Part shown: positions 1-64,000 of the stretch, piece by piece | How positions within the stretch are numbered: the first letter of the stretch is position 1 | Layout: the number at the start of each line of letters is the position of its first letter | Assembly (NCBI GenBank): GCA_044229975.1 | Contig: JBGARZ010000004.1 | Coordinates: forward strand, 224,001 to 288,000 | Direction: 5' to 3' | Source: Polyangiales bacterium | GTDB taxonomy: Bacteria; Myxococcota_A; Polyangia; Polyangiales; Ga0077539 | Length of the DNA stretch: 64,000 nt | Position numbers and translations under genes: made by a program | Notes under the pieces: generated by a model | Told to the model about the DNA's origin: nothing | What the model saw: the letters and a program-made list of their open reading frames with translations, nothing else | Database searches by the model: none

Positions 1-1029
1 GTCGCGGCCATCGCGACCGGGCAGTTGGGCTGCGCCAAGATGATCGCTGGTTCGACGGCGCGCGTGATGAACCAGGCTTCGCCTGCCATCCAGGCGTTTG
101 CCGACCCGGCCATCGCCGAGGCGTCGCTCCCGTACTCCATCACCCAGATGGAAGGTCTCCTCCTCATCATTCCGCAGAACCAGATGCTGCGCACCAACCT
201 GGCGCGCGCGCTCGGTTCGTTCGGCTTCGGGTTTCTCGAAGACCGCATGGAGGAGGCCGAGGTCGCCGACGACGAGGCGCGCATCGAGTACTACCGCAAC
301 CGCGCGACCATCTCGTACCTCCGCGGCAAGGAGGTGGGCATGGAGTCGCTCACCATCGAGGAGGACGGCGACGGCGGCGCCAACGGCGCGTACCACCGCG
401 GCATCGAGGCGTGGCGCTCGTACCTCCAGCGCTTCGACGACGTCGAGCAGACCGGCATGGTCTTCTGGCTCGGCTACAACTGGGCGCGCCACATCAGCCT
501 CAACAAGGACAACCCCGACGTCCTGGCCGACCTGCCCTTCGCCATCGCGTGCTTCGAGCGCGTCTTCCAGCTCGACCCGACCTTCAACAACTACGCGCCG
601 TACGTCGCCATGGGCTCGTACCACGCCCGCGCTGCGGCCTCCCTCGGCGGCGACCCGGTGCAGGCGCGGCAGATGTTCGAGACGGCCATCCAGCGCACCG
701 GCGGCAACTTCCTCACCTACAAGGTGATGATGGCCCGCGTGTACGCCGTGATGGTGCAAGACCGCGCGCTCTACACCCGCCTCCTCCAGGAGGTCATCGA
801 CGCGGGCGACGTGATGCCCGAGCAGCGCCTCGCCAACCAGATCGCCAAGCGCCGCGCGCGCCGCTACCTCGCGCAGGTCGACGACCTCATCGCCCCGGCC
901 GACCCGGCGGGCGATGCCCCCGCGGGTGACGCTCCCGCGGGTGATGCCCCGGCCGACCCGGCCGCGACCCCGCCCGCCGAGGGCGCCGCCCCGGCGACGC
1001 CCGCTCCCGCTGCCACCCCTGCCCCGTAG
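1..1029 (+). CDS. TRAP transporter TatT (T-component) family protein, probably 5'-truncated by the window edge
   Basis: Helical/TPR-like ORF ending 'LANQIAKRRARRYL', directly upstream of a DctP gene; Pro/Ala tail with 3x PAGDA; frame is open from the window start. Confidence 0.75.
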   Translation, partial: VAAIATGQLGCAKMIAGSTARVMNQASPAIQAFADPAIAEASLPYSITQMEGLLLIIPQNQMLRTNLARALGSFGFGFLEDRMEEAEVADDEARIEYYRNRATISYLRGKEVGMESLTIEEDGDGGANGAYHRGIEAWRSYLQRFDDVEQTGMVFWLGYNWARHISLNKDNPDVLADLPFAIACFERVFQLDPTFNNYAPYVAMGSYHARAAASLGGDPVQARQMFETAIQRTGGNFLTYKVMMARVYAVMVQDRALYTRLLQEVIDAGDVMPEQRLANQIAKRRARRYLAQVDDLIAPADPAGDAPAGDAPAGDAPADPAATPPAEGAAPATPAPAATPAP

Positions 1030-1100
1030 TGAATCAACGTCCCGGCCGGCTACGTCTGGCTTCGGGATTCGCAAGCCTCTCTTCCTCAGGAGTACACACC

Positions 1101-2120
1101 ATGAAGCGCTATCGATTGGCTCTGTTGGCGGTCGGTTTCGGGGCCCTCGGCGCCCTCTTCGCGGGTCGCGCCGTCGAGGCGCAGCCGGCGCCGGAGCCCG
1201 CCGCCACGCGAACGCTCTCCCTCGCGACGCTCGCCCCCGCGGGCTCCACCTGGATGCGCGTGCTCGAAGCGTGGAACCGCGAGCTCCGCCGCCGCACCAA
1301 CAAGGCCCTCTCGCTGCGCATCTACCCGGGCGGCGTGCAGGGTGACGAGTCCGAGGTGGTCCGCAAGATCCGCGCGGGTCGCCTCGACGCGGGCTCGGTC
1401 ACCGCCGTCGGTCTCGCGCAGGTGCACCGCCCGTCGCTGGTGTTCCAGATGCCGGGGATGTTTCGCTCGTACGCGCAGCTCGACGCGGCGCGCGCGGGCA
1501 CCAACGCCGACATCGTGCGGGCCTTCGACACGGCGGGCTTCGCGTTCATGGGCTGGGCCGACGTGGGCTTCGGGCGCATCTTCTCGCGCACCGCCATCCG
1601 CACCCCGGCCGACATGCGCACCACGCACCCGTACGTCTGGCGCGACGACCTCGTGATGCCGGCGTTCTACGAGGCCGCCAGCGTGCAGCCCGTGCGCATG
1701 CAGCTCCCCGAGGTGCTCACGGCGCTCCAGACCAACCGCGTCGACTCGTTCATCACCTCGCCGGTCGCGGCGGTGTCGTTGCAGTGGACGACGCGCGCCA
1801 CGCACATGCTCGACATGCCCACCAACGTCATCGTGGGCGCGACCATCTTCGGGAAGAACCAGCTCAACTCCCTCCCCGCCGACCAGCAGGCCATCCTGCG
1901 CGAGACGGCCACGCAGTTTCACCAGCTGCTCATCCAGAACCTCCGCCGCGACGAGCAGGCCGCCGTGCGCACCATCGGCAGCCGCGGCATCACCGTGACC
2001 ACCGTCGGCGACACCGAGCGCGCCCAGTGGAACGAAGTCTTCACCCGCACCCGCGCCCGCCTCGTCGGCCGCATCGCCGACCAGGCGTTCATCTCGCGCG
2101 TCGAAGGCCTCGCGCACTGA
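1101..2120 (+). CDS. dctP: TRAP transporter substrate-binding protein DctP
   Basis: AGGAG RBS, signal peptide, 'LATLAPAGSTW', 'IYPGGVQGDESEVVRKIRAGRLDA'. Confidence 0.9.
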   Translation: MKRYRLALLAVGFGALGALFAGRAVEAQPAPEPAATRTLSLATLAPAGSTWMRVLEAWNRELRRRTNKALSLRIYPGGVQGDESEVVRKIRAGRLDAGSVTAVGLAQVHRPSLVFQMPGMFRSYAQLDAARAGTNADIVRAFDTAGFAFMGWADVGFGRIFSRTAIRTPADMRTTHPYVWRDDLVMPAFYEAASVQPVRMQLPEVLTALQTNRVDSFITSPVAAVSLQWTTRATHMLDMPTNVIVGATIFGKNQLNSLPADQQAILRETATQFHQLLIQNLRRDEQAAVRTIGSRGITVTTVGDTERAQWNEVFTRTRARLVGRIADQAFISRVEGLAH

Positions 2121-2319
2121 CCCCGAGAGGGTCATCCACCCTCTCCACCTTTCCCTCCTCTCCACCATCAGATTGAACGGTCGCGGATGCGCGCCGCGCT
2201 GACGCTGCGGCGTGGGCCCTGCCGGGCGTCGACGTGGAACGTTGCCCACCCTTCGTGTCGATTGTGATAGTTCAGACGACTCCCGGGGTCTCCGGTGCGA
2301 CCCCACACAACAGGTCCTC

Positions 2320-2994
2320 ATGGCGAGCAACGACAACACCCCCGAGAACAACTCCACCGACGCTCCTGGCAACGCGCCGGAGACCCCGGAGACCGCCGCG
2401 ACCACCAGCCCCGCGGGCGCCAGCACCCCGCCCCCGGCCGCGCCCGCCAGCGTGATTCCGCCGCCGGTCACCCCGAGCGCCGCGCCCCCGGCCATCGACC
2501 CGCTCGTCGCCATGACGGCCGAGCGCGACAAGATGAAAGACCAGCTCCTTCGCACGCTCGCGGACTTCGACAACTACCGCAAGCGCAGCAAGCGCGACGA
2601 GGCCGACGCCCTCAACCGCGGCCGCGAGAAGGTGTTCACCGAGCTCCTGCCGGTGTTCGACAACCTCGAGCGCGCGGCGAGCTACGCCAAGACGGGCGCC
2701 GACGCGAAGGCCATCGCGGACGGTGTCGGCATGGTGCACAAGCTCTTCGAGGACACCCTCGTTCGCCTGGGCGGTCAGCGCCTGAAGAGCCTCGGCCAGC
2801 CCTTCGACCCGAACATCCACGAGGCCATCCAGCAGGTGGAGAGCGCCGAGTACCCCGCTGGCATCGTCGCGCTCGAACTCGTGGCGGGCTACCAGCTCGG
2901 CGAGCGGCTGCTGCGGCCTGCGATGGTGGCGGTGTCCAAGGGCGCGCCCGCCGCGGCGCCCGCGCCGAGCGACGACGACAGCAACGCAAACTGA
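2320..2994 (+). CDS. grpE: Nucleotide exchange factor GrpE
   Basis: 'LRTLADFDNYRKR', 'FDPNIHEAI', 'GYQLGERLLRPAMVAVSK'; adjacent to dnaK. Confidence 0.95.
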   Translation: MASNDNTPENNSTDAPGNAPETPETAATTSPAGASTPPPAAPASVIPPPVTPSAAPPAIDPLVAMTAERDKMKDQLLRTLADFDNYRKRSKRDEADALNRGREKVFTELLPVFDNLERAASYAKTGADAKAIADGVGMVHKLFEDTLVRLGGQRLKSLGQPFDPNIHEAIQQVESAEYPAGIVALELVAGYQLGERLLRPAMVAVSKGAPAAAPAPSDDDSNAN

Positions 2995-3009
2995 GGGGGC
3001 GAAACAGTC

Positions 3010-4821
<1,812 letters not shown>

Positions 4822-4907
4822 CAGCCCTCGCCCGCCTTGACCAGCCGCGGGGTTCCGGGCTACGGCCTCGGGCCGTGCGCAGACCCGTCCAACACTGGTT
4901 GCCTGCC

Positions 4908-5990
4908 ATGGTCGTGGGGCTGCTCCTCACGGCCACCGCTCCGTCCCCCGCGCGCGCCCAGGTGACGGGCACCGCCGACCCCACGGTGCACGTCGTCCAG
5001 CGCAACGAGTCGCTCTCCCTCATCGCTGCGATGCACCACGTCCGCGTGGCCGACCTCGCGTCGCGCAACCACCTCCACGAGCCCTACGCCCTGCGCCACA
5101 ACCAGCGCCTGCGGCTCCCCAGCAACGCCACCACCACGGCCGCCGCTCCGACCACCGCCGCCGCTCCCGCGACGCGCGGCCACGGCGAGAGCATGACCGC
5201 CGTGCGCCCCGCGCTGCTCTCCTCGCGCCCGGCTCCTGCGCCCGCGCCCGTTCGTCCCGCGCCCGTCGTGCGTCGCATCGTCGACCCGCCCCGCGGCAGC
5301 CGCGCGTGCGGCCGATGGGGGTGTCCGCGTCGCCCCGGCATCGTCAGCCTCTCGCGCCTCGCCACGGGCCAGCAGGTGACCGCCAACCTCCGCCGCCCCG
5401 GCCGCAACGTGCTCGGAACCATGCGCAGCTTCCTGCGCTCCACCGACGGGCGCACCCACAACATCGACCCGCGGCTGCTCCGTCAGCTCGCGCTCTTCAG
5501 CGACCACTTCGGCGGGCGCGTGCTGGAGGTCATCTCGGGCTTCCGCCCGGTGCGCCGCGGGCAGCACACGGCCCACTCCAACCACAACGTCGGCCACGCC
5601 GTGGACTTCCGCGTGCGCGGCGTCCCCAACCACGTCACCCGCGACTTCTGCCGAACCATCCCCAACACGGGGTGCGGGTTCTATCCGCGGTCGGTGTTCA
5701 TCCACATGGACGTGCGGTCGTCGTCGGCCTATTGGGTCGACTGGTCGCGCCCGGGGCAGCGTCCCATCTACGGCCGCGAGGGGCACCCGCCCCCGGAGCC
5801 CTCTCGCACCGGGTCCGCTCCCGCGCGCGACACCACCGCGGATGCTCTCCCGCCCGCGGGCGCCGACCCCGAGCTCGACGACGTCATCGCCGACGCGCCC
5901 ACCGTGCGCGACGCCACGCCCGACCCCGACGACGAACACGACACCGCCCCGGCGCCCAACTCCGCCCCGGCGGGCGCGCCGTCGCCGTGA
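4908..5990 (+). CDS. Exported LysM + YcbK/DUF882 (peptidase M15-like) peptidoglycan peptidase
   Basis: Signal peptide, LysM 'HVVQRNESLSLIA', M15 motifs 'VISGFR', 'SNHNVGHAVDF', 'FIHMDVR'; start may instead be GTG 4875. Confidence 0.85.
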   Translation: MVVGLLLTATAPSPARAQVTGTADPTVHVVQRNESLSLIAAMHHVRVADLASRNHLHEPYALRHNQRLRLPSNATTTAAAPTTAAAPATRGHGESMTAVRPALLSSRPAPAPAPVRPAPVVRRIVDPPRGSRACGRWGCPRRPGIVSLSRLATGQQVTANLRRPGRNVLGTMRSFLRSTDGRTHNIDPRLLRQLALFSDHFGGRVLEVISGFRPVRRGQHTAHSNHNVGHAVDFRVRGVPNHVTRDFCRTIPNTGCGFYPRSVFIHMDVRSSSAYWVDWSRPGQRPIYGREGHPPPEPSRTGSAPARDTTADALPPAGADPELDDVIADAPTVRDATPDPDDEHDTAPAPNSAPAGAPSP

Positions 5991-6084
5991 CATAACCCGT
6001 CCGACGCTCTCTCCTCCCCTCGTTGCGTGGGCCGTGCGGCGCACGCATGGTCTCGCGCTGACTTCACGCGCACCCTGAAGACGA

Positions 6085-8196
6085 ATGGCACGCACCAAGA
6101 CCGCCCCGACCCGGAAGACCCCCGCGACCACCACCACACCCTACGACGTCGTGGTGCTGTGGACGGCGAGGGCCATCGTGCACACCGACACGTTCCGGTA
6201 CTTCCTCCACGACGACGGGGACGACCGCTCGCCGCTCGACGTCATCGGGCTCGCGCACCTGCGCGACGAGGCCGTCACGCCCGCGCGGGCCAAGCGCGAG
6301 ATTCGCGATCGGCTCAAGGTGTTGGAGAAGGCGAAGGTCACGCGGGAGGGCGTTCTCTTCCGCAACGTGGAGACGCTGGGGCGGCTCCTGTCGCTCACCG
6401 TCGCCGAGCAGGAGGTGCTCGCCTTCGCCATCGTGCTCGACATCCAGAAGTCGCTTCAGGCGTGCTTCGAGCGGCTGGAGGGACTCTCGCTGCGCAAGCT
6501 CCACGAGCTGCTCGGGCAGGTGCTGGGTCTGCCCGAAAACGACGTGCGCGACGCCCTCAAGCGAACGGCGCCGCTGGCCTCGACGGGGCTCGTGCGCGTG
6601 GCGACGGACGTGCGCCGCACCTGGGACGATCCCTTCGAGGTGATGGACGGCCTCGAGAACATCCTGCTCACCGAGTACGAGACGCCCGAAGCCATCCTCG
6701 CCAACTTCTTCCGTCACTCGCCGCCGGCGAAGCTCACGCTGGAGGACTTCCCGCACGCCTCGCAGGACGTCGGGATCCTGGTTCGCTTCCTTCAAGGGGC
6801 GATCGAGAAGCAGGTGTCGGGGGTCAACGTGCTGCTGCACGGGCTGCCAGGGACGGGCAAGACCGAGCTCGCGCGCGCCCTCGCGGCGCACCTGAAGGGG
6901 CAGCTCTACGAGGTCAACGTGGAGTCCGACGACGGGTCGGCCATCTCCGGGACGGGGCGCTTCGCGGCGTACCAGTTGTGCCAGCGCATGCTCGGTCGGC
7001 GGTCGCAGACCGTGGTGCTCTTCGACGAGATCGAGGACGTGTTTCCCGACCGTTGGTATCCGTTTTTCGGGCGGCAGAAGCGGTCGGGCGAGGACAAGGG
7101 GTGGACCAACCGCCTGTTGGAGGGCAACGCCGTCCCGACGCTGTGGCTGTCCAACGAGATCGGGCAGATCGACTCGGCCTTCCTGCGGCGCTTCGACTTC
7201 ATCTTCGAGCTGCGTACGCCGCCGCTCGCGGTGCGCCGGAAGATTCTCGAGAAGCAGTTGGGTCCGTTGCCCGCGCGCCCCGCGTGGACGCAGCGCATGG
7301 CCCACGACGAGCGGCTCACGCCCGCGCACATCGAGCGCGCGGTGCGCGTCGCGCGGCTGGCGGGCTACGAGAAGGCCGAGGAGGTGGAGCCGTGCCTCAC
7401 GCGGGTGCTCCAGAACAGCCTCGCGGTGCAGTCCCCCGAGCGACCGTCCGCGCCGTCGACGCCGGAGGTGTACGACCTGCGCTTCCTCAACGCGTCGGAC
7501 GACCTGTCGGCCCTGGTGGAGACCCTGGAGCGCCGCGCGCGTGACCAGGGCGCGCTGCACGGATCGATCTGCTTGTACGGGCCGCCGGGGACGGGGAAGA
7601 CGGCCTTTGCGCATCACCTCGCCGAGCGGGTGCAGCGGCCGCTGTTGATGAAGCGCGCGTCGGACATCCTCGGCCCCTTCGTGGGGCAGACGGAGGGCAA
7701 CCTCGCGGCGATGTTCCGTCAGGCGCGGGACGAGGGCGCGGTGTTGTTGCTCGATGAGGCCGACAGCTTCTTCCAGAACCGCCGCGGCGCGAGCCAGAGC
7801 TGGGAGGTCACGCAGGTCAACGAGCTGCTGGTGCAGATGGAGTCCTTCGAGGGGTTGTTCATCTGCTCGACCAACCTCTTCGAGCATCTCGATGAGGCGT
7901 CGCTGCGGCGCTTCACGCTGAAGATCAAGTTCGACCCGCTGCGCCCCGAGCAGCGCATGGCCCTCTTCGAGCGCACCCTCGACGCGCTCGGGCAGTCGCT
8001 CGCTCCCGACGCTGCGGCGGCGACGCGCGCGGCGCTCGACCAGCTCGCGACGCTCACGCCGGGCGACTTCGCGACGGTGCGACGGCAGGCGCTGCTGCTG
8101 GAGACGACCGTCGACGCGCGGGCGCTGCTCACCGCGCTGGAGCGCGAGTGCCGCAACAAGCCCAACGCCACGCGGGGGCGGTTGGGGTTCAACTGA
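6085..8196 (+). CDS. AAA+ ATPase with two tandem AAA modules
   Basis: Walker A 'GLPGTGKT' and 'GPPGTGKT'; Walker B 'FDEIED' and 'LLDEAD'; SRH 'LRRF' twice; C-terminal 'LGF'. Confidence 0.9.
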   Translation: MARTKTAPTRKTPATTTTPYDVVVLWTARAIVHTDTFRYFLHDDGDDRSPLDVIGLAHLRDEAVTPARAKREIRDRLKVLEKAKVTREGVLFRNVETLGRLLSLTVAEQEVLAFAIVLDIQKSLQACFERLEGLSLRKLHELLGQVLGLPENDVRDALKRTAPLASTGLVRVATDVRRTWDDPFEVMDGLENILLTEYETPEAILANFFRHSPPAKLTLEDFPHASQDVGILVRFLQGAIEKQVSGVNVLLHGLPGTGKTELARALAAHLKGQLYEVNVESDDGSAISGTGRFAAYQLCQRMLGRRSQTVVLFDEIEDVFPDRWYPFFGRQKRSGEDKGWTNRLLEGNAVPTLWLSNEIGQIDSAFLRRFDFIFELRTPPLAVRRKILEKQLGPLPARPAWTQRMAHDERLTPAHIERAVRVARLAGYEKAEEVEPCLTRVLQNSLAVQSPERPSAPSTPEVYDLRFLNASDDLSALVETLERRARDQGALHGSICLYGPPGTGKTAFAHHLAERVQRPLLMKRASDILGPFVGQTEGNLAAMFRQARDEGAVLLLDEADSFFQNRRGASQSWEVTQVNELLVQMESFEGLFICSTNLFEHLDEASLRRFTLKIKFDPLRPEQRMALFERTLDALGQSLAPDAAAATRAALDQLATLTPGDFATVRRQALLLETTVDARALLTALERECRNKPNATRGRLGFN

Positions 8197-8306
8197 CGTT
8201 GGCGCCCGGTTCCGTGGCCTTCAGGCCGCGGAAGCGAGACCTCGCCCACCCCCTGCTCACTTCTGGCCATTGATGGATCCATCACCTCCGGGGGACGGTG
8301 GCGCCC

Positions 8307-10217
8307 ATGAGGTGGAACCATCTGTTCGCGGCGCTCTTCGTCGCGCTCTCTGCTGGCTGCGTGGGTAGCGACGAGCCGCCGGTGTCCGACGGCGTCGAGA
8401 CCTTCGCCAACCCGCCCGAACTCACGCCCGACGCCGAGGGCTTCTACCAGCTCCGCTTCGGCCCCGGCGCCGTCGAGATCGCGGGGCAGCGCTACTGCCT
8501 GCGCACGTACAACGGGTCCGTTCCGGCGCCCACGCTGCGCTTCCGCGCGGGGGCCGATCGTCGCGTGCACGTGCGTCTGCGCAACGAGTTCACCCGACCC
8601 AACGGGCGCGAGGTGTCGGGCATGGAGGGCCGCGAGCGCCCGACCTGCCACGACTTCAACATCACCAACCTGCACTTCCACGGCGGTCATGTGCAGCCCA
8701 ACCACGCGACGCCCGACCCGGCCGATCGCTGCTCGGGCGAAGGCTGCGCGCCCGACGGTCGCTACTACGGCGACAACGTGCTGCGCGAGGTGCGCCAGGG
8801 CGAGACCGCCCAGTACCGCTGGGACCTCGACGAGGACGGCCCCCACCACGAAGGAACCGACTGGTACCACCCGCACACCCACGGCTCGACGGCCATCCAG
8901 GTCGTCAACGGCGCCGCCGGCGCGATCATCGTGGAGGGTCCGCTCGACGCCGAACCCACCGTCGCCGCGACGCGCGAGCGCGTGATGATGCTCAATGAAA
9001 TCCCCTTCAACCACGAGACCACCACACCCCTCGCCGCGGGCGAGGCGTGCACCGAGAACAACCTCTCCATCGACAACTTCCTCGCGGTCACCGAGGGGAT
9101 GCCCATCGTCATCAACGGGCGCGTGAAGCCGCGCCTCGTCACCGCGCCCGGACAGGTCGAGCGCTGGCGGATGATCTACGCCGGAACGCCCGACGAGATG
9201 GGCATGACCCTCCACCCCGGCCTCGACGCCAATTGCACCCGCTACAACCCCCTCGAGCGCATCGAGCTCACCCAGTACGCGCGCGACGGCATCACGCTCC
9301 CGCACTACTACCGCAACCCCGTCGCGTGGGTCTCACCCGGCTATCGCATCGACGCCTTCGTCCCGATGCCCGCCACCCCGCAGACCCTCTGCCTCGTCGG
9401 CCGCCGCACCCACGACCTCGCGGGCTCGGTCATCGCCATCGTCGAAGTACGCGCCGACGCCCCGCGCGCGACCAGCACCGCCATCCCGCCGGAGTCCGTG
9501 GTCACCGCCCACGCGCCGCCCATCACCTGGGCCGGTCGCGTCGACGGCGTCTCCACCCAGGTGAGCTGCGAGTCCGTCACGCGCATCCACCAGCGCGTCG
9601 GCCTGCTCATGCCGCCCATCCCGACGGGCAGCGCGTCGCAGCTCTCCCACGGCGGCCGCTGCGAGGCCGATCACGGCCGTCATCCGCGCGACCCCGACGC
9701 GCCCGTGTGCCAGTGCCCGGCGCCCAACATCAACTGCCGCAACTTCGAAGACCGCCGCTTCCGCAACTACCGCAGCGACCGCGTCGCGGTGCTCGGGCAG
9801 AGCGAGAAGTGGGAGGTCGTCGCGGCCGACGGGCACCCGTTTCACATCCACATCAACCCCTTCCTCGTGTGCCCCAACGACTCCAACAAGGAACCCAACT
9901 TCGCCCACTGGCGCGACACCCTCTGGGTGCAGATCGACGACCGACCGCGGCAGCTCCTCATGGACTTCCGTCGCTTCACCGGGACCTTCGTCGCCCACTG
10001 CCACAAGCTCAACCACGAGGACGAAGGGATGATGGAGCTCGTCGAGATCTGCGCCGAGGGCGACCGCGAGTGCCAGTGCCAGCGCACCGACGCGAGCGGG
10101 CGATGCGTCAGTCAGGCCGCCTGCCAGGAGGACGATCGACAGTGCCAGTTCGCCGCCCTTGCGACGGCGTCGTTTCCGCTGCCTCCGCCGCCCAACCCCG
10201 CGCTGTGTCGGCCCTGA
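8307..10217 (+). CDS. Multicopper oxidase lipoprotein
   Basis: Lipobox 'LSAGC'; four Cu motifs 'TNLHFHG', 'WYHPHTHG', 'HPFHIH', 'HCHKLNHEDEGMM'. Confidence 0.92.
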   Translation: MRWNHLFAALFVALSAGCVGSDEPPVSDGVETFANPPELTPDAEGFYQLRFGPGAVEIAGQRYCLRTYNGSVPAPTLRFRAGADRRVHVRLRNEFTRPNGREVSGMEGRERPTCHDFNITNLHFHGGHVQPNHATPDPADRCSGEGCAPDGRYYGDNVLREVRQGETAQYRWDLDEDGPHHEGTDWYHPHTHGSTAIQVVNGAAGAIIVEGPLDAEPTVAATRERVMMLNEIPFNHETTTPLAAGEACTENNLSIDNFLAVTEGMPIVINGRVKPRLVTAPGQVERWRMIYAGTPDEMGMTLHPGLDANCTRYNPLERIELTQYARDGITLPHYYRNPVAWVSPGYRIDAFVPMPATPQTLCLVGRRTHDLAGSVIAIVEVRADAPRATSTAIPPESVVTAHAPPITWAGRVDGVSTQVSCESVTRIHQRVGLLMPPIPTGSASQLSHGGRCEADHGRHPRDPDAPVCQCPAPNINCRNFEDRRFRNYRSDRVAVLGQSEKWEVVAADGHPFHIHINPFLVCPNDSNKEPNFAHWRDTLWVQIDDRPRQLLMDFRRFTGTFVAHCHKLNHEDEGMMELVEICAEGDRECQCQRTDASGRCVSQAACQEDDRQCQFAALATASFPLPPPPNPALCRP

Positions 10218-10365
10218 CGCGTGCTGCCCTGCGCCACACCTGCGGTCTGACAGGTCTATCGGCGCTCCACGCGCGGTGATAGACCACTGCCTTCCGAAGG
10301 TGGGCCGAACATCCGTGCGCCAGAGATAGGGCGCGCCGCAGCCCGCCGATCCATTGAGGAGGCGA

Positions 10366-13300
10366 ATGATGAGAGATCCTTGGGCAAGACGTGGCCTGCT
10401 GATCGCCGTACTGGCGGCGGTGCAGGCCTGTGACAGCGATCCGCCGGCGGCGGGCGCCGACGTGCCGGTCGTCAACAACGACACGGGCACCACCGACGAC
10501 GCGGGCACCACCGACGACACGGGTACGCCGGGTGACACGGGTACTCCGGGTGACACCGGCACCCCCGGCGACACGGGCACGCCCGGTGATACGGGTACGC
10601 CGGGCGACACCGGCACCCCCGATGACACCGGAACGCCCGGTGACACGGGCACCCCCGTCGACGCGCCGAGCTGTCTCAGCGGGCAGACGTCCTGCGCCGG
10701 GTCGTGCGTCAACGCGCAGACCGACAACGCCAACTGCGGGACCTGCGGCACCGTCTGCGGCACCGGCCAGACCTGCACCGCCGGCGTGTGCACCTGCATG
10801 ACCGGCCAGACGCTCTGTTCGGGCGCCTGCTTCGACACGCAGAGCAGCGACGCCCACTGCGGCGCCTGCGGCACGGCCTGTCCGTCGGGCCAGACCTGCC
10901 GCGCCGGCGTCTGCGGCGCCGCCTGCGCCGCGCCCCGCACCGTCTGCGGCACCACCTGCGCCGACACGCAGACCGACAGCGCCAACTGCGGCTCGTGCGG
11001 CACCGCCTGCCCGACCGGCCAGACCTGCCAGATGGGCGCCTGCGCCTGCGCCGGCGGCGGGCGCGTGTGCGGCGGGGCGTGCATCAACGCGCAGACCGAC
11101 AACAACAACTGCGGCGACTGCGGCGTCGTGTGCCCGAGCGGGCAGACCTGCACCGCGGGCACCTGCGCGTGCCCCGGCGGTCAAGCCGCCTGCGGTACGG
11201 CGTGCGTCAACCTCCAGACCGACGGCACCAACTGCGGCTCGTGCGCGACCGCGTGCGGCGCCGGCCAGACCTGCACCGCGGGCGTGTGCACCTGCCCGTC
11301 GGGCCAGGCCAACTGCGCGGGCACCTGCGCCAACCTCCAGACCAGCAACACCAACTGCGGCACCTGCGGCACCGCCTGCTCGGCGGGCCTCACCTGCATC
11401 GCGGGCTCGTGCGGCTGCCCGACGGGCCAGGCCAACTGCGGCGGCTCGTGCATCAACGTGCAGACCGACAACGCCAACTGCGGCACCTGCGGCGCCGCGT
11501 GCCCGGCGGGTCAGACCTGCGGCGCGGGCGTGTGCGGCTGCCCGGCCGGCCAGACGGCCTGCGGGGCGACCTGCGTCAACGTCCGCACCGACAACGCCAA
11601 CTGCGGCGCCTGCGGGACGGCGTGCTCGGGCGGTGAGACCTGCATGAACGGCGTGTGCGCCTGCGCGGCGGGTCAGACCTCGTGCTCCGGCGCGTGCGTC
11701 AACACCCGCACCGACAACACCAACTGCGGCACGTGCGGGACGGCCTGCGTGACGGGCCAGAGCTGCACCAACGGCGTGTGCGCGTGCCCGGCGGGCCAGG
11801 CCCTCTGCTCGGGCGCCTGCGTCAACCAGCAGAACGACAACAGCAACTGCGGCATGTGCGGCCGCGCCTGCACCGGCGGATCGTCGTGCAACGCCGGCGT
11901 GTGCACCTTCGCGCCGCCCGCCAACGACACGCGCGCCGCCGCGGTGGACGTCAACATGACCGCCGCCGCGTCGACCTTCACGGTCAACACGACCATGGCG
12001 ACCAACAACACCACCGGGCCCGCGTCGTGCGGCTGCACCAACGGGCGCGACGTGTTCTATCGCTTCGTGCTCACGGCGCCGGAGCTGGTCTACGCCGACA
12101 CCATCGGCTCGGCCTTCAACACGTCGCTCTTCTTCCAGGACAGCGCCGGGGCGAACATCGCCGCGGCGGGCGTCACGGGCGGGGCGTTCTGCGCGGACGA
12201 CGGCGGCCTCGGCTGCACCATCGGGCAGCAGAGCCAGGGGCTCGTGAGCCTCGCGGCCGGCACCTACTACCTCGTGATCTCGGGCTGCGACCAGGGCGCG
12301 GCCACGGTGCACTTCCAGCACCTCCCCGTCGGCGGAGCGACCTTCCCGCTCGTTCGCACCGAGGGCGTCACCACCACCACCACGGGCACCCTCACGGGCA
12401 CCAGCCAGTTCGCTGCTTCGTGCGGCAACAACGGCGCGGGCCCTGAGCAGACCGGCTGGCTCGTCACCTGCCCGACCTACGCGGGCGGGGCGTTCAACCT
12501 CACGACCGCGGGCGACCAGCGCACCGACACCGTGCTCGACCAGCGCAGCGCGGCGCGCACCGTCGTCGGCGCCTGCAACGACGACACGAACTTCTTCCAG
12601 TCGGCGCTGGGCACCACCCTGCCGGCCGGGGCGGGGCTCCACACCGTCTACGTCGACTCCTTCAACGCGATGCTCCCGACGGGTCAGGGCGGGTACACCC
12701 TGCGCTACACCCTCGGCGCCTGCGCCGCGGGCACCACGCTCTGCACCAACCGCTGCGTGAACTTCCAGACGGACAACACCAACTGCGGCGCGTGCGGCAC
12801 CACCTGCACGGGCGGTTCGGCCTGCACCGCGGGCGTCTGCGCCTGCCCGGCGGGCCAGTCCTACTGCGGCGGTAGCTGCATCGTCACCACCGGGGACGTC
12901 AACAACTGCGGCACCTGCGGCAACCGCTGCGGCTTCGGCCAGGTCTGCGGGCGCGGCGGCTGCGTCAACGCGGTGACCGGGCCGTCGTTCCAGGTGACGG
13001 GCCTCACGGCGACGGCGTGCTTCACGGCCGACGCGCTGGCCCTCGTCGGCGACACCACTGGCGGCATCGCCGTGTCGGCGACGCAGGTCTTCGACGGCGG
13101 CAGCTTCACGAGCCGCTTCTCGGCGACCAACCTCACGGGCGGCGCGCGCGTGGGCACCAACTACGACGGCCTGCTGTCCAACCTCCGCACCAACGAGGTC
13201 TACGCCCTCGGCACCGCGTCGGGCTTCCTCACCCGCGCGACGGGCGCGCAGACCATCACCCGCCTCGTGCGGCTCGACCCGGCGACGGGCGCGGCGACCG

Positions 13301-14565
13301 CCACGGTCATCCCGCTCTCGGTGACCATCCCGGTGAGCACCTCGTCGAACATCGGCGGCGTGTACTCGGGCTACGACCGCGCCGTGATCGTCACGGGCAC
13401 CAACGCGTTCCACATCGAGCTGCCCTCGGGCACGACCCGCGACCTCGGCGACCAGGGCATCCCCGACTTCCGTCGCGGCTGCACCGGCACCTGGGCCAAC
13501 TGGGGCGTCGTCGAGGCCATCAACGGCGTGCTCTACCTGGACTACCTGACCACGACCAACCGCGTCTTCCGCGTGCAGGTCGGCGCCACGGCGGGCACGG
13601 TCATCGGAACCCAGGCCTTCCTCAACCTCGGTGATGCGTGCTCGTTCACGGTCTCGCCGACGCTCAACCGCTGGTACTTCTCCACCGACGCGGCGTCGCA
13701 GTTCCGCGTGGGCACCGACACCCTGGTGTCGTGCAGCGCGACCTGGAGCCGCCCGAGCGACACCTTCCAGGTGAGCTCGCTCGCGGCCACCGGCTGCGGC
13801 ACCGCTGAAGTGGGCATCGGGTCCAACCGCGCGGCCATCTCGGGCAACGACGTGGGCGGCGTGGCGCTGTCGACGACCAACGTGTTCTTCGGCGGCGAGA
13901 CCTCGGCGGTGCGCGCGTCGGCGGGCGATCTCGGCGGCGTGGCGCAGGTCACCCCGGCGCGTCGCCTCGACGTCCTGGCGTCGGACCTCCGCTTCGGGCG
14001 CGTCTTCGCGCTGGGCAACGGAACCACCCCGGCGTCTGCCAACTCGACCACGGCGATCAACAGCCTGATCGAGATCGACGGCAACACGGGCACGGCGACG
14101 GGTCGCACCATCGCGCTCTCGCAGGCGCTCACCCTCACCGCGGGTGCGGGCGTCTTCTCGGGCTGGGACACCATCGGTCTCTGGACCGGCGGCCGCGCCT
14201 ACGAGATCGCGCTCCCGACGGGCACCGTGCGCGACCTCGGGGCCGTCACCGTCTCCGGCTTCGGCTGCGAGGGCGGGTACTTCTACGGCATCCTCGAGTT
14301 CTTCGGGGGCAACTACTACTTCGTCAACCGCAACGGGACGACGGGTAACAACCAGCGCATCACGCGCACGCTCATCCCGACGGGCACGGTCACGAACATC
14401 GCGACGTTCACCAACCTCGGTGACATGTGCAGCGTGAACTTCGCGCCGGGCCGCAACCGCTGGTTCTTCCACGCGGAGACGACGAACCAGTTCCGCACGC
14501 CGGCGGCGGCGGAGCAGCAGATCCAGACCCTGGGTTACTGCTCCGGCGCGTTCGCGCGGCCGTAG
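10366..14565 (+). CDS. Large Cys-rich repeat surface lipoprotein (myxobacterial CGxCGxxC repeats)
   Basis: GAGGAGG RBS; lipobox 'VQAC'; GDTGTP linker; 12 Cys-rich ~41-aa repeats; duplicated C-terminal domain. Confidence 0.88.
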   Translation: MMRDPWARRGLLIAVLAAVQACDSDPPAAGADVPVVNNDTGTTDDAGTTDDTGTPGDTGTPGDTGTPGDTGTPGDTGTPGDTGTPDDTGTPGDTGTPVDAPSCLSGQTSCAGSCVNAQTDNANCGTCGTVCGTGQTCTAGVCTCMTGQTLCSGACFDTQSSDAHCGACGTACPSGQTCRAGVCGAACAAPRTVCGTTCADTQTDSANCGSCGTACPTGQTCQMGACACAGGGRVCGGACINAQTDNNNCGDCGVVCPSGQTCTAGTCACPGGQAACGTACVNLQTDGTNCGSCATACGAGQTCTAGVCTCPSGQANCAGTCANLQTSNTNCGTCGTACSAGLTCIAGSCGCPTGQANCGGSCINVQTDNANCGTCGAACPAGQTCGAGVCGCPAGQTACGATCVNVRTDNANCGACGTACSGGETCMNGVCACAAGQTSCSGACVNTRTDNTNCGTCGTACVTGQSCTNGVCACPAGQALCSGACVNQQNDNSNCGMCGRACTGGSSCNAGVCTFAPPANDTRAAAVDVNMTAAASTFTVNTTMATNNTTGPASCGCTNGRDVFYRFVLTAPELVYADTIGSAFNTSLFFQDSAGANIAAAGVTGGAFCADDGGLGCTIGQQSQGLVSLAAGTYYLVISGCDQGAATVHFQHLPVGGATFPLVRTEGVTTTTTGTLTGTSQFAASCGNNGAGPEQTGWLVTCPTYAGGAFNLTTAGDQRTDTVLDQRSAARTVVGACNDDTNFFQSALGTTLPAGAGLHTVYVDSFNAMLPTGQGGYTLRYTLGACAAGTTLCTNRCVNFQTDNTNCGACGTTCTGGSACTAGVCACPAGQSYCGGSCIVTTGDVNNCGTCGNRCGFGQVCGRGGCVNAVTGPSFQVTGLTATACFTADALALVGDTTGGIAVSATQVFDGGSFTSRFSATNLTGGARVGTNYDGLLSNLRTNEVYALGTASGFLTRATGAQTITRLVRLDPATGAATATVIPLSVTIPVSTSSNIGGVYSGYDRAVIVTGTNAFHIELPSGTTRDLGDQGIPDFRRGCTGTWANWGVVEAINGVLYLDYLTTTNRVFRVQVGATAGTVIGTQAFLNLGDACSFTVSPTLNRWYFSTDAASQFRVGTDTLVSCSATWSRPSDTFQVSSLAATGCGTAEVGIGSNRAAISGNDVGGVALSTTNVFFGGETSAVRASAGDLGGVAQVTPARRLDVLASDLRFGRVFALGNGTTPASANSTTAINSLIEIDGNTGTATGRTIALSQALTLTAGAGVFSGWDTIGLWTGGRAYEIALPTGTVRDLGAVTVSGFGCEGGYFYGILEFFGGNYYFVNRNGTTGNNQRITRTLIPTGTVTNIATFTNLGDMCSVNFAPGRNRWFFHAETTNQFRTPAAAEQQIQTLGYCSGAFARP
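10479..10656 (+). repeat. Coding 18-bp tandem repeat (about 10 x G/D-D-T-G-T-P)
   Basis: Translation NDTGTTDDAGTTDDTGTPGDTGTP... Confidence 0.9.
10669..11904 (+). repeat. Ten tandem ~123-bp coding repeats (8-Cys module); two more copies at ~12718-12963
   Basis: Repeated C-x6-C-x3-C...NCGxCGxxC-x5-C-x4-C. Confidence 0.9.
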
Positions 14566-14582
14566 TCCCCATCGCCTGAAAA

Positions 14583-14607
14583 GGGAGGCCCCGGCCGGGT
14601 GCCTCCC
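14583..14607 (+). terminator. GC hairpin after the large lipoprotein gene, possible terminator
   Basis: gggaggc...gcctccc stem followed by a pyrimidine run; no clear U tract. Confidence 0.3.
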
Positions 14608-14658
14608 GCTCTCCCTCTCTCGTCATCCCGAACCGCATCCTCCGCTACCATCGCGGGC

Positions 14659-16062
14659 ATGGAGATCGAGTTCGTCGGCGCCGCCCAGACCGTCACCGGG
14701 TCGATGCACCTCGTGCGCACGCCGCACGCCACGCTGCTGCTAGACTGCGGGCTCTTCCAGGGGCGCCGCCAGGAGAGCGCCGAGCGCAACCGCAAGCTCC
14801 CGCTGCCCGTCGGGTCCATCGACGCGGTGGTGCTCTCGCACGCGCACATCGACCACTCGGGGGCGCTGCCGCTGCTGGTGAAGCAGGGCTACGACGGGCC
14901 CATCTACGCGACGCACGCCACGCGCGACCTCTGCGCCGCCATGCTCGTCGACGCGGCCTCCATCCAGGAGGCCGACGCCCGCTACCTCAACAAGCAGATC
15001 GACCGCGGCGAGCTCGACGCCGACCGGGTCGAACCGCTCTACACCGAGGCCGACACCATGAAGGCATTGGAGCGCTTCGTGGGCCTGTCGTACCGCCGCA
15101 CCCACGAGATCGCGAAGGGCGTGCGGCTCACCTTCTTCGACGCGGGCCACGTGCTCGGCAGCGCCGTCACCGCGCTCGATGTCGAGGAGGGCGGCCGAAC
15201 CCGCCGGCTGGTGTTCACGGGCGACCTCGGGCGCAACCGCATGCCCATCCTGCGCGACCCCGAGGTGGTCCCCGACGCGGAGGTGCTCATCAGCGAGAGC
15301 ACCTACGGCGACCGGCTCCACGACCCCATCGCCAAGATGGACGACGACCTCGCCGAGACCATCAAGCGCACCTTCGCCCGCGGCGGAAAGGTCATCATCC
15401 CGGCCTTCGCCCTGGAGCGCGCGCAGGAGATCGTCTTCGCCCTCAAGGCCCTGCGTCGCGAAGGGTCGCTGCCGCCCGTCCCGGTCTACATCGACTCGCC
15501 GCTGACGGTGAAGATCACCGAGGTGTTCAAGATGCACCCCGAGTGCTTCGACGACGAGGCCCGGGCGCTGCTGCGCGCCAACGACTCGCCCTTCGACTTC
15601 GACGGGCTGCGCTACGTCGGCGACGTGGAGGACAGCCGCGCCCTGTCGCTCGACCCGACCCCCGCGGTGGTCATCTCGGCCAGCGGGATGTGCGAGGCCG
15701 GCCGCGTGCTCCACCACCTCCGCGCCACCCTCGGCGACGAGAAGAACACCGTGCTCATCGTCGGCTTCCAGGCGCAGCACACGCTCGGCCGGCGGCTGGT
15801 CGAGCGGCGCGCGAAGGTGCGCATCTTCGGGGTGGAGCGCGAGCGCCGCGCCGAGGTGGTGGTGCTCAACGGATTCAGCGCCCACGCCGACCGCGACGAC
15901 CTGCGGCGTTATACCCAGGCGTGTAAAGAGCAGGGCGACCTGAAGACCGTGGCGCTGGTGCACGGCGAGCTGAAGGCCCAGTCGTCGCTGCGCGACGCCC
16001 TGCTGGGTGACGGGGCCCCGCGCGTGATCATCCCCGAGGCGGGGGACCGCCTGACGGTCTGA
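14659..16062 (+). CDS. MBL-fold metallo-hydrolase, beta-CASP RNase type
   Basis: 'VTGSMH', 'DCGLFQG', 'SHAHIDHSG', 'AGHVLG', 'ESTYGDR', 'FSAHAD'. Confidence 0.92.
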   Translation: MEIEFVGAAQTVTGSMHLVRTPHATLLLDCGLFQGRRQESAERNRKLPLPVGSIDAVVLSHAHIDHSGALPLLVKQGYDGPIYATHATRDLCAAMLVDAASIQEADARYLNKQIDRGELDADRVEPLYTEADTMKALERFVGLSYRRTHEIAKGVRLTFFDAGHVLGSAVTALDVEEGGRTRRLVFTGDLGRNRMPILRDPEVVPDAEVLISESTYGDRLHDPIAKMDDDLAETIKRTFARGGKVIIPAFALERAQEIVFALKALRREGSLPPVPVYIDSPLTVKITEVFKMHPECFDDEARALLRANDSPFDFDGLRYVGDVEDSRALSLDPTPAVVISASGMCEAGRVLHHLRATLGDEKNTVLIVGFQAQHTLGRRLVERRAKVRIFGVERERRAEVVVLNGFSAHADRDDLRRYTQACKEQGDLKTVALVHGELKAQSSLRDALLGDGAPRVIIPEAGDRLTV

Positions 16063-16098
16063 GCGGTTGCGGGGCGTACCGTGCTAGCGTGGCCGACG

Positions 16099-17694
16099 GT
16101 GAAGGCGCTGGCGCGCAGTCTCGTGATCGCGGCGATGTTGGCGGGCTGCGCCGACGAGCGGCCACCGGGGCTCACGACGAGCGACGCTTCGTACTCCGAC
16201 CTCGGCGGGTGGAGCGACGCCGCGCCGCGCGGTGACGGGTCGCTCGGGCCGCGCGGGGCGTCGACGTACCCGGCGTACGACCTCACGGTGACGCTGCCCT
16301 TCAACGGCCCCGAGGTGACGTTCGAGATGCAGGCCGAGCCCCGCGCGACGAGGCTCGACGTGCACCTCAACGTCGACACCACCGGGAGCTTCAGCGGCGA
16401 GATCAACAACCTGAAGAGCGCCCTCGGCAACACCATCATCCCGGCGCTGCGGGCGCGGGTGGGCGACCTCGCCATGGGGGTGTCGCGCTTCGGGGAGTTT
16501 CCGGTGGCGCCCTTCGGTCGCAACACCGACCATGCCTACAACCTGTTGACGCCCATCACGGTCGACCTCGCGCAGGTGACGACGGCGGTCAACTCCCTCG
16601 ACCGACCGCTGCAAAACGGCGGCGACCCGGCCGAGCCTTGGGGCGAGGCGCTCTACCAGATCGCGACGGGCGAGGGGCTCTCGGGATTGGCGATCGGCAA
16701 CATCGCGCGCTTCACGCCGCCCGCGGGGACGGCGCCAGGGAGCGTGTTTGGCGGCGTCGGGTTTCGGGCGGGCGCGGCGCGGGTGGTGATCAACGTGACG
16801 GACGCGCGCTCGCACGAGCCGTCGGACTACGGCGAGGCGGTGCCGGGGACGCACTCCACCACGCAGGCGACGGCGGCGCTCCAGCTCATCGGGGCGCGGA
16901 TGATCGGCATCGCGTCGGGGGACGGGTCGCGCGCGCAGATGGAGGCCATCGCGATCGGCACGGGGGCGGTGGCGCCCGCGTCGGGCGGACGGTGCCCGAC
17001 GGGCATCTCGGGGTCGTCGCGCGGGGCCGTCAACGGGATGTGCCCGCTGGTGTTCGACATCGCGGAGGACGGCACGGGGCTCGGGGCGGCGCTGGTCGAT
17101 GGGATCTTGAGGTTCCTGGACTCGCTGGCGTTTGCGCTGGTGGACGGGCGGGCGTCGGACGACCCGCGCGGGTTCGTGCGGGCCATCGAGGCGGCCTCGG
17201 CGGTGGCGCCCGAAGGGGCGACCGCGCCGCGCCGGGAAGACCGCTCGCCGACGACGATGCTCGACGGGGTGCCGGACACCTTCGTGACGGTTCCGACGCG
17301 GACGCGGCTGACGTTTCGGGCGCACCTGCGCAACACGACGACGCCAGAGACGGAATACCCGCAGCTGTATTTCGTGCGGGTGACGCTGGTGGGCGACGGC
17401 GTGGTGGTGGGCGAGCGGATGGTGCGGGTGATCATCCCAGAGGGCCCGAAGGCCGACGCGGGAGACGGTGGAGACGCCGTGGTGCCAGCGGACCTGGTGG
17501 TGGCGACGGACGTGGGGATGGACGCGGGTACGGACGCGGGCGTGGTGGATGCGGGGACGCGGGACGTCGGCGTGGCGGACGTGGGCGCGGTGGATGCGGG
17601 GACGCGGGACGTAGGGACGCCGGACGTGGGCGTGGTGGATGCGGGCGTGGTGGATGATCCCGACGCGGCGGTCGACGCGGGCGTGGAGGACTGA
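16099..17694 (+). CDS. vWA-domain lipoprotein with acidic repetitive tail
   Basis: Lipobox 'LAGC', MIDAS-like 'DTTGS', 'GGDPAE', 'TDARSH'; DAG-rich C-terminal repeats. Confidence 0.7.
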   Translation: MKALARSLVIAAMLAGCADERPPGLTTSDASYSDLGGWSDAAPRGDGSLGPRGASTYPAYDLTVTLPFNGPEVTFEMQAEPRATRLDVHLNVDTTGSFSGEINNLKSALGNTIIPALRARVGDLAMGVSRFGEFPVAPFGRNTDHAYNLLTPITVDLAQVTTAVNSLDRPLQNGGDPAEPWGEALYQIATGEGLSGLAIGNIARFTPPAGTAPGSVFGGVGFRAGAARVVINVTDARSHEPSDYGEAVPGTHSTTQATAALQLIGARMIGIASGDGSRAQMEAIAIGTGAVAPASGGRCPTGISGSSRGAVNGMCPLVFDIAEDGTGLGAALVDGILRFLDSLAFALVDGRASDDPRGFVRAIEAASAVAPEGATAPRREDRSPTTMLDGVPDTFVTVPTRTRLTFRAHLRNTTTPETEYPQLYFVRVTLVGDGVVVGERMVRVIIPEGPKADAGDGGDAVVPADLVVATDVGMDAGTDAGVVDAGTRDVGVADVGAVDAGTRDVGTPDVGVVDAGVVDDPDAAVDAGVED

Positions 17695-18097
17695 GTCCCG
17701 ACGGGGGGTGACGCGTCGGGAGCGCTGGCGGGCCCTTCGGGGGTGTGGTGCTGGTTCGATCGGTGGCGTGACATCGCGATGGCACCTCCGCCGCCATGGC
17801 GGCCGCCACCTGCCGCCACCCCTCGACGTTCGCGATTCATCGGTAGAACGTGGTCTTTCGGCGCGGCACACGCGTCGCTCTGCGCGCGGGCACGCCCATG
17901 GCCGACGGCGGTGGACACGCCCAGGTAGGATCGCGCGACCCCGTTCGCGACGGGGTGCTCGAGCTGCGGGGGGAGGCGCATGAGCGAGACGGCAGCGACG
18001 CAGTGCGACCGGGTGCTGCCCGCGGTGCCGACGGGAGACATGGATCTCGACGCGCCTTCGCCCTGACCCGCGGCGAGCGCCCGCGAGCCGTCGCGCC

Positions 18098-18162
18098 CTG
18101 CGCTCCGTGGATAGCGCTTCTGCGCTCCGTGGATAGCGCTTCTGCGCTCCGTGGATAGCGCT
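18098..18162. repeat. Intergenic tandem repeat, 3 x 22 bp (CTGCGCTCCGTGGATAGCGCTT)
   Basis: Units start at 18098, 18120 and 18142 (third copy 21/22); no spacers. Confidence 0.95.
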
Positions 18163-18230
18163 CGCTCGCTGTTGGTGCGAGCCTCCCCGCATCGGCGGCA
18201 GTCCTTCCCGTCCGACTCCAGGAGTCCACG

Positions 18231-19178
18231 ATGCGATCCCTTCTCGTCCCGGTTGCCCTGCTGGGCGTCGCTTGCGCCCCGGTGCCCGACGCCGTCTCCG
18301 AGCGCGAGGGCGGCGTGCCCGCGCTCGACGACTCCCTCCCCGAGCACGTGGCGCAGGCCGCGCAGGCCGCCACCGTGTGCCCGAACGGCGTCCTGCTGCG
18401 CAAGGAGGTGCGCGACCTGTCCTCCACCGAGTGGAACCGCTTCGTCACGGCGGTGCGGACCCTCATGAGCGGCACGAGGCCCACCGCCTACGACCGGGCG
18501 GTCAAGCCCTACGCGGACAACTACGGCTTGACGCATGGCGTCTCGCCGTTCTTCCCCTACCAACGCGCGTTCCTTCGGGATTTCGAGCGCCAGCTCCAGG
18601 CGATCGACCCCAGCGTGACAGTGCCCTACTGGGCCCTGTCGTTCGATTCCCAGGCCCCCGAGGCGTCGTCGATCCTCTCCGCGAGTCGATTCGGCGGGAA
18701 CGGAACCGGCACCTCTCACTGCGTCACCAATGGGGCCTTCGCAGGTTGGCAGCCCTTCTACGAGAGGTTCCACTGCCTCTCGCGGCAGTACAACCTGGGC
18801 AGTCGGATCGGCGCGTTCTACTCGGTCGAGGCCATCAACCGGGTCATCAGCACCAGCACGACGTACGACCAGTTCCGGCAGGCCATCGAGTACACCCCGC
18901 ACTCCCTGGTGCACACCAACATCGGGGGCGACATGGCGACCCGCTACTCCCCCAACGACCCGCTCTACTGGGTCGCCGAAGCCTATTGGGACAAGGTCTG
19001 GTCGGACTGGCAGCAGGCGAGGGCCGTCAACCGGACCGCCTACGGCGGACGGAACGCCAACGGCACCACCGCCCTCCCGACCGACCTCCTGCCGGGCTTC
19101 CCGATCCGCGTGCAGGACACGTTTGACACGAGCGCTCTCTGCTACCGCTACCAGCGCTTCAGCTGGACAGGGCAGTGA
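18231..19178 (+). CDS. Tyrosinase-family lipoprotein with degenerate copper sites
   Basis: AGGAG RBS; lipobox 'GVAC'; 'LRKEVRDLS', 'VPYW', 'PHSLVH', 'GGDM...SPNDP'; several ligand His substituted. Confidence 0.85.
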   Translation: MRSLLVPVALLGVACAPVPDAVSEREGGVPALDDSLPEHVAQAAQAATVCPNGVLLRKEVRDLSSTEWNRFVTAVRTLMSGTRPTAYDRAVKPYADNYGLTHGVSPFFPYQRAFLRDFERQLQAIDPSVTVPYWALSFDSQAPEASSILSASRFGGNGTGTSHCVTNGAFAGWQPFYERFHCLSRQYNLGSRIGAFYSVEAINRVISTSTTYDQFRQAIEYTPHSLVHTNIGGDMATRYSPNDPLYWVAEAYWDKVWSDWQQARAVNRTAYGGRNANGTTALPTDLLPGFPIRVQDTFDTSALCYRYQRFSWTGQ

Positions 19179-19558
19179 GGGGCTGACGCCGTCGACGCCC
19201 GCTGCGCGCTCCGGGTGATGCTCGACGAGGCCCTGGCGCAGTCGCCGGGGGACGCTCGATGCGCTCGACAGGAGCGGGACGGATGTTCCGGCGGGCGGGT
19301 GTTCGCCGGAGCCGAGAGCCCTGACCGAGAGATCATTGGCGGTTCGCGCGCGCCACCACTCAACCCTGCTCAGGGCACGGCGACGACGCGGAAGCAGCTC
19401 GGGCCGAAGGCGTCGATGCCCGACTGGCGCGGCTCTGCCCGCCGGCGCCGATCTGACCGGCGCCGCAGCTGATGGTGCCGGTGTTGTACTTCGCGGTCTG
19501 GGCCATCTGTAAACCCGAGCGAATCCGGGCCGACGACGGTGCCCCGTTGGACGCCCCA

Positions 19559-19693
19559 TGCGCGGGGTTCGAGCTCACCCCAGAGCAAGAGGCCGGCATG
19601 GAGACCGGGCTTCGTTCGACAAGGGAGGGACGCGTGGTGTCGCTCGAAGAAGCGCACGCCCGGATGACGGCGAAGCTCTCGGCGCTGCGATGA
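19559..19693 (+). pseudogene. C-terminal part of a ParD/addiction-module antitoxin-like gene
   Basis: 'ELTPEQEAGMETGLRSTREGRVVSLEEAHAR'; start unclear; ATGA overlap with the next ORF. Confidence 0.5.
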
Positions 19694-19821
19694 ACCCCGA
19701 CCGGGCGGTGTGCACCGACGACGCCACGATCGACCCGGAGGAGCTGGCGGAGTACCTCGACGCTCCCAACCCCGTCGCTGACCGTCCCGCCCGTTGTTGG
19801 CTCCCGTCGCGTCGTCCCTGA
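19690..19821 (+). pseudogene. Truncated ParE/RelE-like toxin N-terminus
   Basis: 'RAVCTDDATIDPEELAEYLDAPNPVA' resembles the ParE start (V-x-x-T-x-x-A-x-x-DL-x-x-I-x-x-Y...NP-x-AA); only 43 codons. Confidence 0.45.
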
Positions 19822-19833
19822 TACACCCGGCGC

Positions 19834-22563
19834 ATGCCCACGACGCTGCCGCCGCCCGGTGACCCGAAGGCCCTCTACGTGCTCGACCTCTCGGGCTACG
19901 TCTTCCGCGCCTATCACGCGGTCGCGCCGCTCTCCAACAGCAAGGGAGAGCCCACCTTCGCGACGCTCGGCGTCACCAACATGCTGCACTCGCTCGTGCG
20001 CAACCAGCGGCCGCACCTGCTCGCGGTCGCCATGGACAGCGCGTCGCCGACGTTCCGTCACGCGATGTACTCCGAGTACAAGGCCAACCGGCCGCCGCCG
20101 CCGCCCGACCTCTCGCTCCAGATGGCGCGCTGCCGCGAGGTGGCCGAGGCCTACAAGATCCCGGTGCTCCAGTGCGACGGCGTCGAGGCCGACGACCTGC
20201 TCGCCACCTGCGTCGTCGAAGCCCGCAAGCACGGGCTCTTCACCGTCATCTGCTCCGGGGACAAGGACCTCCTCCAGCTCGTCGCCGACGACGTCATCAT
20301 GTGGGACGCGATGCGCTCCCGCATCTACGGCGCCGACGAGGTGAAGGAGAAGTGGGGCGTCCCCCCCAACCGCGTGCGCGACCTGCTCGCGCTCATGGGC
20401 GACAGCTCCGACAACGTCCCCGGCGTGGCCCACGTCGGCGAGAAGACCGCCGCGAAGCTGCTCACGGAGTTCGACACGCTCGACGGTGTGTACGCCAACC
20501 TCGACAAGATCAAGGGGAAGGTCCGCGAGAACCTCCAGCTCCACGAGGCCGACGCGAAGCTCTCGCGCGAGCTCGTGAGCCTCAAGTACGACGTGCCCAT
20601 GACGCTCGACGTCGACGAGCTCACCTACGGCGGATACGACCGCGCGAAGGTTCGCGCCCTCTTCGAAGACCTCGAGTTCACCCGCCTCGTGGCCGCCATC
20701 GACGCCGAGGACGCCAAGGCCGCCGCGACGACCAGCGCCGCCGGGCCCATCGCGGCGGTGGCCGCGGTGTACGAGCCCGTGCTGACGCTCGACGCGCTCG
20801 ACGACGCCATCGCGAAGTGCCGCGCCGCCGGGAGCTTCGCCGTGGACACCGAGACCACCAGCCTCAACGCGGCGTCGGCGGCGCTCGTGGGCGTCTCGCT
20901 GTCGTGGGCGAGCGGCCTCGGGGTGTACCTCCCGCTCGGGCACCGGGTGCTGGGCGACCCGGCGCAGCTCGACCGCAAGGCCGCCCTCGACCGGCTGCGC
21001 CCGCTCTTCGCCGACGCGTCCGTCCGCAAGGTCGGCCAGAACGTGAAGTACGACGACATCATCCTGCGTCGCGCGGGCGTTCCGGTGAGCGGGTACGACT
21101 TCGACACGATGCTGGCGAGCTACCTCATCGACCCCGAGCGGCACACCCACAAGCTCGACGAGATCAGCAAGAGCGAGCTCGGCTACGAGATGGTGAGCTA
21201 CGAGAGCGTCACCAAGGTGGGCAAGGGCAAGCAGATCACCTTCGACGAGGTCGACATCGCGCGCGCCACCCGCTACGCCGCCGAGGACGCCGAGGTGGTC
21301 ACGCGGCTGCGCGCGCGGCTCGAACCGAAGCTCGATAGCGAAGGGCTCACGAAGCTCCTGCACGACGTCGAGCTGCCGCTGGCGCTGCTGCTCGGGCGCA
21401 TCGAGGAGCACGGCGTGCTGGTGGACGCCGCGCACCTGAAGGCGATGTCCAGGCAGGCGGGCGCCGACGTGGTGAAGCTGGAGGCCGAGGCGCACGCGAT
21501 CGTGGGCCACCCCTTCAACGTGAACTCCCCGAAGCAGCTCGAGACCATTCTCTTCGATGAGCTGAAGCTGCCGGTGCTGAAGAAGACCAAGACCGGGCGC
21601 TCGACGGACGCCGAGGTGCTCGATGAGCTCGCCGCGCAGCACGCGCTGCCCAGGAAGATCCTGGAGATTCGCTCGATCACGAAGCTCATCGGGACGTACC
21701 TCGACGCGCTGCCCGGCCTGGTCGACGCGAACGGCCGCGTGCATTCGAGCTTCAACCAGGCCGTGGCCGCGACGGGAAGGCTCTCGTCGGCCGACCCCAA
21801 CCTCCAGAACATCCCGGTGCGGACGCCGCTGGGGCGCGAGATCCGGCGCGCGTTCGTGGCGCCGCCGGGGTGCCTGATTCTCTCTGCGGACTATTCACAG
21901 ATCGAGCTGCGGGTATTGGCACATCTGTCGGGTGATCCGATCCTGGTGGACGCGTTCAAGTCGGGAGACGACGTGCACGTGAGGACGGCGATGGAGATCT
22001 TCAAGGTCGCCAGGGCCGACGTGTCGAAGGACATGCGCGCGAAGGCGAAGACGACGAACTTCGCGGTGATCTACGGGCAGGGCGAGTCGGCGCTGGCGAA
22101 GAAGCTGGGCATCACGCGCGACGAGGCGCAGGAGTTCATCGAGAAGTATTTCGTGACCTTCGCGACGCTGCGGAAGTACCTCGACGACGTGGTCGCCAAC
22201 GCCCGCACGGGCGAAGGGGTGCGCACGCTGCTGGGTCGGCGGAGGTTTCTGCCCGACCTGCACTCGTCCAACCGGGCGCTCCGTCTGACGGCCGAGCGCG
22301 TGGCGCAGAACACGCCCATCCAGGGGACGGCGGCGGACATCATCAAGCTGGCGATGCTGCGCGTGGACGAGCGGATCACGGCGGAGAAGCTGGCGACGAA
22401 GATGGTCTCGTCGGTGCACGACGAGCTGGTCTTCGAGGTTCCGGTGGGGGAGAAGGATGCCGTGGGGCCGCTGGTGAAGGAGACGATGGAGGGGGTGATG
22501 AAGCTCGACGTGCCCCTGGTGGTGGAGTGCGGCTGGGGGAGCAACTGGGGCGACGCGCACTGA
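19834..22563 (+). CDS. polA: DNA polymerase I
   Basis: 5'-exo 'FRAYHA', 'EADD'; 3'-exo 'DTETT'; polymerase 'TGRLSS', 'DYSQIELR', 'QGTAADIIK', 'VHDELVFE'. Confidence 0.98.
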   Translation: MPTTLPPPGDPKALYVLDLSGYVFRAYHAVAPLSNSKGEPTFATLGVTNMLHSLVRNQRPHLLAVAMDSASPTFRHAMYSEYKANRPPPPPDLSLQMARCREVAEAYKIPVLQCDGVEADDLLATCVVEARKHGLFTVICSGDKDLLQLVADDVIMWDAMRSRIYGADEVKEKWGVPPNRVRDLLALMGDSSDNVPGVAHVGEKTAAKLLTEFDTLDGVYANLDKIKGKVRENLQLHEADAKLSRELVSLKYDVPMTLDVDELTYGGYDRAKVRALFEDLEFTRLVAAIDAEDAKAAATTSAAGPIAAVAAVYEPVLTLDALDDAIAKCRAAGSFAVDTETTSLNAASAALVGVSLSWASGLGVYLPLGHRVLGDPAQLDRKAALDRLRPLFADASVRKVGQNVKYDDIILRRAGVPVSGYDFDTMLASYLIDPERHTHKLDEISKSELGYEMVSYESVTKVGKGKQITFDEVDIARATRYAAEDAEVVTRLRARLEPKLDSEGLTKLLHDVELPLALLLGRIEEHGVLVDAAHLKAMSRQAGADVVKLEAEAHAIVGHPFNVNSPKQLETILFDELKLPVLKKTKTGRSTDAEVLDELAAQHALPRKILEIRSITKLIGTYLDALPGLVDANGRVHSSFNQAVAATGRLSSADPNLQNIPVRTPLGREIRRAFVAPPGCLILSADYSQIELRVLAHLSGDPILVDAFKSGDDVHVRTAMEIFKVARADVSKDMRAKAKTTNFAVIYGQGESALAKKLGITRDEAQEFIEKYFVTFATLRKYLDDVVANARTGEGVRTLLGRRRFLPDLHSSNRALRLTAERVAQNTPIQGTAADIIKLAMLRVDERITAEKLATKMVSSVHDELVFEVPVGEKDAVGPLVKETMEGVMKLDVPLVVECGWGSNWGDAH

Positions 22564-22871
22564 TGTTCGCAACGGGTCAGGCCGGGCGCGCGGCCCTCGG
22601 GCTGAGGGGCATCGTGGTGGTGTGGAGCCTCGGGTCGTGCGCGACCGCCAGCGGGAGCTGGGAGACGTTGCCTTCGGCCGAGCAGCGGGCGTTTCAGCAC
22701 TGCCAGAACGCCATCACCCTGCGCGAGTGCCCGCCCGTCCCTGGCGCCGCCGACGAGCAGGAGTGCGTCAGCGCCGCGCGGGCGGTGTACGCCGGCATGA
22801 GCGAACCCGCGGAGCGTCGGCGCTGGCTGGCGGCTCATGGGTGTTCGCGGACGAGCGCGACGTCGCCGTAG
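22563..22871 (+). CDS. Small Cys-containing putative lipoprotein
   Basis: TGATG overlap with the polA stop; lipobox-like 'LGSC'. Confidence 0.5.
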   Translation: MFATGQAGRAALGLRGIVVVWSLGSCATASGSWETLPSAEQRAFQHCQNAITLRECPPVPGAADEQECVSAARAVYAGMSEPAERRRWLAAHGCSRTSATSP

Positions 22872-22926
22872 GAGCGCGCAACCGGGCTGCACAAGCCGTG
22901 CAGGTGTGCAGCGGCGTTGCGCAGGT

Positions 22927-24711
22927 TCAGGGCGACAGGTAGCGGAGGTAGACGTGGGCACCCGAGACGCCCGTCACCAGGTCGCCGCTCGCGTTGGACT
23001 GGAACACCACGTAGCTCCCGTCGGGGGTGATGGCGCTGGTGTCGGAGATGCCACCGGAGATGGTTCCGTCGAGGCGGCTCGACACGGTGAAGAGGGCGCG
23101 GGTAGCGAGGTCGAAGGTGAGCAGGTCGCGGCCGCTTCCGGGGTCGCCGACGACGAGGTTGGTGGCCTCGCTGTAGAAGAGAACGCGCCCGGTGGCGGTC
23201 ACCCCCGTGGGCATGGACACCCCGTTGGGCTCGACGCCGTCGGCGCGCAGGCTGACGCGCGTGGTGGTGTGCGTCGTGCGGTCGTGCACGTAGACGTCCG
23301 AGCGCCCGTTGGTGTCGCCCGCGACGAGGTTGGTCGCGTCGGACTGGAAGGCCACGTAGCGGCCGTCGCGGGAGATCATCGGGCGCCGCGATGATCCGTT
23401 GGCCTGCGTTCCGTCGGTGGCCACGCTCACGCGCTCGACGGTGTTGCTGGCGCGGTCGCGCACCATGACGTCGTAGAAGTTCGCGGTGTCGCCGGTCACG
23501 AGGTTGGACGCGCCCGACTCGAAGGCCACGTAACGGCCGTCCGTGCTCATGCACGGAAACGCGCTCTCCCCGTTGCCCGGCTCGCCGGTCGCGGTCTGGC
23601 TGATGAGCTCGTAGGTGCGCGCGGCGCGGTCGTAGAGCACGGCCTGGCGGGCCGTCGCGCCATGAAGAAACGCGGCGCCGTTGGTGCGGAAGGCCACGAG
23701 GCGCCCGTCCGCGGTGACCCGCGCGTTGTCGGCGAACTCGCCCGCCGCGAGGCCCGCGCTGACGTGCACGAGCGTGTGGGTGGCGCGCTCGAAGGCGAAG
23801 ACGTCGTTGTTGGCGTTGACGTCACCCGCCACGAGGTTGGTCGACGTGGAGACGAAGACCACCACGCGGCCGTCGCCAGAGATGTCGGCGTTTTGCGCGT
23901 CGCCGTCGCCCTCGGTGGTCTGGTTGGCGGCGAGGCTGGCGCGCTCCCAGGTGTTGAGCACGCGGTCGCGCACGTAGACGTCGTAGCGGGCGTTGGTGTC
24001 GCCCGTGACGAAGTTGGTCGCGCGCGAGTAGACGGCGACGAAGCGCTGGTCGTCGCTGATGGTGGGGCCGTAGGTGACGCCGTTGGCGAGGGGGTCGACG
24101 GACTCGATGGCGCCACAGGTCGAGCCGAGGCAGGCGGTTCCGGTGGCGCAGGCGGCGCCACACGCGCCGCAGTGGAGGCGGTCGTGGGCGGTGTCGACGC
24201 AGCGGCCGGAGCACACCGTCTCCCAGGCGGCGCAGGCGCAGGCGCCGGCGGTGCAGGTGCCGCCGGTGGGGCAGGCGTTGCCGCAGCCGCCGCAGTGGCG
24301 GGCGTCGGTGAGTGGGTCGACGCAGGCGCCGTCGCAGGTGAGGCGGGGCGCGACGCACGGCGGAACATCGACGGCCGGGGGCACATCGACGGCCGGGGGA
24401 ACATCGACGGGCGAGCCCGCGTCGATGGCGACGACATCGGACGCGACATCGGTGACGACGGGGACATCGGTGGCGACGGGGACATCGGTGGCGACGGGGA
24501 CATCGGTGGCGACGGGGACGTCGGTGGCGATGGGGACATCGCGAGTGGGAGCGTCGACGGTGGCGGTGTCGACGGGAGATCCCGCGTCGGTGGCAGGGAC
24601 ATCAGGCTGCGCGTTGGTATCGGGAGCGGAGGCGTCGAGGGCGGCGGTGGTGCCACCACCACAGCCGATGAGAACGAAGGCGAACGACAGCGAGGAAGGG
24701 GAAAACTTCAT
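22927..24711 (-). CDS. Lipoprotein with Cys-rich repeats and TolB/PD40-like beta-propeller
   Basis: 'LIGC' lipobox, ATDVPV repeats, two 'HCGxCGxAC' modules, repeated 'SxDGRYVAFxSxAxNLVxGDTN'. Confidence 0.85.
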   Translation of the reverse strand: MKFSPSSLSFAFVLIGCGGGTTAALDASAPDTNAQPDVPATDAGSPVDTATVDAPTRDVPIATDVPVATDVPVATDVPVATDVPVVTDVASDVVAIDAGSPVDVPPAVDVPPAVDVPPCVAPRLTCDGACVDPLTDARHCGGCGNACPTGGTCTAGACACAAWETVCSGRCVDTAHDRLHCGACGAACATGTACLGSTCGAIESVDPLANGVTYGPTISDDQRFVAVYSRATNFVTGDTNARYDVYVRDRVLNTWERASLAANQTTEGDGDAQNADISGDGRVVVFVSTSTNLVAGDVNANNDVFAFERATHTLVHVSAGLAAGEFADNARVTADGRLVAFRTNGAAFLHGATARQAVLYDRAARTYELISQTATGEPGNGESAFPCMSTDGRYVAFESGASNLVTGDTANFYDVMVRDRASNTVERVSVATDGTQANGSSRRPMISRDGRYVAFQSDATNLVAGDTNGRSDVYVHDRTTHTTTRVSLRADGVEPNGVSMPTGVTATGRVLFYSEATNLVVGDPGSGRDLLTFDLATRALFTVSSRLDGTISGGISDTSAITPDGSYVVFQSNASGDLVTGVSGAHVYLRYLSP

Positions 24712-24797
24712 GGATGGGCCTCCGCCGGGATGAGGGCGTGCGGGGCCTCTCGCGCCGTGGAAAGCGCGCTGCGCTGAGAGGACCCATCGACTCCATG

Positions 24798-24813
24798 AGC
24801 AATCGACGGGCCA
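24798..24813 (-). promoter_or_regulatory. Putative sigma54 (-24/-12) promoter
   Basis: Minus strand TGGCCC-GTCGA-TTGCT against consensus TGGCAC-N5-TTGCW, ~90 bp upstream of the start at 24711. Confidence 0.65.
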
Positions 24814-24918
24814 CGGTTGGTGCGCGATCAGTCGTTGGCGAAGACGTCGTCGACCGAGCGAACGGAGAGCACCCGCGCCGCCCACAGTCGGCGGTGCCAC
24901 GCCGCGGCGTGGGACCCA

Positions 24919-25572
24919 TCACGCCCGCACCCTCAGCGCCAGCAGCTCCGTGCGCCCCAACAACGGGAACCACCGCGTCGCCGCCACGCTCACCGACCAC
25001 GCCGCGAGCTCGCCCGCGTAGCGCTCCTGGTCGATCCTCGGGACGATCAGGTACATCGCCCCGCCCTCTGCGAGGTGCCCCGGCGCCTCCGCGAGACACC
25101 GGCGCACCACGCTCCCGCCGCACCACGCGCGCTCGTCGTCGGAGCCTGCCTCGTGGTCGTGGAAGGGCGGGTTGAAGACAATCGCGTCGAACCGCTGCCC
25201 CGCAAGCTCCGCGAAGAGATCGGAGTGCAGCAGCCGCACCCGCACGCCCATCCGCTCCGCCGCCGTCGCGACCGCGTCGAGCGGAACGTGCGGCAGGTCG
25301 GTGGCCGTCACCTCGAACCCGCGTCGCGCCGCGGCCAGCGCCCAGAAGCCGGCGCCCGTCCCCAGTTCGAGCACCGTCGCGTTCGCCGGCAGCAGGTCGA
25401 GCGCGGCCTCCTGCAACGACCCGACGCCCACACCCATGAACGGCGCCGGGTGATGCACTCCGGGCGCGACGATCAGCGACACGCCGCGGTGCTCGACCGG
25501 GCCCGACCGCGCGAGCGCCCGCTGCGCCAGCACCAACGCCCGCGTGCGCAAGCTGTATAGAATGCCGTTCAA
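24919..25572 (-). CDS. Class I SAM-dependent methyltransferase (HemK-like NPPF motif)
   Basis: 'VLELGTGAG', 'FDAIVFNPPF'; TTG start overlapping the upstream stop. Confidence 0.85.
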   Translation of the reverse strand: MNGILYSLRTRALVLAQRALARSGPVEHRGVSLIVAPGVHHPAPFMGVGVGSLQEAALDLLPANATVLELGTGAGFWALAAARRGFEVTATDLPHVPLDAVATAAERMGVRVRLLHSDLFAELAGQRFDAIVFNPPFHDHEAGSDDERAWCGGSVVRRCLAEAPGHLAEGGAMYLIVPRIDQERYAGELAAWSVSVAATRWFPLLGRTELLALRVRA

Positions 25573-26897
25573 GCCTCCTCCAGCGCGGCGACGAAGCGGC
25601 GCATCAGCGCGTGGGCGCCGTCGTCGGAGAGCCGCGGCACCTCGTACGCCAATGCAGCGGTGACCGACCCCGGCAGCGCGGTCACGGTGAGCCCCACGCC
25701 CGGCTGTCGCGGCAACCCGCTCAGGCAGTACACGCGCCGCACGCGCACGCTCGCCGGGAGACGGAGGCCCTCCGGCACGCGGATGTGGCTGAACAAGAAC
25801 GAGTACATGAACGACGACCTCCGCTCGTCGAGCCACCGGAAGAACGCCCGCATCGCGAACGGCGGCAGCGTCGCTCCCAACAGCGCGAGGGCTACCGGGG
25901 TGGCGAGGGCGAGCTCGGGGTCGCGACCGGCCCGCAGGCGATCGGCGAGCCGTCGCACGAGGTCGTCGCCATCCACCTCCGCCGCGGTGAAGTCGGCCTC
26001 GATGACGCCGATGTGGTTCTGGAGCGAACGCCCGACGCCAAACTCGCCGCGCAGGTCGACCGGGACCAGCGCCCGGAAGGTCTCGTCGCCCATCCCCCGC
26101 TCGCGCCGCCACGCCGCCGCCGCGCGCAGAAACGCCGCCAGCAGCAGGTCGTTGCGCGTCGCCCCGAGTCGCGTGGCCCGCTCGCGGAGCCGCGCCCAGA
26201 CCGTCGGGTCGACGTCGACCACCGCGCAGCGCAGCGACTCGCCGCGGGCCTCGACGCGCTCCAGCAGCGCCGCCCGCCGCTCGCCGAAGCGGCGCGCCCC
26301 GGCGACGTTGGCGCGCAGCAGCGACGCGGTGAAGCGCAGCCCGCGACGTGCGAGCAGCCGACGGAGGCTGGCGCCGCTCGGAGCGACGGGATCGGGGACG
26401 ACCGCAGGCTCGCCGTCGAGGAGGCAGTAGCGGGTGAGGAGCGCGTCGAAGAGCGCGAGCGCGCCGACGCCGTCGGTGACGCTGTGGTGCAGCGTGAACA
26501 CGAGCTGGTACCCGCCGCCCGGCCGCGGCGCGTGCAGCAGGCGGACGGGCGCCGTCGTCGCGAGGTCGAGGGTGCGCCCGAACCAGTCGGCGTCGTTGAG
26601 GTCGATGGGATCGTCGCTCCAGGTGAGGAGGCCGTCGGCGCCGCTCCACGAGGTCGCCGGGGCGGCGAAGCGCGTGAGGCCGACGGGTGACTCCTGGACG
26701 TAGCTGCGCAGCGTCGGCACCGACGCGACGAGTCCGGCGAGGGCGCCGTCGAGGATCGCTCGGTCGAAGGGAGCGTCCGTGTCGACGACGTGGTGCGTGG
26801 TCATCGGGCGACCCGGGTAGGTCTGCGCGACGATGGCGCGGTCCATCCAGTTCATCTCCAGCGCGTGCGGTGCGGGCGCGCGGCGGGGGAGGTTCAT
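25569..26897 (-). CDS. Standalone condensation-domain / CoA-dependent acyltransferase
   Basis: HHxxxDG 'LHHSVTDGVG', 'ATRNDLLLAA', 'VPVDLR'. Confidence 0.8.
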   Translation of the reverse strand: MNLPRRAPAPHALEMNWMDRAIVAQTYPGRPMTTHHVVDTDAPFDRAILDGALAGLVASVPTLRSYVQESPVGLTRFAAPATSWSGADGLLTWSDDPIDLNDADWFGRTLDLATTAPVRLLHAPRPGGGYQLVFTLHHSVTDGVGALALFDALLTRYCLLDGEPAVVPDPVAPSGASLRRLLARRGLRFTASLLRANVAGARRFGERRAALLERVEARGESLRCAVVDVDPTVWARLRERATRLGATRNDLLLAAFLRAAAAWRRERGMGDETFRALVPVDLRGEFGVGRSLQNHIGVIEADFTAAEVDGDDLVRRLADRLRAGRDPELALATPVALALLGATLPPFAMRAFFRWLDERRSSFMYSFLFSHIRVPEGLRLPASVRVRRVYCLSGLPRQPGVGLTVTALPGSVTAALAYEVPRLSDDGAHALMRRFVAALEEA

Positions 26898-27028
26898 GCG
26901 GTGCGACCGTACACCTCGACGCGGGCGCCGGCCCCAACGCATCCGGCGAGTACGACGTGCTCCCGCTCGGCGCGACCGCGGTCCTCGAGCGGCTCACCCG
27001 CTGAGCGCGGAGGGGCGTGGGTTGGCGC

Positions 27029-27034
27029 TTGACG
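27029..27034 (+). promoter_or_regulatory. Possible -35 box (TTGACG) for the abi leader
   Basis: 5/6 match to TTGACA upstream of the structured leader; -10 box weak. Confidence 0.35.
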
Positions 27035-27059
27035 CGCCATGCTCGATGCGACACAAACC

Positions 27060-27121
27060 CATCCAACACGCCCGCCTCGCCTCTGCCGAAAGGCACGCGC
27101 ACTAGGCGGGCTTTTTCATTT
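27060..27121 (+). ncRNA. Structured leader RNA / intrinsic terminator upstream of the Abi gene (candidate RNA antitoxin)
   Basis: GCCCGCCT(27070-77)/AGGCGGGC(27104-11) stem enclosing TGCC-GAAA-GGCA, followed by TTTTTCATTT. Confidence 0.55.
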
Positions 27122-27139
27122 CTTCGGCGTGGGTCTGCG

Positions 27140-28045
27140 ATGGGGACGCGCTACGACAAACCGGCCCTGACGATCGACCAGCAGCTGGCGTTGTTGGTGT
27201 CTCGCGGCATGACGGTGGCCGACCCTCAGCGCGCTCAGCGCGTGCTCTCCAACATCAGTTACTACCGACTCAGCGGCTACTGGTATCCGCTCCGCAAGGT
27301 CGACGCCGCCGGGCAGCGAGCTGACGACTTCCGGCTGGGCAGCAGCTTCGAGTTGGCCGTCGAACTGTACGAGTTCGATCGTCAGCTTCGCCTCGAGTTG
27401 CTCGACGGAGTCGAGCGGGTGGAGGTCGCGCTCCGCACCAGCGTGACCTACCGCTTCGGGCTAGCGGCGGGAGCTTTCGGCCACACCGACCCGACGAAGT
27501 TTCGCGCCGGTTTCGAGCACGCAGACTGGCTCCGACGGGTCGAGGAGGAGATCGAGCGTTCGCAGGAGACCTTCGTCGAGCACTACCGGCGGCGATACGA
27601 CGGCCACCCCCGACTGCCGCTGTGGATGGCGACGGAGGTGATGTCCTTCGGCTCCCTCTCGCGCCTCTTCAAGAACGTCGCGGCAGACGTCCAGCGCGAG
27701 ATCGCGAAGCCCTTCGCCGTCCACCACAGCGTGCTCGCGAGCTGGCTGCACGTGATCACCGTCGTCCGCAACGTCTGCGCCCACCACGCCCGGCTCTGGA
27801 ACCGCGAACTCGGCGTCCGGCCCAAGTTGCCCCAACACGACCCGAGCTGGAGGGTTCCGGCGTCGGACCGACTCTTCGCGGTGCTGCTCATCCTGCGCCA
27901 TATGCTCCGTGCTCTGGGCGAAGGCAGCGGCTGGGCCACGAGGGTCGAGCAACTCGTGAATCCGATCGCACGGAAGGGGGCCAACGGCACCTCCATGGGT
28001 CTTCCGCCACGCTGGAACGATCACCCCATCTGGGCCGGTCGCTGA
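27140..28045 (+). CDS. Abi family protein (Abi_2, AbiD/AbiF-like HEPN RNase)
   Basis: 'KPALTIDQQL', 'ISYYRLSGY', 'LYEFDRQLR', 'VEVALRT', 'PLWMATEVMSFG', HEPN RxxxxH 'RNVCAHHARLWN'. Confidence 0.92.
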   Translation: MGTRYDKPALTIDQQLALLVSRGMTVADPQRAQRVLSNISYYRLSGYWYPLRKVDAAGQRADDFRLGSSFELAVELYEFDRQLRLELLDGVERVEVALRTSVTYRFGLAAGAFGHTDPTKFRAGFEHADWLRRVEEEIERSQETFVEHYRRRYDGHPRLPLWMATEVMSFGSLSRLFKNVAADVQREIAKPFAVHHSVLASWLHVITVVRNVCAHHARLWNRELGVRPKLPQHDPSWRVPASDRLFAVLLILRHMLRALGEGSGWATRVEQLVNPIARKGANGTSMGLPPRWNDHPIWAGR

Positions 28046-28082
28046 CCCCACCGCGCAGACCAACGGCGTCGGCGAGAGCCCG

Positions 28083-29357
28083 CTACGGCAGCGACGCCAG
28101 GATCTCGCGCTCGATGGCGGCGTAGTCCACCGTCACGTCGAGCCGCGCGAGCAGCGAGTAGAACCCGAACTGCAACCGGTTCATGAAGGTCATGTGCGGG
28201 GGCATCCCGAAGAACTCCGCCTCGGGCAGCGTGCGGCTCTCCTTGGCGACGACCTTCATGCCCTCGACGAGGCTCGCTGCGTACGGCCGGGTCATGTTCC
28301 AGGGCGACTCGAAGAGGGGCTTGAACGCCACCCGGATGTACTCCCAGCAGAGCACCTCCATGCCGCCCGGCTTCGCGCCCAGCATCCGCCCGAGCGCCGC
28401 GCGAAACTCCTTCTCGTCGCGCGCGATGGCCGCCCGGTGCATGGCCCGCGCGTTGTCGCGGTTGTCGTCGGGGATGCGCTGCACGCAGCCGAAATCGAGC
28501 ACTCCCACCGCGCCGTCGGGCAGGAAGATGTAGTTGCCCGGGTGCGGGTCGGCGTTGAAGCGACCTCCCGCCAGGATGGCCGTGAACACGTAGCGCCAGA
28601 GCGTCTTCGCCCACGCCTCGCGCTGCGCGAGCGGCGCCGCCACCGCGTCGTCGAAGCTCCGCCCCTCGATGAACTCCATGGTCAGCACGCGCCCCGTCGA
28701 GCGGTCGTCGATGACCGCGGGCACGGTGACCTTCGGGTCGTCGCGAAACATCTCCGCGAAGTGCCGCTGGTTGTCGGCCTCGTGCTGGTAGTCGAGCTCC
28801 TCGCGGAAGCGCTCCTTGATGACCGCGAACACTGCCTTCGGGTCGTGCCGCCCGAGGCCCATGCTCGACGCCATGCTGGTGAGAATCCCCCCGTTGGAGA
28901 GGTCGCTCTCCACCGCCGCCGCCACGTTGGGGTGTTGCACCTTCACCGCCACGGCGCGTCCGTCGTGGAGCCGCGCGCGGTGCACCTGCCCGATGGAGGC
29001 GCTCGCGATGGGGGTGTCGCTCCACTCGGCGAAGAGTGTTTCGGGCGCGGCGCCGAGCTCGGCGACGATGAGCGCGCGCACCTCCGCGGGCGACGACTGC
29101 GGTGTGGCGGCGCGCAGCCCCTTCATGGCGAGCTCGTAGTGCTCGCGCTGGCCTTCGGGGATCACCCCGTCGACGTAGCTGGCCATCTGACCGACCTTGG
29201 CCGCGAGGCCGCGGAGCGTCCCGAGCACCTCCGCGGTGTGCATGGCCGCGGCGCGGGCGTCCTTGTCGAGGAGCATCCCGGCGCCGGCGCGGAGCCCGGT
29301 CGAGGCGAGGCGGGCGAAGCGTCCGAGGCGTCCGGTGGGGAGGTCGCGTTCATCCAT
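28083..29357 (-). CDS. AarF/ABC1/UbiB family atypical kinase
   Basis: 'AKVGQ', 'ASASIGQVHRA', 'VAVKVQHP', 'ADPHPGN', 'LDFGC'. Confidence 0.92.
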   Translation of the reverse strand: MDERDLPTGRLGRFARLASTGLRAGAGMLLDKDARAAAMHTAEVLGTLRGLAAKVGQMASYVDGVIPEGQREHYELAMKGLRAATPQSSPAEVRALIVAELGAAPETLFAEWSDTPIASASIGQVHRARLHDGRAVAVKVQHPNVAAAVESDLSNGGILTSMASSMGLGRHDPKAVFAVIKERFREELDYQHEADNQRHFAEMFRDDPKVTVPAVIDDRSTGRVLTMEFIEGRSFDDAVAAPLAQREAWAKTLWRYVFTAILAGGRFNADPHPGNYIFLPDGAVGVLDFGCVQRIPDDNRDNARAMHRAAIARDEKEFRAALGRMLGAKPGGMEVLCWEYIRVAFKPLFESPWNMTRPYAASLVEGMKVVAKESRTLPEAEFFGMPPHMTFMNRLQFGFYSLLARLDVTVDYAAIEREILASLP

Positions 29358-29478
29358 TGGGTGGCGCGGACCAATGGGGGTAGAAACGGCACCGGCGTCA
29401 AGCGCCGGGAATCCCGCAACGACGCCAACCCCAGGAACCGGCGACCGCGAGGGCGCCGGACCAGCGGGCGCGCCTCCC

Positions 29479-30048
29479 CTACGGCGTCGCGGCCGTATTC
29501 GCGAGGACGACGTCGATCACCGGAGCGTAGGCCCGCCACGCCAGGGAGAGTTCTTCGATCAGCTTGTCCCGATACTCGTCAAACGAGTCGGGAACTTCCG
29601 GCCCGGGCAGCACGTAGCCGAGAGCCGCATACCATGAGGTGGTCCGGTGGTTCCGCGCCAACCGGGCTGTCTTCATGGCATCTGAGCTACGCAGCGCCAA
29701 TCCCAGGGGATCAGCGTTTCGACAGACCACCCCGACGTAGGGAGGCTCTCCCGGGCCGAGGGTCACCGACCAGCGGTGCCATTGAAGTGCGACGCACACG
29801 CGAGGCTGCCCGGAGTCGTGGAGAGGCCACGTCGGCCGAACGAGCTGGTAGGTCGGCCACTCCTCGTCGGGGTCGATGCGAGCGTTGAGCTGGACGCCCA
29901 GCGCCTGCGTCGTCTCCGCGATCATCGGGCGTAGGCCGTCCAGCCACTCGTCGAGCGCCGCGGTCGCTTCCTTCTTCAATGCCGCCCACTCCTCGATGCG
30001 TTCCCGGTGGCGGAGGTAGAAGCGGACCCGCTCGTCATGGATGGTCAT
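29479..30048 (-). CDS. Hypothetical protein coupled to the upstream nuclease
   Basis: Protein-like ORF whose start overlaps the nuclease stop (TGATG). Confidence 0.7.
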   Translation of the reverse strand: MTIHDERVRFYLRHRERIEEWAALKKEATAALDEWLDGLRPMIAETTQALGVQLNARIDPDEEWPTYQLVRPTWPLHDSGQPRVCVALQWHRWSVTLGPGEPPYVGVVCRNADPLGLALRSSDAMKTARLARNHRTTSWYAALGYVLPGPEVPDSFDEYRDKLIEELSLAWRAYAPVIDVVLANTAATP

Positions 30049-30788
30049 CAGAACTCCCGGTCGAGGGTTCGAAGGTAGGACTCAACGACGCGCCGACCCT
30101 CCGTGATCCCGCTGCGTGGCTGGGGCGCATCGACCGCTCGCAGCGAACGAGAGAGCACGTCGTGGAGCTGTCGGTAGCTCATGGATCGGAACGCCTTCGC
30201 CGCCTCGCCGGTTGCGCTGACCGGGGGACGACCCTCGGGCGTGAGGAAGACGAAGCGGGCGCCCGGGTCTGACTTGAACGCTTCGAAGTACGCATCGCAT
30301 TGACGGTGTCCCTCCGGTGCGTCGACCTTGTTCTCGACGACGAGGGTGAGCTCGTAGCCCGCGCGCACCACCACGTCGATGCGGCAGTCCCCTCGCTGCT
30401 CTTCGCGGCGTGTCCGCGCGTGAGGCAGCGCGAGGACGAGCGCGTCTGACAAACCCTCGGGGTACGCCTCGCGGAGAAACTCGCGGAGCCCGACGGGGCC
30501 GAGGCCGTGACGACCGCAGGGATCGAGCAGCCACGCAATCATCGTCGAGTGGGGCAACTCGTCCCTGCGCAAGCCGAGGACGCCGAAGGTGTCGTCGGGG
30601 CCGTGAAGCCACTGCCCGCGGGCCCGCAGGGCATCCTCTTCGGCCGCGATGACGTTGTAGCCATGACGCCATTCCGAGAGGATGTCGGCCGAGCGCGCCT
30701 CGATGACGAGCCACTGCGCCAACAGACTCTCGAACTCCTCGTCGGAGCTTCGCAGGTGCGACGCCGTAATCCGCCCGGACGAGGACAT
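30048..30788 (-). CDS. PD-(D/E)XK nuclease family protein (PDDEXK_4-like)
   Basis: 'ELPHSTMIAWLLDP...HGLG', 'RIDV', 'VVENKV', 'RQCDAY', 'FVFLTPEG'. Confidence 0.85.
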   Translation of the reverse strand: MSSSGRITASHLRSSDEEFESLLAQWLVIEARSADILSEWRHGYNVIAAEEDALRARGQWLHGPDDTFGVLGLRRDELPHSTMIAWLLDPCGRHGLGPVGLREFLREAYPEGLSDALVLALPHARTRREEQRGDCRIDVVVRAGYELTLVVENKVDAPEGHRQCDAYFEAFKSDPGARFVFLTPEGRPPVSATGEAAKAFRSMSYRQLHDVLSRSLRAVDAPQPRSGITEGRRVVESYLRTLDREF

Positions 30789-30940
30789 CTCGATGCGGCT
30801 ATCACCGGGCAGGCTTTTGCTGCAACGGAAACGTGCGCTCCGCGGATCGGTCGCCCAGCCTCCATCGGGACACCCCATGCCGGGCGGCACCCGAGCACGC
30901 AGCGACGACAGCATCGCGACGCTCGCGGTACGGTCGCGCG

Positions 30941-31918
30941 ATGGGCTACATCCCGCCGGACGCGAAGTGGTACCTGGCCGACGTGGTGGAGGTGATACGG
31001 GTGGGCGACGACCCTCGGCAGGTGGTGCACGTCAACCTGCACCTCGTGCGCGCCGACTCCCCGAGCGAGGCGTACGAAAAGGCGCTCGCGATCGGGCGGC
31101 AGGGTGAGCAGCGCTACCTCAACCCCGCTGGACAGGAAGTGCACACGGAGTTCGTCGGGCTGCGCGGGCTCAACGTCATCCACGAGCCGTTGGAGGATGG
31201 CGCCGAGCTGATCTACGACGAGCGCATCGTGTCGTCGCGCGCCGAGGCGGAGGCGCTCACCGTGAAGCGCTCCGAGCTCGCGGTCTTCGCGCCCATCGAG
31301 CCGGGAGACCATCCCGACTACGCCTGTGCGGAAGTCCTCGCGGAGGTCTACCAGCGCGTGCAGTCGATGCGCGACGCGATGCGTCTCACCACCCCGCGGC
31401 TCGTGCTCGAACCGCTCGTCCCCGACCACGCCGACGCCCTCTTCGCGGGGCTCTCCGACCCGCTTCTCTACACGTACATCCCGGGCAACCCGCCGGTCTC
31501 GGTCGAGACGCTGCGGGCGCGATACACCCGCCTGGAGTCGCGCTGGTCGCCCGACGGTCTGGAGCGCTGGCTCAACTGGGCGGTGCGCCTGTCCGATGGT
31601 GCGTACGTCGGGCTCGCCGAGGCCACGGTGCGCGCCGATCAGCGGGCGAGCGTCGCGTACTTCGTGTTCGCGGAGTTCATGCGACGGGGCTACGGCGCCG
31701 AGGCCACGGGCGCGGTGGTGCGCTACCTCGTCGACGAGCTCAAGGTGCGCGGCGTCGAGGCACAGATCGACACCCGCAACGCGGCCTCGCAGCGTCTCGT
31801 CGAGCGCGTGGGCTTCGTCCGGGTGCGCATCGAGCGCGACGCCGACACCTTCAAGGGATCATCCAGCGACGAGTACATCTACGAGTGGCCGATGGACGCG
31901 CTCACGGCGTCGCGATGA
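30941..31918 (+). CDS. DUF4288-like domain fused to a RimJ/RimL-type GNAT acetyltransferase
   Basis: N-part 'WYLA...LVRADSPSEAYEKA...YLNPAG...EDGAEL'; C-part 'LTTPRLVLEP', 'RRGYGAEA', 'NAASQRLVERVGF'. Confidence 0.75.
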   Translation: MGYIPPDAKWYLADVVEVIRVGDDPRQVVHVNLHLVRADSPSEAYEKALAIGRQGEQRYLNPAGQEVHTEFVGLRGLNVIHEPLEDGAELIYDERIVSSRAEAEALTVKRSELAVFAPIEPGDHPDYACAEVLAEVYQRVQSMRDAMRLTTPRLVLEPLVPDHADALFAGLSDPLLYTYIPGNPPVSVETLRARYTRLESRWSPDGLERWLNWAVRLSDGAYVGLAEATVRADQRASVAYFVFAEFMRRGYGAEATGAVVRYLVDELKVRGVEAQIDTRNAASQRLVERVGFVRVRIERDADTFKGSSSDEYIYEWPMDALTASR

Positions 31919-32003
31919 GCCGCGCGCGCATGATGCGGTGGCCCCGGCCGATGGCCTTCGCGGCGGCTCCCCTAGACGCCCGCGCTGAGGTAGTAGTTAC
32001 CGG

Positions 32004-32711
32004 ATGGCCACACTACCGCACGACGCCTGGTACGACGTACCGGTCCCCGACGTGAGCGGCCTTGTCACGGAGGACGACACCCCGGTGGACAACCTCTACT
32101 CGGAGAAGCAGCAGCGTCTGCTCACCGCGCCGTTGTACGCCGGATGGAAGGCGCCTCCCGGTGACGACGGCGCCCCTGCGACCTTTGTCGCGATGGCCAA
32201 CATCGGCCTCTTTGCGACGGCGAAGGAGCCGCCGCTCGTCCCCGACGTGCTGGTCAGCGTCGACGTGCAGGCCCCCGATGACATCTGGCTCAAGGAGCAC
32301 CGATCGTACTTCGTCTGGGAGTACGGCAAGGTGCCCGACGTCGTCATCGAGGTGGTCTCCAACCGCGAGGGCGGCGAACTCTCGACGCAGCTCCGGCGCT
32401 ACGCCCACATGCGCGTGCCGTTCTATGTGGTGTGGGATCCGGCGAAGATCCTGGGCGGCGCTGAGCTCCACGCTTTTCAACTCGACGGCAGGGTGTATGC
32501 GCCCGTCGAGCGGGCGTGGGTCCCGCAGCTTCAACTCGAACTCCTTCCCTGGGATGGCGTCTTCGAGACCTGTCCAGAGCGCTGGTTGCGTTGGCACGAC
32601 AGTCAGGGCGCGGTGGTGCCCACCGGCGATGAGCGCGCTGACGTCGAGCGCACCCGCGCCGAACGGCTCGCCGCGAAGCTCCGCGAGCTCGGCATCGACC
32701 CCGACGAGTAA
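32004..32711 (+). CDS. Uma2 family endonuclease
   Basis: 'TEDDTPVDN', 'PDVLVS', 'PDVVIEVVS', 'YVVWDP', tail 'RAERLAAKLRELGIDP'. Confidence 0.9.
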   Translation: MATLPHDAWYDVPVPDVSGLVTEDDTPVDNLYSEKQQRLLTAPLYAGWKAPPGDDGAPATFVAMANIGLFATAKEPPLVPDVLVSVDVQAPDDIWLKEHRSYFVWEYGKVPDVVIEVVSNREGGELSTQLRRYAHMRVPFYVVWDPAKILGGAELHAFQLDGRVYAPVERAWVPQLQLELLPWDGVFETCPERWLRWHDSQGAVVPTGDERADVERTRAERLAAKLRELGIDPDE

Positions 32712-32743
32712 CCGTCAATGCCGGTGGCTACGTAGCCCACCGC

Positions 32744-33520
32744 ATGCCCGCTGACGTCCTCCGCTCCGCCGCCGCGCTCTCGTCCCTCGTCGTCGTCGCT
32801 GCCCTCATGGTCACGGCCGGCGTCGGTCACGCCCAGCCTCGCCCGTCGCCGCGCCCCTTCGCGCTGGTCGAGCTCTTCACCTCCGAGGGGTGCAGCAGTT
32901 GCCCTCCCGCCGACGACGCCCTCGCGGCGATCGCCGACGACGCGCGACGCTCCAGCGCGGAGGTCTACGCGCTCTCGTTCCACGTCGACTACTGGGACGA
33001 GATCGGCTGGCCCGACCCCTTCAGCTCGCCCGCCAACACCCGCCGACAGCAGGCGTACGCGCGCGCCCTCGGCGGCGGAACCTACACCCCCGAGATGGTC
33101 GTCAACGGCGCCGAGGCATTCGTGGGCAGCGACCGCGCGCACGCCCGGCGATCCATCGACGCGGCCCTCGCCCAACCGACGGGCGTCGCCATCGCGCTGT
33201 CCGTCGAACGCGGCGCCGATCAGCTCACCGCCCACTGCCGCGTGACGGGGTCTCCGCCCGGCGCCGTCGTCGGCGTGGCCTGGGTCGAGGCGTCGCGGGA
33301 GGTCGACGTGCGCCGCGGTGAAAACGCCGGGCGCCGGCTGCGACACGTCAACGTCGTGCGCGCATGGTCGACGCTCCCACTCAACGCCGACGGAACCACC
33401 AGCCACACGCTCACGGCTCCGGCCGGGGTGCGTGGCGACGAGGTCGTCGCGTGGGTGCAGCAGGGCGCCGCGGGACGGGCGCTCGCGGCGACACGATGGG
33501 TCAACGTCGCGCGGCGATGA
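32744..33520 (+). CDS. DUF1223 thioredoxin-like exported protein
   Basis: 'VELFTSEGCSSCPPAD', 'HVDYWD', 'YTPEMVVNG', 'RGENAG...H.NVVR'. Confidence 0.9.
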   Translation: MPADVLRSAAALSSLVVVAALMVTAGVGHAQPRPSPRPFALVELFTSEGCSSCPPADDALAAIADDARRSSAEVYALSFHVDYWDEIGWPDPFSSPANTRRQQAYARALGGGTYTPEMVVNGAEAFVGSDRAHARRSIDAALAQPTGVAIALSVERGADQLTAHCRVTGSPPGAVVGVAWVEASREVDVRRGENAGRRLRHVNVVRAWSTLPLNADGTTSHTLTAPAGVRGDEVVAWVQQGAAGRALAATRWVNVARR

Positions 33521-34325
33521 TGAAGTCCGCGATGACGCCGACCACGCCGGGCTGCGGGACGAACATCCCGGTGCCATGCGCACCAGGGTCGTACTCGCGA
33601 AACACCCAGCGCTCGGGCGCACCCGGCTGAAGTCCGGCGCTCCAGGCGCGCTCGACCCGCGAGTACACGAAGAGCGTGGGCGTGACGTCGAGGCGCGACC
33701 GGCGGCTGGCGTAGGGCGTCTGCGCCTCGGTGTACGAGCCGCCCGTCAAGAACACCATCGCCGCCGGGCGCTCGCCCTCACCCGCCGAGACTGTGTAGTC
33801 GACGACGGAGGCGGAGCCGTTGGAGGCGCCGACGAGGGTGACGCGCGCCGGGTCGACGGCGCATGGCAGCGACGTGAGAAACGCCACCGCCGCCCGCACG
33901 TCGAGCGCCCCTCCGGGCCCGAGGTAGGCGTCGCGGGGGTTGCCCTCGGACTGACCCGCGCCGCGGCGATCGAGGTTGAGCACGGTGATGCCGCGCGCGA
34001 CGAGAGCCTCGACGACGGAGCCGGGGTAGTTGGCGCGGTCGTTGGCGGGCGGAATCATGTGCAGCAGCACGGCGGCGGGCCCGTTGGCGCTACCCGTGGT
34101 CGCGAGGTCGGCTTCGAGGCGCACGCCGTCGCTGGTGGTGAACGAGACGACCGAGGTCGCGGCCTCGCAGCGCGCCGGGATGTCCTTGGCGACGCCGACG
34201 TCCACCGCGACCGGTGCATCCACCACGGCGGGGACGTCCGCGGTCATCGGGACGTCGCGGGGCGGGTCGGGCGTTCGCTCGCAGGCGTTGAGGGCGAGGG
34301 CGAGGGCGAGGGGGCGGGCGTTCAT
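33501..34325 (-). CDS. Alpha/beta hydrolase lipoprotein
   Basis: 'LNAC' lipobox, 'DRRGAGQS', nucleophile elbow 'GASNG', 'AHGT'. Confidence 0.85.
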   Translation of the reverse strand: MNARPLALALALNACERTPDPPRDVPMTADVPAVVDAPVAVDVGVAKDIPARCEAATSVVSFTTSDGVRLEADLATTGSANGPAAVLLHMIPPANDRANYPGSVVEALVARGITVLNLDRRGAGQSEGNPRDAYLGPGGALDVRAAVAFLTSLPCAVDPARVTLVGASNGSASVVDYTVSAGEGERPAAMVFLTGGSYTEAQTPYASRRSRLDVTPTLFVYSRVERAWSAGLQPGAPERWVFREYDPGAHGTGMFVPQPGVVGVIADFIIAARR

Positions 34326-34333
34326 GGGCGTCG

Positions 34334-35305
34334 GTGCCATACGCGGTGGGGGTGTCATCGGTTACGACGCTGTCAGTCGTCGCAGGCGTCGCCGCGACGA
34401 CGAGGTGCTCCACGGACGCGCCCGACCTGCCTCGGGGCCCATCGGGGCAGGCTGCGGCGTCTCATGAAGTGCTCACCTGGGAGGCGCTCGTCGCCAACGT
34501 GTCGATGGGGCGGTGCCGCCCCACGCCGGGCGGTGCGTGGTCCCTGCGGCTGGTGTCGACAGAGTACGGCGAGCGGCGCTACGAGCTGCTGCACGTCGAT
34601 CGCGAGGGGCGCGCGGTCGTCGCGCGGGAGCCGGCGTGGCGACGGCCGTCGGTGATGGTTCCGTGGAGCTTCGAGACGCACGGCAACGAGTGGGACGAGA
34701 ACTTTCGCGTCCTCCAGGGCGCCAGCGACTTCGACTTCGACGACGACGGCGAGCCCGAGCTCGTGCTGTGGGAGCACTGGGATGGTCGTCGCGGCGGTGG
34801 CTTCTCGCTGAAGGCGTTTCGCTACGCGCGGGGGCGGGCGCTGCCCTTCGCACTGCCCGCGGGCGCCCAGGGCATGCACGACGTCGACGGGGACGGCCGG
34901 CCCGACGTCGTCATCGAGCACCACGGCTTCGACTGGCTCGGGTGCGAGGGGAGCGACGACTGGGAAACCGAGAGCGTCGAGGGGCCGACCACCGTCGCGC
35001 GCTCACTGCCGGGCGGGGTCTTCTCCGTGCGCGACCCGGCGGTCGAGAACCTGCGCGAGTGCGGGCCGCGGTCGGTGCCCATCGTGGTGCGCGCCGAGAG
35101 GACCGTGGTGGACGAGGCGGCGACGGCCCGCAACGTGGTGTGCGCGGGCGCGTGGGGCGTTCCGCGGGCGCAGATCGTGGCGGCGCTGCGGGGGTGCAAC
35201 GAGTTCTCGTCGGCGCGGGAGTGCGATGAGGAGGGAATGGCGTCGAGGGCCAATGAGTGCCGCCACCGGCGCCTGCTGCTGGAGTGGGCGTCGTGGTTTC
35301 CGTAG
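34334..35305 (+). CDS. Hypothetical protein with DxDxDG (FG-GAP-like) motifs; start uncertain
   Basis: 'DFDDDGEPEL', 'DVDGDGRPDV'; coding-like codon usage. Confidence 0.55.
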   Translation: MPYAVGVSSVTTLSVVAGVAATTRCSTDAPDLPRGPSGQAAASHEVLTWEALVANVSMGRCRPTPGGAWSLRLVSTEYGERRYELLHVDREGRAVVAREPAWRRPSVMVPWSFETHGNEWDENFRVLQGASDFDFDDDGEPELVLWEHWDGRRGGGFSLKAFRYARGRALPFALPAGAQGMHDVDGDGRPDVVIEHHGFDWLGCEGSDDWETESVEGPTTVARSLPGGVFSVRDPAVENLRECGPRSVPIVVRAERTVVDEAATARNVVCAGAWGVPRAQIVAALRGCNEFSSARECDEEGMASRANECRHRRLLLEWASWFP

Positions 35306-35319
35306 ACCGTCGCATCATA

Positions 35320-35552
35320 GGGGACTCGGAGCAGGCGATGGCGGCAGGGGAATGTTGAGGGGCCGCAAGGGCGCGAGGGTCGCAAGGGGTGTGCTGTTCA
35401 AGAGGGCGGGTGAGCGGAGTGGGCTTCCGTGCCAACAACTTCACGACCCTCGCGCTCGCCTGCACCCATCACTCCTCAACAACACCCCTTGCGACCCTTG
35501 CGCCCTTGCGGCCCATCATCGCTCCTCTGCCGCCAACGCCGACTCGGACCCC
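35320..35552. repeat. Long imperfect palindrome (REP/MITE-like element)
   Basis: 33-bp arms at 35360-35392 and 35482-35514 are reverse complements with one mismatch; weaker pairing extends outward. Confidence 0.8.
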
Positions 35553-35609
35553 CGCTCTAGCTCTGCGCGCAGTTGACCGCCGACCCGCCGTCCGTGATCG
35601 ACTCGCACG

Positions 35610-36428
35610 ATGACCACCGACATCACGACCTCCATCGACGCGTGGCTGCGAGCCGACGCCGACGCCCGACGAGAAGCCACCGCGCGCGTCGCGGCGCGCG
35701 TGGGCGGCGCAGCAGCGGAGCGCGACGGGCGCCCCGTCGTGGTGCTCGACGGCGTGGTGATGGCCATCGTCCCTGGTGGCACCGTCACGCTCGGTTGGGA
35801 CGCTTCGCGACCCCTCGGGCTGACCGACGATCAGCGTGAGGCCATCGCCGAAGATCCCGACACCATGGAGCCCATCGAAGGGACGATGGCGTACTACCTG
35901 ACGCCGACGCGCCGGGTGACCATCGCGCCCTTCCTCTTGGAACTCGAACCGCGCCCCATCGCTGAGTGGTCGGCGGCGCTCGACGGCTCGGCCGACCTGC
36001 TGCGCAGCGTGGCGGAGGCGGTCGCCCAACGCGGGTTTCGCCTGCCCACCGATGACGAGTGGGAGCACGCCGCGCGGGCGGGGACGGAGACGTTGTTCCG
36101 TTGGGGAGACGTGTGGCCGGATGGGATTCCGTTCGGAGACGAGACGACCTTCGCGGGGCATCGCGAGCGCAACGCCCTCGGGCTGCGGTTGCTCGACGAC
36201 CCCTATCAGGTCGAGGTGGTGTCCGCGCCGCTCGGCTTTCGCGGTGGCGATGGCGGAACCGCGGTGTGTGGCGGCCGACCGCAGCCGGAGACGTGGATGA
36301 CCTTCGCGTCGGCGTTTCGCTGGCCGCGCGCCCTCTGGGAGGACGTCGTTGCGGAGACCGCCGAGTCGGCGTGGATACGTCGCGCGCGCGCGATCGATCG
36401 GGTGATGCTCAGCGCCCCGCGGAGTTGA
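35610..36428 (+). CDS. SUMF1/FGE-sulfatase domain-like protein
   Basis: 'VPGGTVTLG', 'RLPTDDEWEHAARAG', 'FRWGD', 'NALGL'. Confidence 0.75.
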   Translation: MTTDITTSIDAWLRADADARREATARVAARVGGAAAERDGRPVVVLDGVVMAIVPGGTVTLGWDASRPLGLTDDQREAIAEDPDTMEPIEGTMAYYLTPTRRVTIAPFLLELEPRPIAEWSAALDGSADLLRSVAEAVAQRGFRLPTDDEWEHAARAGTETLFRWGDVWPDGIPFGDETTFAGHRERNALGLRLLDDPYQVEVVSAPLGFRGGDGGTAVCGGRPQPETWMTFASAFRWPRALWEDVVAETAESAWIRRARAIDRVMLSAPRS

Positions 36429-36909
36429 AGCGCTGCACCGTGCCCGTCCAGGTGCCGTCGCTCCACGCGATGTCTTCGAAGTCACCGCCCGTGTACGCGC
36501 CGATCACGCGTCGCCAGAACGCCGTCGCCGCCACGTTGCTCACCTGCTGGCGCACCTCCCAGGGCCCGCGAAAACGCTCAAACGCCGCGACCGCCGCGCG
36601 CTGTCCCACCCCGCGCCGCCGATGCCCACGCGCCACGAAGAACTCCACCATGTCGTGCACGCCGCTCGCGCCCGTGAGGCGGCTGCGCTCCTGGATGAGC
36701 GCGAAGCCCGCGAGCCCGCCATCGACGCGTAGCAGGAAGGCGTGGCGCCACGGGTCGGCCCAATAAGCATCGAACGCGCGCCCCTCGAAGCGACCATCGT
36801 CGCCCAGCGGGAGGTGCATCTGCTCGCTGAAGTCATGGACGTAGAGCTGCCAGAGCTGGTCGAGGACGACGCGATCCGCAGGGGTCGTCGGGGCGAGCGT
36901 GACGTTCAT
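36409..36909 (-). CDS. GNAT family N-acetyltransferase
   Basis: 'LYVHDFSE', 'EFFVARGHRRRGVG', 'NVAATAFWRRV'. Confidence 0.88.
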   Translation of the reverse strand: MNVTLAPTTPADRVVLDQLWQLYVHDFSEQMHLPLGDDGRFEGRAFDAYWADPWRHAFLLRVDGGLAGFALIQERSRLTGASGVHDMVEFFVARGHRRRGVGQRAAVAAFERFRGPWEVRQQVSNVAATAFWRRVIGAYTGGDFEDIAWSDGTWTGTVQRFNSAGR

Positions 36910-36955
36910 GGAGTGGTCCCGATCGTAGTCCAGGTCGGTGCTACGGTCGGCCGCG

Positions 36956-37175
36956 ATGCCCTCCGACGACGCGCCCGCGACCATCGACTTCTACGCAGTG
37001 GGTGACGAGTACGGCGAGTTCTCCAACTTCGCGCCGTACCCCATTCGCGTGAGCGGGAAGTCGTGGCCGACGCGCGCCTCGTGGAGCACACCGACAACGA
37101 CGTGTTCTGGGGCGACGGCGGCGACGGCAGTGGCCACAACATGCTCGGTCGGCTCTTGATGGAGCAGCGGCCGGG
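36956..37175 (+). pseudogene. NADAR/YbiA family pseudogene with internal deletion and frameshift
   Basis: One frame gives 'IDFY...YGEFSNFAPYPI...WPT'; another gives 'DARLVEHTDNDVFWGDGGDGSGHNMLGRLLM'; the middle is missing. Confidence 0.85.
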
Positions 37176-37200
37176 CGCGATGGCATCGTATGGCTGCGCC

Positions 37201-38472
37201 TCACCCCCGCAGCCGAACCTCCACCGCCCGCGCGTGCGCTTCCAGCCCTTCGGCCCGCGCGAAGCTCGCGATCGCGCCCGCGTGCTTCTCCAATGAAGCC
37301 CGGTCGTATCGGATGACCGACGTTCGCACCATGAAGTCGTACACCCCGAGCGGCGAGCTGAAGCGCACCGCCCCTCCCGTCGGCAACACGTGCGACGGCC
37401 CCGCGAGGTAGTCCCCCGCCGCCTCCGGCGTCCAGTCGCCCAGAAACGCCGCGCCCGCCGCGCCCACGCGCGTGAGCATCGCCTCCGGGTCGCGCACCAG
37501 CAGCGCCAGGTGCTCCGACGCGAGCGCCGTCACCACCCGCGCCGCTTCATCGAGGTCACCCACCACGAAGGCATGTCCATTGGACCTCACCGACGCCTCC
37601 GCGATGTCCCTTCGGGGAAGCGCCGCGAGCTGCGTCTCCAGCGCCGCCAGCGCCCGCCGCGCGACGTCCTCGGTCGTCGCCACGAGCAGCGGATACGCCG
37701 CCTCGTCGTGCTCGGCCTGCGACAACAGGTCGGCCGCCACCACCTCCGGGTCGGCGCCCTCGTCGGCCACCACGAGGATCTCCGACGGGCCGGCGATGCC
37801 ATCGATGGCGACGCGCCCGAAGACCATCTTCTTGGCGCACGCCACGTAGAGGTTGCCAGGCCCGACGATCTTGTCGACGCGCGGAACCGTCGCCGTCCCA
37901 TACGCCAGCGCCCCGACGGCCTGCGCGCCGCCCATGTCGAACACCCGCGCCACGCCCGCGATGGACGCCGCCGCGAGGATCTCCGCCGTCGGACGCGGCG
38001 TCGCCAGCAGCACCTCGCCGACGCCCGCGACGGCCGCCGGAATCGCCGACATCAGCACGCTCGACGGGTACCGCGCCTTGCCGCCCGGCGCGTACACGCC
38101 GACCCGCGAGAGCGGTCGCACGCGCCAGCCCAGCGACACGCCGTCGTCGTCGGTGTAGCGAAGGCCGCGCTCCACCTGCCGCTCGTGGAAGGCGCGGATG
38201 CGATCGGCGGACAAGCGCAGCACCGCGACGAGCGCCGGGTCGAGCGTGGCGAGCGCGCGGGCCATCTCGTCGGGGCCGTAGACGAAGGGCGCGGGGACGG
38301 CGCCGTCATACTTGAGGGAGTATTCGCGGAGGGCCTCGTCGCCGCGCGTTCGCACCGCGTGGAGGATCTCGGTGACGGCGGGTGTGACCCGGTCGAGGTC
38401 GTCGTCGCCGCGGTCGGTGAGGCGGGCGAGGGTGGCGTCGTAGTCGGGCGTCGCGCGGAGGTGCAGCTTCAT
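37201..38472 (-). CDS. hisD: Histidinol dehydrogenase
   Basis: 'GVYAPGG', 'GGAQAVGALAYG', 'KIVGPGN', 'AGPSE', 'DLLSQAEHD', 'GPSHVLPT'. Confidence 0.96.
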   Translation of the reverse strand: MKLHLRATPDYDATLARLTDRGDDDLDRVTPAVTEILHAVRTRGDEALREYSLKYDGAVPAPFVYGPDEMARALATLDPALVAVLRLSADRIRAFHERQVERGLRYTDDDGVSLGWRVRPLSRVGVYAPGGKARYPSSVLMSAIPAAVAGVGEVLLATPRPTAEILAAASIAGVARVFDMGGAQAVGALAYGTATVPRVDKIVGPGNLYVACAKKMVFGRVAIDGIAGPSEILVVADEGADPEVVAADLLSQAEHDEAAYPLLVATTEDVARRALAALETQLAALPRRDIAEASVRSNGHAFVVGDLDEAARVVTALASEHLALLVRDPEAMLTRVGAAGAAFLGDWTPEAAGDYLAGPSHVLPTGGAVRFSSPLGVYDFMVRTSVIRYDRASLEKHAGAIASFARAEGLEAHARAVEVRLRG

Positions 38473-38516
38473 CGGGGTGCGGAGAGTGGAGGCGACCGGG
38501 TCGGGTCGCAACCACT

Positions 38517-38882
38517 TCAGCGCTTGCGAGCAGTGCCCGCGTCGGCGGTCGCCGGTGGCGGCAGTCGCGGCGGCGGGGCGCCGTAGACCTCCGCGCTACT
38601 GCCGGGGTCGTCGGGCGGGGAGCGCGGCGTCGTGGTGGCTCCCGCGTCGACGGCGATGGGCGGCGGGGCTCCATACACCGCGGCCACCTGCGGCTGTCGG
38701 CACGCTTCGGCGAGCGCGGCCGAGCCGAGCAGCAGCATCGCCGAGCGGGACAGCCGCGGCCCATCGACGCGCGGCGCCTCGGGGACGTCGGGCGTGAGGG
38801 CTGCGGCGCAGAAGGGGCACGCCGACTCGGTGTGCCGCACGTGACGATCGCAGGCGGGGCAGGGGCGGAGCGGCTGGTACAT
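38517..38882 (-). CDS. Small protein with CxxC...CxxC N-terminus and two VYGAPP motifs
   Basis: 'CPACDRHV...CPFC', hydrophobic stretch ending 'EAC', 'AVYGAPPP', 'EVYGAPPP'. Confidence 0.7.
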   Translation of the reverse strand: MYQPLRPCPACDRHVRHTESACPFCAAALTPDVPEAPRVDGPRLSRSAMLLLGSAALAEACRQPQVAAVYGAPPPIAVDAGATTTPRSPPDDPGSSAEVYGAPPPRLPPPATADAGTARKR

Positions 38883-38997
38883 GGCGACGAGTGGAGCAAC
38901 GGACCGAGCGCGGCGTCAATGCACGCGCGCCGCGACGCTCACGGCACGACGGTCGGTGCCCGCTCGCAGTTGGCGACGACTCGGCGATACTCGCGCG

Positions 38998-39561
38998 ATG
39001 CCGGTACTCGCTCTGATCGAACCCGCCGCGTGGCGCACGCAGCCGTGGGCCAACGGCGCGGGTGTCACCCACGAGATCGCCCGCTGGGGCGACGGCGCTG
39101 CCTTCGACGCGCGGTTGAGCGTGGCCGAGCTCACGGCGCGCAGCCCCTTCTCGCACTTCGCGGGCTACGACCGCTGGCTCGCGCCCGACGGCGTCGTGGC
39201 GCTGCACCTGCCCGACGGACCGCGGCGATTGTCACGCGGCGAGGCGCTCACCTTCGCGGGCGAGCTCGACGTCACGGGCGAACCCGCCGCGCCGACGTGG
39301 GAGCTCAACGTGATGGTGCGCCGCGGGGTCGCGTGGTCGGCGGAGATCGTCATGGGTCGCGTCGCGCGCGTCGCGCGGCCGGGCGTGACGGCGGTGTTCG
39401 CGTTCGGTGGGGGCGTGAGCGTGGAGGTCGCGGGACGGACCATCGGGTTGCCCGAGCGCGCGACGCTGCTCGCGACGTCGAGCACGGAGTTCGCGCTCGC
39501 GGTGGATGCGGTCGACGACGCGCGGGTCGCGCTCGTCTTCCTCGGCCGCACCTGGGACTGA
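38998..39561 (+). CDS. HutD/Ves family protein
   Basis: 'PWANGAGVTHEI', 'FDARLSVA', 'PFSHFAGYDR', 'LNVM'. Confidence 0.85.
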   Translation: MPVLALIEPAAWRTQPWANGAGVTHEIARWGDGAAFDARLSVAELTARSPFSHFAGYDRWLAPDGVVALHLPDGPRRLSRGEALTFAGELDVTGEPAAPTWELNVMVRRGVAWSAEIVMGRVARVARPGVTAVFAFGGGVSVEVAGRTIGLPERATLLATSSTEFALAVDAVDDARVALVFLGRTWD

Positions 39562-39720
39562 CGCCTCAGCGAGCTCAATCGAAGGGCCACGGCACGACCC
39601 GCGTGGAGTGCTCGACCGGCGCCGTGAGCGGCGCGGCGTCTCCGTCGAGTCGTCGGAGCGTGACGGCGGGCGCGCGGCGCGCTGTGATAGCGTCGCGGCC
39701 CTCAACTGGAAGGGAGTCCC

Positions 39721-41628
39721 ATGCGACTGGTCAAGATCGGCCTCGGCAGCGTCAACCCCACCGTCGGATCGGTGCACTCCAACACCGCCCGCTGCATCGC
39801 GCAGGCGAAGGCCATGGCCGCCGCCGACGTCACCGTCGCCGCGCTCCCCGAGCAGGTCATCGGCGGCTACCCCGCCGAAGACCTCGTCCAATGGAACGGC
39901 TTCGTCAAAGCCCAGTGGGACGAGCTCCTGCACTTCGCGAAGGAGACCGCGTCGCTCGCCACGGTGTTTGCGCTCGGCGTCACCGTCGCGCGCAGCGGGC
40001 ACCTCTACAACGCCGCCGCCGTGGTGCACCGCGGGGCCGTGCTCGGGCTCGTGCCGAAGGAGAAGCTGCCCACGTACAACGTCTTCTACGAGGCGCGAAC
40101 CTTCTCGCGGGGTGTTCCGGGGCAGAGCGATACGGTCGAGGGGATTCCCTTCGGCGACCTCGTCTTCACCTTCGACTTCGGCACGCTCGCGGTCGAAGTG
40201 TGCGAGGACGTCTGGTCGCCCGACGGCCCGATGCGCCGCCGCTGCTACGCGGGCGCCGAGCTGGTGCTCAACCTCTCCGCCTCTCCCTACCGCATGGGCG
40301 TCATGGGAACGCGCCGCGAGATGCTCGCCACGCGCTCGGGCGACAACCAGTGCACGCTCGCGTACGTCAACAGCGTCGGCGCCAACGACGGCCTCGTCTT
40401 CGACGGCGGCGGCTTCGTCTTCCAGTGCGGCAAGCCCATGCTCGAAGCCCCACGCTGGGTCGAGTCGTGGACCGCGACCGTGGTCGACCTCGATCGCACG
40501 CGCCGCCTCCGCACCGAGAACACCACCTGGCGCAACGACTGCCTCGACGCCGCCCAATCACCCATCAAGCCGACGGTCGTCCCGGCCTTCGGCAAGGGCG
40601 CCGAGCGCGGGTCACTGGCGTACCCGACGCCCTCGCATGGGAGCTTCTTCCTGCCGGGGTCGTTCGCGTCGCGCAACGCCCGCGAGGACTTCTGTGATGA
40701 CCTCCTCGACGCGCTTGGATTGGGCGTCTGGGACTATTACGAGAAGACCAGGGCCTTCAAGGGATTCGGGCTCGCGTTGTCGGGTGGGCGCGACTCGCTG
40801 CTCACGCTGCTCATCACGTGGCGCGCGATCCAGAAGCGCTACGCCGACCTCCCCGACGACGCGCGCAAGGTGAAGACGGGGGAGATGCTGCACGCGTTCT
40901 ACATGCCGTCGCGGTACTCGACGGATCACACCTCGGAGAGCGCGCGCATCATCTGTGAAGAGCTGGGTGTTCCTTTCAAGGTTGTGCCCATTGAAGAGGC
41001 TTTCAAGCGTGAGGCGGAAGCGGCGCAGACCATGGTGGGCGGCGGTCTGTCCGAGCTGACCATGCAGAACATCCAGGCCCGCGTGCGCGCCCAGCGCATG
41101 TGGAACTGGTCCAACACCACCGGCCGCCTCTTCCTTCAGACGGGCAACATGTCCGAGAAGGCGATGGGCTACACCACCATCGGCGGCGACCTGGAGGGCG
41201 CGCTCGCGGTGCTGGCCAACGTGCCGAAGACGGTGGTCATCTACCTGCTTGAATACCTGTTGGAGAAGCACGGCTTCGAGGGCATCTGGAAGACGCTGTC
41301 GGCGCCCGCGGGGCCCGAGCTGGCGCCCAACCAGAAGGGCGAGGACGAGCTGATGCCCTTCAGGGTGCTCGACGCGTGCTTCCACCTGTACGCGGCGGAG
41401 AAGCTGTCGCCGCCGGAGATCGTGCAGGCGCTGGGGAGCATGTTCCCGGACGACGAGCTGGTGGAGCGTGAGCGCTGGGTGGCGAAGTTCGTGAAGATGT
41501 TTGTGCAGAGCATCTACAAGTGGGTGCAGGCGCCGCTCTCGCTGCACGTCGGCAACCTCGACCTCGACCGCGAGCGCGCGCTGCAACTGCCCGTCGTCGA
41601 GACGACGGAGTGGACGCGGAAGGCGTAG
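39721..41628 (+). CDS. nadE: Glutamine-dependent NAD+ synthetase
   Basis: Nitrilase-like domain (PE, 'PKEKLPTY', 'VCEDVW'); synthetase 'LSGGRDS', 'NIQARVR', 'TGNMSE', 'VPKT'. Confidence 0.95.
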   Translation: MRLVKIGLGSVNPTVGSVHSNTARCIAQAKAMAAADVTVAALPEQVIGGYPAEDLVQWNGFVKAQWDELLHFAKETASLATVFALGVTVARSGHLYNAAAVVHRGAVLGLVPKEKLPTYNVFYEARTFSRGVPGQSDTVEGIPFGDLVFTFDFGTLAVEVCEDVWSPDGPMRRRCYAGAELVLNLSASPYRMGVMGTRREMLATRSGDNQCTLAYVNSVGANDGLVFDGGGFVFQCGKPMLEAPRWVESWTATVVDLDRTRRLRTENTTWRNDCLDAAQSPIKPTVVPAFGKGAERGSLAYPTPSHGSFFLPGSFASRNAREDFCDDLLDALGLGVWDYYEKTRAFKGFGLALSGGRDSLLTLLITWRAIQKRYADLPDDARKVKTGEMLHAFYMPSRYSTDHTSESARIICEELGVPFKVVPIEEAFKREAEAAQTMVGGGLSELTMQNIQARVRAQRMWNWSNTTGRLFLQTGNMSEKAMGYTTIGGDLEGALAVLANVPKTVVIYLLEYLLEKHGFEGIWKTLSAPAGPELAPNQKGEDELMPFRVLDACFHLYAAEKLSPPEIVQALGSMFPDDELVERERWVAKFVKMFVQSIYKWVQAPLSLHVGNLDLDRERALQLPVVETTEWTRKA

Positions 41629-41709
41629 TCAGGCGCAGCCTGCGGTCGAAGGGCTTACGCCGCAGCGTCAGCGCGGCGCGCGATGGCGAGGCGATCGCAG
41701 TGAGTACAT

Positions 41710-42231
41710 GTGGACGAATCTCCGAAGACACTCTTCGCGCTGCACCTTCGCACCTCGGGTCCCGGGATCGTCGCGGGGGCCGCGCGTCGAGCAACCACCG
41801 AGTCCAGGTGTGAGGCCGCTGCCATACGGTGGTCGGGTTGTCGCACCTTCGGCACGACCACGCGCGCCGAGCTGGTCGCGCTCCTGGGAGCACCCGACAG
41901 CGAGGATGGCGCCACCGTGGGGTACCTGCTCGAAGGCTGGCCGGGCTATCGCTACCAGTTTCGATTCGACCGCAACGGCCGGCTGCGCGACGAAGGCTTC
42001 GAGCGAACACGCGCGACCCTGAACACGTGCGCGATCCGAGAACACCCCGACTGGCAGCACGTGCTCGTCTCGATCGGCGCGACCCGGTCGGAGGTCCGCG
42101 CGATTCTTGGCGCGCCCGACGACGAGTCGGGCTGGTGGCCCATCGAGGACTGGCAATACGGCAACGAACTCGTCGTCGAGTTTCGGCACGGCATCGTGGA
42201 GTGCGTCGCCGCTCCGCCTCCGAAGCTGTAA
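41710..42231 (+). CDS. Hypothetical protein with two BamE/SmpA-like 'TRxExxxLLGxPD' repeats
   Basis: 'TRAELVALLGAPD' and 'TRSEVRAILGAPD'. Confidence 0.55.
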   Translation: MDESPKTLFALHLRTSGPGIVAGAARRATTESRCEAAAIRWSGCRTFGTTTRAELVALLGAPDSEDGATVGYLLEGWPGYRYQFRFDRNGRLRDEGFERTRATLNTCAIREHPDWQHVLVSIGATRSEVRAILGAPDDESGWWPIEDWQYGNELVVEFRHGIVECVAAPPPKL

Positions 42232-42248
42232 TCCCTTCGGGCCTCGGC

Positions 42249-43055
42249 TCACATCTCTGCGGATGAATCGTCGTCGGCTTCGTCGGACCCGACCACACAC
42301 CTGAGCGCCGCCCGATCGACCCACAGCGGTGCGTTGTGGCCGTCGAGGGTGAGCGACACCCAGCGGACGCCGCGCCGATCGAACACCTCATTGGAGAGAG
42401 GGACCACGTCTCCAGGCGCCAGCGTCGCAGCCACGGGCGTCACCGGAAGGCCCCGGCGCCAACCCCGCTCGCTACCGCGCTCGACCCACCGCGAGACCGC
42501 GATGTCGGCAGCCGGAAGCGGCAGCGCGGGCGCGTGGCGCAGGGCGCGAGCGCGCCGACACTCCGACGGGGGGCCGAGTGCGCCGAGCTGCCTGCGCGGC
42601 AGGTGATCGAGCGCGCTCTCGTAGGCGGTGCCCGTCCAACGGAACACCAGGAGGTAGCGAAGGCGCGCATCCTGATCCCACTCGGCAAACTCCAGGTCGA
42701 CGACGCCGTTGGTGCGGGAGGTCAGGGCCCAGGCGTCGTCGGCGCGCTCTTGCAACACGGCTCGCCACCCGTCGGCCGTGCCGAACTCGACGACGTGGTC
42801 GGCGTTGCCCCCGCCGCGGGAGTCGCGCATCAAGACCACCCGGTCGGTGCGCCCGTCGCCGTCGAAGTCGCCCTTCTCCTCCGTGGTGAATTCGCAATCC
42901 TTCCAACACTGCTCCTCGTCGAGGTCGGCCCGGGTCATCACGTGCGGCCTCGGCGTTGCTGTCGGAGTCGGCGCATGCGCGGGGAGCACGGCCGCCGTCA
43001 CCACCAGGAGCGCGGCCGTGTGGAGACCGAAGAGCATTGCGAACGGTCGGAGCAT
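42249..43055 (-). CDS. Exported hypothetical protein with a GDFDGDG motif
   Basis: Signal peptide; 'GDFDGDGRTD'; 'FRWTGTAY'. Confidence 0.6.
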   Translation of the reverse strand: MLRPFAMLFGLHTAALLVVTAAVLPAHAPTPTATPRPHVMTRADLDEEQCWKDCEFTTEEKGDFDGDGRTDRVVLMRDSRGGGNADHVVEFGTADGWRAVLQERADDAWALTSRTNGVVDLEFAEWDQDARLRYLLVFRWTGTAYESALDHLPRRQLGALGPPSECRRARALRHAPALPLPAADIAVSRWVERGSERGWRRGLPVTPVAATLAPGDVVPLSNEVFDRRGVRWVSLTLDGHNAPLWVDRAALRCVVGSDEADDDSSAEM

Positions 43056-43108
43056 TGGTCGGCGATTGAGCGCGCGTCGGGCAGGTCGCGCAAGTTCCGG
43101 CAAGGCAC

Positions 43109-44794
43109 TCACGCATCGGGGTCCGCTGAAGCGCGGGCGGCGACGGTGATCTCGTCGTCCGTCGGGTTCTCCGCCGCGAGCCTCGCGAGCCGGGCGCGCG
43201 CTTCGTCCGCGTGGGCCTCGCTGCCGCGCGCGATCGCCTGGAGCACCTGCGCGAACACCCGCCGCCCGAGGCCCTCTCCCGGTGGGAGCGACGTGAGCGC
43301 GTCGACCCGCTGCGCCCAGCGCCACGCCGCCTCGCAGTCGCCCGCGGCGAGCCACGCCTCCGCCCGCGACCTCGCGCCGTTGACGAAGAAGCGCATCAGC
43401 ATCGCCTCGCTCAGGTGCGCGCGGAGGAGCGCCTCCAGCGCGTCCACGCTCGCGTCGGCCGGCTCGGGCTCGCCCCGCAGGCGCCGCGCCTTCTCGATCG
43501 CGCAGAGCGCCTTGCCCAGCGCCTCGCGGGTGACGGCGTCGTCGCGGCGCCCGGCGCACTCGACGACCGACTCGGCGGTCGCGATCGCGCCGTCGAGGTC
43601 GCCGCGGTCGACCAGCGAGAGCGCGCGGCTGCCGACGGAGAGCGCCCAGTAGCGCTCGGCGGCAGAGCGCGGGCGCCTGGCGACCAGACGGGTGAGCCGC
43701 GCGTGCCAGCGCGCCTCGCGGGCGTCGTCGCGGGCCACGCGGGCGCACCAGGTGAAATCCTGGATGGCCTCGGCCAGCAGGTCGGTCGCGCGCGTCATCG
43801 TCGTCCGCGTCGCCGCCGACCACATCGCCGCGAGCTGGGCCTCCGCGCGGTCGAGGTGCTCGCACGCCTCGGCGACGGGCTCCGCGCGGCCCGCCCCCCA
43901 GCACCAGCTCTGCTCGCCGTACGCGACCACCAGCGACTTCGCTCCGACGGCCCACTCCACGACGAACTCCCGCCGCCGCAGGTCGCGCCGCCCCGTCGCC
44001 TCGTCGCGGAGCGCCCGCAGCGCGTCGACCTCACGAGCGAGGCCGGGGAGGTCGTCGTTGGCGGCGAGGTCGAGGGCGACGTTGCGGGTCGCCCGCGCGA
44101 GGTCGAGGGCAACGAGCGCACGCGTGCTTTCGGACTCTGCGTCGCGGGCGAGCTGGTCGCGCCAGGGGGCGATCTCCCCCCAGCGCTTCTTCCGCCGCAG
44201 CCGGTCGGTGCACAAGAACGCCGTCCACGCCCAGCGCCCGCGCAGCCCGGTGTCGTCAGGAGCGCGGTCGACCTTCCGACGGAGCGAGCGGGCGAGCCGG
44301 ACCATCGCGTCGGGGTCGCCCGCGGTGAGCGCCTCGGTCGCGTCGGCGCACGAGGCCAGCACCAGCCCATCTTGGGGATGGGCGGCGTGGAGCGCCTCGG
44401 CCCGCGCGAGCACGTCGCCGCGCGCCGCGACGTCGAGGCAGGCGGGCTCGCGGGCTACGGTCGCCAGCGCGTGCCCGTAGACCTGTGCGACGGCCGGGCG
44501 CCGCGCGAGCGCTTCGTGCAGCCGGTCGAGCGCGGCGAGGTGCGCGACGAGGCCCGCGCCGTCGCTCGCTCGCAGGAGCCCGTAGGTGAGCGTGACCGAG
44601 GCCACGCGGAACGACCGCGCGGCTTGCGGTGACCGCGGGTGTCGCGCGCAGAGCGCGGCGGCGTCGTCGAAGACCGCGCGGAGCTCGCCGACGTCGGCGG
44701 CGCGGTAGCAGCGCGCGCGGAGTCGCTCGGCCTCGTCGCGGAGCGTCTTGCGCGCGGAGGCGCCGCCCCGGTGGTCGTCAGGTTCGCCCATCAA
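43109..44794 (-). CDS. Hypothetical alpha-helical (TPR-like) protein
   Basis: Long Ala/Arg/Leu-rich ORF with coding-like third positions; no catalytic motif seen. Confidence 0.6.
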   Translation of the reverse strand: MMGEPDDHRGGASARKTLRDEAERLRARCYRAADVGELRAVFDDAAALCARHPRSPQAARSFRVASVTLTYGLLRASDGAGLVAHLAALDRLHEALARRPAVAQVYGHALATVAREPACLDVAARGDVLARAEALHAAHPQDGLVLASCADATEALTAGDPDAMVRLARSLRRKVDRAPDDTGLRGRWAWTAFLCTDRLRRKKRWGEIAPWRDQLARDAESESTRALVALDLARATRNVALDLAANDDLPGLAREVDALRALRDEATGRRDLRRREFVVEWAVGAKSLVVAYGEQSWCWGAGRAEPVAEACEHLDRAEAQLAAMWSAATRTTMTRATDLLAEAIQDFTWCARVARDDAREARWHARLTRLVARRPRSAAERYWALSVGSRALSLVDRGDLDGAIATAESVVECAGRRDDAVTREALGKALCAIEKARRLRGEPEPADASVDALEALLRAHLSEAMLMRFFVNGARSRAEAWLAAGDCEAAWRWAQRVDALTSLPPGEGLGRRVFAQVLQAIARGSEAHADEARARLARLAAENPTDDEITVAARASADPDA

Positions 44795-44928
44795 CGAGAC
44801 CCTAACAGAGCGCCTTCCTCCGTCGACCGGTTGCCATCGGCACGGATGCTTCTCGCGGCCTCGTTGAGGTACCTATCAGCGATCGTCGCCTTCGGCTGAC
44901 TCGACAGATCTCTTCAGGAAGACCCTGG

Positions 44929-45860
44929 ATGTTCAAGCGCGATTGGTTCTGCTGGAGAGAGTTCGCTACGACCCTGCTGTCTCGGCGCGTACGCGTCTCG
45001 TTCCCGACCGCTGACGGGTACACCGTCGTGTCCGAAGAAGGCGGCCACGAGGTGGCGACCCGTCGCGTACACCCCGACTTCGACGCGGCCCTCGCGGCCT
45101 ACCGTGCCGAGATCGCGGCGCTCACCAGCGGAGACTTCTTCGAGCACCCGCGGCCTCGCGTCATGGAGCGCGTGCACGAGGGCGTACGCCAGGCCTTCCT
45201 CATCCGCTGGCCAACGACCGCGCGGGTCGAGTGGACCCTCTCGCGCTGGGACGGCACCGACCCGCTGCGATGGAACATCGAGTTCCCCGAGACGCTCGGC
45301 GGCGCGATCGCAGAGTTCGACGACCGCTGCCTCGCGGCCCGGAACATCGGGTTTCGCGACTGGGTTCCGCGCTGGCCCGAGGGCTTCGAGGTCGTCGCGT
45401 CGGACAGTCTCTTCACCGAGCACACGACGTGGACCGACGACACGCCGCCCGCCGCGAAGCACCGCTGGTTCAGCGCGCCGGGTCACCCCGAAGTCGGCCC
45501 GGAGTGGCACGCGCAGCGCGACGGGATCTTCATCGTGCTGTGCCAGATCGATGGGCGCGCCGAGGGTCCCACGGTCTACTTCGGCGCCGACCGCTTCGCC
45601 GGAGTGATGATCCATCAGGCGGGCAGGAGTCAGGGCCTCACGATCTTCCCGAAGGCCGACGGCGGCATCGAGTCGATGACCGTCTTCGACGCCGACGCGA
45701 AGCGCTTCTCGATCGTGTGCAGGGACACCGGCCGGACCGCCACCGCGTCCCTCCGCTGGACCCCCGACGATCGGCCTGACCTCAGGGTCCCGGAGCGTGA
45801 CTTCGGCGCCCTCGACCTCGCATACAGCGCCCGGTATGGCTGCGACGTCCGCGTGACACG
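44929..45860 (+). CDS. Hypothetical protein; coding character ends near 45860 although the ORF runs to 46626 (probable frameshift or lost stop)
   Basis: Protein-like to ~45855, then Arg-rich shadow sequence overlapping the next ORF. Confidence 0.5.
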
Positions 45861-47011
45861 TGTCCGCGGCGCTCACCGACGCGCCCGACGTCGCGGCGTT
45901 TCAGCGCGCCTGCGTTCTGTTCGCGCGGGCCTACGCCAGGGACCCTGCGCGCGCGCTCGCCGAGAGCCTGCTCCCCTTCGTCGAAGCGACGAGCGCGTGG
46001 CCTCCCGAGACGCGCGTGGCGCCCGCGTTCTGGATCAACGACCTCGTCGAAAGGCGCCTTCCCAACGAAGCGCTGCGCCCCATCGCGGCCCTTCGCGTGC
46101 TCGACCTCGCGGTCGACACCAGGGACCACTACCTCTGCACGCGGCAGGTCTTCGCGGCGCGGCTCGATCGGCTGCGTGCGTGGCTCTCGGCGCTCCCCGA
46201 CGACCCGAGCTTCGCGCTCGACGTGCTCGACCTCAGCCTCACCGCGTGGAGCGCGCACTCGCACTCGCTCCCTCCCGCGGCGTGCAACGACGGCTTCGAC
46301 CTGCGCACCCGAGACTTCGACGCGTCGCTCGTCGAGCAGATGCTCCGCAGCCCGCTCGCGCCGAAGCTCCGCGCGCTGGTGGTCTCGCGCCTCCCGTGGT
46401 CCGACGCCTCGCCCGGCAATCACGACAGCTACCTCGATGCCGAGGGTCGGCAGCAGGGCCCCGCCGTGGAGTACGACCGCCGTCCGGGCTTCCTGGAGCG
46501 CCTCGCGCGCATGCCTTGCGCCGCGACCCTCCAGACGCTGATCGCGCGCAACGCCGAGCTGATCGATCCGTCCGCCGGCGTCGCGCTGCCCGCGCTCAAG
46601 ACGCTCGACGTCGGGTTCGGCTCTAGCCAGCCGAACGAGCTGCTCACGTCGCTCGCGAAGGGATGGGCGCCGAAGCTCAAGACGCTGCCGCTGGAGCCGT
46701 CGCCCAGCGTGCGATGGGCGTTGGCGCTCGAAGACCCGAGGCAGCGGGCGCGCCTTCGGGAGGACGATGATGGGTTCTTCTCGCACGACTACTGCTGCGA
46801 ACCGCGGGAGCTGCTGCTGACGCGCGCTGCGATCGCGCCGCTGCTCGCGCGAAAGGGTGTGCCGAAGCTCGCGACGATCGTCGGCGGCGGCGAAGCGGGT
46901 CGCTTTGCCACGCCCAGCGGCGGACCGAAGCTGGCGCGGAAGCCGTCGGGGCGTCGCGGCCTCCTCGACCTCGGCGTGGTGCCTTGGGGCGTTCCGTCGA
47001 CGTCGGGCTGA
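45860..47011 (+). CDS. Hypothetical protein with LRR-like segments
   Basis: 'LRVLDL', 'LQTLIA', 'LPALKTLDVG', 'LKTLPL'; strong GC3 bias in this frame. Confidence 0.55.
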   Translation: MSAALTDAPDVAAFQRACVLFARAYARDPARALAESLLPFVEATSAWPPETRVAPAFWINDLVERRLPNEALRPIAALRVLDLAVDTRDHYLCTRQVFAARLDRLRAWLSALPDDPSFALDVLDLSLTAWSAHSHSLPPAACNDGFDLRTRDFDASLVEQMLRSPLAPKLRALVVSRLPWSDASPGNHDSYLDAEGRQQGPAVEYDRRPGFLERLARMPCAATLQTLIARNAELIDPSAGVALPALKTLDVGFGSSQPNELLTSLAKGWAPKLKTLPLEPSPSVRWALALEDPRQRARLREDDDGFFSHDYCCEPRELLLTRAAIAPLLARKGVPKLATIVGGGEAGRFATPSGGPKLARKPSGRRGLLDLGVVPWGVPSTSG

Positions 47012-47118
47012 TCTGCTCCAGCGGGTCGCTCCGGTGGAACACGCAAGGCGTAGGCAGGCGAGCGATGTGTGGTTTGTCGGAACCATCCCGAACCGCTAAC
47101 GTCGACCCGAGGATGGCC

Positions 47119-47307
47119 ATGAGCGCGAACGCCAACGACGACTTCGATCCCAAGGCACGGGCTGCCGAGAAGCAGGCGTCGCGCGACGAGGACGACGCGG
47201 ACCTGGCGTCCGGCGCGAAGAGCCGTGACGACTTGCGACGCGAGAATGGTGCGCTCGCCCAGCTACGAGTGAGGCCAGACTTCGCGGCGGCGCACGCCCG
47301 CCGCTGA
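47119..47307 (+). CDS. Small charged protein, putative antitoxin
   Basis: GAGG RBS; 'KQASRDEDDADLASGAKSRDDLRRENG'; TGATG coupling to the next gene. Confidence 0.65.
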   Translation: MSANANDDFDPKARAAEKQASRDEDDADLASGAKSRDDLRRENGALAQLRVRPDFAAAHARR

Positions 47308-48110
47308 TGCCTCCGCCAATCTCGGCGCGTGACGTTCTCGCGCTCCTCGCGAGGCTCGGCGATGTTGCCGAACGCATCGTCCTGGTTGGTGGTCAGGCGG
47401 TGAACTTCTGGAGCGAATTCTACCTCGCGCAAGGGCGCGCCCCCGAGCTCCTTGCGGACGCGCCGTTCACCAGCAAGGACATCGACTTCTGCGGTAGCCA
47501 CGAAGCCGCGCGGCTGTTCGCCGCGAGGGTACGCCAGGGTCGCGCGAAGCTGGCCACGCTTGACGACGCCACACCCAACGTCGGTGTCGTGCTCTTCGTT
47601 GACGACGACGGTCACGAGCGCGTGGTCGACTTCCTCGGTGCGCCGTTCGGCATGAAGGCTCGCGAGGTCGAGGGCAACAGCGTGCGCCTCGACGTACTCG
47701 ATGACGCAGGCGCCACCACCGGGGTGACGTACCGCGTGATGCACCCGCTCGACTGCCTGGAGAGCCGCGTGCACAACGTCGTGGGGCTCGCTGACGCCTA
47801 TGACACCCCTCGGGGCCGACGACAGCTCCACGCGTCCCTGATCTGTGCTCGCGAGGCGCTGCGCGACATCATCGAGACTCTCGCAACGGACGCATTCGAC
47901 CCGGTGCGTGCGGTCCTCGATCTCAACGAGCGGATCTTCTCGCTGTGCCACCAGAGTGCCCACGGTCGGGTGGTGTTTCAGCGCACGGGCATCGACCCCT
48001 TCGATGCGGTACTGGTCGATCCTCGGCTCGGGGAGAAGTTCATCAAGGTCCGATGGCCGCAGATGCGACAGCGGCTGTCGGCGCGGCGCGCGAAGCTCGC
48101 GAACCGGTAG
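47307..48110 (+). CDS. Nucleotidyltransferase-fold protein (AbiEii/MenT-like), putative toxin
   Basis: 'IVLVGGQAVNFW', 'TSKDIDF', later 'VDFL'. Confidence 0.7.
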   Translation: MPPPISARDVLALLARLGDVAERIVLVGGQAVNFWSEFYLAQGRAPELLADAPFTSKDIDFCGSHEAARLFAARVRQGRAKLATLDDATPNVGVVLFVDDDGHERVVDFLGAPFGMKAREVEGNSVRLDVLDDAGATTGVTYRVMHPLDCLESRVHNVVGLADAYDTPRGRRQLHASLICAREALRDIIETLATDAFDPVRAVLDLNERIFSLCHQSAHGRVVFQRTGIDPFDAVLVDPRLGEKFIKVRWPQMRQRLSARRAKLANR

Positions 48111-48163
48111 CGGCCGAAGGATGCGAAGCACCGCCGCTGGCGGGCACGCGTGCAGAGCTTCCC

Positions 48164-48952
48164 CTATTGGACCTGCACGTCGAGCGTGCGCGTCACCGAC
48201 CCGGCGCGCGCCGTGAGCGCCACCGAGCCTGGCGCGCGGCCCTCCACGTAGACGTGGTCGTCGACGATGCGCGCGCCCGACTGCCGCGCCCAGTTCAGGT
48301 TCACGTGCGTCGTGTCGGGCACCGTCCACTCGACGCCGTTGTTGGCGTAGAGCGGCTCGCCGTTGGCGTCGTACGGGACGCCGTTCATCGACCAGCTCTC
48401 CCCCGTCCGCAGCGCGACCTGATCGACGGCTTCGGTGGGCGAGGGGTTGCCGGTCGGCTCGCGGACGACGACGAGGCGCGCGGGCGTCGCGACCCGCAGG
48501 ACGAAGGCGCCGAGCGTCACGCCCGCGCGGGTGAGGGTGATGGTCGCCGACCCGGGTGCCAGGGCGTGCACCGCGAAGAGGCCGCGGTAGGTCGAGCCTT
48601 CGAGCGCGCCGGACACGTCGGCGTGGACGACGCCGACCACCCGCGGGTCGGACGACGTGGCGATGGCGTCGTCGTTGCGATGAACACCCGCGACGTCGAA
48701 GCGGACAAACTCGTCGACGCCGGTCATCAGCGGGTGATCGACCGGGCAGGCGTCGCCCTCGAAGGGGTTGCACCCGCGGCTCATGCCGAAGTGGAACGAC
48801 GCGCCCGTCGGCTCATCAGGCGCCGCGGTGGCTGGGTCGGTGATGCCGGGTCGGACGACGGGCGCGCTCCCCGAGTCGTCGCCGAGACAGCCTCCGAGCG
48901 AGTGCGAGAGAAGGAGCAGACCGAAGGTCCCGATGACGTGGTGGCGGTTCAT
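48164..48952 (-). CDS. Lipoprotein with Ig-like beta-rich domains
   Basis: Lipobox 'LGGC'; 'SSDPRVV', 'APGSATITL', 'APGSVALTA'. Confidence 0.7.
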   Translation of the reverse strand: MNRHHVIGTFGLLLLSHSLGGCLGDDSGSAPVVRPGITDPATAAPDEPTGASFHFGMSRGCNPFEGDACPVDHPLMTGVDEFVRFDVAGVHRNDDAIATSSDPRVVGVVHADVSGALEGSTYRGLFAVHALAPGSATITLTRAGVTLGAFVLRVATPARLVVVREPTGNPSPTEAVDQVALRTGESWSMNGVPYDANGEPLYANNGVEWTVPDTTHVNLNWARQSGARIVDDHVYVEGRAPGSVALTARAGSVTRTLDVQVQ

Positions 48953-48989
48953 GATGTGGTGCCTCGCTTTGGGGGTCTGCGGCACCCAT

Positions 48990-49005
48990 TGCAGCGCATG
49001 GGCCA
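48990..49005 (-). promoter_or_regulatory. Putative sigma54 promoter
   Basis: Minus strand TGGCCC-ATGCG-CTGCA, 38 bp upstream of the start at 48952. Confidence 0.5.
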
Positions 49006-49156
49006 CGTCGTGAGATGCTGCCAATCCGCCTGAAAACAGCGGACCCGGCGCGCCCGGCTCGGGTCGGGATCCGGCGCGGCGCGTGGCCACCCCAACGACC
49101 CACGCGTGGCGGGTCGCGTAGCCGCCGCGCGGGAGAGATCGCAACGTCACGCCGAA

Positions 49157-49192
49157 ACACTTTCACAGTGACCCGACTCACTGTGAAAGTGT
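49157..49192. promoter_or_regulatory. Perfect 15-bp inverted repeat, AT-rich (operator/enhancer or hairpin)
   Basis: ACACTTTCACAGTGA-cccgac-TCACTGTGAAAGTGT between divergent genes. Confidence 0.65.
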
Positions 49193-49403
49193 CTCGTGCG
49201 CCTCCGGCGATTGTCGTCTCTGGGCGCTGGACGAGCGAACCAGCCCTTTCAACGTGGCTCAAGCGAGCCTGCGAGGAACCGGCGTTCGTGAGAACGCCGG
49301 AACTTTGTGGGGACGACGACATGGCCGTCCTCGCCCACTGCCGCCAACACCTACTTCGAACCCCAGTTTTCGCGGCGATGGTCGATCGAGTTAGCCTGCC
49401 GCC

Positions 49404-50069
49404 ATGTCCATCACCTTTCCTCGTCTCGTCGTCCTCGCGCATGGCCACATCGACTACGAGCGCGACCTCTGTCGCCCGCTCCTCGGCGTGAGGGGCGCGA
49501 AGAACCCGCACGTCGCCGTGGCGACCGGGATGCAAGACAGGTCCTTCGTGCTGGCGCCACGCAGCGGAAACCGCGCGGCCGACGAGGCGTTGATCGCGCA
49601 GGCCACCAGCGCGGTGCGCGCCCAGACGTGGTCGTTCAGCGTCGCCGAGATGGGAGGGTTCTTGTTCTGGAAGAAGCCCAGCATGCTTCGCGGGATGGGC
49701 GATGCGAGCGTCCCCATCGCGCAGATGACCACCGACGGCGGCGGCATCGACGACCTCGCCACCGAGCTGCTGCTCATCCCCGAAGCGATGGCCGAGGCGT
49801 CGCGTCAGCTCCGCTCGGACACGCTGTTCTGCGCGGTGCCGAAGCGCGGCTGGCTGCTCGTCTCGCGCGGCGAGATCGGCAACCCCTTCGCCGCCCAGAA
49901 CCTGCACGCCGCGGCCAGCGGCATCGCATCGCGGGGCGGCGCCTCGGCCATCGCCGGCGACGTCGTGCTGCTCTGGAGCGGTGGGAAGCTGGTCGGCGTC
50001 GACGGGCGCGACGGCAGCGGCGGCTACATCTCGATGCAGGGCGAAGACGAATCGACCTGGTGGCCCTGA
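49404..50069 (+). CDS. Hypothetical protein
   Basis: Coding-like ORF; 'AVPKRGWLL'. Confidence 0.65.
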   Translation: MSITFPRLVVLAHGHIDYERDLCRPLLGVRGAKNPHVAVATGMQDRSFVLAPRSGNRAADEALIAQATSAVRAQTWSFSVAEMGGFLFWKKPSMLRGMGDASVPIAQMTTDGGGIDDLATELLLIPEAMAEASRQLRSDTLFCAVPKRGWLLVSRGEIGNPFAAQNLHAAASGIASRGGASAIAGDVVLLWSGGKLVGVDGRDGSGGYISMQGEDESTWWP

Positions 50070-50124
50070 CCGATCGAACCACCGGGAGTTGCAGGGACGC
50101 AACCCGCGGGTTGAACATCGCGCG

Positions 50125-50727
50125 ATGTCCATGTCCTCCGGTCCAGAACCGCAGATCCCCCCGGCCGCCTACGCCTCGACCGCGGCGCCCGTCGGGCCGT
50201 GGTCGCCCCCGCAGGCGAGGACCGTCCCCGGCCCGCTGGCCAGCTGGGGCAGCCGTGCGGCGGCCACGATGATCGACGGCGTCATCATCCTGCTGCCGTT
50301 CTGTGTGTTGGGGGGCGTGGCCGTGGCGATGATCGACAACAACCGCGCCGCGAGCTACCCGAGCTATTCGAGCTCCTCGTCGAGCGACCCCATGCTGCTC
50401 ATGATCCTGCTCGGGATCGGCGGGCTCGCCTTCCTCGCGGTGAGCTTCCTCTACGCGCCGCTGCTGATGGCGCGTGATGGCGCGAAGAACGGCCAGACCT
50501 GGGGCCGGGAGATGGTCGGCATCCGGGCGGTGCGCGACAACGGTCAGCCCTGGGACTTCGGCACGGCGCTGCTGCGCGAGTTCGTCGTGAAGGGCCTCGC
50601 CGTGTCCGTGGTGTCGTCGATCGTCCCGTTCGTTCCTTGGATCCTCAACTACGGCTGGCCCCTCTGGGACCGCGAGAACCGCGCCGTCCACGACATCGTC
50701 GTGTCGAGCCACGTCATCCGCGCCTGA
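50125..50727 (+). CDS. RDD family membrane protein
   Basis: 'SWGSRAAATMID', 'GQTWGR...GIRAV', 'LLRE', 'VHDIV'. Confidence 0.9.
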   Translation: MSMSSGPEPQIPPAAYASTAAPVGPWSPPQARTVPGPLASWGSRAAATMIDGVIILLPFCVLGGVAVAMIDNNRAASYPSYSSSSSSDPMLLMILLGIGGLAFLAVSFLYAPLLMARDGAKNGQTWGREMVGIRAVRDNGQPWDFGTALLREFVVKGLAVSVVSSIVPFVPWILNYGWPLWDRENRAVHDIVVSSHVIRA

Positions 50728-50770
50728 CCCGCGCGAGTCCACACACCGAAGCGCGTCGCTTGCTCGCTCG

Positions 50771-52060
50771 CTACGGCAGGTCGCGCGCGTAGGTCGGCGC
50801 CGATCGGGGGAAGCCCGCCCCGTCGCCCAGGGCGACGTCTTCGCCCCAGCAGCGAACGGCGCCCGACACGTCCACCGCGCACGCGTGGGTGGTGCCTGCC
50901 GCGAGCGGGCCGTCCGTCACCTCCAGGTCGACCACCGCCGCCGCGGCCTCGGGCCCCGTCATGGACGTGCCCCGTCCGAGCTGGCCGAAGCGGTTTTCGC
51001 CGAGGCACCCGGCGCCCGACCCCGACACCGCGCACAGCACGCGCGCCGTGAGCGAGAGCCCGCGCCACCCCTCCGTGCCCGCGACCTCCTGCGGCACCAA
51101 CGCGCTCGCCTCGCCGAGGCCCACCATGTCGAGCGAGCCCCAGCACGCCACCCGTCGGCGACCCCCGAAGGCCGCGCAGGAGATCCGCGCGCCCGCCACC
51201 ACCTCGACGGCCCCGGCGGTCACGGCGTCTTGTCCCAATACGTGCGCGCGGCGGTCGGCCAGGGTGCCGTTGCCAAGCTGCCCTCCGCCGTTGGCGCCCC
51301 AACACCGCACCGCCCCCTCCGCCGAGCGAGCGCACAGGTGGTTGGCGCCGACGGCCATGCCCTGCACCGCCCACGCGACGTCGAGCGGCAGCGCCATCGC
51401 CGAAAACGTCGGGTAGCCCCCGTCAGCGGCGCGCCCCCCGAACGCGTGCAACGACGTCCCGCCCCAACATCGCGCGACGCCGTCCCCGCCCTGCGCGCAC
51501 TGAATCTCTTCGCCCGCGTACACCCGCGTCGCTCCGTCGACCCCGAGCACCCGCGCCGGCGCTGTGACCACCAGCTCGTCGGAGCCGACGCCCAGTCGAC
51601 CCGTCGCGCCGCGGCCGTTGACGTTCTCGCCCCAGCACCACACCGCCCCGTCGCCGCGCCGCGCGCACGTCGCGCCGCGCCCCGCGGCCACCTCCTGCAC
51701 CCCGTCGAGGCCCGCGACGAGCGTGGGCGTGCGCACCGTCGCGGGCGCACCCTCGCCGACCCCGAGCTGTCCCTGCTCGTTGGCGCCCCAGCACAGCACC
51801 CGCCCCGAGGGCGCGAGCGCCGCGCAGGTGTGGTCGCGCCCCGCGGCCAACGACGCGACGCCATCACACCGCCCCGCCACGCACGCCTCGCGCGCGCCGC
51901 ACGCCCGGCCGCACGCGCCGCAGTGGGACTCGTCGCGCTGGAGGTCGGCCGCACACGCAGGCACGTCGGCCGTCGCTGCGTCGTCGCGCGCCAGGCGCAC
52001 GGCGCTCGGCGTGTAGCACCCGACCACCCACGCGAGCGCGAGGCCCCACCGTGGTCTCAC
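50771..52060 (-). CDS. RCC1/BLIP-II repeat lipoprotein with one Cys-rich module
   Basis: 'VVGC'; 'HCGACGRAC'; repeated 'AAGxxHxCA...CWGxNxxGQLG'; GTGA overlap with the upstream gene. Confidence 0.85.
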   Translation of the reverse strand: MRPRWGLALAWVVGCYTPSAVRLARDDAATADVPACAADLQRDESHCGACGRACGAREACVAGRCDGVASLAAGRDHTCAALAPSGRVLCWGANEQGQLGVGEGAPATVRTPTLVAGLDGVQEVAAGRGATCARRGDGAVWCWGENVNGRGATGRLGVGSDELVVTAPARVLGVDGATRVYAGEEIQCAQGGDGVARCWGGTSLHAFGGRAADGGYPTFSAMALPLDVAWAVQGMAVGANHLCARSAEGAVRCWGANGGGQLGNGTLADRRAHVLGQDAVTAGAVEVVAGARISCAAFGGRRRVACWGSLDMVGLGEASALVPQEVAGTEGWRGLSLTARVLCAVSGSGAGCLGENRFGQLGRGTSMTGPEAAAAVVDLEVTDGPLAAGTTHACAVDVSGAVRCWGEDVALGDGAGFPRSAPTYARDLP

Positions 52061-53043
52061 AGCGCCCCGCACACGCCGACGGTGCGCCCGATCGCGCACG
52101 GCGCCCACCACGCGCGCCGCGTCGGGTGCGCCCGCCGGTCGAGCAGCAGCCACACCCCGCCCGATGCCGCCACGGCGGCGCCCACGAAGGCGCTCACCTG
52201 CGCCGAGTCACCGAGCGCGGCGGCGGGCTGGGCGCGCGACACCGACGCCTCCGAAGGGCAGAGCAACGCGTCGCCCGAGATGGCGCAGTCGCCCACGGCG
52301 ACGTCCCGGCGCCACCACAGCAGGGCGCCCGCGGCGACGGCGGCGAGGCCGGTGGCGCTGACGATCCATGGGCCCGCGGACGCACGGCGCGCTGGCGTCG
52401 TAGGAGCCGGTGGCGGGGCGACCGTGGTCGACGCGATGGGCGTCGCGACGGGTCGCGGCTGTGGTGTTGGTGGTGTTGGTGGCGGCGGCGGGACGTCCAC
52501 CTCCGCACTCTCCCCCGCCCGGAGCGTCGCGGTCTGCTCGAAGTAGCCCTCGTCACCGACACGCGCGCGCACCGTGATGGCGCCTGGTCGCCGCGGCGTC
52601 GCCACGCCGAAGAGCGCCGACGACAGCACCGCGTCGTCCACGAGCACCACGACGCCCTCGCGCGGGGCCCTCACCGACAGCGTCGCGGTCTGCGCGCGGG
52701 TGCGCGTCGCGAGCGCTCGGCACTCGTCGAGGAGCGCCTCGCGCTGCCGCATCGCGGGGTCGGTCTCGGCCTCGCGGGCGCAACGTTCGGCGCCGTCGAG
52801 GGCCTCCAGCACCTGCCCGAGCGCGGCCTGCTCCTGCGCGATGAGCAGCCGCAGCGAGGGCGTCATGCGCAGCGCCCCGGCGCGCGCGGCGAGGTCGAGC
52901 GCGCGGGCGTGGTCACCCCCGTCGCTGGCGGCCTCGGCGTCCACGATGAGGGCGCGTCGGGCGGTCTCCTGCGAGGCGTCCTGGGAGGAGGCCACGCTCG
53001 CCGTGAGGGCCACGATCACAGCAACGAGGAGGGCGCGACGCAT
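52057..53043 (-). CDS. Exported TPR/PEGA-like protein with C-terminal hydrophobic segments
   Basis: Signal peptide, helical N-terminus, 'VVVLVDD...PGAITVRA', Pro linker, 'GPWIV' TM region. Confidence 0.65.
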   Translation of the reverse strand: MRRALLVAVIVALTASVASSQDASQETARRALIVDAEAASDGGDHARALDLAARAGALRMTPSLRLLIAQEQAALGQVLEALDGAERCAREAETDPAMRQREALLDECRALATRTRAQTATLSVRAPREGVVVLVDDAVLSSALFGVATPRRPGAITVRARVGDEGYFEQTATLRAGESAEVDVPPPPPTPPTPQPRPVATPIASTTVAPPPAPTTPARRASAGPWIVSATGLAAVAAGALLWWRRDVAVGDCAISGDALLCPSEASVSRAQPAAALGDSAQVSAFVGAAVAASGGVWLLLDRRAHPTRRAWWAPCAIGRTVGVCGAL

Positions 53044-53088
53044 CCGCGGGGCTCATCGAACGGCACCACCCGCCACAGCGTCAAGCGC

Positions 53089-54381
53089 CTACTCGGCGTG
53101 CACGCGGCGCCCCACAGGCGGCGGGTCGGGCGCGACGGGGGCTGCGCTCGCGGCAGGAGACACGCGGGGCGCGGCGCGTCGGCGTGGTGCGGCGACGGGA
53201 GTCGGCGTCGGCGCCGCGACGGGCGGCTCGACCGTCGGCGCGACGGGTGCGGCGACGGGCGCGGCGACGGGTGCGGCGACGGGTGCGACGCGGGGCGGCG
53301 GGCTCACACGCGTCGGCGCAGGCGGTGGAGCGACGGCGGCGAAGCGCGCGGCGGCGACGAGCCCGGCGCCCGCGAGCAGCGCGATGGGGACCACCACCCG
53401 CAGCGCGGGGCGGGGTCGGGGCGTGCGTGCGGCGCGCGGCTGCTCCTGGGTGGTGTCGGGCTCCAGCGGGCGCAGCGCGGACGGCACGGCGGCGCGCAGC
53501 GCGGCGAGAAAGGACCCCGCGTCGGGGTAGCGATCGGAGGGCCGCAGGCTGAGGGCGCGCGCGAGCACCCGCTCCCACGGGCCCGCGTCGAAGCCGAGCC
53601 GGGCGGGCGTCGGGCGCACCGGGGAGAGCACCTGCTGATGGAGCAGCATGGGGTCGTCGGCGACGAAGACGGCGCGGTCGAGGAGAAGCTCCGTGAGCAG
53701 GAGGGCGAGGGCGTGCACGTCCGTCCACGGGCCGGTGCGGGTGCGGCTGAGCTGCTCGGGCGAGGCGTACGGGAGCGAAAACGCGGACACGGTCGACGCG
53801 GTGGTGGTGAAGCCCCCGGTGAGCTGCTCGGGCGGGGACTCCTTGGCGATGCCGAAGTCGAGCACGCGCAGCCCCGGGTCGGAGGTCGACGCCGGGCGGT
53901 CGAGGATGAAGACGTTGGCGGGCTTCACGTCGCGGTGCGCGATGCCCTGCGCGTGGGCGTGGGCGACGGCCTCGAAGGCGGGCGTGAGGCGGGCGAGGCA
54001 GGCGGCCGGGTCGCGGGGCCCTTCGCCGCGGCGGGCGCGCAGCTCGGCGGCGAGGGTGCGCCCGTCGAGCCACTCCATGGCCATCCAGGCGACGGGCGCC
54101 CGGGACGTGTCGGTCACGCCCACGTCGAGCACGCGCACGATCGCCGGGTGCTCCAGGCGGGCGATGAGCCGGGCCTCGCGCTGCGCCGCCTCGCGCGGGT
54201 CGGTCGCCCCGTCGGCGCCGCGCGCGGGGTGCAGCACCTTCACCGCCACGGAGCGGTCGAGCGCCACGTGCCGACCGCGGTACACCACGGCGAAGCCGCC
54301 GCTCGCGACGGCGCGCTCCAGGTGGTAGCGCCCGTCGAGCGTCGAGCCCACGAGGCCAAGGTCATCCTCCACGGGTCCCAT
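53089..54381 (-). CDS. Hanks-type Ser/Thr protein kinase with TM segment
   Basis: 'ASGGFAVVY', 'VAVK', 'HRDVKPAN', 'DFG', 'SPEQ', 'TDV'. Confidence 0.93.
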   Translation of the reverse strand: MGPVEDDLGLVGSTLDGRYHLERAVASGGFAVVYRGRHVALDRSVAVKVLHPARGADGATDPREAAQREARLIARLEHPAIVRVLDVGVTDTSRAPVAWMAMEWLDGRTLAAELRARRGEGPRDPAACLARLTPAFEAVAHAHAQGIAHRDVKPANVFILDRPASTSDPGLRVLDFGIAKESPPEQLTGGFTTTASTVSAFSLPYASPEQLSRTRTGPWTDVHALALLLTELLLDRAVFVADDPMLLHQQVLSPVRPTPARLGFDAGPWERVLARALSLRPSDRYPDAGSFLAALRAAVPSALRPLEPDTTQEQPRAARTPRPRPALRVVVPIALLAGAGLVAAARFAAVAPPPAPTRVSPPPRVAPVAAPVAAPVAAPVAPTVEPPVAAPTPTPVAAPRRRAAPRVSPAASAAPVAPDPPPVGRRVHAE

Positions 54382-54458
54382 GACGGCAGCGTGGGCGATG
54401 AAGCGCCCGGTGGTGAGATCGCGTCAAGGGCTGGTATGGTGCCGACCAGACCCTCCCC

Positions 54459-55838
54459 ATGGCGGACCACACCGCGCAGACGCAGCCGGCGACCCACGCG
54501 CCGCGGACCGAGGGCGCGCTCCGGCTCGTGGTGATCACCGACGGCGGCGTCACCGTCTGGCCGCTCGCCCCGCGGGCGCGGCTCGTCATCGGTCGCGGCG
54601 CGCAGGCGGATGTCCCGCTCGATGATCCGCAGGCCTCGCGCGCGCACGCCGCCCTGTCGCTCGTCGACGGCGCGGCGACGCTGCAAGACCTCGGCAGCTC
54701 CAACGGCACCCGCGTCGACGAGCGCGCGCTGCGCCCCAACGAGCGCGTCGCCCTGCGGCGCGGGGAGGTCGTCGAGATCGGCCGCACGATGCTCACGCTC
54801 CAGGGGCCCGCGCCCGCGGTCGAGCCCGGCGCGCCGGCGCCCGTCGTGGCGCCCGAGGCGCTGCCCCGCGGCGAGTTTCGGGCGGAGGTGGTCGTCGCGT
54901 CGCCCGCCACGCGGCGGCTCCAGCGGCTCATCGAGCGCGTCGCGCCGGGGGACATCAGCGTGCTGCTGCTCGGGGAGACGGGCGCGGGCAAGGAGGTGTT
55001 CGCGGAGATGGTGCACCGCCTGTCGCCGCGGGCGGCGGGCCCGATGGTGCGGCTGCACTGCGCGGCGCTCAACGCCTCGCTGCTGGAGAGCGAGCTCTTC
55101 GGGTACGAGAAGGGAGCGTTCACGGGGGCGACGACCTCGAAGGTCGGGCTGTTGGAGAGCGCCTCCGGCGGAACGGTCTTCCTCGACGAGGTGGGCGAGC
55201 TCCCCGCGTCGGTGCAGGTGACGCTGCTGCGGGTGCTCGAAGACCGGCGGGTGACGCCCGTGGGCGCGGTTCGCTCGCGCCCCATCGACGTGCGCTTCGT
55301 CGCGGCCACGCACCGCAACCTCGACGCCGCCGTCGCCGCGGGAGCGTTTCGCCACGACCTCTACTTCCGCCTCGCGGGCATCGCGCTGGAGGTCCCGCCG
55401 CTGCGGGCGCGCGGCGACGAGATCGACGCCCTCGCGCGGCTCTTCCTCGCCGAAGCCTGCGCGCGGGCCCGCCTCGCCCCGGTGCCTCGCCTCGACCCCG
55501 CGTCCCTCGCGGCGCTGCGGTCCCACCCCTGGCCGGGCAACCTCCGCGAGCTGCGCAACACCATGGAGCGCGCGGCCCTCTTCGCCACCGACGGCGTGCT
55601 GCTGCCCGAGCACCTGACGCTGTCGCCCGCGGTGTCACCCGCGGACTCGCCCGCGCCGCTGCCGGGTCTGCGCGGCGCGCGCCGGGCGGCCGAGCGCGAA
55701 GAGATTCTCGCGGCGTTGAGCGCGTGCGCGGGCAACCAGACGCGCGCCGCGGAGAGGCTGGGCATCTCGCGGCGCACGCTGGTCGATCGGCTCGGGGCCT
55801 ATGGCATCGCGCGCCCCCGCAAGGGCGCCGAGGGCTAA
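54459..55838 (+). CDS. FHA-domain sigma54-dependent enhancer-binding protein
   Basis: FHA 'IGRG...SRAHA...SSNGT'; 'GETGAGKE', 'GAFTGA', 'FLDEVGE', 'WPGNLREL'; Fis HTH 'GNQTRAAERLGISR'. Confidence 0.95.
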   Translation: MADHTAQTQPATHAPRTEGALRLVVITDGGVTVWPLAPRARLVIGRGAQADVPLDDPQASRAHAALSLVDGAATLQDLGSSNGTRVDERALRPNERVALRRGEVVEIGRTMLTLQGPAPAVEPGAPAPVVAPEALPRGEFRAEVVVASPATRRLQRLIERVAPGDISVLLLGETGAGKEVFAEMVHRLSPRAAGPMVRLHCAALNASLLESELFGYEKGAFTGATTSKVGLLESASGGTVFLDEVGELPASVQVTLLRVLEDRRVTPVGAVRSRPIDVRFVAATHRNLDAAVAAGAFRHDLYFRLAGIALEVPPLRARGDEIDALARLFLAEACARARLAPVPRLDPASLAALRSHPWPGNLRELRNTMERAALFATDGVLLPEHLTLSPAVSPADSPAPLPGLRGARRAAEREEILAALSACAGNQTRAAERLGISRRTLVDRLGAYGIARPRKGAEG

Positions 55839-55843
55839 ACGTC

Positions 55844-56152
55844 TCAGCGGGAGCCGCGGCCTCCGGGGCCCGGCGTCGGCTGGGCCGTCGGGGCAGGGGC
55901 GTTGGTGTTGGTGGCCGTCGAGGAGCGGGCACGACCGCGGGACTGCATGCGCGTCGCACCGCCGCGACCACCGCGCGGCGCCGCGCAGTAGAAGTGACCG
56001 CCCGCGGCCTCGTAGCGGCAGATCTGGCCCGCCGGGCAGGCGGGGTTGCACCCGGCCATGGCGTCGGGGGCGAAGGCCAGGGCCGCCGCGGCGGCGAACA
56101 TCCCGGCGACCATCTTCACTGCGTTGTTCTTCCAGAACGGGAGGGTGTGCAT
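55844..56152 (-). CDS. Small secreted 4-Cys peptide/protein
   Basis: AAGGAG upstream; signal peptide ending AMA; mature part 'GCNPACPAGQICRYEAAGGHFYC' plus a basic disordered tail. Confidence 0.7.
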   Translation of the reverse strand: MHTLPFWKNNAVKMVAGMFAAAAALAFAPDAMAGCNPACPAGQICRYEAAGGHFYCAAPRGGRGGATRMQSRGRARSSTATNTNAPAPTAQPTPGPGGRGSR

Positions 56153-56210
56153 AGGGGGGAGTCACTCCTTCGGTGATGCCACGCCTGCCATGGCGGGCTC
56201 CGCAGTGGAG

Positions 56211-56226
56211 TGCACCCGTGGTGCCA
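56211..56226 (-). promoter_or_regulatory. Putative sigma54 promoter of the small peptide gene
   Basis: Minus strand TGGCAC-CACGG-GTGCA, ~60 bp upstream of the start. Confidence 0.65.
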
Positions 56227-56427
56227 TGCGTGCGGATCAACGTCCGCGTGGGTGGAGTCGCAGGGTCATTGCGCGAAGATCTGCGCGGGTTGCGCGACGC
56301 TCGCGCACGACGCGCAAGCGCTCGGCCGTGTTGGAAGGGGGGAGGAGGCGGGCGCGACGGTCCTTCCTCGGCACCGTCTCGCAGGTCGGCGGCGCCGCCG
56401 GGTTTGGGAGTACATAGAGCGCCTCCG

Positions 56428-58872
56428 ATGAAGACCCTCCAGAGCCAGGAGCTCGTCACGCTGCGGATCATCGACGCCGGTCGCGAGATGGTCGTCGCGC
56501 TGGGCTCGACCCCGGTCGTGATCGGCCGGCATCCCGACAACGACGTCGTGCTGCAATCGCTCTGGGTGTCCGGGCGCCACTGCCGCGTCGAGGCCCACGA
56601 GAAGGGCCACCGCATCGTCGACGTGGGCTCGCGCAACGGCCTGCTCTTCAACGGGCAGCGCGTGACCGAGCAGGCGCTCGTCGACGGGGACGTCCTGCGC
56701 GTCGCCGACCCGACCACCGGGAGCGTGGTGACGCTCACCTACGTCAACCAGCTCTTCCCCCGCGTGGCGAAGGCCGCGACGGTGGCCTTCCACATCCCCG
56801 TCGCGCCGGGCTGTCCCCCGGTGACCATCGGCCGTACGGGCGCGGCCGTGGTGCTCGACAACCCCCAGGTGTCGGCGCTCCACGCCACCATCTCGTCGAG
56901 CGGCGCGACCCACATCCTCCACGACAACCGCTCGACCAACGGAACCTTCCTCAACGGCCGACGCGTCGTCGGCACCGCCTCACTCAAGCCGCGGGACGTC
57001 ATCCAGATCGGGCCGTTCAAGCTCCACTACGACGGCGAGCGCCTCGACTCGTACGACCAGCGCGGGGCCCTGCGCATCGACGCGACCACGCTGCGCCGCG
57101 AGGTCCCCGACTCCCGCGGAGCAGGAACCAAGGTCCTCCTCGACGACGTGTCGCTCTGCATCGACGCGTGCGAGTTCGTCGCGCTGGTGGGCGGTTCGGG
57201 CGCGGGCAAGTCGACGTTGATGATGGCGCTCTCGGGCTACCAGCCCGCCGACTCCGGCGAGGTGCGCGTCAACGGCGACGACTACTACCGCAACTTCGAC
57301 GCCTACCGCGCCGTGCTGGGCTACGTGCCACAGGACGACATCATCCATCGCATGCTGCCCGTCGACCGGGCCCTCGCCTACGCGGCGCGCTTGAAGCTCC
57401 CGTCGGACACCCTCGACTCGGAGATCGCCGCGCGGGTCGAGAAGGTGCTGGCTGCGGTCGAGATGAGCGCGCACCGCGACAAGCTCGTCGACCAGCTCTC
57501 CGGCGGTCAGCGCAAGCGGGTGTCCATCGCCGCGGAGCTGCTCATCGACCCGTCGCTGCTCTTCCTCGACGAGCCGACGTCGGGGCTCGACCCGGGTCTT
57601 GAGAAGAAGATGATGTTCACGCTGCGCCGCCTCGCCGACGGCGGGTGCACCGTGGTGCTGGTCACCCACGCCACCGCGAACATCACCCAGTGCGACCACG
57701 TGGTGTTCATGTCCGCGGGGCGGATGGTGTACTTCGGCCCGCCCGCCGAGGCGCTCGACTTCTTCCACGTCACCAGCGGCGACTTCGCGGACATCTACAC
57801 GAAGCTCGACGGCGTCGCCGACCCCGAGAGCGCGCTCATCCGCAAAGACCTCCGCGACGAGTACGCCCGCTGGGTCGAGCAGAACCCCGGCGCCGCGACG
57901 CGCCCGCACTACTCCGTGCTCTGGCAGATGCGCTACCTCCGCTCGGCGCAGCACCGGCGCTACGTGGTCGAGCGCCTCGCCCGCGCGCAGCAGGGCCCCG
58001 GCGTCGACCGCGCGAAGGCCATCGCGGCTCCCGCGACGCGCGCGCGGCACTCGCCGTTGAGGCAGTTCGGCATCCTCGCGCGGCGCTACATCGACCTGCT
58101 GGGCCAGGACCGTCGCAACCTCGCGCTGCTGCTCGCGCAGGCCCCGTTGATGGGCGCGCTGCTGGTGATGGTCTCACCCGCGACGGCGCTCTCTCCCGTC
58201 CGGGGCGACGCCACCGAGGCGCGCAAGCTGCTCTTCATGCTCTCGACCGTTGGGGTGTGGTTCGGGATCATCAACGCCGCGCGCGAGGTCTGCAAAGAGG
58301 CGACGATCTTGCGGCGTGAGCGCCTCGCCGACCTGCGCGTGGGGTCGTACGTGCTGTCGAAGGTGGCGGTGCTGGGCGCGCTGGTGCTCCTGCAGTCGGC
58401 GCTGCTGCTCACGGTGGTGAGCCTGTGGGTTCCGCTGCCGGCGCGGACGGTGGTGATCGACCCCGCGGTGGACTTCTACCTCACCACGGTGCTGTCCTCG
58501 GCGGCGGGCCTGGCGCTGGGGCTGCTGATCTCGGCGCTCGCGTCGACGCCCGACAAGGCGATGAGCGTGGTGCCGCTGGCGCTGGTGCCGCAGATCCTCT
58601 TCGCGGGGATGATCTTCGATCTGGAGGGCGCGACCACGGTGGCGTCGTGGTTCACGGTGAGCCGCTGGTCGATGGACGCCTTCGGCTCGCTCGCGGCCGT
58701 CAACGACCTGCCCGCGAAGGTCGGCGGGGTCAGCGTCGCGCGAATGGGGCTCGCCAACCTGCACTACGAGAGCACCGCGCAGCATGTGCTGAAGTGCTGG
58801 GCGATCCTCGCGGGCTACGCGACCGCGTGCGTGGGGCTCACGTGGGCGGTGCTCGTGCGGCGGCGTGAGTAG
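56428..58872 (+). CDS. FHA-FHA-ABC transporter ATPase/permease fusion (Rv1747-like architecture)
   Basis: Two FHA domains, 'GGSGAGKS', 'LSGGQ', 'FLDEPTSGLD', ABC-2 membrane domain. Confidence 0.92.
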   Translation: MKTLQSQELVTLRIIDAGREMVVALGSTPVVIGRHPDNDVVLQSLWVSGRHCRVEAHEKGHRIVDVGSRNGLLFNGQRVTEQALVDGDVLRVADPTTGSVVTLTYVNQLFPRVAKAATVAFHIPVAPGCPPVTIGRTGAAVVLDNPQVSALHATISSSGATHILHDNRSTNGTFLNGRRVVGTASLKPRDVIQIGPFKLHYDGERLDSYDQRGALRIDATTLRREVPDSRGAGTKVLLDDVSLCIDACEFVALVGGSGAGKSTLMMALSGYQPADSGEVRVNGDDYYRNFDAYRAVLGYVPQDDIIHRMLPVDRALAYAARLKLPSDTLDSEIAARVEKVLAAVEMSAHRDKLVDQLSGGQRKRVSIAAELLIDPSLLFLDEPTSGLDPGLEKKMMFTLRRLADGGCTVVLVTHATANITQCDHVVFMSAGRMVYFGPPAEALDFFHVTSGDFADIYTKLDGVADPESALIRKDLRDEYARWVEQNPGAATRPHYSVLWQMRYLRSAQHRRYVVERLARAQQGPGVDRAKAIAAPATRARHSPLRQFGILARRYIDLLGQDRRNLALLLAQAPLMGALLVMVSPATALSPVRGDATEARKLLFMLSTVGVWFGIINAAREVCKEATILRRERLADLRVGSYVLSKVAVLGALVLLQSALLLTVVSLWVPLPARTVVIDPAVDFYLTTVLSSAAGLALGLLISALASTPDKAMSVVPLALVPQILFAGMIFDLEGATTVASWFTVSRWSMDAFGSLAAVNDLPAKVGGVSVARMGLANLHYESTAQHVLKCWAILAGYATACVGLTWAVLVRRRE

Positions 58873-58942
58873 TACCCCATCTGGAAGGGGCACCTCGACC
58901 CACGGGACGCACGGTGATACGACCGCCTCGAGGATCTCGGCA

Positions 58943-59377
58943 GTGCCCGCTCGCGACCGATTCCACGAGGCAGTGCGCCGCGCGCTTACCGCGGACGGCT
59001 GGACGATCACCCATGACCCGTATCGCCTGGTGTCTGGCCGCCGCAACCTCTACGTCGATCTCGGCGCCGAGCGCCTCATCGCTGCCGAGCGTGGAGTCAC
59101 GCGTGTCGCTGTGGAAGTGAAGACCTTCCAGGGGCTCTCAGACATCAGCGACCTTGAGCAGGCCGTCGGGCAACACGCGATCTACCGCATCCTCCTCGAT
59201 ACACAGGAACCCGCGCGCAAGCTCTTCCTTGGTGTCCCCGAGGAGGTGTGGAAGACGCTCTTCGTCGAGCCACTCGGCGCCGCGGTGCGTGAGCGCCTCC
59301 TCGATCGCATCGTGCGCTTCGACCCCCAACAGGAGAGGATCATCGAATGGATGCCCCCGCCGAGTGGCGAGACCTGA
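58943..59377 (+). CDS. xisH: XisH family protein
   Basis: 'ARDRFHEAVRRAL..DGWTITHDP', 'YVDLGAE', 'AVEVKTF', 'AVGQ'. Confidence 0.9.
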   Translation: MPARDRFHEAVRRALTADGWTITHDPYRLVSGRRNLYVDLGAERLIAAERGVTRVAVEVKTFQGLSDISDLEQAVGQHAIYRILLDTQEPARKLFLGVPEEVWKTLFVEPLGAAVRERLLDRIVRFDPQQERIIEWMPPPSGET

Positions 59378-59673
59378 TCGAGCGCCTGCTGCGCGAGCAC
59401 GCCCGCGACCCCGTGTCGCACGGCGCGATCGACCTCATGACCGTCGGCGACCGCGTCGGCGACCACTACCTGCTGATGGCCGTCGGGTGGGACGGCTACC
59501 AGCGCATCCACGCACCGCTGCTCCACCTCGACATTGCCGACGGCCGAATCTGGATACAGCACGACGGCACGGACACTGGCATCGCGGCGGAGCTGCTCGC
59601 GGCGGGCGTTCCGGGCCACCGCATCGTGCTCGCGTTCAAGCACCCGAGCCGGCGCAACGAGATCGCTGCCTGA
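59347..59673 (+). CDS. xisI: XisI family protein
   Basis: 'HYLLMAVGW', 'HLDI..GRIWIQHDGT..GIA.EL...GVP...IVLAF'. Confidence 0.9.
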   Translation: MDAPAEWRDLIERLLREHARDPVSHGAIDLMTVGDRVGDHYLLMAVGWDGYQRIHAPLLHLDIADGRIWIQHDGTDTGIAAELLAAGVPGHRIVLAFKHPSRRNEIAA

Positions 59674-59712
59674 CGCGATCAGCACGCGACGCAGTGACGG
59701 CGTTGAGAGCGC

Positions 59713-59979
59713 ATGGGTGACGAGCGACGTTTGGTGGGTCACTGCTCCGACATCATCACGCTCACGCCCGGCAAGCGCTCGGGCAAGCCGTGCGTCCGCG
59801 ACCTCCGCATCACCGTCTACGACGTCCTGTCCTACCTCGCGGCAGGCATGACCGAGACGGAGATCCTGGGGGAGTTTCCCGAGCTCACTGTCGAGGACCT
59901 GCGTGCCTGCCTCGCGTTCGACGAAGACACGGAGGCCGCAGAGCTGACGGTCACAAGGTCGGCCGAGCCGTCCACGTAG
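59713..59979 (+). CDS. DUF433 family protein (antitoxin-like)
   Basis: 'PGKRSGKPCVRDLRITVYDVL..LAAGMT..EIL.EFPELT.EDLRACLAF'. Confidence 0.88.
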   Translation: MGDERRLVGHCSDIITLTPGKRSGKPCVRDLRITVYDVLSYLAAGMTETEILGEFPELTVEDLRACLAFDEDTEAAELTVTRSAEPST

Positions 59980-60025
59980 ACGTGCGGCGCGCTGTCGCGG
60001 GTGTCGTAGCCTCGCCAGGATTTTC

Positions 60026-61144
60026 ATGACGACCTCCGCCCCTCCGGTGATCGTGCGCGGTCGCTTCGCCACCTCGCGGCGGCGGCTCTCCCGCTGGCTT
60101 GGCCTCCTGGGCTACGTGGCGATCAACGTCCTGGTCGTCGCGCTCCACTTCTTCTCGACGCCGATCGACAACACTCCGTGGCTGCTGATTTTCGTGGTGC
60201 TGGTCGTCACGGCGTTCGCGACGCTCGGCGGGCCGCTGCTGCTCCTGCTCGGGTTTTTCCTCCAGCGATCGCGTTGGGCGAAGGGCACGCTCCGCGTCGT
60301 CGAAGGAAGACTCGGGCGTCACTTCGCGCACGACGCCGAAGGCGACCCGATTGGTGTGTGCTTCCCGCTCGGGGAGGTCGTGCAGGGCGTGCGTCGGAGC
60401 GCGAACCGCGACGGCTTCGAGCTCACGCTGGCCAACGGCGACGTCCTCCTCGGCGAGTGCGATGACGACGTCGACGAGCTCCTGCACGCGCTCGGGGTCG
60501 GCCCCTCGCAGCGCGTCGCGACGATGCGTACCTCGGCCGCCACGACGCCGGCCTACCGCGCGCTGTGGCTCTACTGCGCCATGGTCCCGGCGATCATCGT
60601 CGCGCCGTTGTCGACCACGCTTCGACCCGCGCTGTCGGTGTTCGCGGGGCTGCTCGCGTGGGTGCTCGCCAACGCGTCGCGTGGACCCGAGGTGACCGTC
60701 GGCGTCGACGGGATGCGCGTGAACGGGCTGTGGGGAGAGACGTTCTATTCGTGGTCGACGGTGAACGAGGTGCGCATCCTCGGAGGAGCGCTGCGGGCGA
60801 CGCTGACGAACGGCCGCATGGTGAGCCTCGGGAGCGCGCTGGGGACGGCGGCAGAGGGGGCCGCGACGCTGTGGGTACGCGTCGAGATGGCGGGCGTGGT
60901 CGGGTCGCGACGCGGACCATGGCTCGAAGCGGCGACGGCGCAGCACAGGCCCACGGTGGCGCCGAAGCAGCCCGAGGCGCGGCGCGAACCCGAGGGGCCA
61001 GTGAGCGAGCCAGTGAGCGAGCCAGAGAGCGAGCCGGAGGGCGACACGACGGGGGTGCGCGTCGCTGCATTGGACGAGATGGGGGAGGGGATGGCGGAAG
61101 ACGCGGACGAGCGCGGGACGGAGCAGGCGGCACGGCGGGCGTGA
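60026..61144 (+). CDS. Hypothetical membrane protein
   Basis: Two pairs of hydrophobic helices; acidic EPVS-repeat tail. Confidence 0.65.
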   Translation: MTTSAPPVIVRGRFATSRRRLSRWLGLLGYVAINVLVVALHFFSTPIDNTPWLLIFVVLVVTAFATLGGPLLLLLGFFLQRSRWAKGTLRVVEGRLGRHFAHDAEGDPIGVCFPLGEVVQGVRRSANRDGFELTLANGDVLLGECDDDVDELLHALGVGPSQRVATMRTSAATTPAYRALWLYCAMVPAIIVAPLSTTLRPALSVFAGLLAWVLANASRGPEVTVGVDGMRVNGLWGETFYSWSTVNEVRILGGALRATLTNGRMVSLGSALGTAAEGAATLWVRVEMAGVVGSRRGPWLEAATAQHRPTVAPKQPEARREPEGPVSEPVSEPESEPEGDTTGVRVAALDEMGEGMAEDADERGTEQAARRA

Positions 61145-61169
61145 GCACGGCCAAGGGGCCTTCGATCGC

Positions 61170-61757
61170 CTACGGGAGCTCGTCCGCGCGCTCGATGATG
61201 CGCCCGGCGAGCCCGTAGGCCACGGCCTCCTCGGCGCTCATCCAGTGGTTGCGCTCGGTGTCGCGGGCGATCTTCTCCTCGGTCTGCCCGGTGGCGCGCG
61301 CGAAGATGGCGTTGAGCCGCGCGCGCATCGCGATCACCTGCCGCGCCTCGATCTCGATGTCGGCGGCGGGGCCGCGGATGCCGCCGCTGGGTTCATGCAG
61401 CAGGAAGCGCGTGTTGGGCAGCGCGTAGCGGTTGCGCCGCTCACACGCCGCATAGATGAGGGCGCCCGCGCTGGCGACCCACCCGCTGCCGACGGCGTGC
61501 ACCTCCGGCCCGATGAAGCGGATCACGTCATGGAGCGAGTCGCCCGACTCCACGTGGCCGCCGGGCGAGTTGATGTACAGCCGGATGGGCTCCGGACCCG
61601 CGGCGGCGAGGGCGAGGAGCTGCGACGCGACGCGCTCGGCGAGGGCCGCCGTCACCTCACCGAACAAGAGCACGGTGCGCGCGGCGAAGAGGCGCTCCAG
61701 CGCGAGCGGACTGACGGCGGGCGGTGTGGCGGTCGGCGGGTCTTCGGTGGTGGGCAT
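61170..61757 (-). CDS. clpP: ClpP-family protease subunit (paralog)
   Basis: 'YINSPGG', 'VASAG', 'FLLHEP', 'WMSAEEAVAYGL'. Confidence 0.9.
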   Translation of the reverse strand: MPTTEDPPTATPPAVSPLALERLFAARTVLLFGEVTAALAERVASQLLALAAAGPEPIRLYINSPGGHVESGDSLHDVIRFIGPEVHAVGSGWVASAGALIYAACERRNRYALPNTRFLLHEPSGGIRGPAADIEIEARQVIAMRARLNAIFARATGQTEEKIARDTERNHWMSAEEAVAYGLAGRIIERADELP

Positions 61758-61894
61758 CACCGCATCTGTGCGCGATCGCGGGGCGGTGGGGCCATTGCCG
61801 GGACGCTCGATGATTTGTCCAAGGCTCTCGAACTGCGTCGGAGGATGGCGTGGCACTGGACGAGGGCCGCGGAGCGTCGACACTCTCCGACTCC

Positions 61895-62314
61895 ATGGAG
61901 ACGCGCCGTCGCAGCACCCGGGATCATCTGCAACTCGTTCCGCCCGTCGAAGCCCGCGCGCCCGATGAGGCCGTGCGTCGCGCCGTCGAGCTGATGAAGG
62001 GCGACCTCGCCGCCGCGTGGACGGTCACCTCGCTCGCGCGCCGCGTGGGGCTGTCGCGGCCGGTCTTCGCGCGCCGCTTCCGCGAGAGCGAAGGGGTGTC
62101 GCCCGGTCGCTACCTCGCGGCGCTGCGGCTCGACGAGGCCGCGCGGCTGCTGCGGGTGACGGACGACGGGCTCGCGGGCGTGGCGTCGCGCGTGGGCTAT
62201 GCGTCGGAGTTTGCGTTCAACCGGGCGTTCAAGCGGCACCACGGACAGGCGCCGGGTGTGTACCGCCGGGGCGCTCGCACGAGCGGGCCGATGGAGTTTC
62301 GCGCCGCGGCGTGA
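61895..62314 (+). CDS. AraC-family HTH-only regulator
   Basis: 'WTVTSLARRVGLSR..FARRF', 'VGYASEFAFNRAFKR..G.APG.YR'. Confidence 0.88.
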   Translation: METRRRSTRDHLQLVPPVEARAPDEAVRRAVELMKGDLAAAWTVTSLARRVGLSRPVFARRFRESEGVSPGRYLAALRLDEAARLLRVTDDGLAGVASRVGYASEFAFNRAFKRHHGQAPGVYRRGARTSGPMEFRAAA

Positions 62315-62417
62315 GGCGCTGCCACTCACGGCGGTCGCACTCTTCCATTGATGCCCACCAACGCGTCGGGCCGCGGTCACCCGCCACGGCTCTCGCGGTA
62401 GAGTCCGTGCCCTCTCC

Positions 62418-64000
62418 ATGACGTCCCCGTTTCGTCAGCGCCCCGACGAGGGCCCCGCGCTCACCACCGCCGACGCCGTCCACGACGCCATCCACCAGAT
62501 GGTGCGCCAGTTCGCCGACCCGATGGCGTGGCTGCGCGAGCTCGTCCAGAACGCCCTCGACGCCGACACCACCACCATCGACGTCCGCCTCGACTACCAG
62601 CCCGACCGCGCCAACGATCGCGGAACCCTCCTCGCCTCCGTCACCGACGACGGCCGCGGCATGGACCAGGACACCATCGAGCGCTGCCTCGTCGTCCTCT
62701 TCCGCTCCACCAAAGACCGCGACCCCGCCAAGATCGGGAAGTTCGGCGTCGGGTTCTTCTCGGTCTTCGGCGCCGGGCCTTCCGTCGTCACCGTCGACAC
62801 GGGCCGCGCAGGCGCCGCCGAGGGCCTGCGCCTCACCTTCCGCCCCGACTTCACCTACGAGCTCGAATCCGCCCCGCCCTCCCGCGGCACCACCGTCTCT
62901 CTCACGCTCACGCTCACCGCCGCCGGGGCCGACGCCTTCGCCGAGGCCGCCCACGCCGCCCTCTCCCGCTGGTGCCCGCACGTCGCCGCGCCCTTGCAGC
63001 TCCGCACCCACGGCATCCCTTCGGGCGATCGCGACGTCCGCATCGATCGCCCCTTCGACATCGACGGCGCCGTCACGCTCACCCACCGCGTCGACGCGCG
63101 CACCGTGCTCGCGCTCGCCGTCGACCCGGTCGCGCACGTAGCCTTCTACAACCGCGGCATCCTCCTCTACGAGACCGCCGAGAGCCCTCTCCCTGGCGTT
63201 CGCTGGAAGGTCGACGCGCACGACCTGCACCACACCGTCTCGCGCGACAACGTCCGTCGCGACGCCGCCTTCGACCGCGTCCAACAGCTCGCGGCCGATC
63301 TCGCCCGCACCGCTCTCCGCGAGCGCTTCGTCGCTGCCTTCGCCGCCGTCACCGAACGCTTTGCCGTCGCCCGCCACACCAGCTACGCGCTCCCCGACGC
63401 CGAGCTCCTCACCACCTTCGCGCGCCTCGCGCTCGTCGCCCCCTACAAGCTCAAGCCCGCCGAGGTCGCGTGGCCTCTCGCGCACCCGCTCGCGTCGTCG
63501 CCCGAGCGCAACACGGCCGTGCTCTCCACGGGCATCCTCCAGCGCCCCGATCGCCGCTGCACCCACGTCCTCTCCAACCTCACCGCTGCCCTCGCGCGCC
63601 GTGACGTCCCCGTCGTCGACCTCGGTCCTCCGGGGTCCACCGCCGACGCGCTGCTCACCCTCCTGCGCGCCCACCACCACGAAGACCGCGTCGCCGCCGT
63701 CGAGGCCCGCTACCTCCTCGCGCGCGTCGCGCCCGCCGACGACCGCGCCCGCAAGCTGCTCGACGCCGTGCGCCCGCTGCTCCCTGCGCTCGACCTGCGC
63801 GACGTCGCCCTCGGCACCATCGAGGGCTGCGGCGGGACGATGGCCTTCGCGTGTGTTCCACACGATGGGCGCACCACCGAGTGGCTGCTCGACGCCACGA
63901 AGGACGAACCCTTCGCGCTCGACGACGACCGCGCCCTGCTGCTCCACACCGCGCACCCGCGGGTGGTCTCCGCCATCGCCGCCGCGAAGGTCGACCCCGC
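62418..64000 (+). CDS. GHKL (HSP90-like) ATPase domain protein, runs off the window
   Basis: My translation from ATG 62418: 'LRELVQNALDA', 'DDGRGM', 'IGKFGVGFFSVF'; absent from the ORF track, presumably because no stop lies in the window. Confidence 0.85.
   Translation, partial: MTSPFRQRPDEGPALTTADAVHDAIHQMVRQFADPMAWLRELVQNALDADTTTIDVRLDYQPDRANDRGTLLASVTDDGRGMDQDTIERCLVVLFRSTKDRDPAKIGKFGVGFFSVFGAGPSVVTVDTGRAGAAEGLRLTFRPDFTYELESAPPSRGTTVSLTLTLTAAGADAFAEAAHAALSRWCPHVAAPLQLRTHGIPSGDRDVRIDRPFDIDGAVTLTHRVDARTVLALAVDPVAHVAFYNRGILLYETAESPLPGVRWKVDAHDLHHTVSRDNVRRDAAFDRVQQLAADLARTALRERFVAAFAAVTERFAVARHTSYALPDAELLTTFARLALVAPYKLKPAEVAWPLAHPLASSPERNTAVLSTGILQRPDRRCTHVLSNLTAALARRDVPVVDLGPPGSTADALLTLLRAHHHEDRVAAVEARYLLARVAPADDRARKLLDAVRPLLPALDLRDVALGTIEGCGGTMAFACVPHDGRTTEWLLDATKDEPFALDDDRALLLHTAHPRVVSAIAAAKVDP

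Follow-up and report, generated by a model that had tools for sequence, protein, structure and literature searches.

The window, a 64,000-nt stretch of the genome of a Polyangiales bacterium, contains a single abiF gene preceded by a short folded leader. The features of this locus are as follows:

27029..27034, + strand: −35 box TTGACG of a predicted sigma-70-type promoter (from the sequence; its register is that at which TTG peaks ahead of the motif in 71 homologues)
27052..27057, + strand: predicted −10 box CACAAA behind a 17-nt spacer, without −12 T and −7 T (register as in the homologue −10 boxes)
27065..27121, + strand: predicted abiF-type antitoxin RNA of ~52-57 nt (model R1 match 27063-27119; RF03085 match 27071-27111)
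27070..27111, + strand: structured core of P1, P2, CUC linker, P3 and 3' bulge (from the fold and homologue covariation)
27112..27121, + strand: T-rich run behind P1, with which it is predicted to form an intrinsic terminator, the outer stem of the motif serving as terminator stem (from the sequence)
27140..28045, + strand: abiF gene, encoding a 301-aa Abi_2/AbiD-F HEPN protein (PF07751, PADLOC AbiD, 8VZ6_A, Foldseek)
27767..27784, + strand: HEPN catalytic motif RNVCAH (R210-H215), invariant across homologues

The gene lies between an acyltransferase-like gene in divergent orientation and an ABC1 kinase gene in convergent orientation, so that no co-oriented partner is seen for abiF. The unit includes no protein antitoxin gene, in agreement with the original prediction that abiF stands alone, and this is the only Abi_2 gene in the host genome. 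Further along the window, the minus strand of 29479-30914 encodes a 288-aa PD-(D/E)XK nuclease with matches to PF14281 and the PADLOC candidate PDC-S26 and then, overlapping it, a 189-aa ORF that matched nothing in Pfam, PADLOC or NCBIfam. The GC3 of both ORFs is low (0.81-0.82), and it is possible that this pair, 1.4 kb from abiF, is a second accessory defence pair. A single ORF at 30944-31918 (+ strand) combines an N-terminal DUF4288 with a C-terminal GNAT acetyltransferase, and could be either a fusion or a read-through of two genes.

Assignment of the protein is consistent across methods. It matches PF07751 (Abi_2) with an E value of 1.6e-59 and 201.8 bits against a cut-off of 25.6, PADLOC AbiD with an E value of 9.7e-75, and the chain 8VZ6_A collinearly over residues 5-298 with an E value of 1.2e-47; the NCBIfam models returned no family. 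An AlphaFold2 monomer model, built from a 56-sequence alignment, has a pLDDT of 96.5, and the sole Foldseek match of the predicted fold at E ≤ 0.001 is 8vz6_A, ‘PbAbiF dimer bound to ncRNA’ (TM 0.87, rmsd 2.7, ~28% identity in the structural alignment). The intact RxxxxH motif on which the original prediction had drawn is RNVCAH at residues 210-215, found in all 80 full-length homologues (one of the 81 loci was dropped as too short), and mutation of R210 and H215 is reported to inactivate PbAbiF (Saunier 2025, bioRxiv 10.1101/2025.04.15.648962; this and the other literature on known systems and promoters is cited here from partial text). The ORF is free of stops and keeps all 18 invariant alignment columns. 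Judged by sequence and predicted fold, the abiF product is an intact, full-length homologue of the structurally solved PbAbiF. The abiF frame of Cystobacter fuscus (L005:3001-4185) has ~395 codons and a C-terminus ~95 longer than its homologues, either a genuine extension or a frameshift.

The leader folds into three helices, all of which had been described in the original prediction and are recovered in both the MFE and centroid structures of 27055-27125. The outer 8-bp stem P1 pairs GCCCGCCT (27070-27077) with AGGCGGGC (27104-27111), the middle 3-bp stem P2 pairs CGC with GCG (27078-80 with 27097-99), and the inner 4-bp hairpin P3 is TGCC-GAAA-GGCA at 27084-27095, leaving unpaired a CUC linker and a 4-nt 3' bulge, CACU, at 27100-03. 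The free energy of this fold is -26.8 kcal/mol (z -4.6), equalled by 0 of 200 shuffles, with the z-score falling to about -2 when 100-nt flanks are included. Directly behind P1 lies the T-rich run TTTTTCATTT (27112-27121), separated by 18 nt from the ATG at 27140. As predicted, such runs are rare: T/A runs of 5 or more number 3 in the 64-kb window and 465 in the 10-Mb genome, and at only 4 sites genome-wide does a perfect 8-bp stem lead straight into a T5 run. Of the first 9 nt past the core stem, 6 are T at this locus and 7.3 on average in homologues. A simple consensus scan called no promoter or terminator at the leader, the −10 box being weak and the terminator loop exceeding the permitted length. 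We infer that the 5' end of the RNA is A27065.

Comparison of upstream regions among homologues, proposed earlier as a check on the hairpin, came out in its favour. This hairpin and its T-run precede abiF in 76 of the 80 homologous loci taken from named genomes (identity 35-51%), the remaining four comprising three with almost no upstream DNA and one that is 5'-truncated. When the three-helix structure was imposed on 71 distinct homologue leaders, 92.9% of cells pair, compared with 31-44% in slid controls. Double-sided changes occur in 14 of the 15 pairs, a level reached by 0 of 500 shuffles and similar in a model-fitted alignment, these counts being based on a supplied structure and on related sequences whose kinship inflates them. 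A covariance model built on the same 71 leaders with the window left out (R1) scores the leader at 57.6 bits (E 2e-11), the next site in the window reaching 11.3, and finds no other match across the 10-Mb genome. Applied to 80 metagenome loci, mostly outside its training set although at least two are the same contigs, R1 places the motif just upstream of the gene in 76; the other four have no upstream DNA, starting within 18 nt of the match, so that the hairpin is conserved in 76/76 loci with flank. Among 80 more distant viral homologue loci, an upstream motif was found in only 26.

With the Rfam abiF model (RF03085), which the original prediction had suggested searching with, the leader falls short of the formal threshold. 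In a 100-nt search the leader aligns over all 37 model positions, but with a score of 19.2 bits (E 0.18) it is below the gathering cut-off of 37. An Rfam scan of 5 kb around the locus gave no abiF match at E ≤ 10 and three chance matches, and an RF03085 search of the whole host genome found nothing. The cut-off is passed by 9 of the 20 homologue loci scanned, and it is only through these homologous leaders that the present one is tied to the family. The inserted inner hairpin, predicted in 65 of the 78 motifs of the clade, is probably the reason for the low score. On these sequence comparisons the leader is a divergent abiF RNA motif.

Conservation extends to bases outside the helices. The 5' A is kept in 79 of 80 rows (99%), the CUC at 86-89% and the CA of the bulge at 85-88%, all of them retained in the window, which is more than a plain terminator would need. 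Pair 15 is U-A in the window and A-U in most homologues; all three stems are kept in the leader, with what appears to be a compensatory change. On a protein tree built from 72 sequences after removal of 5 near-duplicates, the middle-stem variant changes 16 times; shuffling gives a mean of 37.8 and never fewer than 28. In these sequences the RNA variants thus track the protein tree, which shows co-inheritance of RNA and gene, not co-evolution. Multiple motifs were seen at a few loci. Three tandem promoter-hairpin-T-run cassettes, ~99 nt apart, precede one abiF gene in L036:1-340; they carry different motif variants and are apparently a small array of non-identical antitoxin RNAs, each with its own promoter. 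Second motif copies are present upstream of the first at L002:2710-2781 and L236:1276-1328, and downstream of the gene at L201:1746-1809.

The gene has a patchy distribution. It was found in 1 of the 60 relatives searched with this query, comprising none of the 8 genomes of the same genus and 1 of the 30 of the same family. Its GC3 is 0.86, versus 0.94-0.96 for three housekeeping-type neighbours; a genome-wide GC3 percentile was dropped, its ORF set being contaminated by shadow frames. No empty insertion site was found, and three genomes of the same genus (G002, G003 and G004) carry the two flanking genes on different contigs, placing the module at a synteny break. In the abiF tree its neighbours are the same-family homologue L083 (support 0.77) and gammaproteobacterial copies (0.82). 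The rarity in relatives, lower GC3, synteny break and tree position together fit horizontal gain. As to the host lineage, the clusters closest in sequence to the ABC1 neighbour come mostly from Myxococcota, which makes a host of that phylum likely; PolA is a poor discriminator, with 48% identity to two myxobacterial genomes, 44% to two other genomes and 43% to a gammaproteobacterium.

The locus is therefore an abiF (AbiD/F, Abi_2) gene with a conserved abiF leader motif that very probably works as a type III toxin-antitoxin module, as the original prediction had proposed. The present analysis establishes the protein family, the intact catalytic motif and an RNA structure that is conserved, covaries and is linked to the gene. 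Transcription, termination, binding and toxicity at this locus would be expected by analogy with published homologues, for which toxicity, premature termination at the leader, RNA-protein binding, rescue in trans and loss of toxicity in R/H mutants (Saunier 2025), as well as an AbiF dimer structure in which two RNAs block the active site (Zilberzwige-Tal 2025, via PMC12737573 and PMC13064643), are reported. By this analogy, transcription from the single predicted promoter would start at about 27065 and in most cases end at the T-run that follows the outer stem, so that a ~55-nt folded RNA would be made in excess, while rare read-through would supply the toxin mRNA. Binding of the AbiF dimer by the unpaired, conserved bases of the RNA would obstruct the HEPN RNase site; if the RNA were lost, as might follow from phage interference with host transcription, the RNase would be released and growth would stop. 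The module probably helps its host to resist phages. In related systems the upstream stretch is reported to be required for anti-phage activity (Grafakou 2024, PMC11381338). Phage defence and its trigger in this host are the least certain part of the proposal, and anti-phage activity is reported to be hard to show for the C. difficile AbiF protein (Saunier 2025).

Of the promoter, the original prediction named only the −35 box, TTGACG, which is present at 27029-27034; the −10 box found at the homologous register, CACAAA, has neither the −12 T nor the −7 T that is usual there. Of 71 homologue promoters, 67 have A(−11) and T(−7) when four registers are allowed; the −7 T is absent from L083 too, and is retained by four other myxobacterial copies (L005 of Cystobacter fuscus, L009, L011 and L034). 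CACAAA is not an obvious assembly error, since its letters are kept in low-depth contigs of sequencing runs X1, X2 and X3, which come from two studies, one possibly the source of the assembly. The X2 and X3 contigs, both from one study, differ from the window nearby only at 27023 and 27059, the −35 box, −10 box and covered part of the RNA being the same.

Host tRNA promoters provide a reference for this −10 box. Upstream regions of 62 lead tRNA genes of the host genome (G000) included 23 with TTGAC, for which the −10 hexamer was chosen in a manner favouring T1 and A2 but not position 6. Their pattern is TTGACA/G, 16-19 nt, TA(G/C)Ann; a −7 T is present in only 3 of the 23, or 5 if counted generously, and CACAAG and CAGAAG are among the −10 boxes. 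With generous counting the −7 T is found in 5/13 promoters of the same-family genome G012, 0/9 of Cystobacter fuscus and 5/7 (3-5/7) of a gammaproteobacterial control, small numbers since 30 of each comparison genome's 51-62 tRNA loci were taken (G012 and G061 loci L134-L193). A genome-wide ratio of TTGACR-N16-18-TANNNT to TANNNV was rejected as a test of −7 T loss, because the host (32%) equals two gammaproteobacterial controls (31% and 35%) and the ratio is dominated by noise; an intergenic version (42/125) is weak in the same way. In addition to one long TRCF-sized frame, the host has two stand-alone CarD-family frames. The M. xanthus rrnA promoter is reported to lack the −7 T and to be activated by CarD (Henry 2020, PMC7703639), and a −7T-less promoter pattern has been described for the Alphaproteobacteria (Myers 2021, PMC8407463). 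Taken together, these patterns suggest that −7T-less promoters, possibly assisted by CarD/CdnL, are common in myxobacteria, where the literature searched reports them only for M. xanthus rrnA. As host tRNA promoters are mostly without the −7 T, the abiF promoter is plausible for this host, non-consensus but host-like.

A more specific reading is that the locus belongs to a minimal AbiF antitoxin subfamily, often missed by Rfam, that has one motif, carries an additional inner hairpin and uses the antitoxin fold as its terminator, the promoter here having shifted to the −7T-less, CarD/CdnL-assisted type of the host. We regard this as unlikely, and the four myxobacterial copies that keep the −7 T count against any need for such adaptation. 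If it were true, antitoxin supply, and hence toxin release, would be wired to CdnL activity, so that AbiF would respond to stress or infection through a trigger absent from the literature searched.

The same −10 box could instead have decayed, leaving a silenced or nearly silent passenger that makes too little RNA or toxin. The missing −12 T and −7 T, set against A(−11) and T(−7) in 67 of the 71 homologues, the −7 T of the four myxobacterial copies and the failure to find the gene in all 8 same-genus genomes and in all but one of 30 same-family genomes are in keeping with this. The scarcity of the −7 T in host tRNA promoters, two of them resembling CACAAA, its absence from L083, an ORF without stops and with its 18 invariant columns, and three intact RNA stems with an apparent compensatory change argue the other way, and make decay very improbable.

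We attach a similarly small probability to a leader whose action is confined to cis: it would terminate transcription or gate translation, holding toxin synthesis down until a phage protein or stress lifts the block in the manner of AbiD1 and Orf1, and would not bind the RNase. The outer stem of the motif itself precedes the T-run, translation of AbiD1 is reported to be activated by cold and by binding of phage Orf1 to a structured leader (Bidnenko 2009, PMC2661086), and in C. difficile termination alone is reported to be enough to counter toxicity in cis (Saunier 2025). Against this stand the 85-99% conservation of the hairpin's unpaired bases and the direct RNA-protein binding and rescue in trans published for two homologous systems; moreover, the roles of attenuator and antitoxin are not mutually exclusive. 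Finally, a chance GC-rich terminator unrelated to protein function, to which the 71% G+C of the genome and the z-score of about -2 with flanks might point, is effectively refuted by the single R1 match in 10 Mb, the motif upstream of every metagenome homologue with flank and the absence of a co-oriented upstream gene in need of terminating.

With the locus read as a type III toxin-antitoxin module, this copy adds little surprise to an already characterized system and is of modest use in two respects. With the Rfam abiF model the cut-off is passed at only 9 of the 20 homologue loci scanned and the present leader is missed, whereas the inner-hairpin model finds all 76 further close loci with flank. 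A wider abiF model would provide natural RNA-protein variant pairs with which antitoxin specificity could be tested as a step towards Cas13 guide RNAs, and the abiF promoter may exemplify a mobile defence gene running on a host-type −10 box.

Among known systems, the closest in structure is PbAbiF-AbiFr of a Prevotellaceae bacterium (PDB 8VZ6), which has a full-length homologous protein with the catalytic R210 and H215 at the same numbers, and likewise a stand-alone gene with a short cis-encoded structured RNA upstream. The proteins differ in being only ~28% identical in the structural alignment; a search of the collected loci for a close PbAbiF relative, on which C32 and U38 could be mapped, matched only three distant viral loci. 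AbiF(Cd)-RCd22 of C. difficile prophage phi027 is reported to share an Abi_2 toxin with RNxCAH and the order of promoter, abiF-motif RNA, terminator and toxin gene. RCd22 is described as having two abiF motifs and a separate terminator in 98-132 nt within a prophage lysis module, whereas the locus here has one ~55-nt motif with an extra inner hairpin and apparently its own terminator, between ordinary chromosomal genes. The RF03085 frame, CCCGCC..GCCUCU..GC.CA..GGCGGG, aligns over all 37 positions, but in place of the 11-nt loop of the model the window has a 16-nt region with a 4-bp GAAA hairpin. No description of this inner-hairpin variant was found in the literature texts searched, although the key paper and several supplements were outside the search and may describe it; abiF is not named in the main text of Weinberg 2017.

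The lactococcal proteins AbiD, AbiD1 and AbiF belong to the same Pfam family and match the same PADLOC AbiD model, and an upstream promoter-terminator stretch is reported to be needed for anti-phage activity in this group (PMC11381338). Anti-phage activity has been demonstrated there, whereas the present locus is known from its sequence, in a myxobacterial host. ToxIN, AbiQ, CptIN and TenpIN share the promoter-RNA-terminator-toxin layout, but their toxins are reported to fold differently, their antitoxins to be pseudoknotted and their loci to contain tandem repeat arrays (Saunier 2025). Membership of these families was rejected on the basis of a single unrepeated motif, Abi_2 as the sole Pfam family and no ToxN-family toxin. 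AbiD/F and RF03085 have been linked to Cas13 (PMC12165695); the locus was likewise rejected as a Cas13 or AbiF-Cas13 intermediate, having 301 aa, one RxxxxH, collinearity with 8VZ6_A over 5-298 and a single RNA motif. By every feature examined in its sequence except the RF03085 threshold and the uncertain −10 box, the locus is an AbiF type III toxin-antitoxin, and as the AbiF system has been published as such (Saunier 2025; Zilberzwige-Tal 2025), it adds a member to a characterized system.
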